Positions 1 through 63,227 are shown, counted from the whole stretch's first letter. The stretch: 63,227 nt of DNA, filler included, from Catajapyx aquilonaris (GCA_000934665.2; 2 parts of 2 records of this genome joined end to end with filler, not necessarily neighbours in it), one strand, 5' to 3'. Notes: generated from the letters alone by a model not told the origin. Translations and numbers: made by a program.

Positions 1-100
1 GCTGATGTTTGAATTGGCCCGCCGGACAGGGTTGCCAGGTAACGCACTACAACATAAGCAGCTTAGGCCGAATTTGTCAATAGCTGCGTGATAGCTGCTC

Positions 101-124
101 GGACAAAAAAGTTGGACCACCCTG
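101..124. mobile_element. Right terminus of a Tc1/mariner-type element extending off the left edge
   Basis: ...aaaagttggaccaccctg followed by TA (125-126); reverse complement is TA-CAGGGTGGTCCAAC, a typical mariner-type TIR end. The partner TIR is not in the window. Confidence 0.45.
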
Positions 125-1495
125 TATACAAAGAATTGTTATAGTTCATTAAATAGTTGACAACAACATCACGACATTTCCCTATGAGGGGTAGTCAGCG
201 ATGAAGGGAGACACAAGCTAACCCAACATATGAACTAAATTAAAACTTGTGAAAATAAACCTATAAACAACCCGTCCCACACCCCACCCCTGCCCATCTC
301 AGACGACAGACACTGAATATTAAATTTAAATATTACACAATGCAATACGGTACTCCGCCAAATCAAGCCCCCTCGCCACCAGCCACTTCTCCGGACGCCC
401 TGGCCATGCCGACGTGTATGGCACCAACCTTGCACCTCATCGACCCCGCCAAGGACGTCCCCTCTACTCGCCGGAGCGAAGGAAGCCTTATCCTCAGACC
501 TATTTATCCATTAATTAACCTACACCATTTACACCTATCCAAACAAACAAGCCTAGCCTCAGCCATGTCCATGGTCCTATTGACACATGAACGTCTCGGC
601 TTAACACTAGCAACACACAGAGATAGAGATATACTGTATATATCTCTTGACACGACACAGCGATGGAATCGGGCTGTCCTGGGTGCTTGCGCAGGTCCGC
701 CATGACAGTCAGGTCAACTAGCCCGCTACTCCCTGTATATCATATGGAGTTTTACCTTCCCTTTTGAGACAGTAGCTTCCCTCGAGACTTTAAAATGTCC
801 AAATCTGAATGTGTCAAATATTTATGCACATTCATGTCTATCGATCGGCCATTTCCTCACTTACATCAGGTCCGTATTGATGGTTTGGTTTGGTTGTGAT
901 ATATTACTTTGCTTGCAAGTCGAGATTTTCCAAAGTTACGAAAGAAGCTGAAAAGGTACTCGTTCTTGTAGTAACATATATTTGAAAAAAATTATACAAT
1001 TTTGCAAAATGTCATTTTCCTTAAATTTATGGTGGCAAGATGTCCTGCTGCAACTTATTTAATATATTTTAAATGAGTAAATGAGATTTTTTTCAAAGGT
1101 CATAGTAACTTATGCTGGGGCAAAGCAGCTAAAGGCTGACAAGGTAATAATATGCCACTTTCAGGACATAAAATATGCATGTAAATTTTTAATGATCCTT
1201 ATACTAAATTGCGTCACATACCAAAACAGCAGAAATAAGTTTGGGTATCACAGTTTTATTCAGTTGCCGTTGACAACACTACTGACTAGCATAAAAATCA
1301 ATCGCTACTGACTACAGCATTCGTAACTACTAGAAAAACAACTGAAAATTATTGCTCAAAATGGCATTCTTGTTTCGGACCATCTTGTTTATATTTTGCA
1401 CAGTGCAACAAAGTTTGGTAACAAGAAATCATACATGGTGTAGTAATAATAATACAGATGATACAAAATAATACAAAATGAATGGAATCATTCAT

Positions 1496-1843
1496 TTTTT
1501 ATTTTTTTTACGTTACCCGTGCTAGGGCCATAGGTCCTTATAGGGGGGTGGGATACCACCATTTACTTAAATTTTCTATTTTTTCTTCTTCACTCCGGTG
1601 CAAGGATGAAAGGACATGGGGAAGGGATAGGGGATTTTTGGGGAGGGAACATGGGTGCAAGGTGCACGTCTGAAAACGGGTCATGTGCTGTTCCCCAGGA
1701 GGTTAGGTTGCCAGACACCTCCTTGGTGCAGGTCAGAGACCCTCCTGACGCAGGTGAAAGGAAAGTTCCCCAGGCAGGGATCGAACCTGGGGCCTTTCAC
1801 TCAGCAAGCCGAGACGTTACCATCACGGCCACCACCCCTCCCC
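1496..1843 (-). mobile_element. tRNA-derived SINE, family A copy 1
   Basis: Minus-strand head with A box TGGCCGTGATGG and B box GGTTCGATCCC, A-rich tail, and a 12-bp TSD ggaatcattcat at 1484-1495 and 1844-1855. Near-identical copy at 13977-14333. Confidence 0.9.
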
Positions 1844-1989
1844 GGAATCATTCATATTCATCATTCATCATTCATATGACAGTACGATTCAATTTTTTAC
1901 GTAGGCCTACATCAGGACCCTTGTTCTCAAAGTTAAATGACCTTACAATGTGATGTTGTCTGGCTTCAAGGAAAAAACGTATAATGTAC

Positions 1990-3713
1990 CTAAGGAGGGA
2001 AAACACATGATTGTCTACATTAAACGCTGTTTCCATAGCATGCTGGGACAAAGAAGCAAACAGACCTCAGGATGCCACTCTTTCAAACAGAGAAGTCCCA
2101 AACTTCTTATTAAAAACAGAGATGGGCAGATTTCCGTAGGTAACTATGGCAGCACGTACAGCCTTCTCACATTCCCTCACAACCTGCACCACATCATCAC
2201 TTGGGTAGCATAACCCTCCATTTGTTTTGATCTGAATTAAATAGGAATTCTCTAGAAGCTGTGGAGTTGAGGAATCCTGAATGAGACTTGTACGGCACAA
2301 AGTACAGTTTACAATAGGCAGCAGTCGCTTGACAACGTAGCCTGAAATATAGACCAGGACATTCTCGACAAAAGGGGCAAACAACTTAACTTGCGACAGG
2401 TCCAACTCCACGACTTCCTCCTCATCCTCTTCAACAGGCCTTATCCTATTTACACACAACTGTGAAACATCAGTGTCATCTAGTCCCATAACATTGCACC
2501 CTAAGTAGGGACAACACCTGCTCTGCATAGGATAGTACGATATGCGGATTTGAATTGTGAAACATTTGGATTGTTATTTGCTCCACCAGATTGACGAAAA
2601 CAGCAAAACAAGAGCTCAGCATGATCTTGTGAGCACTTGTAAGTTAATACGTATCTCATGCGGGGAGAGAGCAAGTCATCAAAAAGTAGGAACTTAAAAA
2701 TGGCAAGGAAGCTGGTAATGGTCGCAACAAACCCCACAATAACATGATGCCTTCTTGAACAGGATATCAGATTGTCTTTGGTGTCACAAATTGAGCAAAA
2801 CGGATTGTGCATGGAGAAGAAAGGAATGCACACGAGCATAATTGGAGGCAGAAATAAGAGCTTTGTATCCTTTTCCAAATGGACTGTGGCTATTGAGAAT
2901 GTCAAATAATCTGTCCATCACAAAGAAAAAGTCTGCTGTTGATGCACATCAACAAAATCTGGGTCACCCAATGCCTTCATGAAAAGGAATGAATTTGCAA
3001 CAGATGCACTTAGGACCTGAACAGCCAGTTTCACTTTCATAACCATAGATTTGAATTCAGTAAGTTTATTGGCTGCTTTCAGGCCTTCTGATACTTGTCT
3101 CTGCTGTACCAGCTCAACATACTTCCACCGAACAACACCAAATTCTGGAGATCTCACCTCTTTCATACCATGTAGCATATTCCGTACAAGTTTCATCAGG
3201 TGACAGACATCAAAGATGACATAAACATCAAGAGCTGAATCACAAGGATGAGAGAATTTTGGATGAAGTATGCACTCCTTTAAATTCTTCCCCAATAGGA
3301 TGTTTACGGCACTCTGATATTCTAGTGAGCCATCACACACAATTGAAAGAGTACGCACACCAACTTTGTACAGTTTTTCCAGGCACAATTTAGTCAGATG
3401 TGCAACGACTTCTGCAGGGGGTTTACTGACTAGAAAATACGCGACTGGCATTTTCCAATTTCCACGCAATCCAACTACAACAAACACCAAAGCATCTGTT
3501 GCTAGTGGTGCGGTTTCCTTGGCACCACTTCCATAGTCAACGTGACCCTTCAACTTACCATCATTGTTCAAATCAGCGCCTTTCCTTATGCTCATTCCAT
3601 CAAACATAAGGACAGTGTCTCGATACTTGAGGGGGTCTTCTTGCACATATGCACCGAGTGAAGTGAAGGCCATTTCAGTAAATCCTGGTTCGGCTTCCAC
3701 AGCTGATAACCAT
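1990..3713 (-). pseudogene. Degraded P-element/THAP9-family DDE transposase
   Basis: Motifs WLSAVEAEPGF, LMFDGMSIRK, WKMPVAYF, IVCDG, FDVCHLMKLVRN, KVKLAVQVLS.SVA, RLFDILNS (shifted frame), TYKCSQDHAELLF..FRQSGG.NNNP, YISGYVVKRL..C..C, GGL.YPS. Split over ORFs 2918-3700, 2501-2905 and 2067-2528 by frameshifts. A tttcag acceptor precedes 3713. The THAP domain and TIRs were not found. Confidence 0.9.
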
Positions 3714-3740
3714 CTGAAACGACAATTCTAATGTACTGTA

Positions 3741-3935
3741 CAGGGTGACCTGGTAGGGTGACCCAAAAGTCTGGACACATATAGGTACCCTAATTGCATT
3801 GCATTGTTGGCTGTCAGTTACGCCAACTGGAGTTTACTACTGTTGACAGTCAGTAAATGTTGAGTTCTTGGGAGTTGGCAGAACTGGCAAACAACAATAC
3901 AATTACTGATGTGTCCAGACTTTTGGGTCACCCTG
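3741..3935. mobile_element. Tc1/mariner-type MITE
   Basis: TIR AGGGTGACCCAAAAGTCTGGACACAT / ATGTGTCCAGACTTTTGGGTCACCCTG with TA on both sides (3739-40, 3936-37). The left TIR start is partly duplicated. Confidence 0.8.
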
Positions 3936-4428
3936 TATTCTAATATTGTCAAGTTCCAGCTCACCTGATAGGCACTCGGTGTAGCTCAGAGGGAGCAGGT
4001 TTTCCAAATTCAATCACAACACAAGGAATTGATTATAAAATAACAACTACATTTATTTGTATATTAAACATCTGAAACTCCATTACATCAAACATCCTGT
4101 CCTTCTCATGAACCACAACAATAATATCCCAATTATACTTAACCCCAAATGCACATACTGGATCCTGTATATCATAATGAATCATAACCATTATATCAAT
4201 TTCACTTGAGATAATGGTTATGATTCATTGTGATCCAGTATGTGCATTCCCAAGCTTCCCAATCTGATGAATGAATCACCACTCGTTGTTAACCTTCCTC
4301 TTCTTCTCCTTCTTCTTCTGAAAAAAAATCCTAAACAAATATGCCAAATAAGTAATGACATCATCCCCACCATACCTAAACATTTCTGCAGAAATGGCAT
4401 CAACCCCACCGGATTTGCCTAGTTGAAG

Positions 4429-4461
4429 TTCTTCCCGGGCAACGCCGGGTGCCGCATCTAG
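4429..4461 (+). mobile_element. Isolated Helitron 3' terminus
   Basis: ttcttcccgggcaacgccgggtgccgcatCTAG followed by T; a 33-bp exact reverse complement of 4917-4949. Confidence 0.75.
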
Positions 4462-4916
4462 TATATAATATGGTGGAGGCTTTGAAGTTGTTCTGTATTG
4501 CAGAGATCGCATTTCTCGTCCTGGGAGAGCTTTAACACCTTGCCATTTACGTAGAAATTTGAAGAGAGGTTACCTACGTTTATCAGTAAACCGGTGATAG
4601 GTAGGGGCAAATAACCTTTGAAATACGATTCGGTACATTGCATTGTATCAGACACCATTCTGCATAACTGTGATAGCTACTAGAATTTTCTAGATCCATC
4701 ATGTCTCGTTGTTTAAGTGTTTCCAAAATTTTAGGTAAGAAAATTGGAATATGCACTCTCTGTGTTGGAAGAAGAGTTCAGGTCAGACAATGTTTTATTA
4801 ACTTGGAAAAACCAACTGTAAGCAGCCATCGATTCAAATTCAAATTTATCACTTGCATATGTCACCGCTAGCCCTGTCAGGGACTCAGGTGATTTGTCAA
4901 TTAACTTATTGTAAAA

Positions 4917-5263
4917 CTAGATGCGGCACCCGGCGTTGCCCGGGAAGAAATGAATTGAAGGGAAAACACCTGCCAGTAGCCCCGTCAAAATTTTCACGCA
5001 GAGAGAGCCGCCATGAGAGTTTTCCCAGCCGTTTAGGACTTGGCAAAAAGTGGACTCGTGCACGTGCCACCTTGTCCATCTGCTCCTCATTAAGCCGCCG
5101 GAGAACAATAGTATCTCTCCGGCGCTCCCCCACCCCACCTGGTGATAGTCTGGATGCACTGTAATCCCACATGAGCTGCAGCTGCAACCCGTCCCGTCCT
5201 TCCCACCCGGACCACAGATGGCAGGCAGACAGACAGACTCACAAACGTCTTTATTTATATAGA
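4917..5263 (-). mobile_element. Non-autonomous Helitron (347 bp)
   Basis: On the minus strand it starts A|TCTATATAAATAAAG followed by (GTCT)n, and ends with a GC hairpin cccgggcaacgccggg then CTAG|T. Inserted in an AT site with no TSD. Confidence 0.9.
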
Positions 5264-6007
5264 TTTATTCCGCTGACGAATTAAGCAGTATGCCAAAGGG
5301 GGCAAATTTAATTCAATGCTTGGAAAAAAAAACCTGCCGTAGATCGTGCTAACAGAAAGAATTTCTATAAAAAGGAATTTTGGATCGTTTCCAGCTCATA
5401 GACATATCGCAAGCCCCAGATTGGGAAACCATATTGCAGGATTGGTACTATCTTCTAATAGAATTGCTTTATTGCTACCCCATAAGCCCGGACCTGGAGA
5501 CGAATCAAGAAAGGCCATAAAGAGTTAATGGCCGCCATTGCTTTTGTTTTACTTCTACCATTGCTTTGGTGAATTTAGTTGACATTACAAAAGGAATTCC
5601 TAAATATTGAAACTGGTTTACTATCTCAAGAGATTCACCACCTAAGAACAACTTTGTATTTGAAGACAGCTCCCCCCTCCCCCACCTCCCGTTTGCGCCT
5701 TTTAATGGGTAATAGCTGTGAATGGCACTCAATTGTTGCCACTGCATTGCCCCTCCATTGAATTGCAAAGGGGCAAGAGGTATGCCAAAATGTTGATGCT
5801 TTCTTCCATATGGCGAAATAAACGGAACTGTATGTCATCCAGGCCGACCTTCAAGGCCACGCCAGACTTCTACAAGTATTCCTTCAATTCCCAGCTGTCC
5901 ATGCTCTTATCTGCACCTAGTGTTGATCCCCCCTCTCCTGCCCCCTCCCACCCGCCCCCTCCTATACCACGTGACTCAGCCAGGCAAGAATAGCCGAGGT
6001 CAACGAG

Positions 6008-6713
6008 CAAAGGTGGGCACAGCTAACCGAAAAATCAGCTTCTCTAACAGCTGATCAGCTAACTCAAAAAAAATTGGATCTGCTAAATAGCTAATGCTAA
6101 ATGGATAGAAAATTAGTTAAAGCTAACTTCCTTTTTAAGAGCCTCCTTCCTTTTTCCTTAAGAGCTAACTTCCCTTTTTTTTTTGCTCCATGACCCTTAA
6201 AAAACATACCTTAGCTGATAAAGCCTAGAGAGCATTGCTACACATATATAGGCCTTATTTAGTTATTTAGGCTACTGTTCCGTACAAAAAGGAATAAACA
6301 CATCCAAAGAGGAAAAAAGTTTATTTGTCTCAGAAGAAAGCTACAAAGACAGGCAAGGCAAAATTTATATTTTAAAAACTGGTAGCTATCATATAATCCG
6401 GGCACCGAAGTGATCGGAAAATAAGTTTTGGCCAGGTAGACAGAGAATTTACAATCCAGCACCTAGCCCTGTAAAACTGGTCTATTTTAATCCCTGCCTG
6501 GAGGGGAAACAATGCAACTTAAAAAGGAACAGACAGCAAGACAGGAACACAAATGAATTTTTTTAGGTGAATTTATTTAGCTGCAGTGCAGCACTAATAT
6601 AGTGGGAGCTAATTAGTCAGCTAGCGGCCTGAAAAGTTAGCGAAAACAGCTAATCAGCTAACGAAAAGTTAGTTCAGCTATTAGCTGTTAGCTGATGCTA
6701 ATGCCCACCTTTG
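6008..6713. mobile_element. hAT-like non-autonomous element
   Basis: 12-bp TIR CAAAGGTGGGCA / TGCCCACCTTTG, many subterminal AGCTA/TAGCT repeats at both ends, and a degenerate 8-bp flank match (tcaacgag / ctaacgaa). Confidence 0.7.
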
Positions 6714-7300
6714 CTAACGAAGGACGTCTGGCCACCCTATTTGCAATATTACAACATTGTTTCTGTCAATAAAATGCATCACTTTACAAAAAAAAGCAGA
6801 AATTCTCTTATTTCCAGTACGAAGCACCGGAGTCCAAATGCTGCTGTGATGTACACGGCGAGAGAGGAGAAATTGTCAAGGGGGTGAAAACTCCGACAGG
6901 CTGCTACATAGCATAATGAGCATAACCTGTTTTATGCACCTGTTACTCAAGCTACATCCCAGTGATTAGTCAAAGGGTCAGAGGTCAGGCAGGCATGTGC
7001 CGTGGTAAATGAAAAAAAATGAATGAGCCTCACCAAAAGTCGTCTGCAGTCCGGACGCCATCTTTGACCCTTCTTTCGTCAGACGTCAGAGTTCAGAATG
7101 TCAGATTGTCAGCCACAGATGTCAGCTCTTGCGCAGTGTTGCCACATGTCCACATCTATTCGCATCGTGTTCCTACCGTATTTGTGAATATTTCGAGCGT
7201 GCTCAATTACGTTGCTGGCACCTGGGCAGCAATATTATTGTACCAGTTCATTTTTCTATTTGGATATAGATAATGTAACGTGCTTTACAATAACATACGA

Positions 7301-7364
7301 ATGTCAAAGAGTGCTGCTGGGGCGAGTGTCCGCGACATTTTGAATGATACGGATGGAATATTTG
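7301..7364 (+). other. Possible first coding exon (MSKSAAGASVRDILNDTDGIF-) of an unidentified gene
   Basis: ATG in a CpG-richer promoter-like stretch, an open frame, and a G|gtacat donor. No downstream exon was recognised. Confidence 0.2.
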
Positions 7365-7727
7365 GTACATTTAATTCTTTAATTGCCGTAACTTGCTCAT
7401 GCATATGTTTTGGTTTAAAGAAGCCATAAAAAATTTGTAAACTGGTTCTTAAGGAATAAATGTGAACAAACTAACAAGATAATATATAATAGCTTAGCTG
7501 CTACAATACTAGTTGTGGCGTCTCTTTTGAATCGATGTTATTCTCGACTTTCTGCTTGCATTATCCACGTACTGTGTAAATCGACAGTAAATTCCTACTT
7601 GATTTACTGATCACACAGCCCATTCATAGGTGTTCCTTTGATGTAAACAAAAAATCGCGGCACACCTAGAGAAAATATACGGTACCCATTCTCGACACTT
7701 CATCCCATAAGGTCCAAGTCTAAGAGT

Positions 7728-7728
<1 letters not shown>

Positions 7729-7778
<50 letters not shown>

Positions 7779-8037
7779 AAGGGATACCCCGTGATAAACC
7801 CCGTTGTGATTTTTAGGGGATCATCTTTTAATTGATCGACTTTAATCATTGCCTTTGCTGTGATGGATTTTGATTGCGGGAGGAAACGGGAGAACCCCGA
7901 GAAAACCCACGCGAACACGGAGAGAACCCATCGAAACTCTATCTACATAAGTATCCTCTGTCCGACCCGGGGATCGAACTCGGGATCATCTTAGAGGTGG
8001 AAGGCTGCGGCTCTAACCACTCCGCCACCGTGTCGCC
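7729..8037 (-). mobile_element. tRNA-derived SINE with V-domain-like core and (TTG)n tail
   Basis: Head TGGCGGAGTGG...GAGTTCGATCCC; core gcgtgggttttctcggggttctcccgtttcctccc; tail seen as (aac)n at 7728-7778; TSD ccaagtcta(t)agagta at 7714-7728 and 8038-8053. Confidence 0.85.
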
Positions 8038-8704
8038 CCAAGTCTATAGAGTATAGACTTACAACCAAAGTACGGTAACTTTTCTTACCCTCCTGAATTT
8101 TGAAAATTTTTGAATTTTCTAATTCTGCTTGGCCTATAGTGTTGAGAAAACATCACCTCCGCTGCTAATTTCCACGTTAGCAGGGCGAAAATACAGCCAA
8201 AAGGCGATGTTCCGAAGCCACAACACTTGCATCTGGTCGCGAGTCGCCGGCCAGCGCCAACGACGAGGGATAAATAGGGTACAGGCAGGCCGTAAAGGTC
8301 CGCTATCTTTGATGGTTTTGCTGTGGTTTTGCCATGGCACTTCACTGCAAGAATTTGAATATTTTTGCCGTTTGAGCTCCTTTAATGCTGCACTTTTCTA
8401 TGTATAATAATAATATAATAATAATAATAACTGGGGTAGTGCTTTCATCCCCCTCTTTTCTATGTATTAATTCCGTAAGTACGGCAAAAATATTCAAATT
8501 CGCGCGTGTTCTTGCCTGGTATAGCTGCAAAGAATACCTAGAAAGGATGAATCTTCTACCAAGAATATCATCAGTGATGTGTAATTTTCTGGGCATAGTA
8601 ACTTTAATGGTCAATCATTGAATTTAGTTTAACTAAACCCTGATGAAATACTCTGCGATGTTAATAACTTAAAAGGCAAATGTTTCCATCACAAAACACT
8701 TACT

Positions 8705-9876
8705 TGGACAAAGAATAATCCTTAACAAAAACTCACACTTGGACTAGCAGGAGATGTCGGTGATCTTGTCAGCAGTACAACCATCTGTCAGAATGTCGCG
8801 TCATCAGCTGCTTCCTCATAAACAGAACAGTTTGAGCCGGTTATTTTCACAGTGAGTGTAAATTTAAAAATGGTCGCCAAGCAAAGTGACTGAGCACCCT
8901 GAGTTTCCCATCATAACTTCCAATGGCCACAAACTTAGCAGAAGGTGACCACTTGACACACAGAATTCCCAGTGCTTCCATCTGCAGCTTGAATTGTCCT
9001 GCTCTCCATCCATCCAGGCCAAAAACTTGTATATCGTGCTTACTCCCAGCATATGATCAGAGATGATTCGGGAGACCACAGCATGCCCCACAGATTTCTA
9101 GATCCCACTTCAAAAGTCTGCAAACAGTGAGATATTACAGTATATGTGGTACAAAGTTATTATTATACAACATACTGTAACTAACACTCTTGAGATTGTA
9201 AGTAAGTCATAAACGGATTAAAATATCTTTTGCTGTGACACATGTATTTATATATCAACATGCCAATTTACCTTGGCAAGCAGCCAAGCAACTGTTGAGT
9301 AAATAGAAAGGCAATCCTTGCCATTCTTCCTTTCTGCCACACACAGCCACTCCCCACTGGGGCTGGAGGAAAAAACTGGGGTACACTACTACACTTGCCT
9401 TTCGGGTACTTGATGCAGAAGCAGGACTTTTCAGTCAATGACCAAACCATAATATTGAGGTGGAAATTAGACTTAGTAAGAATGTGTCTTGAATCTGGGG
9501 CCCAGCAGCCATTCAGACATCCCCAGCTCTCAAGTGTTATCTTGCAGGCCAACTGCTCTTCCTTCACATACTCTTTGGTTGGGATCTCACACAGGATGTA
9601 GAGTGAGTCTGGAGACCATTGTAATCTCTGAAAAGGTTTTAATGGTTTCAAAATCATTGGCCAATGAGACTTTTCGAAATGCAAACATCTTCACTTGCCT
9701 TGGTCCAGCAACCAAACTTTAAACAATGCACAATCATGTAGGCATAAGAAACATTTCACCAGTCTGATTTCAAGAAGTCAATTACAGTGAAGTTATCGTG
9801 CCATATCTTACAAGGAGTATTGAAGGATTTAGGTTTCCACAGGTCTGAAGATTGGAGTGAAATATATTGTTTCCAT
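8705..9876 (-). pseudogene. WRAP73: WRAP73/WDR8-like WD40 pseudogene, intron-retaining and 3'-truncated
   Basis: Exon 9272-9627: LQWSPDSLYILC..CWAPDSRHILT..FHL.I.VWSL..K....IKYPK, then frameshifted AERKNGKDCLSIY..WLLAK|gt. Exon from 9117: TFEVGSRNLWGMLWSP..CWE*, LGILCVKWSPSAKFVAIGSYDGKLRVLSH..W, VYEEA. Contains stops, frameshifts and deletions. Confidence 0.85.
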
Positions 9877-10731
9877 ACAAAAGTTCACATTGAAGGATAA
9901 ACCATTTTCTTCTCAAATGCACTGTAATATTGGTACTATCAGCTCTTGGTACTATTTACAATTCAGATGATTGTTTTACTGCTGTTACAACTTTTCTACC
10001 CTCCATGTCATACAAACACACACAAAATAATCTGTCTCTTGCCTAGCTGTTTTGTATTGCCCATCTTTAATCTCTGCACAAAGATTGCTTCTGAAACTAC
10101 CAGCTCTCTAACAATGCATAACACAAATGTGAGTCACTAGGGGCAAACTTGGTAAAGCCTTTGAAGTGATTACAACAAAATTCCACAACCACACTTTGTA
10201 TCAGCTGGGTAGCACACAATATGGCACTATCATAAAAATAAAGGTTTACAATCTCAAATGCTGCAGTGATATTAATTAACCAACACCATAAGGAACTGGC
10301 TGTACTGTACTGCAACGCATATAATTATCACTGTGAGCTTGACGAAATTGTAGGCAACATCATGCATGGTCAAGGCATAATAATGGTATTGACATGGAGA
10401 TTCAAAAGGTTTGTGCAACAGTGCAAGAAAAGGTGATTGAGTTAATATAATTATAATACCCTATATGTTTAAGTGAATCCACCGCAGAATTTCCCGCGGA
10501 AAACAAATAGGCTAAAATGATACTTACATAACCGTGCTGCACATAAGTGACTTGATCAATCGTGGATTTTGGTATCTGCCTGATGAGGTACTAGAACCAA
10601 CCTCCAACCCTCCACGTTTATGGGGGACCCAATCTAGGCCTATCTAGAATGTATAGCTCAGATAAACAAGACACACATCAACGTAAATCCTGATTGCAAT
10701 AATTTATATACAAAAAGTTATTATTAATATG

Positions 10732-10766
10732 TTATTATTATGCAGGGCCATCACGGCCCACTGCAT
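10732..10766 (-). mobile_element. Extremely 5'-truncated retroposon insertion (35 bp)
   Basis: Stem-loop tgcagtgggccgtgatggccctgca plus a (TAA)n tail, flanked by a 17-bp direct repeat aagttattattaatatg (10715-10731, 10767-10783). Confidence 0.65.
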
Positions 10767-12020
10767 AAGTTATTATTAATATGATGGCATTTTTGGAATG
10801 CAAAATGAGTGTTGCTTAGTGCTAGTAGGTATAGGAACCCCATCAATGACTATGGCCAAACATGATAGTGTGGTCTGCAAGAGGCCCAGCATGTAAGGTG
10901 ATAGCCCTTGCCTGTGTTATGCTTCTCTATGTGGTCCATGCCCATGGGAGAGTATTGTGGTCTTCAACCATTAGACTATATACTGTAGGAGTGTAGGTCT
11001 TTATTCTTTTGCCCTCCTGTCCACATTTTGTGCCTGCAACTTTCACCTTCTAATATATGTAATAAATTCCCTGGTTAGAGAATCTTCATCTGAAAAGGAG
11101 GTTAAAGCACTGGTGGCCACAGACGCAGACGTAGGGTAAGTTATAATATCCTAACAATCAAGGCCTCTCACAACTGATCCAGTGTTGGGGAAATTGCATA
11201 ATATCCCCCTACCTATAAAAAATAAGATGTGTAGGCTACTCTCATTTGTATAACTCAGCTGTGTTATTAGGATAAATGGAAATTTGCACAAAATTAATAT
11301 AGGCTACTTACTTATTTGCCTTATATTATATTTATCATTTCATATTCATTCAACTTTTTAACAAAATTATATTCATCAATGTCACACTCCTGTGATTGGC
11401 CAAGTGTTTTTTTCAAGCAACATTTTCGTTATGTGCACATAAGCTTATTTGAGAATAACTTAATCATGACAAACAAAGAGCATAATAAAGCATGCAATAA
11501 AATGGTAAATAGGTGTCATATTGAATGCATCACTTTTTCTGCTTGTTATTGATCTCAAAGATCTCATTAGAGGGGAAGAAATAATTATGTGATCCTGGGT
11601 CTATTTTCTTTTCTCTTGCTTTTTATTTGTCTTAGCCTACCTCTTCCTCTCATAGTTACAGAGTCTTCTGATCCATCCTCAACTGAAATGTTATGTAGGT
11701 ATGCTATTGAGCGATTGAGAGGATTTTGCAATATTTTCTGATTGTGAGTGGTATAGTACATGGGGTCAGCCTCCCTCTTTTCACTCATTGTCATAATATC
11801 TTTGTATTCCCTATTTAAGCTTAATAATAAACTAGCAGTACATGACATAGTTAGAGGATGAAAGCAACTCTAGAAAGGGTGTCTGGGTTTGTAACAACTA
11901 TCAGAATGGATGTGATTACGTGATTAGGAGCAGGGAATCCACCTGATGGAGGTGAGAGGCACATAATTATCACGTACATATAAAATTTTGTCCTGTTCTT
12001 TTATTCGCCCATTACAGAGT

Positions 12021-12272
12021 TCAGATGTCTTCTTTCAAGAACGACATTATGGTCACAGCCCACAAGAATCCCAGTGACAGGTGTGAGGAAAGGTCATTGT
12101 AGGGCCCGTTGGGATAGAGCCTGCGCCGAATTTCCGTGTATCGTCCCAAAAAGGTGAGGATCATGCACACTGCCAGGGAGAGCACGAAGAAGTAAAACCA
12201 GTCTCGTGGCTGACTATCTAGTAGTTCAGCGACCAGTCCACTTATAAATCCAAGCAGAACTATGAACATCAT
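12021..12272 (-). CDS. Candidate small multi-pass membrane protein (83 aa), family unknown
   Basis: Three hydrophobic segments separated by charged loops; GC-richer than flanks; a ttttggaacag acceptor lies about 30 nt upstream of the ATG. No family recognised. Confidence 0.3.
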   Translation of the reverse strand: MMFIVLLGFISGLVAELLDSQPRDWFYFFVLSLAVCMILTFLGRYTEIRRRLYPNGPYNDLSSHLSLGFLWAVTIMSFLKEDI

Positions 12273-13976
12273 CGTTGTATACTATAGTTCCAATCACTAG
12301 CCTGTTCCAAAACAAAAGGATCTAGATCAGTAGCTATATACATTAAGGATGTTTCATCAATCGAACGTATTGCATCTCTTAGATTAGACCCACAACTCGC
12401 CAATTATATGGATCTCAGCAATCACAACTAGTTGCAGCAGTTGTGCTGGTGCTTGTATGCGAAGGCAACTTTAAATTGACGGATGTAGACTCAGATGGAG
12501 CATATAATTATGTCCAAATTCGATCTAATAGAATGTACAGAAAAATATAATTCTGAGATGTGTAAATTGTGAGTCTAAATTAGCAGGTGTAATTATGATT
12601 TGGACAAATCTCGAGGTGGACTCCTGGATCATTTTATTATGAGCGTAATTTAGCAACCTTAGCTTTGTTACAGAGGTACAGGATAATGGGCTTCAAACAT
12701 AAGAATTTGAATGTTTTGTCAGGATGCGTTCCTCAGCACGAAATTGCATGGTTTACTTCAATATTATAAGTGTTATCATGAAATTCACATCAAAATTTCA
12801 ACGTAAGTTAGGTGTATCAGGCAGTATCCAAGCTGATGGAAGTATCGCAAGCAGCATCCGCCACATAGGATAATTATTATGGTATAATGCACTTTTGATT
12901 AGTGCTCATTATCTCAGTAACGAGACCAAAATTAATGACATTTCCACATTTATCGCCCGTCTTATTACACTGAGTTCACCGTAGAAGTTTGTCTGAATCA
13001 TTATTACCACATGATGTATAGGGCCTACGTATAACTACACGAAGTACAACAGGTCTGGGAATTGGATTAGGCGATTGAACGTTCCATTTTCCCAACAAGT
13101 TTGTTTTCTGAACATGTTTCTGATGATCTGGTGGCGCCATGTGTTTCCACAAATTTTACAATATATATTCACGCTGCAGGAAAAAAGGCCAGAAACAAGC
13201 ACACAACACACCATGGCAACACAGTGGCCAAAACTATTATATTGTTCTGGCAAAAACCGCCTAAGATAGATGGTAAACCAAAACCAACTGCAAATCAACT
13301 CGTTATTACTTTGTATTTACCACCTGTCAATGACCTGTTGCAAGTTTACTGCCTTGCAACCGAAGGAGAAGAAAATAATATTCTTTTGCTAGCTCTTTCA
13401 TTCGAACGCGAGCAGCGATAATAATATCGTGATTTTAATGGATTGACAGTTCTCCGCTGTACAACCGCGACAATATTCTAGAATCTAGATGCTACAAAAG
13501 TGGTAGGCACATATATTTTGGGGGTACTTACTCTGAAAAATTTGGCGCAAAGCTGTAGATTCAGGAGATCAAAATTGGGAAAGACCTCCAGTCGTTTTTT
13601 CGTGTGTGTAAAGACATTGTTGACAAGGTTGGCTACAATGCAGAGGCCCTATAGTCGCCATGGGAACATCAGTTTGGCTCATGTGCAGGGCAGGTGCAGA
13701 GTGAGCTAATATAAATACTACTCTACTCCCTCATGGTATGTGCTAACCACTCTTTGGTGCTAACAGAGGCACAGGACGTCCAGGGATTACAATATTGAAT
13801 TATATGGTAGGCTATGTGAAATTTCGCCCCTTTTCAAGAGCACGAAAATAGTACGGTACTTCTATTTGGACAAGTGAACCCATATGGTTTGGCGCATGGA
13901 ATGGAATAGGACAAAAGAAAGAGAAGAGAAATTAATGCCAAGTGCAGCATAACAGGGACGCCATGAACATTACATT

Positions 13977-14333
13977 TTTATTTTTTATTTTTTTTACGTT
14001 ACCCCGTGATAGGGCCATAGGCCCTTATAGGGGGGTGGAATACCACCATTTTCCCTTCAATTTTCTGATTTTTCTTCTAACTCCGGTGCAAGGATGAAAG
14101 GACATGAGGTAAGGATATAGGGATTTTTGGGGAGGGAACATTGGTGCAAGTGCAAGGTCGGTAAAGGGGTCATGTGCTGTTCCCCAGGAGGTTAGGTTGC
14201 CAGACACCTCCTTGGTGCAGGTTAGAGACCCTCCCGACGCAGGTGAAAGGAAAGTTTCCCAGGCGGGGATCGAACCTGGGGTCTTTCACTCAGCAAGCCG
14301 AGACGTTACCATCACGGCCACCACACCTCCCCT
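13977..14333 (-). mobile_element. tRNA-derived SINE, family A copy 2
   Basis: Near-identical to 1496-1843; TSD cattacatt at 13968-13976 and 14334-14342. Confidence 0.9.
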
Positions 14334-14745
14334 CATTACATTATTAAAAGTTGCATTCTTGCATATACGGTATATCTTATACGTAATAAAACTCTTGGCC
14401 AGTAAACACACAGAATGACGATGATACGTAAAGAGATCAAATAAATAATCACTGTCAAAACAACCAGGCAAGGATGACTGTCTTGTACTTCTTACTTATC
14501 CTAAACCAATTCCTAGTAACCTTGCACTAACTTGCACTAACTTATTTACAAGTAAGTGTACTGTACTACAAGTGCATGCAAAACTGCTAAAAATGGGAGT
14601 CTCAGTTAACTTTAGGCGCCTTATCTTTTTAGCATATCACTAAAATCGGTATTTATTATTACCAAGGTATAGTGGTAGAATCAGGCATTCTCAAGATGTG
14701 TAACATGAATATTTAACAGAACAAATTGGGAGTAAATTCATTCCG

Positions 14746-15150
14746 AATTGAGGTGACTACTCTTACGGTACGCGTCTTGCAACTAAAATGTTTTTATATT
14801 TGGCAAATATCAAAAAAGGGTTCCCCAGATTTTGCGGAAATATCAAGTAAACATTACCCGGATCGTTTTAAGTGCCATTCAAAAGAAATCGTAGGGGTCA
14901 ATTATTATTGATCAATTTCAAAATCAAAAATTGGCCGTCATCTTTGATCCAAAATTTTCGGATTTTTCAATTTTGAGTATGACCGTCTCTTGGAGCATAA
15001 AAACACAGTTCGAATATGCATATCAAAAATGAGATTTGACCCGACATTCTCCGAGTTATGGTCGTTCAAATGAGGTGACTATATTTACCGGACGCGTTTG
15101 GAACCAAAAAAGTTGTTATTGTCGGCCAATATCGAAAAAGGGTTCTCCAA
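14746..15150. repeat. Two diverged ~85-bp direct repeats, probably a DNA transposon subterminal remnant
   Basis: tgaggtgacta...acgcgt..tg.aac.aaaa.gtt.tt....ggc.aatatc.aaaaagggtt at about 14749-14828 and 15071-15149. Confidence 0.45.
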
Positions 15151-16906
15151 GTCAACCCCCTTTAAACTGGGGATTAATCCTAGTGTGATAGTGAAAATGC
15201 CATTATAGGTCCATTGTGTCAGTGTGGCCCATTAGTAGGTAAATGCCCAAGGCATATCCATCCTGCATACCCAAGAAGGTGGGGGTGTCAATCATAGTGA
15301 TATGCTGAACATTACAATGGAAGTGAATATGGGACATCAGCACCTCCTGGAAATTGATCGAATCGTGAAATCGTCACCGAAACAATTAGTGTTGATCACA
15401 CTACGTAAATGCTACTGCAATATCCTCATACATACAGGAGATAGAATCAGCTATACTGCCTTCCCAGTTGCAGTAACAGAGAATCAGCTCCCAAAAAACA
15501 TTTTTAGGGTGATGTGTTCCAACTCAGGCTTCACATGCATACTGTATAACCCTGTGAATAGAGTGAGAGGAAAGATATGCCAATGTCAAGATATTTGACA
15601 CCTTGCCATTGAATCAGTCCCATTCATCATCTTCGCCTCTAGGCTTCTCAGGCCAAACGACACCGCAACATACACTGACCCTCTAGTCTAGTGACTCTGT
15701 CACTGGGGCCAACCATATTCCATCTCCTCACCATTGAAGGGGCAGTCATGTTGCTGCTCACACACCTGCTGGCCATGGATGTATTCTGCTGCTAGCTGTG
15801 TGTAGGGTGGGTGCAGGCTCCTTGTCTATCAGGAAAACGCCGGAAGAATATTCGTCTTCAATGCGACAGTCGACAGACCCCAAAAATTAATCACGACTGT
15901 CTTGTCCAACCCACCTGAATAGTACGGAAAAGTCTGTTTCTCTTTTATGTTTATATTCTTTTTTTTTCCCTCGGCCATGATGTTGCAGGGTTGCCCAATG
16001 AAAAATTTACAACAGGCAAAAGTATAAAATATTTAAAATTTGCTGATTAATCAATGCTTCGCAATTACTGGTTTAAATAAGCATGTTTTTGCAAATGTAA
16101 TTAATGAGGTGCAGAGTTGCCACGTCTAAAACACAATTCGAGCTTCAAACAGGGAGTTTCGATGTTTTAAAATACAGGTTGAGAATCCTTCTACTTCTAG
16201 CCAAAATTCCAAAAACCAAAAAAACTCCAAAATATGAAAATTTTGTATGTGTGAGAGTGCTGACACGACACACCATACACTACATGAGTGTAATATGACT
16301 AGCATCATTACCTGTATCTGTATGTATGCACAATTGTTTAAAAACTTCAGATACAAACGTACAATACATTTACATAAATCTTGTTTTCATGGCTACTTAA
16401 CTCATAGTTTGCATCAACTTTAATTCATGCAGCAGGGCAGGAGTGCTTTAAAATTGCGAAATTCACTTCTCTGCCAAATATTACAGGAAATATTTGTTCT
16501 CAGAGTCCATTTTCCTTTCCTCTCAAGGCATTTTTCCAGCACCTTTTATCTGCTTCCACTCCCTCGATTGCAGATGAAAACACAAGGTGTATGTCTCACA
16601 TAATAATGTCAAGTCATTCAGGAATAGTCTGCATCACAAGCTGCATTAGGGCTGTAATATTGTCAACAAATGTTGCAAGGAATGGACTGGACAGGTAGCA
16701 CTTGGAATCATCCATGCTTCATGGGAAGGTCAAATATTGCACATTAAATGTATGTGAAGAGGGCTCCCAACTCCAGTTGCAGTTAAAATCCCAAATTAAG
16801 GGGACATGCAATGTTTTGAACCAGGGCCTCATGTATACAATGAATACAAAATCACATCCAATGACTATACCACCAATTCAATCATACTTGAACAAGGCAT
16901 GGCCTA

Positions 16907-17141
16907 AAGGGTGGTATCCACTGCTCAATATCAAGGGGTTTCAACCCGTTCAACGCCTTGAGTCAACCCCTTGAGCGGGCTTGAATCGAGTAGAGCACGG
17001 CCCTACTTGATTCAACCCATTGTATCAAGGGGTTGAATCAAGTAGGGTCGTGCTCTACTTGGTTCAAGCCGGCTCAAGGGGTTGATTCAAGGGGTTGAAC
17101 GGGTTGAAACCCCTTTATAATGAGCAGTGGATACCACCCTT
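16907..17141. mobile_element. Palindromic MITE (Harbinger-like or TA-target)
   Basis: cTAAAGGGTGGTATCCACTGCTCA...TGAGCAGTGGATACCACCCTTTAg; almost wholly self-complementary. Second copy at 31404-31574, cut by the gap. Confidence 0.85.
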
Positions 17142-17799
17142 TAGACTGTGATTGAATTCAAGAAGCTCTTTGACTCTATGACATACCGTCATACGTGATC
17201 TATTGAATCTTATGCTAAGATCCAGGAGTTGTCCATTTACCTTCCCAACAACATTTTATTGAAATTTTTATTTCCATTTCAACTCTCGGACTTACACTCA
17301 CACTCTTAATCTGACACACAATCACACACCCACCCACATCCACTCACACTCTTAAACTGGCACACACACACACCCATGCTGAACATCACACAACATTTAT
17401 ACCCCTCATCCACCAAACTGCTCCTGGCAAGCTTCGATACAATCATTTTCAGACATGTCAAGGATGTTCGGAGTGTCATCATCGAGGATTGGTTTACCTT
17501 CATAGCGAAAGCAAACCGTTTTGATGTCCAGTCCCTGTAATATTGATAACATGCAATCAGTCTTACATTCTTACAAGAAAATTATTCAAATGCAACCTAG
17601 ATTTAGGCAAGCCAAATGCTACTGCAAAATCTATATCTGCACAATATACACTTTTAATATTCCACTTTATGCAAAATTTGTTGGTAACAATAAGTACGGT
17701 ATGTAGAAATAGCTGCCACAAAAGCATCGCCATGTACAGACATTTCTATTGGGTCATTTCACATCAGTTCATTAATCTAAAAATGAAACTGGTACTGCA

Positions 17800-17926
17800 T
17801 AGTGGTGGAAATTTATGGAGAAGCACAAGTGTTGCCTTCTGGCAGAGTTTTCCCTCCATATGAAGCTGCTTCATGAGGGAAAACTCTGCGGCGACACTTG
17901 TGCTTCTCCATTAATTTCCACCACTG
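17800..17926. mobile_element. Short MITE, also at 30333-30462 and 46397-46506
   Basis: TIR CAGTGGTGGAAATTAATGGAGAAGCACA and its reverse complement. Confidence 0.8.
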
Positions 17927-19096
17927 CACTCACCATCTCAAATTTTCTTGCAATTTTTCAAGTGTAAACTGGGAACTGGGAAACTCAAGTCCTGAAAGTT
18001 TCAGCTTCCTAGCTCTTACAGTTTCTTGAGTTATGGCTAGGCAAAATTGGGGAGAAAATGGCTACCACAGAGTCCAGATAGCCAATTAGTGCACAACTTG
18101 TTTTTCAAAATATTTTATTGTATAATAACTACTCAGAACGGTATAGGAGGTTAAAAATTACTCCATCTATGTAAAAAATGCTGTCAGATTAAAAATTTGT
18201 GGTAATATCTTCACACTATAAAATGACATTATAGGCAAGATGTTATCAAGTTCTGACCTTGAAACTTTCACAGCTAATACCCAAAAAGGGTATACTGAAG
18301 TTTTAATTGCAGACTGATATAAGAACAACTGATAACAGCAACATAATTATGCTTTCAGTTTCCCCATGAACAAGTGCATCTGATCCGAGAAGAAATGTAT
18401 ACAAAGTGTGTGTATTCCAGCTGTTGCAATCCTTTCAAAATTCAGAAGAAAAAAGTGAAAAATAATTGATACAATTGAATCTGGATATAACAGCCTCGGT
18501 TATAACAGACTTGAAAGGCCGGTCCATAAGGGCATGTGTATTTTTTACTCCTGATGTAACATATTGTACTCATTTTCACCTCACCTCTAGGGCCAAGAAA
18601 TCGGCTGTTATAGACTAGACCCTAGAGGCTATAACAGCCGATTTCTTGGCCCTTCAACTGAAAAATATGCTGCTTTTGAATACTCAGCTTCATGAAGTGA
18701 GGTAAGCACTGCATACTGGAGCCGGGGTGATTTTCCCACCTCTGGCCTGACACTGATCTAACCTTCCTACAGCGCCTTTACATACACTTGCCGAAAAGGT
18801 CAAAATAATTCTTTTTCTACCAGTATATTTGGCAACAAGGAGACGGCATAAGAAAATGAAGGATTAAAAAAAAAATCTTGCCTAATTTACAGGTGAACTA
18901 ATTTTGTATTTTTGTGGATAGTTTCATTAATCAGTATGCAATACCAGTCTGTTGCAAAAGTTTTCAGCTCCTGCAATTTCCACTGAGGGGTGATAAAAAA
19001 ATCGAGCATAAAAGAATATTGCGAATGAAGTTGGAATGGCGAATATGATGGAAATAGTACATGGAGCATGAGAAATAAGCATGGGTGGAATATGTA

Positions 19097-19879
19097 GAGG
19101 GTCATTGAAAAAGAATGTCCCAATTTTAAAACCCTATAACTTGAAAACTTGTAGACATATCTAAATTATTTAAGTTTTAAAATGCTAAGAAATGACTAAA
19201 GTTTTGGCCTCACCTTATAGTTTGTTTCGATATGAGCTTCATTTGTTGCTCAGCAAATTAAAAAGAAAGTATTCAGTCTCGAGCCAAACCAGCTCAATCA
19301 TAGCTGGAGTTACAGTTGTGATCCTATCCCGTAGGAGCAGGAGATGATGGGTCTTTACACCACACACATTGTTCTTGATGATGTACATAAAAAGTCTCCT
19401 CATCCATGAAAATAATCTTGCCCTATAGGAAAGTTTCATTTGCTCAGCCCCCCAGTGTTCAAACCCCCAGTGTGTGAAGTTTCCCAATGTCTAGCACCCC
19501 CAGAAGCCCAGATCTTAACCTGATTGACTTTTTTGTGGAGATATACATAGAGGAGGCGGAGTGGTGCTCGGTAACGTATGCGCCCACAGATGTTAAGGTC
19601 CCGGGTTCGATCCCAACCCGGGGACACCCCCTTCATATCGTGCAGAGTTCAGGGTCACCTCTGGCTTCGTCTCGGGTGGTATTTCCACAGACTAAACCCC
19701 CCGAAGGAGTTCACTAAAAATGGCCACGTTTAAGACATTGCACTGCACCTTGCACATCCCCTCCTGTCATCCTGCCCGTGGGCCCCACCAGTTCAAAAAT
19801 CAGGTTCCACTGTATGTACAATAAATATACAATAAAGGTCCCTGACGCATACCCTAAGAGGGTCAGGCACTACCCAAGG

Positions 19880-19945
<66 letters not shown>

Positions 19946-20050
19946 GTGGAGATACATGTATGGTGGAAAGATCTGGCATCTGCAGCACTTATGGGATAGG
20001 ATCACAATGGTGACTTCAGACATGTCTGATTAGGTTAGGCACGACGCAGA
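19097..20050. mobile_element. Two divergently oriented mariner-family transposase C-terminal remnants
   Basis: Minus strand: IKNNV...LRDRITTVTPAMI..VW.E.EY...NEAHIE then TIR (intact form caatgaccctg-TA at 29201-29213). Plus strand: PRSPDLNLIDFF/LWRY...LQHLWDRI, split by a SINE. Confidence 0.65.
19550..19943 (+). mobile_element. tRNA-derived SINE with (ATT)n tail
   Basis: B box GGTTCGATCCC at about 19604; (ATT)n at 19880-19945; TSD ttgtggagata at 19533-19543 and 19944-19954. Confidence 0.85.
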
Positions 20051-20053
20051 TTT

Positions 20054-21557
20054 GTTTCAAAAGTATAGGGCTAAGGGTGGTGCATGTCAAAAAAGTTTGT
20101 CCGGTCTTACTGTACCGGCATGTTTGTGATAAGCAACATTAAATTCACAAGTCATATTGCATCAGCCAGTGCAGTGGCTGGATATGTAAACGGGGCCCTA
20201 GTCACAGGACAACTGACTGAGTCTTCAGAATGGAATATGGATAGGAAGTACCTCAAGTCCTGCGTCACATCGTTGTTGAGGAGCACGGAAAACGAACTCT
20301 GACCAATACCATAGTCAGGAATCTGCACCTGCCTAGGTTCATAATTAGTGGCATCATATAGCGAAACAAAAAGACGAGGTCCATCGCCAAGAAACCCCGA
20401 TCTGGGCACCCTAGCATAACCACAGCTGCAGACTAATGCAGTCTGTGTATGGTTATCCCAGGGAGCAGGAGCATCACAACGGCAAAGGTAAACTATGAGT
20501 GGTCAGGAAGAACTGGAAAGTCAACATCAACATTCATGTGCCTTTACCTCAGTGGTTTCCAACCGGGAGGTCGCGAGCCTTTGTTAAACTTTTCTTTTTT
20601 GTAATTGCTGTGTAAATTGAACCATTTTTGCAGCCGTACAGAATGTATGTTTTCTGGAAATGGGGCAGTTGTAGAAGAGGCCGGGGGGNNNNNNNNNNNN
20701 NNGGGGGGGGGGTCGCACATTTATGGAAACATGTTTAGGGGGTCGCAGTTGGTAAAAGGTTGGAAACCACTGCTTTACCTGATCCGTAAGCTGTGGTATA
20801 ATTGAGAAAATGTGCATGAAACTGGCCGTGAAGTTAGTTCTTGTCCTCATTTTCTTCCAATGAAGGACTAAGAATAAACTATTCCTGGTGACTGCTCACA
20901 AAAAGAAAACGAAGGTTGGCATAGGCTCAGCAGAGCATTGTAACTGGTCCAGCATCTATGGGACAGTGTGATTTTAAATGATAAGTCCAAGTTCGAGGGG
21001 CACCCCGAATGCGAGTTATTTGTAGGCATGATGAAGGATTTCATTCTGACTTCTGAGCCTGAGCTGTTAAGTTCCCAGGCAAACTCCACTTTGTGTTGGA
21101 GACCATCCATGATTTGGCGTACCCAGCCATCTTTGGAGGACAGGGTTCTCCCTTCAATCCACACTTCGTCCAGATGGCGAGTATAACTTTCAGCAAGACG
21201 GTGCTTCCTTCCACATTAAAAAAAAAAAAACAAGAAATGGCGGCTGGAGCAGCAAAAAGTTCCTGTTCTGCTGAACTGCCCTCCACACAGTCCTGACTTG
21301 AACCCCATCGAAAATGTATGGCACATTATGAAGAGGAGACTGGGTCACTTACGGCCACGCAACATGCAGACATTAAAAAGGTGTATGGCAGAGGTTTGGG
21401 ACACACGCATTACCCTTGAGTGTGCCCAGGGGTGCTGTAGTCCATGCCTTCTCACATTGAAGCAGTCATATCTGCTAAGAGAGACACAACATGGTTTTGA
21501 ACAGACCCAGACGAACTTTTGTGACATGCACCATGCGTAGCCTTATACTTTTGAAAC
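20054..21557 (+). mobile_element. Degraded Tc1-like (DD34E) element
   Basis: Inverted repeats at 20054-20107 and 21502-21557; transposase relics RLA*AQ..NW....WDSVILNDKSKF, FQQDGA..H, QSPDLNPIENVWHIMKRRL. Confidence 0.8.
20550..20772. mobile_element. hAT/Charlie-type MITE
   Basis: TIR CAGTGGTTTCCAACC / GGTTGGAAACCACTG; perfect 8-bp TSD ctttacct at 20542-20549 and 20773-20780. Confidence 0.92.
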
Positions 21558-23254
21558 ATGCTGCCAAAGTTAATGTGTGATTATCTCCACGGATAAAGAT
21601 CCAAATTAAAATATACTCCACCCATGCTTCTCTCTCATGCTTCATGTACCATTTCAGTAAGATTTGCCATTCCATCTTCACTCGCACTTTTTAAATGCTC
21701 GATTTTTCATCATCCCTCAGTGGAAGTTGGAGGGAACCGAAAACTTTTGCAACAAAGTTATAGTGTACATCATAAGCATATGGAAAGCAGAAAACTCAGT
21801 GTTGCCATTGCAAAAGTGGCGATTTGGCTATAACAGACCTCGGTTATGACATACTTTTTTCCACGGTCGCTTTTTACAGGAAGAAAATTGAAAGTACACA
21901 AGCAGTCTACTGAACTCTGAACTGATTGAAAGAATGTGGTTATCTTACCAGAAAAAGCACTCTAATTAGAAACCTGAACGTTTTGAAGACCTCACATGAG
22001 AGGAAGAGAATTGAATTTCCAGCTTTTCATGTAAATTCTGATTTTTAACTGTTCAAAGTAAAATTCACATACCTTTTATTACTCATTTAGAAAGTTATCA
22101 AGATTAGCTTTCCAATGGTACTACGAGTAGTTCTGTTACTGTACGAGCTATGTAAGTTTAACAATTATTTGCTTGCAAGGTCTCAAGCTTAATGCATTTT
22201 TGGACATGAAATGTATATATTTTCCTATTTCACATATTCTACACACTGATCACGGAAATAATTAAAATCTGATGAAGTTTTGAAATCGGCAGGTTTTTAA
22301 CCATAAGTGTAGCAGTTTGTAGGTTTGTAGTGCAAGTAATGAATGTATAGTAGAATAAATAACAAGAGAGTGCACCTTTCATAATAATTAGCAATGCTTT
22401 TCTCCCATTTAAGACCAGTATAATGAAAAATTTATAACCTTTGATCTAAGATATCAACCTGAGATTTTGAGGCTCTCTCCTTTTTAAACATGTGCAACAA
22501 AATAATGTAATCAGCAGGTATTTTTTTAAATATAGGTATAGAGTAATTTTCAACTTTCTTCCATTATTAGTTATTATACGTCCTATAAAACACTTTGAAT
22601 ACCAAGTTGTGCACTAAATATATTGGCTTTTGTATATTTGGTAGCCATTATTACTCAAATTTTGCCTAGCCATAACTCAAGAACTGTAAGAGCTATAGTG
22701 TAGGAAGCTGAAATTTTCAGGATATTCGATTACCAGTACACAGTTTATACATTTAAAACTGCAAAATCTTATGAGATGGTGGGTGACATGGCCTGGATGA
22801 ACTGATGTGGACTGACCCAGTTGCATTAATTATTGGATTGAACAAATGGTTGTGGATTGGAGAAAACACTCCAAGAAAAATTTGGAATTAGGGTTTGTAG
22901 TATTGCTTGTGAGAGTTATTTCTAAATGAGATTTTTTTTAACATTATTGCAAAACTAGTCAGCCATTTTTGCCAATCTGTCCATTGAAAGTTCTACATTT
23001 TTCTAACAATAAAAACCACAGTGAAAAAGCCGCACAACATTTTGATATATTGTATACATTACAATCTGATGTTTGACCATGTTCCCGAATGGTAACGAAG
23101 ATCATAAGCCCATTCCATGGGAATGGCCATTTCACACTTTGAAGTATTCACCTCACTACAATTCACTACAATTACTTGTCATTATGTCAAATCAATTTAA
23201 ATAAGGAGGTAGCATTGGAGTCTAGTCATGATTATGACACAAGAAAGCATACAC

Positions 23255-24224
23255 CTGATTGTGCAAGTGACCAACTCCCTGGGCTTGGGCCATACCAATT
23301 ACTGTACTAAGGTAGTACATGCACAAAAAGATTCGCAGCAAACCCAACCAACTGGAACTTCCTACACTGACTGTCAGTTCAAAAGCACGTTCTCACCACA
23401 TACAGTGGAACCTCGTACTTTGAACACCCTTAACTTTGAACACCCTTAACTTCGAACATTCCAGAATCCGAATTCATGAGACATTCGATCCGAAGTTCTA
23501 ACGATGCTTCAGAGTTTGAACTGCACAGGTAATGAAAAAAATGTGTTTGCTGAGTAAACGCCATCTGTTGTGCACCCACTTCGTCTCCTGCTCTTTCTGT
23601 GAAAACATCTTTTACGTTATGCTCGTGTGCTTTCAGTGGGGTTTTTTTTTCTCGCTTTATTATTGATATGTTTGGTTATGTCTAAGTTAATAGAAAGTGA
23701 CTCCCCTTCCAAGCAGAAATCTTTCTCTTTCTCTCCACCAGACACCACCTCACTTGGACAATAATTGCAATTTTCTTTTTATTATGCAGTATTTATTTTC
23801 GTATTTTATTTATTGTTTTCATGTGGTAATTCATTATTTAGGGCATTAATTGTGTTATTTTTACCTTAAATTATGTGAATTTGCTGTTAAAGTTTATCGA
23901 AATGGGTATTGTTTAGTTTCTGGGAACGGAATAATTCACTTTCCATTATTTGTTATGGGGAAAACGGATTCGGACTTCGAACAATTCAGAGTAAGAATGA
24001 CCTCATGGAACAAATAAAGTCCGAAGTACGAGACACCACTGTATTTAAATACAATATCAAATAAGAGAAAATAACTGAGGATACTGACCCGGCTTTCACA
24101 GTAGGCCTTTTTGACCACCGACATCGAAGTTGTTGGATTGATCCGGAACAGCAATTCACACCCATCATGGCCCAACACTTTAATCTTCATAGGTGAGTAT
24201 GATGCCATTTGGTTTAGAATCTGT
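23255..24224 (-). pseudogene. SUMO-like pseudogene or highly diverged SUMO paralogue
   Basis: Exon 24089-24224: MKIKVLGHDGCELLFRINPTTSMSVVKKAYCESR|gtcagt, resembling SUMO IKLKV.GQD...FK.K.TT..KL..YC.R with the intron at the conserved position. The next exon from 23361 reads EVPVG-LLRIF only after removing a 5-bp ggttg duplication. No QTGG terminus was found. Confidence 0.7.
23403..24041. mobile_element. Tigger/pogo-type non-autonomous element in the SUMO-like intron
   Basis: TA-CAGTGGAACCTCGTACTT ... AAGTACGAGACACCACTG-TA. Confidence 0.8.
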
Positions 24225-24654
24225 CTGTAAATAGAATGCAGGGGAGAAAAATGTCATATTCAGTAATGTGCAAACAAAATGTAGGTTCATAGTAATAAAG
24301 AGTACTCTGACTATTTTAGTGACACAACAATGAAATGTAATTTCTGCAATAACATGCACAAAAGTCTGGATTGTTATTACACAGAATTATCATGACACTA
24401 ATACATTACGATGAATAATTGAATGGTTACCATGCATAGCATTAAGATTCCAAAAATGTGGTAAATGAAACAGATAGCCATTAGGTATTTGTACGAGCCA
24501 TCCACTGGGTATCAAATGGGAACTATTATTCCCATGTTGGCCCATTTATGCATAGATTATGCAGTACCCCACACTTCACCACATGCAACACTGACACTGA
24601 TGAATGAAAACTCTCCAAATGATCGCCAGGATACTTTGTGAAGCATTTGTACTT

Positions 24655-25024
24655 TTTTAAGCTTTACTTCATTAGAGAGAACAGAGCCCTTTTAGGGGGG
24701 TGGATTACCACCATTTTTTCTTAAGAAATTTCTTCGCATTTTTTTTTCTCCCCAGTGCAGGGGTCAGGATAGGGATTTGTGAGGGGGGGGGGGNCAAGTG
24801 CGATGTCTCAAATTGGGGATCGTGTGCAGTCCCGCAGGGGGCCAAGCTACAAGACCCGGGTCAGAAACCCTCACCGACACCGCACCTCCTCGTGGACGGG
24901 ACAAGGGTAGGAAAGGAAAGGAAGCAATCGGGTGTGGCCTATTATTTAGGAAGCAACCCAGAATTCTCCTGCGTGGACCATGGGAAACCACAGAAAACCA
25001 CAGTTAGGATTGCCAGCCCTGGGG
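24655..25024 (-). mobile_element. 5'-truncated SINE with an insect-type conserved core
   Basis: Core tcctaactgtggttttctgtggtttccc...aataggccac; 3' part shared with family A; 17-bp TSD gtgaagcatttgtactt at 24638-24654 and 25025-25041. Confidence 0.85.
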
Positions 25025-25951
25025 GTGAAGCATTTGTACTTAATTTTTGATCCACCATTAAATTCTTTTGGCCTGAAAGTGTCATTATTTGCAAGTTTTT
25101 CAGATCTGCCAGACATTCCGTTGCAAAACATTTAGATTCCAGCACATTAAAAAATTAAAATTAACTTATGAACCTTGAAGTTCCATATTTTGGGAATGAA
25201 CACCTCTTGCGTAGGCCTGCAATTGTCTAATAATATCCTTTTCAATTAAACTTACTGTTTCGTCAGTAAACTATTTTTTGTGTTTTCCCTACATGGTAAC
25301 CGTTCAATTATAATACACAATTTGAAAAATCTCAATCATCTACTTGGAGGTCAAGTAGGCCTGATGCTGTAACATACCAAAAGACCTGGGTTGCCAACCC
25401 ATATCCCCCTCATGCTTGAAGTTCAAGTTAACCTTAAAAAACTAAAACCTAACTTCTTAAAATTTGACATCATTTTCAATCAAATCATGGGCATGTCAAG
25501 GTTATGGAATTTTAGGCTCAAAAATTGGGTAACTTGTGTGTCACCAATTTCCCATTTTTACATATGCAACTGTGTTACTCTTGTCAAAATGCATAGCTAC
25601 TGAGACTCAAAATGCTCTCTCAAAGGCCCTGGCCATGTTGTTCAAGGAATTCAAGTAAATCCCATGGCAAGAGAATGGACAGGGAGGCACCTGACAGTAA
25701 ATCAACATTCTACTTCATCTACACTCCCAGGTTAACAAACTGTTTTTTCTCAAGTCCCTTGGTTACAAAGGCATCTCTGGAACGTTCCATTGTAGCACCT
25801 GAGCCCTGGCCAAAGAGTTCTGCTATAGTACATACCTATAGAGAGACCACTCCCTGTCCTTTCCGCTTTCCCCAGCTGAGGCAGGCCGTCATCTTTACTT
25901 GGGTCAGGATCGCCATTTATTTTCCCTTGCTTTTAATCGTTTAAACTTTAA

Positions 25952-26099
25952 GGGCCAGTTGCACCGGCCTCAGTATAACTTAGAACCTCGGGTATAACAA
26001 GAATTGCCATAGCAATCATTGTTGACCAACAATGATTGCTATGGCAATTCTTGTTATACCCGAGGTTCTAAGTTATACTGAGGCCGGTGCAACTGGCCC
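25952..26099. mobile_element. PIF/Harbinger-type MITE, perfect 148-bp palindrome
   Basis: TAA|GGGCCAGTTGCACC...GGTGCAACTGGCCC|TAA; two 73-bp arms around a 2-nt loop. Confidence 0.92.
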
Positions 26100-26169
26100 T
26101 AAGTGGTTCTAAACATTCTGACAGTTGTCTAGCAACAATTAAGACCAATAATCTATAATGTCAGGATAC

Positions 26170-26620
26170 AGCACTACACAAGTAAAGATGGGAGATGGCT
26201 GCCTCACATATTTGACCCACTAGTCCCTCTAGGTATATTATTATAGAAGAACTATTTGATCCTGGAAATGGTACTGTTTACTGGTGTTTGGTAGAACGTT
26301 TTGTGTAGTGGTGAACGGTTGCAATGTTACCAATGTTTGGAGTGTTTGGAATGTAGAGTTGTTGATTTACTGTCTTGCTAAGCGGATGTTTCACAATATA
26401 TTATTGTGTGAGAATGTAGATCTGAGAACTGTCATGTGACCTTCATGCATTTGGTATAGCAGTGTTGGAACAGGGTTGTTGAATGTTCTGTGAGGTTTGA
26501 ACCAACCCTTGACAGCAAGCACTTCATCAGAATAAAAGACCGTAATAACTTGCCCCGCAGCCTGATTTACTCCATCAAGTGCTTTCCGCTTTATGGCCTT
26601 CTTTCATAAACCGGAATGAC
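26170..26620 (-). pseudogene. Possible degraded MULE-type transposase fragment
   Basis: RKAIKRKALD....GQVI...NNIL*NIRLAR...IF pattern resembles the region upstream of MULE domains. The match is weak and has stops. Confidence 0.25.
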
Positions 26621-27828
26621 CAATGTTCACAACAATAGTTTTAGTACCAGTGCCGTTGCTTACTGTTTCACCAACGTACAAAGAGGTGTTCCAATTAATA
26701 ACCTAAAATGTAGACAATGTATAAAAACAGGTGCACAGAGAGCTGGCAATACATTGCACATTTACCTTGCACATTACTGGAAAATGAAGCATGATGCGGT
26801 ATACCAAGGATAATATGAAGCTCTGGAATGTGCTATCTGACCGCATCGCTTCAAGCACATTTGCAGAAGCACTCCCATGACAGTGTAGGAACATTGCCCT
26901 ACATATAAACTGCAAGTGCCCTAAGAGTGTACTGACCTGAGAAGACGAGGGCAGACGAGCGGCAAAGACGAGCTTGAATCCTATTTGGTCCGTGCAGCTG
27001 CGGGACTTGGGCTTCTAGGGCTTCTAGGCTCCAAATATTCAATCCGAGTTCCGTTCCGACTCCAAGTCTGATTCGCCGTTCCAAGTGACTGATCCCAGTT
27101 AGCCTTCGAAATAAAAGATGGCCGCCGCTCTATTGCAGAGTTGCCAGACTCCGACGTGTAAAGTATACGCACAGCGTACGTCTTCTCTAGAAAGGAAAAT
27201 TGAGTGTTATCGCTCATTTTAAATATCCCGTACATATTTATAATCTTTTTTGTACTAATTAAAGCTTAACAGGAGGAAGGCTAGTCATATTCAGGCATGA
27301 ATGCTCAGAGCGCCAACAGATGGTGCAGCCACTCGGTTAGTGTTATCTTGAGCCCCGAGAGGGCAGTGCAGCCGCGGAGCGGGAGCGGGACCATAGAGAG
27401 CGGGACTAGTTGGTTGGTTGGTTGGTAGGTGTTAAGGTGTATGGCTCTGTCTGAGTACGTGGCACCACGGAGTAGTGGCACCATGGTCCGTGGTCTGAGC
27501 CGGTTGGAAAGTTGGTCCAAAATAATCGATTTAATCGAAAGCGAAAAATAACCGAAAATCGGCATAGTCGATTTTGAGAAAATAATCGATTAATTAATCG
27601 ATAATTTCAATTTTTTTCGCAAGCACGAAAAATTAATACATTTGAACGAGATGACTCTTTTTCGCTCTTTTTAAAGGCTAATCGCTTATTTCAATGTAGT
27701 TATTGCTCTAACAGCACCTATAGCTCAACCTGTGGAAGGTGAAACTGACGTGGGATCACACTAGGGTGGTAAATAACGTCATCTGGATACACTAGAACAC
27801 TCAATAGTTGACAAGCTCGAAGCCATGA

Positions 27829-28069
27829 ATCCTTCACTCAGTTGAGTGTACAGATTTTCACAGCCGTGTTACCTGTGGTCTATTATTTGTTCTTCAATCT
27901 ACAGTATTTTCTTTATACAAACTTTACGAAATTATTTTGTCGTAAGCCGATTAACAGAAAACAAACGATCGAGTGAGACAGACGAAGAAAATACTGTAGA
28001 TTGAAGAACAAATAATAGACCACAGGTAACACGGCTGTGAAAATCTGTACACTCAACTGAGTGAAGGAT
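27829..28069. repeat. Perfect 85-bp inverted repeat with a 71-bp spacer
   Basis: 27829-27913 is the exact reverse complement of 27985-28069; no TSD seen. Confidence 0.95.
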
Positions 28070-28071
28070 AC

Positions 28072-31000
28072 ATACTATACATTTATTACTTGCACTACAA
28101 ACCTACAAACTGCTATACTTATGGTTAAAAACCTGCTGATTTCAAAACTTCATCAGATTTTAATTATTTCCGTGTGTAGAATATTTGAAATAGGAAAATA
28201 TATCATTGCATGTCCAAAAATTCAATAAGCTTGAGACTTTGCAAGCAAACAATTGTTAAACTTGCATAGCTCGTACAGTAACAAAACTACTTGTAGTACC
28301 ATTGGAAAGCTAATTATTATAACTTTCTAAATGAGTAAGAAAAGGTTGGGGAATGTTACTTTGAACAGTTAAAAATCAGATTTGACATAAAAAGCTGGAA
28401 ATTCAATGCTCTTCCTCTCATGTGAGGTCTTCAAAACGTTCAGGTTTCTAATTATTAGAGTGCTTTTTCTGGTAAGATAACCACTTTCTTTCAATCAGTT
28501 CAGAGTTGAGTCGACTGCTTGTGTACTTTGTATTTTCTTCCTGTAAAGCGACCGTGGAAAAAAGTATGTTATAACCGAGGTCTGTTATAGCCAAATAGCC
28601 ACTTTTGCAATGACAACACAGAGTTTTCTGCTTTCCATATGCTTATAATGTACACTCCAACTTTGTTGCAAAGGTTTTCGGTTCCCTTCAACTTCCACTG
28701 AGGGATGATGAAAAATCGAGCATTAAAAAAAGTGCGAGTGAAGATGGAATGGGGAATCTTACTGAAATGGTACATGAAGCATGAGAGAGAAGCATGGGTG
28801 GAATATATTTTAATTTGGATCTTTATCCATGGAGATAATCACACATCAACTTTGGCAGCATGTTTCAAAAGTATAAGGCTACGCATGGTGCATGTCAAAA
28901 AAGTTCGTCCGGGTCTGTTCAAAACCATGTTGTGTCTCTCTTAGCAGATATGACTGCTTCAATGTGGGAAGTCATGGATTACAGCAGCTCTGGGCACACT
29001 CAGGGGTAATGCGGGGTGTCCCAAACCTCTGGCATACACCTTTTTAATGTCTGCATGTTGCGTGGCCGTAAGTGACCCAGTCTCCTCTTCATAATGTGCC
29101 ATACATTTTCGATGGCGTTCAAGTCACTTTAAACTTAAATAATATTTAGATGTCTACAAGTTTTCAAGTTATAGGGTTTTAAAATTGGGACATTCTTTTT
29201 CAATGACCCTGTATATTCCACCCATGCTTATTTCTCATGCTCCATGTACTATTTCCGTCATATTTGCCATTCCAACTTCACTCGCAATTATTTTATGATC
29301 GATTTTTTATCACCCCTCAGTGGAAATTGCAGGATCTGAAAACTTTTGCAACAGACTGGTATTGCATACTGATTAATGAAACTATCCACAAAAATACAAA
29401 ATTAGCTCACCTGCAAATTAGGCAAGATTTTTTAAAATCCTTCATTTTCTTCTGCCGCCTCCTTATTGCCAAATATACCAGAAAAAGAATTATTTTGACC
29501 TTTTCGGCAAGTGTATGTAAAGGCGCTGCAGGAAGGTTAGATCAGTGACAGGCCAGAGGTGGAAAAATCACCCCTGTTCCAGCATGCAGTGCTTACCTCA
29601 CTTCAGGAAGCTGAGTATTCAAAAGCAGCATATTTTTCAGCCGAAGTGCCAAGAAATCGGCTGTTATAGCCAAGATGAGGTGAAAATGAGTACAATATGT
29701 TACATCAGGAGTAAAAAATACACATGGCCTTATGGACTGGCCTTTCAAGTGTGTTATAGCCGAGGCTGTTATATCTAGATTCAATTGTATCAATTATTTT
29801 TCACTTTTTTCTTATGAATTTTGAAAGGATTGCAACAGCTTGAATACACACACTTTGTATACATTTCTTCTCGGATCAGATGCACGTTCGTTCATGGTGA
29901 AACTGAAGCATAATTATGTCGCTGTTATCAGTTGTTCTTATATCAGTCTGAAATTAAAATTTCAGTATACCCTTTTTGGGTATTAGCTGTGAAAGTTTCA
30001 AGGTCAGAACTTGATAACATCTTGCTTATAATGTCATTTTATAGTGTGAAGATATTGCCACAAATTTTTAATCTGACAGCATTTTTTATTAGATATAGCA
30101 ATTTTTAGCCTCCTATACCGTTCTGAGTAGTTATTATACAATAAAATATTTTGAAAAGCAAATTGTGCACTAATTGACTATCTGGACTCTGTGGTAGCCA
30201 TTTTCTCCCCAATTTTGCCTAGCCATAACTCAAGAAACTGTAAGAGCTAGGAAGCTGAAACTTTCAGGACTTGAGTTTCCCAGTTCACAGTTTACACTTG
30301 AAAAATTGCAAGAAAATTTGAGATGGTGAGTGCAGTGGTGGAAATTAATGGAGAAGCACAAGTTTCGCCGCAGAGTTTTCCCTCTACATGAAGCAGCTTC
30401 ATATGGAGGGAAAACTCTGCCAGAAGGCAACACTTGTACTTCTCCATAAATTTCCACCACTATGCAGTACCAGTTTCATTTTTAGATTAATGAACTGATG
30501 TGAAATGACCCAATAGAATTGTCTGTACATGGCGATGCTTTTGTGGCAGCTATTTCTACATACCGTACTTATTGTTACCAACAAATTTTGCATAAAGGGG
30601 AATATTAATAGTGTATTATTATGCAGATATAGATTTTGCAGTAGAATTTGGCTTGCCTAAATCCAGGTTGCATTTGAATAATTTTCTTGTAAGAATGTAA
30701 GATTGATTTCATGTTATCAATATTACAGGGACTCGACATCAGAACTGTTTGCTTTCGGTATGAAGGTCAACCCATACTGGATAAGGACACACCAATCACC
30801 CTTAACATGTTGGAAAACGATTTTATTGAAGCATTCCAGGAGCAGTTTGGTGGATGAGGGGTATAAATGTTGTGTGGAGTTCAGCATGGGTGTGTGTGTG
30901 TGTCAGTTTGAGAGATCAGGTCTTGACTAAGGTCTGGGGACGGAAGTCTGTGGTTTTACTGTAGCTGTGGGGACCAGTTCCAATTGTGGGGACATTTGTC

Positions 31001-31574
31001 GGTCCCCACAGTCTCACACACGCGAAGTGTACCATTACAGTGGGGACATGTGTAAATTAGTGGGGACATGTCCCCACTATTTTCATTTGTAGGGTTTCAC
31101 AAAAGTCCATTTTTCTCAGCCTAGGTTACTTAGGGTAGGGTAGGTTAGGTAGGGTAGGTTAGGTTAGGTTAGGTTAGATCAGTTTACACTCGCAGTGAAA
31201 AGTGATCAATGTCCGTCCCCGCACGCCATAGTCAAGACAAGAGCGATCGTGTGAGTGTAAGTGTGAAAATTTAATTGTAAATAAATATTTCCATAAAATA
31301 CTTGTTGAGAAGGTAAACGGACAACTCCTGGATCTTAGCATAAGATTCAATAGATCACGTATGACGTTATGTCATGGAAGAGCTTGTTGAATTCAATCAC
31401 AGTCTAAAGGGTGGTATCCACTGCTCAATATCAAGGGGTTTCAACCCGTTCAACCGCTTGAATCAACCCCTTGAGCGGGCTTGAACCGAGTAGAGCACGA
31501 CTCTACTTGATTCAACCCCTTGATCCAATAATGGGTCGAATCAAGTAGGGCCGTGCTCTACTCGATTCAAGCCC
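28072..31574. repeat. Right arm of the large inverted duplication (runs into the gap)
   Basis: Reverse complement of 16905-22352, lacking about 19180-21293 and carrying an extra insertion at 30914-31248. Confidence 0.95.
30914..31248. mobile_element. MITE with internal (TTAGG/TAGG)n tract
   Basis: Imperfect TIR gatc..gtcttgacta.gg..tg.gggacgga; ggggac/gtcccc motifs; taggt repeats at 31122-31177; absent from the left arm. Confidence 0.7.
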
Positions 31575-31674
31575 NNNNNNNNNNNNNNNNNNNNNNNNNN
31601 NNNNNNNNNNNNNNNNNNTTAATTAATTAANNNNNNNNNNNNNNNNNNNNNNNNNNNNNNNNNNNNNNNNNNNN
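31575..31674. other. Assembly gap with a synthetic TTAATTAATTAA linker
   Basis: N runs flank ttaattaattaa, which gives stops in all six frames. Confidence 0.9.
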
Positions 31675-31914
31675 TTGATGCAACAGAGTGATGGAATGTA
31701 TGTTTACAGGCCTGGGCTAGCTAGTTATGAACAAAAATCCCAAATCCCAGACCAAGGCTAGTTCCCCATTGCGATGGCTTATTCGAGTAGCCTACGTAAA
31801 AGGTTGTTATTTTAGACGTGAGTTTCAGAGGAAATGTGTTATCTACAAAAGTCGTGATTAAACCGCTTATATCTATTGTTTCATGATTCCTTATCCAATG
31901 CTGCCATGAACATC

Positions 31915-32177
31915 CTGCTGGAGGAGCCGTAGTGAGCTGCAATGAGGCTGGGAACATTTCTTTCTTGGATCATATCCCATACGTGGTTGGAGCAGATATC
32001 TTTCAAGTAGAACTTGCAACCATCCTGAGGGCCTTAGATTGCTTAGAACTGGTGGCAGAACAACTGACCTCCGACATGACTGAGCCAGTGCTAGTGGTGT
32101 CCGAATCCCTGTCGGCCCTTTATGCAATTTCTAACCCCGGAAGTACCCTGACAGTTAGGGTACCTGCTGAGGAGTAA
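31915..32177 (+). mobile_element. RNase H domain fragment of a non-LTR retrotransposon
   Basis: DIFQVELATILRAL......VLVVSESLSALYAI matches the LINE RNase H pattern .FQAEL.AI..AL....I.SDSLSAL.AI. Confidence 0.7.
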
Positions 32178-34262
32178 TGGGTACACAATTATTGTTTAGC
32201 CCTTTTAATGAGTTTTGCCTTTGGGTTGAAGCTATCTTGAAGGAACGAAATTCATGGCGGACCTAAATCATATGAGGAAGATTGACGGAAGGACTTCGGT
32301 GGACGGGGTTGGGCCGGGGAGGAGTGGAAGAGGAGGAGAAGAGGACAGGACCTGCGTGGGATCCCATTTCTGCTGCTGGACTTCCGATGTCTGGACCTTG
32401 CTGATTCTGATGCTGGGGTGTTGGCGTGTTGCAGTGGAAAGGAAGAAGCGGACCGTGATGAGTGTGCGTGGCGCTCACCTGAGGCGAGAGCGGGAGTTGG
32501 CTGCCCCTGTCCTTCAACAAGTGACTTGACTGGAAGCTTTATAATTGATTACCAATGTTTTTAAAATTATTGTTGTAGTTGATTTTGTGTATTACTTTAG
32601 TAGTTTAGTGTAAGGGCTTGGGAACCTTGATATGGTTGGAAAGTCCAATAAACACCTTAAAATGTACTGTCAACAGTAGTTGTGGGCAGTGATATACAAC
32701 ATTCATTTCAAGATGGAATTCATTTTCGAATTAACCATTTTAGATGAAATGTATGGAATGGAAATGAAGGCAATTAGGAAGATTTGGGAGGAAATATTGA
32801 TGGAAAACAAATAGGCCTGGAGAGTATGGTAAATGAATACAAAAGAATAATTAATCCATTTTAAAATGAGTGATGCCAATCTCTGATTATGGAACTTTGG
32901 AATTACTTTGATCTCTACTCCTTCTAAAAGCTAACTACTGTTCTCACTTACCAAGCACTAGCTTCCAATATCCACTGGCTTCCATATTCATTGCCTAATG
33001 TATGGACAGCTGCAGCATTGTAATAATGCTTACCATGTCCATGTCTGGTGTGCCAGGATAGTAGATGGCAAATGAAGGGTTGGGGCCTCGGATGATGACA
33101 GCAGCTCGCATTGCTTGATTCCATAAGTTGATTTGGATGCGGCCAAAGTGGTTGTTGGTTTGGCAGAATCAGGCAGGTGATGTCCAGAGACCAATCAGAT
33201 GCATTATCATCATTCTGCAAGGTGTAATGAGTACAGGTCATTGAGAGTGCTCATTGCCTCTTTGTGGCAATTATACATGCTTCGTCATGCAGTGACTTTT
33301 GCACAGTCACATGTAATAGTTGTTAACAAAAGAAATAGCTATGCTACTAATTATAGGTTCCATTGCCACCCAATCAAGTGTTTTGTCTTAGAAAATTTTA
33401 ATCACATTAGCAGACTACAAATTCCACCAAGATATGTTTGATGCCTGCAAATATAACCCAGAACCTTCACATAAATGAGACTGGATGAATGTCTGCAAGA
33501 TCAACATCTGTGTCACCAATCATTGCGGGCAGTCATGAACTACTGTACTTCAAATCCTGCAATTAAGTTATCATCACTTGATACAATCAAGGTCACAGCT
33601 ATTGCCAAACACACAATTTCAACCCAATCAGTTCAGCAGATGTATGTGTCAAAGAACCTTTCATTTGACTTAATTGGCAAATTAATTCACTCTGGCGAAC
33701 TGAAAACAATGTACTGTACGTAAGACAAATAGGAAGATAATGGCGAATGAAACCAATGGATTTTGTATTGGATTAATAATTTGCCAATTAGGGCCAATGG
33801 GCTAAAAGTGCTCAAGAACTGAAAAGACATTGAATGTGTGTCAGCCAAATATCGTCATTTAAATAGTTACCTTTATTGCCTTCAACACTGCACATTAAGT
33901 TGCCACTATTCATATAGTCTGTGAATAATAATCCAAATTTTCAGGTGTAACCTTACCCGCGTGCCGCAGATAGGAAATTGCTAACGGATGTCATGCCTGT
34001 GTACGTACTGTACTGTATACGCGTGTATACAGTGTGTATAAAAAAACGAACGTCTTGGGTGAAATTATGGGCAATAGGGAATAATTTCATGATGAGCAGA
34101 ACAATTAAAACACTGCACATTCTTTTGAGAGGCGATCTTGTATTATTTATTAGCTGGATTTTTTAAAAGCCCCAACGTAATTATATTTGAAGTCAATTTT
34201 TTACAGGTGCATTAAACATACAGTACGAAGTTTCAGCCTCGTAATAGTCCATTACTGCAAAG

Positions 34263-36468
34263 TTAGGCATGACTGCTATAAACCGTATAGGGAAGGCGAC
34301 CGATGAAGCTTAATAGGATGACTACTAGTGTTGGAATCTGTGCCGGCTTATTTGGTGAAGCTGAAATTGAATCGGAGAAATATAATTAGAATTATATTAT
34401 TATTTTATAAGCACTAATGTTTATTAAAATGTCATTCAAACTAGACATCGTCATGTAGTCTGTAGTTGACATTAAGTCGTTGGAAATATTATCTCATTCT
34501 TTGACTTTACACTTTTTTTAAATATCTCAAGCATTTGCAAAATATTAGCTGAATGGTTACACTTTGGAAATCGTCCCTTATTGTGCTGCGACTATTTTAA
34601 TGACATCTTTTGAATAGAGGAATTACCTGCGTCACTTCGACGATTCCTGCCATTACATTTGTAAAACCTGTTGACTCGTTCAACGTCCACCTGAAACGAC
34701 AAACCTTTAACTTGACACGAATTCAGCAAACGTTACAGTATGTTGCAGTCTTTATTCCTAATGTGATTTGCAAAATTACTCCTAGCAAGCCTATTTGTCT
34801 TTTCGCAATAATAAACCTGACCTCACTTAGACCTACTCTTCGGCCCAACTCAGTGATGTATGGATTCTTGGGAATGATGACTGGCTTTGTCAGGTTTACG
34901 GCACCGTAGTATGCACTGGGATGCAATAAGGACCCTGCATGAACAATAAAACAATCACAGGTGTACACCAGAGTAATAATTGCACTATGGTTGATACCAT
35001 ACCGTAGTCGTAAGGATTAAGAGTCGTCGCGTGGCAGATGGCCCAGTCACATATCTCAAATAATGGACGTCTGCCTATAAGCAAACAAGACTTAGATTGT
35101 GCGAAAGCAGTGAAAGTTTCTATAGAGTGTGTGACAACTCGTGTTATTGCGAGGCAGCTTGTTTGACATCTCACCTTCTGCTACATTATTGAAGTCTATG
35201 TCGATGTAGCAATCCCTATCTGGCCTCGTGTGCTCGGAGTAAAATCCGATTGTGTGCATGAGCAGACGCAACATAGCACCTGAGAAATAGCAGATTTCGT
35301 TCAGCCTCACTTCCTGAAGGCCTTTCTGCATTCCGATTGACCCGTTACACTTTTGCACTCTGAAAATTGCGTTAAAAATTCTCGTGATAACACAGTAACA
35401 TTAATAGTAATAATCTAGACTAAGAGCCTCTTTTTTTTTACTCTGGTCCTGTGTAGAACGATAAGTAGTTGTCCTCCGTTTGTCGAGGCCTGAAGTAAAC
35501 GCAAGTGTGTTCATGGAGCTCATTGATAGCCAGACAAATAGCCCTCCGTCCTTTTTCATCTGTGAAAATCGTTAGGTAAAAATAATAACGTACCTATTAT
35601 TATGACATCTTTGTTTTAAAGAGAACAGGTTTTTCACAGTATAGGCCTACTTACTGATTTTGGCAGAGATTTCGTATGGAACAGTTCCGTTTTTCCACCT
35701 TATGTTATATTCTGGTTGAAAAGAGTCTCGAGTCTGTCGGGAAGCAGTAATATAGATTGTAAAATGTCCATGTAAATTATAGGTACACTTATATTCTCCA
35801 TTACCACATTATACAAACAGGCCTAATATTGATTTGAGACGAGGTTCAGCACCAATATTAATTGAAAGTTGAAGCAATCAGCTCTTCCAACTTTCTTGAT
35901 ATTCAGTAAATAAATGAAGTGCATAATCAGATGAGTAATTTGGACATAACCGTTTAAAGTCTAAACGAGAGATGTGATGCTGTTGACGGAGTTTAAAAGT
36001 TCCGTATATATTTCAATAGACCTGGTTGAGACATGAAAACAACAAGACATATTCGGCATGAGAACTTACCTGCGGTTTTTGAACTGCGTCAGCTGCAACC
36101 ATCTCCTCATAGTTGACAGATGCGTCATCATCTGTTGCGAGAAAATAATAAGGCACTTAGTTTATACGCGCCGAAGTTGCACTTGTGTAATTACATCATT
36201 AACTGTATCTACCTTCACTTTTGCTGTCTTTGCAATCTTTTATTGTTATTGGTTTCCCCAGGTCTGACTGTTGCAGTACGAAAGAGAAGTTGGAAGCATT
36301 TAAAAACACACAAAATTCTGACTCACCATTCTTACCTCCCGAGTAAAAGAAACAAACATAGAGGTTAAAATAAGGTTTTAAACTATAGCTTACCTTATCG
36401 AGGGCTTTTCCCATGCACACTGCGGCACCTATGATTACCATAAGAAAGCAGATTTGTTGGTTATTCAT
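34263..36468 (-). CDS. Astacin-family (M12A) non-peptidase homologue, 306 aa, 10 exons, secreted with a GPI/TM-like tail
   Basis: Exons 36394-36468, 36213-36267, 36070-36131, 35655-35733, 35442-35559, 35175-35359, 35003-35074, 34822-34934, 34627-34690, 34263-34360; all GT-AG, phase-compatible, 921 nt with no internal stop. Signal peptide MNNQQICFLMVIIGAAVCMG; RWKNGTVPY, HTCVYFRPR, C.GSIG.QKG.QEV.L...C, RLLMHTIGFYSEHTRPDRD, PYDYGSLLHP, LGRRVGLSEVD.ERVNRFYKC. AATAAA at 34146-34151. Confidence 0.93.
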
Positions 36469-37626
36469 GTTGGGGGCAATTTCTATTAATTTTAAACAGC
36501 AGGTACAGGCGTGGAAAATCACACGCTGCATGTCTTGTCAGTCTAACAATATTCCTGGTTTACTTATTTAGAGGTTTCCACGGAAATGAAGCTCGTAAAG
36601 AATGAAAGAGCAGCTGATTTTTTTTATTTCTTCAATTTTTGGACGACACTTAGACAACAATAGGCCTACTGTGCAATTTCTTCTCTAGGGAATAATATAT
36701 TAAAGAGATATTCCATTTTTATAACGTGGAGAGCATTACCAGTGAAACATGCCAATAATCATTTAACACGATGAGAATAATATTGACACTTTAATGTACT
36801 CGTATAGTGTAGCGGATTTCACATAAGGCTGCCACAGTCTGACCGTCTGTCACCATAAAAACCAAGACATTAGCAATGAAATATATAAAAAAATTAGTGA
36901 TGTAGTCACATTTCACTGTTCATTAGGATGGTGTGTCGCGTGTTTGTTGCGTTGGAGCTCAATAGACTTACCCCCTTCCATATGCGTGTTTCAAAGCTCA
37001 AACTCCAGATCTGGCAATCGCTTTCATAAAAAAAAAACCACGAAACTTCTTTTGAGGTACGGTAATGGAAAAGGCATTAAGGCAACAATGTATAGGTTGA
37101 GGGGATTATTTATTCAGTATAAGTGCTCTCAACATGAAAATGCATGAAGGTTGATGCATCAGTATAGACTTACTTGTACACCACCGCACACTAACAGAAT
37201 GATGAATATTATTTTGAAAACAATATTGCATATTAGATGTTGTCTCCATTGTCATAGGCAGTTATGCAGATGGTGTTGGTTGGCAAATGCTCTAAGATGA
37301 AATGAAATCAGCCCACACAGGCATGTCAGCACGCTTTTCTGAAAGGAGTAAAGATCCAAAATGTCAGTATAATTTCAATTCATTATTCATATGCATGTGA
37401 ACTGTATTAAGTAAGATTATGGATACAGTTCTACGACTTATTTTATACCTATCTTAATATACGCGTTACATACAAAAGGCAGCACAGACATCGTACATTC
37501 AACGCAGTCGTATTTACTGCACTTATCTTGTAAGTTTAAAAAAAAAGCCTGGACATATTATACAGTTACAGTATGATATTGCAGTCTTAGAAAGTAATCG
37601 GTGTGAAAATGCTACGGTAACATTAC

Positions 37627-37846
37627 CTTCAAAATCTCCTAGATTGTAGTCAATGTCTAGTCCGGCCAGGAAGGCAAGAATAGGATCCTTGCATGCAGTG
37701 TCCGAAAAGCATCCCCTTTGAGGTGGAGTAGGCCTCCTTGAAAAATTCCTACATTGCGGCATAGGTATTACAGGGATTTGACCTTGGCCATAAGTCTCGA
37801 TGACCAGCAAATAAGCGACAATCCAGATAGCGACACTTTTCTTCAT
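37627..37846 (-). CDS. Signal-peptide plus astacin-type pro-region exon (alternative first exon or orphan paralogue)
   Basis: MKKSVAIWIVAYLLVIETYG-...-YNLGDFE-G|gtaatg. The phase-1 donor is compatible with the acceptor at 36131. GDFEG resembles the astacin pro-peptide FEGDI motif. Confidence 0.6.
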
Positions 37847-37912
37847 TCTAGGGCAGGGCAGGACTGAATGCATCACCTTGTGATGTGACGGGCTGCTATC
37901 GAGTGATATTTA

Positions 37913-37919
37913 TTTTATA
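37913..37919 (-). promoter_or_regulatory. Putative TATA box
   Basis: TATAAAA on the minus strand about 70 nt upstream of the ATG at 37846. Confidence 0.4.
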
Positions 37920-40216
37920 TGAAGCTGCTTCCAGCGTAATTCAAATTGTGGAATTTCCCAGATCCTGAACACATGTGTATATAAATAATTATGGTGGATG
38001 CATTCATATTTCAGGTGTAACCTTATTCTTACAGTATTCGGGTCAATAAGCAACAGAATGCATTGTTTCGGTGTAAGTGTTACAATGCAATGAACTAGAG
38101 GTAATATTTACGACTTATTTCCGGACACGGAATATGTAGGCGCGAGTAATGTATCTCAATGGTTCATTTAGAGCAGGTAAAATTTTGTTTGCATTAATTT
38201 CATTTTAGTGTTGACTCCCGAAAAGCACCCACACATCATCAGCTTTTTGACACAAATCGCAATTAACCGCGATCACAATGTGAGACAGGCTGCTGTTTTT
38301 TTTTTGTCCTCACTATACACTGAAGCCAGATTGTATCAATACATGTCAAGTCTAGACTAACTGTATTAACCGAAACACAGGCTATAAAACCTTGCCTACA
38401 GTAATGCAATCCGACAATCGGCCGGCAGGATTAATTTTGTCCTCGTTGTTAATTGTTGGCCACATATACCCCAAACACGTAATTAAAGGGGCACTGCTGG
38501 GTCTCACCTGTTAGTACATTCTGTAGAATGTCTTCCAATGTAATAATATTGTACAGTACTTTTTAGGTTTCAGGTCATTATCAGCGCAAGTCAAACAACG
38601 CCCCTCATGAGGCAGTTTAAGCGAGTGTCAAATGCATGTGCAGTAAGTACCACATCTGACTGACACGCACAGATATTACAGTGTGAGGTTAGTGATCCAA
38701 AGTTTGTGTTCTTGCCAAGACGTGCATCAGAGGCGCGACTTTTTTGGGGCAATGCTGGAGTCGAAGGTGATGGGTCGCTTGAAAAGTTTGTAAAAACGTA
38801 TCATTCATTCAAAAAAAAGTGCAGATTCAAAATTGCATAACTGATCTGTCGTTTGGAGTACAACCCACTTTTGACAAATTTATTTTTAAGAACTAATTTT
38901 TTTGGCAGTCCACTCGAAAAGTTTTAGAGAGAAAAGAAACATATTAAGACAATGAATAGTGTTATATTCTAACGGGTTCTTTCAATTGACACAAGTAACT
39001 TCTATTAACTTGTTCATTTACCTTGCACTAGTCTTAAATCATTCATATGGCGTAATGATTTATAATGTGTGCTGCTAGTCAACAAGCCACATCGTACTGT
39101 ACTGTACGGTACAGTGTACATTCACTGTAAATGAACATAAGAGAGTGAAAGTGATCAGTTTCAATGTATGTTACATAGGTAGTACATAGGTAACGAAATA
39201 CTGTATTATTGTTGGTGGAATGTCGCAATGAAATGACTATGTTTTAAATATGAGCTCTCCAGGCATTGTGTTAGGGGAAGTTATGAGTACAGTACTGTAC
39301 GTATATACATACTGAGGGAGAAATTTATTGCAATGCACTTTCTTCTTCTTAGTACAGTAATTTAATTACATCGCTACTATGCATTACAACCATGCGATAT
39401 AATTAAATTAAAACAACGAGCACATTACCATAATATATTTTGATTTCCATGAAATTTACATAATGATATTATTTATACTGCATAATTATATCTAACAGTA
39501 AGTCACGCAAAGGGACAACCTGGTGATTCCTTTGTATTGTTATATTTTGAAAGTGATGAACTTATTCAAGTTTCCGGTTTTGAGCTTAAAAAACGACCCC
39601 TTTATTGAAGAGGATGTTTCAACAGGATTAAATGATAATTAACTCACTTAAGTGCCCCCATTACGAGCAGGACATTTTTTTATCACCACTATCTATATTT
39701 TGTAAAATATTAACTTTGGTTCTTTTAATTCTAGCCTACAGGCATTAATTCTAGCCTAGGCATTATTGGAAGGAAATTAATGCGACTTACAGTATGCCAT
39801 GTACTGTACTAACACTGCACGTCATGGTTATGAGTTACTAATGCAGATTTTAAAACATGCAGATAATATTATAAATAAGTTATGTTGATTACATATATAA
39901 GTGGTTTTCATAATATATTAATATTTCATTTATAACTTCAGATGGCTTTTTGCTATGCACTGCACCAGAAGCGCAGCCTGCCATTTAGAACCATCAGAGT
40001 GTTGGAGTTGACATTAGTAAAATTTATTCATACTGTGTTAGTGCATAATTTCTGTGAAGCGTGCTTTCATGGGATGATTTTACTTTAAAATGACGACACA
40101 TATTTTCATCTGCGCATGGTTGCTTTTCAGTAGAGATTATCATGGACAGGTTTGCACAATGTGATCCTCCCGTATTTTAGTGCAGGATGCAGCTATGCAT
40201 ACGTAATTTCAAAAAT

Positions 40217-42043
40217 TCATGTAACAGTCGAATTAATGATCGAGGGCTGATCTTCGTCTCCTTTGAATTGGGCAATGACAATTAGATACGTAGTTATGGA
40301 TCCCAGAATCTGAAAAATACAACGTAGCTTATTACACATATTTCGAGTGATCTCGATTACAAATAAAGAAATACAATATTATTCGTTGACAATTGGCTAT
40401 GTTACTGGTATTACCAGGCGTGATGTCAAAATTCTAATTATCGCAAGTGTCAGTAAAATGTACAAGCAAACATTTCCAGCACACATTTTAGGAGGGGAAA
40501 CCACAAAGGCGTTCATTTTCTTCTCCACATTGATAAATATCAATTTTAAAAAGCGTCATTCAGAAAAAAAAACAGAGGACCTTTCCAAAATGCCATAACA
40601 AAATTTGCTGTTAGGGGCATACACAGCCTAATGGTTACAGGAGAGTATACCAGTACTTACTGAAATAATGACACCTCTTCTGATAGTAAAAAACCAAGCA
40701 GAAGCTTCCACTGTCGGGTAGGTCATCTTGTTAACGAGAGTTTGAATTTCTAGTCGTGTTTGCCAATCCAGAGTTACCAAGTTGATTTTCCTCAAACAGA
40801 GAAGAGATTTCTGAGCCTGAGCAGAGAGAATATAAGTTCATTTGAGTGCCAGGCATACTGCACACAAAGACCTGAGATGACGACCATTCAAACACACTGG
40901 AGTGATTTCCAGATATGAGAATTTGAAGTTTGAAGGTCATGATTGTCTTTTTTCCTAAAAGGTTTTAACACGATCACTGTAAGAAATTATTACCTTTTCA
41001 GAGAGTTGATCCGGTACGCAGGTGATTAGGATCAAAGCGAACAAGTGATGTATCATTGGAGCCAGAGACGTCATCGCTGCCAGCGTGGCACCCCTGTACA
41101 TCCGCATAACAATGAGTAAGGTACCTTTCATCACCAAGAACAGCATCATGTGGAGGTAAAACACAGCCGCAGCCAAGCCGAAAGACTCGTTCATGAGAGC
41201 CACAATCTCGCACAGTTCGTCGTAAGCCCCACTCAATTCAGAAAGCGAAAGAGACAACGGACCTGACTGAGGTTTGCTATCGTATATGTATACGGGTGCA
41301 AATGTGACGTGGAATGATCGAGGAATGTTAGCTGTAGCCTTCTCGATAATGTTGTTTAGAAATTCGTAGCGTTTTATGATGGACTCAGAGAAAAATATCA
41401 GTAGCAATGGCAATATGTACAGCGAGTCTAAGACTAACCGTGCAAATGACGCCGCGGGGATCAGGACTAATAGCGAATTATTTGTGTCAAAACACACGTA
41501 CATTGCATTCTTCGCGATTGTTAGAGCGAATGATATGGCAATGGCAATTGCAGATTCCCACTTAATTTTTCGATTGATTCCGTCTGGAGTGAAGACGTTT
41601 TTGTCAAAGTTGTGAAGCCTGGTCATAAGCAGATTCACAGATCCGAATTTTAGCAGAAGTATAAAGTAAGTGACAACAGTAAGAACGAAGATATTGAAAT
41701 TGGACAAAGTGTTAGCCGTTTCGAGGATATTGTCAAACGAAATGGCCTGCCAGCCTTCAACAGTGTGCTCATACACCATAAAATAAAGACAAGTGACTAT
41801 GTAACTGAACGGAAAAATTAAGGAATAAATCCAGCTCCGAGAGTACGGATGTTTTCGCGTGTCTTGCACCGGGAAAATTCCGAAAAGTCTCGCGTATACA
41901 GCCACATATCGAAAGGAATCGTAGACACTGGTCGAGGACCTAACACTGACGACTTTTGCGGCCGACATTGAAGACCTTTCTGGACAGACTGTACTCTCAT
42001 TTGTATACCTTGGGGACATGAAGTTTCTGCTTGTCACCTGCAT
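40217..42043 (-). CDS. Gustatory receptor (7tm_7 family), about 432 aa, 3 exons
   Basis: Exons 40994-42043, 40661-40816 (AQKSLLCLRK...EASAWFFTIRRGVIIS) and 40217-40309 (ILGSITTYLIVIAQFK...*). Phase-0 GT-AG introns, N-terminal RLFGIFP, YDELCEIVALMNESFG, and the C-terminal TYhhhhhQF signature. The start codon is uncertain (42043, 42019 or 41968). Confidence 0.93.
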
Positions 42044-43486
42044 CCGCTAAATGCATGCGAACTGACATGCAGACTATTCCTGCATGGCAAGCCAGTCAGT
42101 GTCAGACACATACTGAGGTATATACAAACACTATATTGACTCCATTATTGCAAAAGCAATCAATCATTCTCACCAGGGGATGCGACTTGAGATATATCTG
42201 GAAATAATAATAAAGAGGCTTCAAATTTTTCTTACGCGTATTTGAGTCTTTAATTGATATTTTGGCATTTTTGAGGTAACTTAATTAGTAGCATTTGCAA
42301 TTACTTTGGTCGTTATTCGAGCATTTTTGCGCCGTTCGCATGCGATATTTTATGAGTTTGATTAGAATAATTGAACATTGCCAGGGCGTGGTCTTGACAA
42401 TGCAGCTGTAAGGCTGCATACCTGGCGCATGCCGCAGTTCTATCGACAACTGACACATTTACATTTTAATCGCAATCCATTCTGCAGTGCGCACCCTGAT
42501 CTATTTCAGAAAAAAAGGTTGCAAAGCCCAAACTATGCCTCACAGATATACGGGATGATATAGATGGGAAAAAATCAATAAAGAAAAATGTTGGATTAAT
42601 TGTTATTGTCAAAATGAGGTGATGACAAAGGTACTAAAATGCACATCTCTATTTTCGGCTTTTTTATGTTGAGTGCTGCATTAACTCCTAGGTCAATATT
42701 TTAAATGAATCTACATTATTTCTTATCAAGAAATCGAATAACTTATATTTAAGCGAATGCTTGGAATTTATAATAATGACAGTTACATAAGGTAAATATT
42801 TAGTTCATCATTGAGTAGTGTAGCCCTCGACGTACCGTATTCTCTCTATCGGTTAAGTCAATTTTCTGCCAGGACAATAATTACAGTTCACTAACGAAAA
42901 ATCTCCCTGAGGATGATGAAATATTCAGACTTCAAATGCTCACATCCTGAAATAATTATTCCATTGTGACTGTAACACTGTCTTCTGCATTAGACGTCTT
43001 ACAGTACCCTACTGTATATTCCTAGGAATTCAGCTGTCCAAGCAGAAGTTTCCGGCACAGTACCGGTGTACAATTATCCTTGCAATTATCTTTAGTTAAA
43101 GGAAAGCAATTCTGCTTCGTGAAAGAGACGAAGCCAAACTGAGAGAGCGCACTTACTTATTGTCACGTGGCATAAGTGAGGAATAAGCAGTAGTGATATA
43201 ATTAATCTGTAATTACATTTAATTTTTGAAAGTTACGAAACGCATGTTATAGTATACCACAGTGATCCTGTGGAGAAAGTGTTATTGTATGCTGATACAG
43301 AACTTCTTGGTCTTTGAATAATAACCTAAATCCTCGAATAACCTCATCTGTATGCCCAAATCACAGGGAAAACTTCTGGAATCAATTAGGGGCTGCCATA
43401 ATGTTATCTCATGCAGAAGACATTCGTAAACTATCCCCAACAATGTTATTACGAAGAGCAATTTCTACCTTCAGGCATAACATATA

Positions 43487-43910
43487 CAGGGTGTATCTGA
43501 ACTCAGTGCCCCGGCGTATATGACTACCTTCCTAGCCACCAGAGGATCGATTTAAGTATAGGAATCATTATGTTTGGCCGCCGCATTACGGAGATACACT
43601 CTTTAGCGATTTTTGCCTAATCGCTCCTTCTGACTTTTAAATAGAATTTTCTGGTGTAACTAGCCAAAGAGGCCTTACCACCTGTGGGCAACAAACCAAC
43701 AAAGTCCCGCCCCCAGACCTTTCAGAGCCTTCTGACTGGGGGAGGGTTCGATGGGTGGCCTAACCGACAGGATATTTTGTACTACATGTTTGCGGCCAAT
43801 TATCTCCATAATGCGGCGGCCAAACATCATGATTCCTATACTTAAATCGATCCTCTGGTGGCTAGGAAGGCAGTCATATACGTCGGGGCACTGAGTTCAG
43901 ATACACCCTG
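43487..43910. mobile_element. Tc1/mariner-type MITE with ~110-bp TIRs
   Basis: TA-CAGGGTGTATCTGAACTCAGTGCCCC...GGGGCACTGAGTTCAGATACACCCTG-TA. Confidence 0.92.
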
Positions 43911-43933
43911 TATATACGTACTGTACAAAGTAC

Positions 43934-44083
43934 AATGTACTATCCTCTATCGGGTTAAAACACTTTTATCCTGGTCTTGAAGCAACCCTTCACACACATA
44001 TCTCCTTAACGTGGGATCTGTGCGAAGGGTTGCTTCAAGACCAGGATAATGTGGCCAAAAGTATTTGAACCCGATAGTACATA
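43934..44083. mobile_element. Small hairpin MITE
   Basis: aatgtactatc..gggtt..ttatcctggtcttgaagcaacccttc / gaagggttgcttcaagaccaggataa..aacccgatagtacatt. Confidence 0.65.
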
Positions 44084-44175
44084 TTATGTTTATCCTGTAT
44101 TTGCATTAAACAGTTAGGTAATATTATACTCTTATTGTATGTAGCACACCATGTATTATTTGTAACCAGCTAGGC

Positions 44176-44430
44176 CTAGGTCTGTTCGTTTTAAAACAGC
44201 CACGGCTAGTTCTGGTCGTTACTTCATATTCACCATCAATCGCTCCTATCACCTCCAATAAGGAATATTAATAAGCAGGAACAACCTGAACTAGCTGTTG
44301 CTGTTTTAAAACGACCGTACCTATAGTTCCGGCTGGTTTGGAAATGACCAGACCTAGGTCTGGCTGTTTTGAAACAACCACACATAGGTATGGCTGGTTT
44401 GAAAACGATCAGACATAGATATGGTCGTTT
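44176..44430. repeat. Diverged ~31-bp tandem repeat with internal dyad
   Basis: Units such as taggtctggctgttttgaaacaaccacaca, about five consecutive at 44291-44430 plus further copies at 44176-44220. Confidence 0.7.
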
Positions 44431-46396
44431 TTCCCCCCGGCCAATAGCTGTTTTCGGGGTTTGAGCCTAACATACACTGTATACAGGCTGTGGAACGTAT
44501 ACGTACAGTATATTACAGGAGTAGACAGTATAATTTATTATTGTACTGTAATTCCGCCATTTTCATCAACTACATGGGTACAGGCCTATTAGATAATTGA
44601 CACATCTGGAGAAGTAGTGGCACTTCATAAATATGTAATTATTGATCTTTCCTGAGTATTAATTACTAACATGTTATGATGCTCACTTAAAGTATTTACT
44701 TTTGTCTGACGTAAGGTTACTTTATAAAAGTTTGTTTACATATTTCTGCTAGCTAGAAAATTTTCACACAGAGCGCAACAATTCTATTATTGATTGCTAG
44801 AATGGAATTAATATTTATCATAAAATTAATCCACAGTTTTTAATCAAGCCGATGTTTTAAAGTTTTATACAAGTTCTGTGCTTGTTAAGTAATAATATTA
44901 TTAACTCTACTTTCACTGTAAACAATGTCTTTGAAGTGGAATGATCATTTGGACTTACTGTATACATCAGAATATTACACAATAATTATATTTACACTTT
45001 ACCAAGTAAGAATAATGCGAACATTTATTGTGACGATAAGAGGGCTGGGAATTTGTATGTGGAAAGTTACAATCTCTCATTTTGAAATGTTATGCAGCGT
45101 CCAGATAGTTTCAGATGCCCTGTGTGGTTAGCCTAATCATATTGACTCGCTTAGTTCGACGTGTGATCACATCGCATAGCGAATGACATGAAAAATTTAA
45201 TAGTGGCGAACACTGTACTGGACACCTACAAATTAGTTTGTAGATAGTACCCAGGTAAAAATGAAAACAACGACCACACAGTTGTAGCCGACATATGACG
45301 ATCATATAGTTACGCGTACAGTAAAGCTTTTAGCAATTTATGTGATAGTGTATGCAAAAAAAATCTGCAGTTTGCAAGAAACGATCGGAGTTTGTTCATT
45401 ATTTTCTGAGAAAATCTGTCAGATGTAATAAAATAGGTAATGCGACACACATTTTCAATATTGATTCGCTCTTTTTGCCTTAAGTTAGCCTGCTGCATGC
45501 CAAAAGTTGAGGCAATTAATTATAATTACTACATACTTAAAACTTGAGTTTTTGAGTCAATATTTGGTGAAGGGTTAAATTGAATACCGTATATAACCTA
45601 CATGTATGGTAACGAAAGTCGTTGTTATCCAACCATAGCATTTCCATATTATTAAATATTATTTAAAATAATACAAATTAATTAATTAATTAATTCTAAT
45701 GGCACAGTTTCTTTAATTAAAGAAACTCTGCCATTAGATGTGACACGTTAGCGAATGTTGACCCATATGGTAAGTTTCAATATAACAAGATGGAAATGAC
45801 AATAATTTTGACTCTAATGGTGTGTGTGGGTAAATTACCAAACACACACCATATGGCATATGCACAGTACAGCACGTAATTCGCGTAATTCGCCAGATGT
45901 GCTCACATTTAAGAGGATTTCAGTGAATGATTTGACTAAACTATGCATAGAAAGGAGCGAAACCCAGCTGCTTACACTCTGGCCGCAAATTACAGTTCAA
46001 CTGATGGAATTTACTTTGATGCAATGCACCGAAACTAAGCCGTGCATATTAATATTCAATGTCATTGAGAACATCCTGAAACCATTTTCAGTTAGCTCCG
46101 GTCGGTTTTTACCCGCTCCATTTTTTTTTTCCTCCCAAAGGGATTTCTTAAATCCTCTTGTGATGTTGGACTGCAGAAAACTTCTCGAGGATTCTAAAAC
46201 GACATGGTGCTCAGCCGCGGAATTCCAAACCGGGATGATACTTCTGAAACCAATATAACAAGCGTGCTAATCCGACCTCCAGAGATTGTAACTTGTAAGT
46301 GTGCTTTAATTGCCCTGGAACGTGAATGTGCATACAGTGTTTCATAGTTTGGATAATAACGTATTATGTCTTTCATATCTGATATTTCGGTATGCA

Positions 46397-46506
46397 CAGT
46401 GGTGGAAATTAATGGAGAAGCACATAGAAGCTACTTCATGTAAAGTAAAGGGAAAAAGCTCCGCCAGGAGGCGATACTTGTGCTTCTCCATTAATTTCCA
46501 CCACTG
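46397..46506. mobile_element. Short MITE (same family as 17800-17926)
   Basis: 28-bp perfect TIR CAGTGGTGGAAATTAATGGAGAAGCACA. Confidence 0.85.
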
Positions 46507-49500
46507 TACTGTACCTCTAGGGGGAAAAGGTGCTCTCCGCTTTTTTTTTTTTCATCCTGGCATGATGCAACCCAACCAGATTAACATTTTGTAGAATGAC
46601 TCCTGGACAATCTCAGCCTGTAAGTTAGGCCTCTCCTCTGAGCAGACGAGGCTGAAGGGCAGCCTTTAACATTCAGAATACAATGCCTGAGCGCTTTTAA
46701 AGTGTCTGCAGGACCCACACAACGTTGGGTTCTCCGTCATAGGTTGGTCACATCGCGAACTGTATTCAGTCGGCGTCCCGCCTGCCAGCTATACGGTCAC
46801 AAAAAGAGGCCTGCGCCTGGATGGTGAAGCCTGGAATCCCCGGCTGGATAAAGTGCGCGGGAAAGTGTGGGAGGACACACTGTAGGATTCATCATTCTCC
46901 AGGGAGAAACCGTGTTGGACAGAAGTTCAACCTTTGACCCCCTCCCGGGTAGTGAGTGAAAGTGACAAAAAGTGCCGATTTTTTAAAATAGTGGGAATAA
47001 CCGATCAAAAAACGGTAAGGTTGACATTTGTTATTGATTCAGACTTGGCATTTGTGACACGGTGACATGATTATGCAACGAGTGTTACACAATTGATGTC
47101 TTATTCAAAAGGCTTGGGTATATAGCATGGCCTTATCCGTCGGATTGGAAATATCCGGATGACGTGCACGTATAATTAGGTTTGAGCAATAACCACGGAC
47201 ACAGGTTACAATGATTTGTTCTCCGAAATCAATATCGTGCGACCCCGGGGTGAGAGAGATAGCCACCGGAATATTTGCAACTTGTTGCTTATACCTGTTG
47301 CGTTTTCATCTACCATTGGGCCACCAAATTTATTTATTTTTTTGTATCCGAATGTTTGTGTTTGAAGTTTGAAAAATTGCTTTTAAAAATCTGGTTGCTG
47401 TTGGCTGCCGGTTAGCTGCAGCCTTTAAGGTGGGATTGTAATCAGTGCTTCTCAAAAGTGGATGCTGTGTCCACATGGTGCGCGGTTAATAGACTCTCAT
47501 CTGTGGGGGGTCTATTTGACAGTAAAAGCTAGGGAATCGGGGCCTGAGGCGAAAATGTCAAGGTGAAGCTACGCTGTGGGGCGAAAGGTCCGAGAATAAG
47601 CAATGGACTTGTGTGGACATGATCCGGAAGCCAATCCATACTCGATCTATTTATTTACGAAAAAAAATATATATTGAAGGATCGATGTTGTTTTAGGTTA
47701 CAAGTATAGGATAGGGGAAAAATCCGATCGTTTTCTGACAGGTCGTTGTCCTACGACCTTCTCTGGAGCATAAGCATGTTTGACTAAGTTAAGCTGACAA
47801 GTTCCTTTGCGATGGTGCTGAATTGGCTCCACTTCATATTTGCGCTTCGTTCATTTGCTTTTTATTGCCCAAGATGTTGACATAGCTCGAGAGGTCGGTT
47901 TTACCCCAGTGAGATTCGAGGGATGCGGATTAATTAGTTCTATTATTATGATTATTGATTTATTTATGTTGTACACGTGCATTGAGTATACACAAAATTG
48001 CGGGTATTACATAATTAAATTGTGCTAAATCAATTTTTGTAATCTTACAAGAAGAAAATATGGCTGGATGTTCCACTGAAAAAGCGGTTTTTTTTAAAGG
48101 TGCGAGTTGGGTATTTCCCTCTGTAAAGTTTAAAGTTGGCATCACATGGTAACCTTGAGCCCTGCTCGTGCTGTACTGTACAAGTGTTGTTTTACGGCAA
48201 GAAAATACGCAGCATATCGACTAAAATGAGTACACTGTATGTAATTGTCGTTTCATTTTGCTGCTGATTAAAGCAAGGTTTTAATAATTGCATCTTTCAA
48301 ACGAGTATTTCAAGATTTTTATTCTAACATATTATAGTCTACAGTACAACATCAGGAATGGTTCTAAACTTCAAGAATAATTAGTACAGTAACATAATTA
48401 TCCTCTGCTACACTGGAGTTAAATGTTATTGAGCTAAACCAAAACTTATAATTTTTTAGACATATTAGAACTTTGTATCTTGGAATGTACATCTTTACGA
48501 AATTGCCAATCTGTGAAACGTCCAATGTAATATTATTTAAAATATCTTGTCCCTGTGGCAAAACGTCGTGAAGAAGATTTTTATCTCATTTTCGCCTGGA
48601 ACAATAGACAAATCAGAACAGTTAAATCTATATGAAGAAGGTGGTATATTTTATTTGCCTTTGAAAAATGAAAATGGTTGAATAATTTTAAAGGGACGTT
48701 CCACCTGTAAAATATTTCTCTCTCGTTTGACTCTGTTGCAACAGTTAAAACGTTTATAAGTTCATTCTTTATACGTTGCAACGATGGTTTTCTTATTCTT
48801 GCATCTTTGAAGGCCGACGTTGAAACTGATACAGTGCAACGAGTGTAATTGCTCAGAATGAATAATATTGGGGATCAATATGCAAAGGATACAAAATTAG
48901 TGCCTTTTTTTGCATCCTAGTTGCTTTTTACGCTCGTTTTGATTTTTTCTTCTTCTTCGATTTCATTAGCATCACTGTTGAACACCAGTAGACAAAAAAG
49001 AGGGGTGAATGGAGTCGGCAAATTGGCTCGCCTAAGGGAATATGGATTATCGCCGTGTAAGATGAAACCATGGCTTTTTGGAGATGTATATGATGCTGTA
49101 CCGCCGTCAATATTTTGCAACCCGGACGAGGAAGCCGCAACGATTGCGTCACTTCCATTATTTTTCCATCTCACATTTTTTTTTCTCACTTAAACTTTAC
49201 GAATCCCCTGGATCAATGAAACTACTTGTGCCAGAAGTAGATCATCCTGTTCTGAGAGATTTACGGGCAGTGACTCGAAGCAGGAAAGAACCTTTGTTGA
49301 GTCTCACCCCATTATTTTCTTCCTACCAATAATGATGGAGCCCTAGAAGAGAAGTGGGAAGGTGTTTTTATGGCGACATTTTTTTTCTGTCTTGCTGACC
49401 AAGTGATTATGTCCTATTGTTTGTTCTGTACTATAGTGCCAGACAGAGCATCAGAAAGCTTTTCTTTCCTGCTATAAATATCGATAGTAATTACTTATTG

Positions 49501-50320
49501 TACCTTGCTGCCCACGTATAGGATATGGTGCAGAGCATGTTAAAAATTTCCTCTCTTAAAATAATTTTATTTTAATGAGCCTCTACCTCTTGTTATCGCT
49601 AAGTAAAGAAGTACAGTACAGTTAATTTTCGCTGGATTACCTCGTATAGGATAATGAGATAATTAATTTTTTTGTGGCAGACATAGCAGACTGTATAATG
49701 TTGACTTTTTAAGACCGATTCTCCCGCTGGGTACAACTTATACTAATTTCCTGAAAGGTAATAGCCGTAATTTTAGCATCGATCTGCTAAAAAAAGGTCA
49801 TACGAGGTCACATCTGGCTGGGAAAGTGCTTGTTCCGTTGCATATTCCGAATCAATTGGCGGTTTTGAGCGACTAACAAAATTTTGAGGGGGGGCGCTTC
49901 GCTTTTGCCAATTCAGACTCTTGTGTATTTGGAGCGAACGTTCCTCTCTGGTAAGCAAAAGGAAAGCGTGGGTGTGACGGATGCAGCAATAAAGCGAACC
50001 TCTCCACCAGATAATATACTCTCATTGATGGAGAAGATGAAACTGCATGGCCCCCTTCTGAAAGCAAAAGGAACGAGTGAAATCAACTATCAAAACATTC
50101 ATGAGAATTAAATTAGCGAGAGGAATCTTTCATAAGGCGGCCTGGACTAAATAGATTAATAACAATCCAATACTATAAATATTTGTGAAGAATGCTGGAA
50201 TGTTCGACTGCATGTTTACAAAAAAAAATATGTACTTTACGCTGAATTTCTTTTCTCAATCCCCGTAGGAAATGATATTTACTCTGCAACATCGTATGCA
50301 TCACTTATCTGCAAATTCAG

Positions 50321-53300
50321 CTTGAAGCGCAGAAGATGGACGACTTCATTGAAGATGATCAGGTAAAGGAATATTATTCTCCTAAGAAGTATAAACGACG
50401 AGAATCGAAATAGGGTTTTCCAAGGCAGGAAATGGAGCAGACATCATTGCATACAAACCGCATGAAATGTTCTATTCGGAGCATTTTCACATAATCCTTT
50501 TGGCGAAACTGTAATGTTGGGCATTATTACAGTAGAAGAAATGTCGGCGTAAGTTTGGTCAAATATGACAAATCGCCAGCACCTTGAGCCCAAAAATATG
50601 TTTGAACAGAAAATGCCCCCCCCCCAGAGGAATTAAAATTAGTTCAAATTTTAGAAAGCAGCTGGGGCGAGCCGATCAATTTTGTCTTCTCATTTTGCCC
50701 TGCTTGTTGCTGAAGAAACCGGAGAAGAGCAAGAGCACTCGGCAAATTCTCTGCGCAATAATTGTAATGGAAACGCCTGCAGGGATAAAAGCAGCAGTGG
50801 GAGCCAATTTTCCGCTACCGAAACACATTTCAAAGTCCGCTGAAGAATTATCAAAGAGCCACAGTGGCGTAAACAACAGATCTTATTAAATTGCTCCAGG
50901 TTTTGCACATAAAAAAAACAAACTCTCGATCCATTTCCATGTGTCACCAATATTTTGTTGAACCTTTGCCTTGTCTCCCTGCCAGACGATGCATGCTTTT
51001 TACGATTACGCAACAGAGTGATTTGACTATGAAAAGTGTATTGTCACCAGCAGATCCTGGGTGAGGAAGAGAGCTCTCAACAGCTATGGATCCGAATCAC
51101 TTCAGAGGACGGTCACTTGGTCCAAAGCGCACAAAGTTATCTGACAGCACCTCCATTGTGCGCCGCTCTGAGTGGACCACCAAGCCCGGTCTATGGTGAG
51201 TTACATTGCAAAATTTTGCTTTATTTTGGAGCCACAAGGCAAATACTCAACATTTGCTGAGGCCAAGGGCGGGCCTTGCTTTCAGTGGTTTTCATTACAT
51301 AATGCGCTTCTGATTAACGCCGAGCTTTATAAGTTCTTCGCGGTTTTATACCAGATCGAGCCTCCAATTTCAAGGAGTTAATTATATTCTAGCATTTTGA
51401 TCTGGCTTGCGTTATATAGGCTTGTTTGGTGGTAACTGCAATATATTGATTTTTTAATTATAAAAAACGCATTATGAGCGCCTGCATCATGTAATGGTAA
51501 TTTTAGAGAGGTGCCGGATGCCAGTAATGGTGGGGCCAAAAATTGAATTTGAAAGTTTCAGCTTGTGTACTATGGCCACTGAACGAGGCCGTAATTATGT
51601 CACCTTGATGTTACTGTGTATAGTTTAGTAATTTGTCAGTGTTTGCTACTTACCGATTCGAATATGGCGGGGTTTTTCCTAAGGGAATGCAAATAGGTTG
51701 AAATATGTACGCAAATGAATTACCTCTTTTTTTGGAAATTTATAATTATATTCAGTAGATGACACATGATCTGAAGGATTTTAATCAGCAATGCTGACCA
51801 TCCTTTACAAGGTCTGGTTTTGTAATCACATACTACGCGTTATTCCAGGTCAACGTATGTAATTAAAATATTATTAACGATGAAGTTTTGCATGGATGAC
51901 TTACGGAAGTATAATTATTAAAGCTAGCCTAACGTGGCTGTATGATGAGGATGCATCATGTTGGATCATGGACAGTCCTGAAAGCTATATAACATTAACA
52001 TTTGAAAGGAAGTTTAACAAAGCGTTACATCATTCACCTTCTGATTTATAAATTCAAGTGGTTGACGCACAAGTGCATGTTAGTCTACATAATTGGGGTC
52101 ATGACCGTTGCTCTTTAAATTTGTGGCATGCTCTGTTCGACAAGCTTGTTGCCATTTCTCATGATAATTGAGAAATGAATAAACGAAACATTTTTTCGGT
52201 GATTAAATGGACCATGCACTACATTCATATTACGTGTGTGTAATCAGGTGTATAGAACTCAGAGTTTGCTGAAACCTATGTAGGGCAATGAAGCAACATC
52301 AAGTGATTCTGAATTATAGTAAGTTAACGCCGTATATTGAATGCAGTAGTGTTTGCTAGCTCCTTCGAGTCAATGTTAGTTCAAGGATGTTTTAATGCGC
52401 ATGAGAAGATAAGCTGCAGAAATCGACTAGGAGCGATTGGAAAACGGAAAACCTTCTCCATGATAATTATAAATCCGGACTCCATATCCGAAAAAATTGG
52501 GATATCTGTTCCGCCCACACTGCTCACAATATAGGACATTCATTCTGCAATAATTGGAAAGATTCGGACAGGCAAATACCATCAGATAGCAACACTTTGT
52601 ATCAGTAATTGCTTTGCGTGCTGGCAAGGCTCTCTAATGTTTTACAGCCTGATTTTTAAAATATTACTCGATGGCACGAGAAAATCGTAACGATAAATTG
52701 GCCAGGTAAGGACACGGTTAAAAATTTACGTACTTTGCGATTATTGCATAATTATTTATCTGCCGATTTTGATTTTATAAATAGAAAACGTGTTCCGTAT
52801 ATTATGCGATTATTTTGAACCAAGTGAAGTGGTATCAAGAGAAGAATTTGAAATCTGATAAATTCGTACACTTTTTGACTAACTTTAGAAAGCATTTTAA
52901 TGTCATTTCATACAATATTATTGCAAAAAATTGCTTTCAGAATGTTAAAAACCATACTTGCATATAGGAAATGGGATTATGTTGTCTAACTTGGGTTTTT
53001 GTCGTTTAAAATATTATTGGCTTAGCTTACACTGTATACTAATGATCCGTAGAACTACAGCGACAGTTATAACACTTCATTACAATTTATATTGGATCAA
53101 TATGCATCGTTTCTCGATGCATACATTATTGGAGAAGATCCGGAGTTTTGAAAGTTTTGTACATTTTTTTTCAAGTATACCTGCAGTTGCTAACGATTGT
53201 CAGCCAAAACGCCAGCCTTCACTTTGATCTATATGGGAACATGATGAAGGCCACACTCATCAGTATGGCATAATTGGATAGAGGGGCCGTAATTACAAAC

Positions 53301-56300
53301 TTCTGTACAACATTGTCAATGTATTACATTATGCCTCTCGACGTAAAAGTCAAATGTTATTCATAGCTGTATAGATACTGTACAATTAAAAAGAGGATTT
53401 TCTTCCAGGCAAAAGAGGAGGTCGAGAGGGAATATTATTTTTTTGTCATAAATGGAATTCTGAGACTTTTTTTTGCAGATTACTGTTTAATGTGAAGTGG
53501 GACACTTAGGATTTAAATAAATTTAATTTTCCATAAAATATTACTGAATGATGTACGATGGGGAGAGTAAAGGAAAACTTTCGACTGTAAAACAGCGAAA
53601 TGTAACTCTTAGCTGGGAGAAGATAACATATTACGTGACACTCTCGCAGCAGATTTACTTCAATATAAACTCGAAAACTTGCTGTGCTTTTTGCGTGGGC
53701 AATTTAAAAGCCCGAGGGAAAGAACTAACGAGGCTGTGGGAACATGCTTTAGGGTAGCGAAGAATATAGGGTTCATGGAGTTAATGATAAGGCCTTTTGA
53801 GGGAAATTAAATGTTAAAAGGTTTCCTCGGTAACTCAAACTTAGTCGGATGAAGGCACAGCCTCAAACCCATATAAATATATCTCAATATTTTCTATGGA
53901 CATTTTTGATGTAAATACAGCCGTGAATTAAAGTAGTCAGGAATTATTTCTAAGTAGTTGTTTTGCGAGTTATTAAGATTTTTATAACTTTTTTTGTCTT
54001 GTAGTATCATTATAAATTATAGGGGCACATATAAGTTGTGTTTGGTGCAGATATCACTGTACTAAACGGTGATAAAATAAATCAGTGACATACCACATCG
54101 TTACTTTTCCAACCTTTTTTATCCCACGTGTTCCAGATCCCACTGCACTGTATGTGTTGGTGTTTGATAATCACCCTCGCTTTGATTTTATTATGCCAGC
54201 ATCAATATAATTATATGTGAACATGGTAGCGATATTGTCATACGCTGTAACTAACAAGCAATATACATTATAATAAGGGAGGTCTAATAAGTACACAACT
54301 GCATTGCAGTACATCATGCTACAAAAGCGATGATGTCGTCATTGAGAAAACGTTCTCCTTGCTTCTCGTTAAGAGACGTTGTTCATGGGCACATTGTCTT
54401 ACACTTATGGAAGTCAAATAATAATCAATGGTTGTGTAATTAACTCCAGCGTACTCCAGCATTTATAAGCTGTCCCTGCCCCTCTCGACCTGCCCTGAGC
54501 CAGGCTACGCCAGGCCCTGAGCAAAACGAATGACACAATCCTACCATCTAGCTTCTTGGTCTATTTAAGAATAATCAACACCAGGATCTACATTTACAAC
54601 CGGATATAAGCCTGGTTCAGGAATGGAAATACACCGAAATCCAAGATCTACTTCTCTCTCTTTTTTTTTTGAAATATATACCTATCCTCCTATCGTCAAT
54701 CACTTTTCATTTCTCAGCCTTCCTTTTAGCCATGCAAACAAAATTGTTGCTAGGTGGTAATATTTTGCTGTGTAAGAAAAGTGGGCGTGAAGTTTCCTCC
54801 ACAGTTATTGACAGATACTTGATGGGGACCAGATGCTATATGCAATATATGGTGTCACTGTGAATGAAATACCCCCTTTTTGCCTCTGCGTATGCAAGAT
54901 TTCATTTAATGAATTCTCATTTATGATAAAAAATGAAGTTAGCGAAATGTTACCCCGCTGCTCTGGGGTGAACGGATTGTACTTATTACAGTTGAATCCA
55001 GATATAACAGACTTTTGGTTATAAACTGACATATAACAGACTCATTTTCACCTCACCTCTTGTATAACACACCATTTCTTGGCCCTCGGTGGGAAAATAC
55101 AGTTTTCCAGGTATAAAATTTGCACAAAGGAGACGGCAGAAATTTTTTTCGGGTATTTTGGTCCTTCATAATTTTCGGGTGAGCTAATATTGCATTTTCG
55201 ACAAATTTCATTAATCGGTATGTATAGTCTAGTAGTGCATCTTGCAGCCATATTGAAAGCAGAAATCTCTTCTTTCATTGCGTGACGATTTGGCTATAAT
55301 AGACCTCGGTTATAACATACTTTTCCCGCTAACTGCACTCACAAACCCTGTAATTATCGACAAATAATACAGGAGTACTTACTGCCACAGTGCTGAATTA
55401 TCCCATGAAACTATGCGCGATCCAGTTGCATTAATATACAAAATCAATTAACCTTGTGCAATAAAATTCTTCATTTTTCATTAAAGTAATTTTTAAAAAA
55501 ACGAGAGTGATGTCAGCATGGACTTTCTCCATTCTGGAATCACTCCTCTATAGCTCCTACGTCGCATACCCTGCATTGATATTAACTTTATGTGAACGTA
55601 GAATTATTTTAAGAAATAATACTGTATATATTTGTTTCCCGGAAATGTATTGTAAAATACCGCAAAAAATTATAAATAGAGAGAAATGCTCCTACTGCAA
55701 TAGGCCCCTGCTGGGAATTTTAAAAGCGAAAATATGGCGACTATATACCTTCAAAAAAGATACATTTTTAAGCAACAGTCTGGTAATACAGTATTTGAAA
55801 AATAAAATTTGCAGTTTTTGTGAAGTATATTCCACCCTTAGATGTATTTAAATATCGTCCAAATGTAGGCGCACAATAGCATTTACACGATGGAAGTGAG
55901 AGGACCCGGGCTTTGTGATACAGACTCTCAGTTGGGAGATCCAGATGAAGGCTGTTGTATTATACGTACTATACAGTACCAGTACGGTCAATTGATTCTT
56001 ATTGTGTCAAGTGAAATTTTAGCGCCAAGGTACCGTAAATTTTGCCCTAAGGTTGCCACAATGAAAGGAGATGGACCCTCATGTAATTTTATCGAATACG
56101 ATTGGAAATTAAGCTGACTATAATGATAGAACACTGTGTGGCAGGAGCTACCTGATTGCAATTATGTTAAACTGTGACAGTGGTGGAGAAGTGTGGCGAA
56201 TAATGAACCTGCAGTATTGTGCAAGTTTCTATTAGTTTAATCTGAAACCGATAGCTACATTCATTATCACATGCGCTTTGGAAATGTGAAAATAAATGCT

Positions 56301-56527
56301 TTCTACGTAGTTTTCAAACATGTTAATGTCACCAAATTTTTAGACATTCTGCGTAGGTAGCTCAATTAGATTTTTTTGTGGCTGTTCACTTGTTGTGGTT
56401 GGAATTTCATATCAGTACAGCGTTCCATGTTGCAATATTGTGATTTATTTATGGAGATTTTTATAACTTAATCATAAGCTACTCCACAACAGACCCAAAT
56501 ACAGCCCAAATATGAATTAGTTGATCG

Positions 56528-56585
<58 letters not shown>

Positions 56586-59500
56586 CAGGAGGTGAGGTAA
56601 AGTGCGTGTAATTTCCATTGCATTCAGCCTTTCGTATTCTGCTTACATTAAAAAAATTATGATCGCTGTGAAGGTGTGGGAGAAAGACAGGTGTTTTAAT
56701 GCACAAGCGTGTCTTCCTTTGATCATGAATGTAAAGTGAGGTCTGATAACACTAGCAACTGTCAGAGTGTAGGCCGCAGAAAAAAACGTGCAAATAATAT
56801 GATATAACTTAATTTTTAAATATTTATTTACAAAATCCTGCTGACAATACGACCTGATGCAGGTTTCTTATTCAGTGTTGTCATAAACGCTTTTTTTTTT
56901 GGGGGGGGGGGGNNNNNNNNNNNNNNNNNNNNGGGGGGGGGGGGTATTAATTGAGGTTCTTCAACCCCCAGTTATTACTCCCGCAACGTCTGTTTTGGTA
57001 AAATGGCTACATAAGTTACTTCTTCATCAATAAATTGTTGGAAGTTTGAACTTGCGGCTGTCCGGAGAATACTTGAGGAAAGTTTAAAACCACCAACGAT
57101 GAAACGTTTAATAACCTGAAGATATGATCAATTCTCTCTGCACGTCAATCACGATATTATTTTTTATTAGTGGATGCAACATTGTTATTTAAATAAGTGA
57201 ATTTTAATATTGCTTTAGTGATCTGTTGATGTTGGTCTAGTAAGTGGTAAAGTAATTATCGAGCCTTTCACTTGTTCTGCGCAGCATTTTCCAGCACAAC
57301 AACAACAGCTATGAATCATACAACAATAAGCTTCCTCTAATTCCCCCCGATTTCGCCCTTCGCTTTTTTGTGACTGGTGTCCCTGAAACCTTTGTTTCAA
57401 TACCCTGGAGAGAAGGCCACCAAACGAAAACATGTGGAAACAAAAATCCTGGCAGGAAATAGGAGCCTGTCGCTAATCGAGCTTCATCCTGAAATCCGGG
57501 TGATGAGGAATATAGACGAGGACATCACAAGGGACAGTAGGACATCCTCTCTCTCTTCTCTCTTCTCTCTACAAAGGTGGCCATGTCAACCACAGCTATC
57601 CGAGTTGCCATGGGGATACGTGGGGGCTGAACATATACTGTATGTGGGTGATAGGTAGAGTCAGAGCAGCGAGAAAGAAGCAGACAAGAGTGTATAGTAC
57701 AGCCCACAGCTACTATAGCTCTGTGTTCTGTGTCATATATGATGTGGTTGGGGGATGTGAGAGTGTTCTGAAATCCTATTCACATCGTCGCTTTTGCAGG
57801 CAGCCCTAACCCACTTTTCAGCCTCTCAATTGACTTTAGGCACTTTAGGGTCGGCATCGTGCAGAAAGGGCGAGACATTATATAATTCTTTTGAGGTGGT
57901 TGGTTGTACAGGCAGACATACTTTCAAGCAAATATTGTGAGAATAGAGGAGAAAATGGGTTTGAGTCATTTACACCACTTTATAGAATTAGCTCTGCTCT
58001 ATCGCCTGGTAAAACTGTAAAAAAAATATTACAGAAAATATTTTAGAAAGTATGATTTTAAAACTGAAGAAATTTAATAGTCAAAAGTGTAAAACTGCAC
58101 TGAGCCTGAATTATTAGTTAGCTACAATAAAATTATATCGCAACATATCAATAATGTTGAATCATTTTAAACGCTGGGATTGATACATAGAAACCTGCAA
58201 CATTACACGTGTAATGTACCTGTGGAAAATGCAGTGAAACTTTTGGAAGTCTGTTCGGTTCTGGCGCAGGATGTCAGGTTTATCTGCTCATACTGTATAG
58301 GTCGTCCAAAGGAGATCAACTCCGCTTATTTATAGGCGGATTTCACTGTAGTTATTCGCCTGAGGGAAAAGGTACCAGAAAAGATATTCTCAACTGCAAA
58401 CATTCTGTGATAATAACTATATACTGAATTAATTAAAAATATCTGCCAGAATCCAGCCAGAACCGGTGATTTATACTATAATATATCGCTTGAGGATAAC
58501 ACTATGCAACACGATCTTGTCCATGGAAATTCATCGCTATTTCCATGTTCCTTAGGTCACTCGTAACTCATAATGACTATTCATTTTGTCTGAAATTTGT
58601 CTTTGACCTCAGGGAAGTCAAAATCCAAAATCTTCAAATATAGAGATTTTTCCCAGTAAAGTGGCCTAAATGTTCTTAGACCACCTAGGAATTTGCTGAA
58701 ATAAATCATAGCTGTACAAATCTATGCCATAACAATGCATATCAAGTTTAAGCCAAATTCAAAAATACCGTGGGGAGGGAAAATTGGCAAAATTTGGGAA
58801 ATTTGGCCTTTTTGGGATAATTTTTTTCGGTAAGTGAAAGTGGTCAAAACCCAATTAACAAAAACGTCAAATGAAAGCACCAAGGGAATTCGGCTATGGA
58901 ATATGTTTTCCTCTGAAATGTAACAAAAAAAACCGTGTCCGTGCATCAGTCAACAAATGTCCAAGAATTTGGTTCCATGAAAATTAATGGTAATTCGGCG
59001 AAACATATCTAGTATTATTTTCTCGCGAGCCATGCATGAACCTGAATTGAAACTGAATATATTGAATCTTTTATTGGTTTCAACTTCTGTCACCAAATAT
59101 GGCTGCTCTTATGCAAATACGTACATCACAAATTGCTGGGGTCTAAATACTTGTACATGTGTCTGGTTTTACTTCACCTTAAAACCATTTCCTTAGAGAT
59201 TGAAGATGAATGTTCCAAAGCATTCGTAACAATTTTTTATTATGTCGTACTTTCAAACCGGTATTTTGCAAATGAAGAACTCGATCTAGGAAAATCTTGA
59301 GTTGTATACTTTTCTCTCTGAAGTCTTTTAGTACTGTACTACCTGTATATTCTTCCAGGTACAAATATTATTATGTGGCATTGAGAAACTTTCCTGGAAC
59401 TGAGCATGTGCAATATCAAGCGTATATACAGTAAGAAGCAGTTATGCCTTACCAAAAACCAGGTAATATTTCTACGAGTTTGCCTCAAGTTTATTTTTAT

Positions 59501-61544
59501 CCTGTAAGAATGTTGGCCTTTGCATACATTGGAACGCAGGGAGCTACACGATTGAAAATGCTTTTAGAGGCTTTCAATAATATGGGAGAGTCATACGCTT
59601 CTGATCTCCCCTAAAGCCATACGAGAAATAAAAATAATTCGATGCTCTGACCCAGAAAAGCAGACTTCTTGTCATCGATTTTGCAGCTGGAAATAAAAAC
59701 CCAGCAACACAACGGTGAACTCGATCGGAGACAAAGCTAATACCCGCATCCTTGTGAACATTTTTTCCCTCTCTCTCTCTATTGGAAATGTGCAACTCGA
59801 CAAGTTCACCCCGATCGTATATCACTGATACACGAAACACATACAATAATATTGGGAACGTTTGGTTAGACATGCGGTATATACCAGAATAGGGTTTCAT
59901 AATATGCTCATTTGTACAGAACTTATGCAGTGGTTCATGCCAATTAAAACGGTTAATGTGAGAGAATGAATAATTTAGGGAGTCGCTCTATTTTTAAGAG
60001 AAATGCTTTTACTGCATGCGGCTTAAAGGTTGGGTCTACAGTATTCTGAAGCAAGTGTTACACATTAGGGACAAGGCCGTATGTAAGTTCAGCCTGTTTC
60101 TGGTACAGTCGAGGTGAAACATGTGTTTTCTTGCATTAATATAATTACCACTGTTCTACATACTTGAACCATGTAATGCTCTCCCTGAAGCGGATATAAT
60201 ATGGGCTTACGTCCCACTTTTATCCGTGATATTTTGCTACGAGTACGTTTTCCTTTTATCTTTCTTGTACGTATACTGTCGCCTGCCATTCGCGAAATCA
60301 ATTCACTGCCCACGATATTTTATTTTTGGCAGCTTAGTGCTGCTCTTTTTGCACATCCAGGGTAAGTATATTATCACTCGAAGGAAAATGTCAAAGGTTT
60401 TTGGCATTGTCACCTGCCACCGTGGGCGATTTGAATAGAAGCATCAAGGATTACATGTTATGGCATTAATTATTTTTATCCATCTGTGCTTGTCGTGCTA
60501 TGTAGGCCTAGTAATAGACAAAAACCGTGCTGTATATGGACATTTTATACGTGCAAGGAAAAAGAGCCCGTTCTCACGAAATGAGATACTGTATCCCGCG
60601 TGTTTCTGTAGCGAGCACACTTCAACACGTGTAAAAATCTCGCCGACGCCCATTTTAACTAGCTTCCGTCGTTTCACTTTCAAGTGTGGCAGTGAATTAC
60701 ATAATCGGATGTATACTGTACCATTTAATAAGCTTTCTAACTATACATGTACGTAGGTCATATTCTAAAGAATATTAATACACAGAGCTGCACAGAAGGG
60801 ACGTTTTTGTCATCTTGAAAAAGTAAACGCGAAAAGCCACTAGTTAGCATCATTTTATGCGATTTTGACTACGTTTATAAATTACTCCTACATTGCCAGT
60901 AATGACTCAATAAGCGGTACTTTCATCAGTATAGAGTACGTATAGGACACAAAGCAAAAGGCGTATAAATTATCTTCTCTCTTTTAGTGTCACCCAGACT
61001 TGCTCGTTGGTAAAAGAATGCAGCATCGATTTACTCTTAACAATATAGTACCAGTAATGACACGGGTGTAATGATGTGAATTACTGACGCGGATGTAATT
61101 GGTGTAACTAGGCTGAAAGGTTCAGTTACAGCAGCACACATATTGCGCTCTCGAAGGATGTGTTGCAAAAGTGCAATTCAGTTATAGTTCAAACAAGAGA
61201 AGTTAATTAGCACACTTTGATGTTTTAACACCCTCTATACGTCACTATTGATTTTTATGATCTGTTTATTAATTCCTTTGTTAATAGTTCAGCGTTGTAA
61301 ATAATTGCCAGCATAGTAGTATATTGCTAATTATTATTTTTTGGGGGTTGAAAACTAGGCCATGACGACGACCTTGCGATTCTTTATTTAATTAGTAGCT
61401 ACATATTTTAATTTTTATTCCAGAGGATTGCTTCCGAAGACGGCCCATCACTTTACGATTTCTTCCACGCCTTCCTCCTCCAGGAAGAACAGTAAGAAGC
61501 ACTTCAGCACCCGCGACGACCGATTCAGACTGGCCCATTCCAAG
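50321..61544 (+). CDS. Candidate exons of an unidentified large plus-strand gene (partial)
   Basis: Exons with good splice sites at 50321-50362, 51054-51195 and 61424-61544 join in frame: MDDFIEDDQ|ILGEEESSQQLWIRITSEDG...PPSPVY|EDCFRRRP...WPIP. Possible 5'UTR donor at 47015. No family recognised. Confidence 0.3.
54989..55330. mobile_element. pogo/Tigger-like element, uninterrupted relative of 18472-21868
   Basis: TA-CAGTTGAATCCAGATATAACAGAC; shares ctcattttcacctcacctct and gatttggctataa.agacctcggttat.acatacttttt. Confidence 0.7.
56528..56584. repeat. (ATT)10(AAT)9 compound palindromic microsatellite
   Basis: Read directly from the sequence. Confidence 0.95.
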
Positions 61545-63227
61545 GTAAGTGTTGCACTTGAATCTCTGACATGAATTTTTTTGCACAATATCTTCTGAAA
61601 CGATAAAAAGTGGTGCAAAAAAAAAAGAATTTGACTTGGCAGCAGGAGGTGGAATATTGAGATTTTATTTTTGGATACGACTGATCGATCACCTTATCTC
61701 CCTTAGAAGAGATGCGTGTATGGGATGAGGAAATCTGTTTCCCAGAGGGGCCAAAATTAAACCTTCTGCGCCGAATTATAATTGGGCGCCCAGATGCTTA
61801 CCGGATTAAAGGGAATCGCTCGGTTGATGAACCCTGCATTTTTTTTTTCGGAGCAATTGGGATCTAGGAAAGACGCATAAGCTCTCAAAAGACGTCGTGG
61901 AAATATGAGTCTTTAAATATGTCGACTCTTTTAACATTATTTTTAACAATTTGGAAACAGTACAATGCTGTGGCATTTGGTTCGTTTTAATGATTAACAC
62001 GCAGTACTTCTCATGATGAGCATGCAGATTAGTTTCATTTGCCTGGTGACGACTACAGTGCACCAGGAGACTAATTAAAATTCATTGAAACTCATCGCCA
62101 CAAGGTGTGAGTACGTGACTGCATTATACTAAGTGCATTATTTTCAAGAGGGAGTGCTGGCCTGTACGAAAGTCAGACCTGCTTATTGTCTGCTCTGTTG
62201 AAAAGATGACATAATACAATATTTCATATGAACATGTTTGATTAGTATGACGGGGGAATTAATGGTATTCCGCTATTTGTTTTCTGCTTCTGGTTTCAAT
62301 TTTGGCGGCAATATTCCTAACGTGATTAAATCGGCGGGATTACGGTCGAATTACAGGCCTTTGATGTCCACAGAAGTGCGACAGAGTTGTTAATGACGGA
62401 CGTAATTGTGATACCGATTTTTATCTTCCGTATAACCCCCTTCTACGTCATTTCTGGTTTAGACATTTACCGTCCAGTTGTCCTGGTCGTTTGATCCGAG
62501 TTTTTTTTGATTGATTTTGGCATGAAATGTGTGATAATTGCAATGTGCGCGATGAACCGGTCATATTGGTGGCTTATTTCTTAAAATATTTTGTCCATAA
62601 TGATTTTGTCGTCGTCAGCAGTTTCTTTTCCGACACGGCAGAGGTCTCTTGCATTCAGGTAGGAAAGAAGCGGTACCCTCTTGCGATCCTTCTCACAACT
62701 ACTGATCGGGTTGGTAATCGACCATATTTTGCGAGCATTATCTTTACCATTATTTACGATGAAAAGATGTTCCAGTGTTCTGTGGGTAGTAAATATGTAT
62801 AGCGAAATGTAACATGCAATTTTCGATTTAGCTACTTTGCTATTGAAGCTGCATTGAAATCTTGAGACTTGAATGTCAACACCAATGAAACTAATTTGCT
62901 TTGTGTACCGGTTGTTGGACGTAGATCTGTAGACCTTAGGGGGAAAAAATAGTTCAAATAAGAGACCGGTGGTATTGACTATCTGGGTACACAGCTGCAA
63001 TCTTTTCCACTAGATCTGCAACTGAGACCGTAGCTTTCTCACAAAACCTCCATTTATAAGCTTATATTACTTCCCATCCATCCCTTTCCTTTCATCACTA
63101 TACTTCGATTACCTCTCTGTTGCACAGAAGACCACACATCGCATTTTCCTCTGTTGCTAAGCACTGGGAACAGGAGCGTTATAAATCGGACAATTTGGTT
63201 TGAAATGGGTTTTTTAAATGCCGGATT

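Follow-up and report, generated by a model that had tools for sequence, protein, structure and literature searches.

Within the metzincin clan, pseudoproteases have been described chiefly among the ADAMs, and MEROPS keeps a class for the non-peptidase homologues of subfamily M12A. Among the astacins, meprin beta is a membrane-anchored member with a C-terminal hydrophobic segment and a short tail, and astacin zymogens carry an aspartate-switch pro-motif of the form FxGD. Crayfish astacin (1AST, 3LQ0) is the type enzyme (MEROPS M12A, Pfam PF01400). The astacin family is defined by HExxHxxGxxH, ExxRxDRD and SIMHY in a 2023 review (PMC9848320), and in the available text of that review the word "inactive" occurs 0 times. 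The M12 entries in the available part of a 2024 review of pseudo-metallopeptidases (PMC11266112) are the ADAMs and unc-71 only. A full-text literature search returned no characterised inactive astacin; PMC4826915 merely lists the MEROPS classes, and a match in PMC4398375 is about a chitinase.

Here we describe an astacin-like gene from Catajapyx aquilonaris (GCA_000934665.2), located in a stretch of 63,227 nucleotides, filler included, which was analysed as a whole and is referred to below as the window. When compared with crayfish astacin, the predicted protein keeps the RW..VPY start, the four core Cys, the Gly of the motif, the family-specific Glu, RxDRD and YDY.S. It differs from the type enzyme in the replacement of His92 by R, Glu93 by L, His102 by S, the Met-turn Met by L and the zinc-binding Tyr by P, in having four additional Cys as well as a hydrophobic segment at the C-terminus, and in that no FxGD-type pro-motif was found. 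The window has a G+C content of ~38–40% and is eukaryotic DNA; a gustatory-receptor-like gene lies upstream on the same strand as the astacin-like gene, and transposase remnants occur elsewhere in the window.

Astacin-like peptides in exon-sized minus-strand open frames at 34263–36468 were the starting point of the gene model (Table 1). Rebuilt from coordinates, the ten minus-strand exons join from 36468 to 34263 into a 921-nt CDS that encodes 306 aa and ends in TAA. All nine introns (9/9) are GT..AG, measure 68–336 nt each and have compatible phases; the ten phase-compatible GT-AG exons and the stop-free 306-aa protein proposed by an earlier sequence-only reading of the window were thus correct. 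Homology backs exons 4–9, while exons 1–3 and 10 were placed from open frames and splice signals alone. A second in-frame ATG is found further upstream, at 36531, 63 nt from the start used here.

Table 1 Coordinates of the astacin-like gene model and its motifs, counted along the window.
Feature	Position	Strand	Content
Exon 1	36394..36468	-	ATG and hydrophobic, signal-peptide-like N-terminus MNNQQICFLMVIIGAAVCMG...; without homology backing
Exon 2	36213..36267	-	Linker or pro-region; AG..GT, phase fits; no Pfam match
Exon 3	36070..36131	-	Acidic linker or pro-region; unconstrained between the two copies
Exon 4	35655..35733	-	Start of astacin domain, RWKNGTVPY at 35674-35700
Exon 5	35442..35559	-	Astacin domain, core Cys110; Astacin E 0.0018, 18.4 bits, under the cut-off when alone
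Exon 6	35175..35359	-	Astacin domain with zinc-motif remnant; Astacin E 4.2e-13; 1AST E 1.9e-10
Zinc-motif remnant of HExxHxxGFxHExxRxDRD	35212..35268	-	Reads RLLMHTIGFYSEHTRPDRD
Exon 7	35003..35074	-	Lower subdomain; two lineage-specific Cys (200, 205)
Exon 8	34822..34934	-	Met-turn region and S1' side of the cleft
Met-turn remnant SLLHP	34918..34932	-	Met to L (TTG), zinc-binding Tyr to P (CCC)
Exon 9	34627..34690	-	Domain end, core Cys265, basic site RNRR at 34637-34648
Exon 10	34263..34360	-	Hydrophobic segment AQIPTLVVILLSFIGRL (34293-34343), 11-residue tail, TAA; putative splice
AATAAA, possible polyadenylation signal	34146..34151	-	112 nt past the stop codon

The gene belongs clearly to the astacin family. 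Exon 6 alone (61 aa) matched the Pfam Astacin profile with 49.8 bits (cut-off 22.5), and its best matches among solved structures were proastacin 3LQ0 (E 5.7e-11) and astacin 1AST, with E-values for the profile and for 1AST given in Table 1. The whole model aligned with a crayfish astacin-like protein at 145 bits. These matches lie far above chance and uphold the family assignment of the sequence-only reading, including the HMMER comparison with Pfam Astacin that it had proposed. From the alignment with 150 astacin matches, the astacin domain was delimited to residues 77–266, over which the closest relatives are 37–42% identical. An exhaustive phmmer search of exon 6 against 1.84 billion representatives gave 1667 matches at E up to 0.001, the best of them 45–53% identical. 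In the protein collections covered by this search and by word-based searches with exon 6, no orthologue was found, and the protein encoded by the gene itself was missing as well; orthologues carrying the same substitutions, which the sequence-only reading had suggested looking for, did not appear among these exon 6 matches (≤53% identical).

Within the window, tblastn detected no second astacin copy, and the gene region is not repeated there. Scanning of 76 frames on the same strand, ~4.7 kb downstream and ~4.4 kb upstream, yielded no MAM, CUB, EGF or other domains, and at E up to 0.1 Pfam returned nothing in exon 10 or in 41 minus-strand frames (≥32 aa) at 29596–34162. Since no further domain lies on the same strand near the gene, we take the product to be a single-domain protein. 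Single astacin domains in proteins of similar size are also found in hatching enzyme 1.2-like of Cherax quadricarinatus (XP_069952150.1; 37.6% identity over the domain), "meprin A subunit beta" of Aplysia californica (XP_005092556.2; 39%) and nas-8-like of Daphnia carinata (XP_057379766.1; 42%). Unlike the model, however, these three paralogues have the canonical HExxHxxGFxHE and S[IVL]MHY, and at such identities they are too distant to be orthologues.

The alignment with 1AST is free of gaps across the zinc motif and places R161, L162, H165, S171 and E172 opposite His92, Glu93, His96, His102 and Glu103. The first His is replaced by R (CGT), the catalytic Glu by L (CTG) and the third His by S (TCC), whereas the second His is kept; measured against the consensus HExxHxxGxxH, the model reads RLLMHTIGFYS and retains the second His and the Gly alone. 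The Met-turn SxMHY has become SLLHP; the columns of its Met and Tyr are conserved at 84% and 94%, respectively. The fold signature ExxRxDRD, on the other hand, is present as EHTRPDRD, with columns 172, 175, 177, 178 and 179 all matching the consensus. Overall, four of the five zinc ligands are replaced (the second His stays), together with the general base and the Met-turn Met. The five catalytic replacements named by the sequence-only reading (first His to R, Glu to L, third His to S, Met to L and Tyr to P) are confirmed by the gap-free alignment and the SLLHP Met-turn. At a minimum, the five replaced catalytic codons required 1+2+2+1+2 = 8 base changes, within the 18 bases that make up the six catalytic codons. 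Three contig sets from one DNA sample have no listed difference at codons 161, 162, 165 and 171, which argues that the dead motif is not an assembly slip; this agreement is not independent support, because the sample is probably the same one that was used for the window assembly. Most likely, catalysis and zinc binding are both lost in the astacin-like protein, as predicted from these residues.

To describe how selective this loss is, the model was compared with 77 near-complete astacin domains drawn from the matches, in which 44 columns are conserved at ≥70%; these domains had been picked by similarity to exon 6 of the model itself. The model agrees with the consensus in 34 of the 44 columns. 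It retained one of the six catalytic columns (three His, Glu, Met, Tyr) and 33 of the 38 others (Fisher's exact p = 0.0012), and its non-catalytic retention of 87% is ordinary for the family (median 89%; 36 of the 77 domains are lower). Selective catalytic loss, as claimed from the sequence beforehand, is therefore borne out as a concentration on the catalytic columns, but not as an exclusive one, given that five non-catalytic conserved columns (133, 136, 226, 234 and 247) have changed too. Columns 133 and 136 adjoin core Cys134, which aligns with astacin Cys64. From the astacin structure, we take the 133/136 strand to line or flank the cleft, and positions 226–247 to shape its S1' side; if these assignments are right, the whole cleft may have been remodelled, beyond the metal site. 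The core Cys at 110, 134, 153 and 265 occupy columns that hold Cys in 65–71 of the 77 domains, whereas Cys99, 180, 200 and 205 are extra and have a counterpart in 0 or 1 of 77. The kept structural residues, four core Cys and added Cys of the sequence-only reading were all seen in this alignment, and the predicted protein retains the residues that define the fold and the Cys of the two core disulfide pairs.

Loss of catalytic residues was also detected elsewhere in the family. Among 191 matched domains with a fully aligned motif, 23 have lost at least one of the first His, Glu, second His and third His, 8 at least two and 7 at least three, in agreement with the earlier remark that inactive astacin homologues exist elsewhere. 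The second His alone is kept in 6 of the 7 domains with three or more losses, and several have the Met-turn Met replaced by Leu, as in the model. Dead astacins already exist in databases, where they are hardly studied, and the present gene is one more. One of them, a "nas-6-like" protein of the tardigrade Paramacrobiotus metropolitanus (XP_055354171.1; RQLLH..NE, SILHY), shows the same loss of the first His, Glu and third His with the second His kept, at ~34% identity to the model. A first tree that included the motif columns paired the model with the tardigrade protein (SH-aLRT 93). We rejected a shared dead-astacin clade with this protein (P0075) since the pairing was lost from a tree built without the motif and Met-turn columns, and for the same reason the likeness between the two is read as convergence. 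In a careful mixture-model tree, the pairing is likewise missing, 5 changes of the dead label are required, and the dead domains come together in 0 of 200 bootstrap trees. A single dead clade was not rejected by an AU test under LG+G4 (p 0.84); in that comparison, the constrained tree exceeded an unconverged quick free tree by 50.5 log-likelihood units. In our reading, the dead astacins would represent several independent losses along a similar path, with the deep tree unsettled.

A further version of the gene, either a second copy or an allele, was present in the DNA contigs. It spans exons 3–7; 259 nt of intron 3 are deleted from it, and its introns 4 and 6 contain small indels. These data are contigs of a single sample rather than reads, from which allele and paralogue are not distinguishable, and all counts are lower bounds, with 6 substitution and 15 indel entries in addition to those listed. 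At least 29 coding differences separate the two versions. In the astacin domain, the listed differences comprise 9 non-synonymous and 8 synonymous changes (pN/pS 0.31, one-sided p 0.018); the corresponding counts for the N-terminal linker (exon 3 and codons 65–76 of exon 4) are 8 and 2 (pN/pS ~1.0). For the whole CDS, the listed differences gave pN/pS 0.45 (p 0.034, unweighted sites), and constraint at this level is only mild. None of the 12 listed indels falls in exons 3–7, and 3 fall in the last codons of exon 10.

A maintained dead astacin paralogue appears to us likelier than a decaying copy, the former being moderately probable and the latter rather unlikely. The decaying copy would be a young or polymorphic pseudogene, that is, a duplicated astacin freed from selection whose active site was lost first and whose reference copy is not yet disabled. 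Such a history could account for the gene product being missing from the protein collections searched, for the five altered non-catalytic conserved columns, for the 18 non-synonymous against 11 synonymous changes among the listed coding differences and for the transposon remnants in the window. It would also suit a possible stop in one of the three runs of the sample, where the second copy has 35712 C>A without 35710 T>A, a change that alone creates a stop at codon 72. The end branch of the model is about twice the family median (1.0–1.1 vs 0.54–0.89); this length is compatible with a pseudogene, and it fits either neofunctionalisation or relaxed selection. The reference copy, however, is without stop or frameshift and has 18 of 18 splice dinucleotides intact. 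At least 8 changes among 18 catalytic-codon bases imply a long divergence, and yet the frame, all splice dinucleotides and 33 of 38 structural columns have come through it. We simulated neutral decay by substitutions only in 5000 runs, requiring frame, start, stop and the 18 splice dinucleotides to survive, and the intact survivors amounted to 1.8% when d was 0.05 and 0.04% when d was 0.1, with none left at d 0.2. Neutral decay is thus a poor fit to an intact frame and splice sites that persist despite this many catalytic-codon changes. The second copy has the same dead motif, and the low pN/pS of the astacin domain (among listed differences) likewise speaks against a pseudogene. The claim of the sequence-only reading that this is a functional gene rather than a pseudogene is consequently upheld in part, being supported by the selective loss, the intact frame and splice sites, and the domain pN/pS.

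Two other rivals to a maintained, membrane-bound pseudoprotease concern what the protein does and where it resides. That it is still an active protease, through a non-canonical metal site or mechanism, is very improbable. In its favour, the protein still has the second His, the family-specific Glu and RPDRD, and catalytic residues are sometimes relocated in pseudoenzymes according to the available text of PMC10211241. On the other side, Leu now stands in place of the general base, the Tyr ligand, the Met-turn Met and two of the three His ligands have been substituted, and the motif offers no obvious His or Glu that might compensate. With regard to location, hydropathy identified two hydrophobic stretches only, at residues 4–20 and 281–297. 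The N-terminal one and three NxS/T sites (79, 135 and 229) together suggest entry into the secretory pathway. The stretch encoded by exon 10 is a short one, with 13 strongly hydrophobic residues and a mean hydropathy that reaches 2.13 over 15 residues, and a membrane anchor through this exon is plausible on the predicted sequence. Alternatively, the same maintained pseudoprotease may be soluble, either because exon 10 is unused or because the protein is shed at RNRR and secreted; we consider this possible, though only tentatively so. If the exon 9 donor is read through, the frame closes after 11 more codons and lacks the hydrophobic segment, which would yield such a form. No family match was obtained for exon 10, indels occur in several further contig versions of 34250–34290 (at 34271–34286), and RNRR, presumably a proprotein-convertase consensus, sits between the astacin domain and the C-terminal hydrophobic stretch. 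Against a soluble form, a good pyrimidine tract and a phase that fits are found at the exon 10 acceptor, the open frame finishes in the hydrophobic stretch, and an AATAAA follows downstream of the exon 10 stop (Table 1).

On balance we favour the maintained pseudoprotease and, with moderate confidence, regard the gene as an astacin (M12A) paralogue that would have permanently lost zinc binding and catalysis and be kept by selection as a folded glycoprotein of the secretory pathway. Its role is probably binding, a suggestion derived purely from the features above. The C-terminal hydrophobic segment would tether the protein, and RNRR could permit shedding. A partner would be bound, uncut, in the remodelled former substrate cleft; for example, the protein may function as a surface receptor, or it may compete for, or act as a decoy towards, the substrates or inhibitors of astacins. 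The four new Cys may form two disulfides that offset the lost metal. An aspartate-switch-like [FYLM]xGD[IMLV] was absent from all minus-strand frames at 35733–41000, a region where the 5' exons were placed from open frames and splice signals alone, while two canonical relatives have LFEGDI. The missing pro-motif would be consistent with there being no zinc to shield.

A broader and, in our estimate, improbable reading is that the gene belongs to a small family, restricted to its lineage, of astacin-fold surface proteins that are free of zinc. Here the metal would be replaced by two disulfides (Cys99, 180, 200 and 205) and the cleft rebuilt for binding. The pattern of a lost first His, Glu and third His, a kept second His and Met to Leu recurs in apparently independent dead astacins of other animals. 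The DNA contigs contain at least one further copy of exons 3–7 and several versions of the last exon. Should this reading be true, it would point to a general, constrained route from astacin to binding protein, and such an astacin-derived binding class is not treated in the available text of the 2023 astacin and 2024 pseudopeptidase reviews. In other respects the locus is ordinary, being one divergent paralogue of a large, often duplicated family in an unannotated invertebrate genome. It nevertheless offers a clean case, in which the structure is intact, the loss is statistically focused on catalytic residues, signs of constraint are present and the pattern recurs in unrelated database entries. 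If expressed, the protein would be a tractable way into what the astacin fold does without zinc.

Among described proteins, the model resembles meprin beta in that its astacin domain also lies ahead of a C-terminal hydrophobic segment and a short tail. Meprins are active, however, and have MAM, TRAF and EGF-like domains between protease and anchor in the available text of the 2023 review (PMC9848320), whereas the model is without such domains. ADAM22 and ADAM23 belong to a different subfamily (M12B) with disintegrin, Cys-rich and EGF domains, none of which was found near the model, and ADAM pseudoproteases typically retain the Met of the Met-turn, which is lost here (PMC11266112, available part). 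The ADAM22 motif QSLAHNIGIISD nonetheless likewise retains the second His alone (PMC11266112, Table 2). Both ADAMs are membrane-tethered dead metzincin domains that work by protein-protein binding, and the astacin-like protein may act alike.

We note that the chosen start of the astacin-like gene is a candidate, for which an upstream in-frame ATG may be the alternative; translation from it would place 21 more residues (MQRVIFHACTCCLKLIEIAPN) before the hydrophobic segment. The DNA contigs of the sample also carried more than one version of this gene. Specifically, a deletion version was found within intron 3, and at least three further versions with small indels were found across the last exon and its 3' flank (window 34250-34290). 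The contig versions at both places may be allelic, may come from a paralogue, or may belong to a low-copy repeat.

Coordinates of the astacin-like gene's variant sites and of neighbouring features in the window
Feature	Window position	Strand	Evidence
P-element/THAP9-type transposase gene or remnant	2070-3727	-	domain matches in three adjoining open frames
DDE_3 transposase domain, end part only	21220-21537	+	short match, E 1.7e-8
Intron 3 deletion version	35746-36006	-	sample DNA contigs, 259 nt absent
Upstream in-frame ATG	36529-36531	-	63 nt 5' of chosen start
Gustatory-receptor-like region	40220-42046	-	open frames 40958-42046 and 40220-40378

The astacin-like gene is probably adjoined by a two-exon gustatory-receptor-like gene, as suggested by two open frames. 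The longer frame (363 aa) was assigned to 7tm_7 gustatory receptors by ESM Atlas (score 0.97; 24/30 matches from this set) and had no Pfam match at E 0.01. The shorter frame gave a sub-threshold match (E 0.0016) to the C-terminal part of 7tm_7. With regard to mobile elements, the P-element/THAP9-type region matches TNP-like RNaseH N (E 3e-34), a GTP-binding insertion domain, RNaseH C and THAP9_C, and is on these matches a predicted transposase gene or a remnant thereof, split between frames. The DDE_3 match is probably a transposon fragment.

Among the database matches, seven astacin domains of other organisms have lost at least three of the zinc-motif positions H1, Glu, H2 and H3 (in proteins P0075, P0078, P0096, P0024 at 470-676, P0129 at 146-232 and 308-514, and P0144). 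P0096 is a 291-aa dead astacin (motif PVHQLLH..EE, Met-turn SVLHY) from a cluster of 12 members, several of them full-length. Its complete frames sit on JGI contigs of about 1 kb, which look like transcripts of a eukaryote; if so, dead astacins of this type are expressed somewhere. The second His is the sole survivor of the four positions in 6/7 of the depleted domains, and the Met-turn Met is replaced by Leu in several. This loss pattern, which apparently arose more than once, is that of the window gene.
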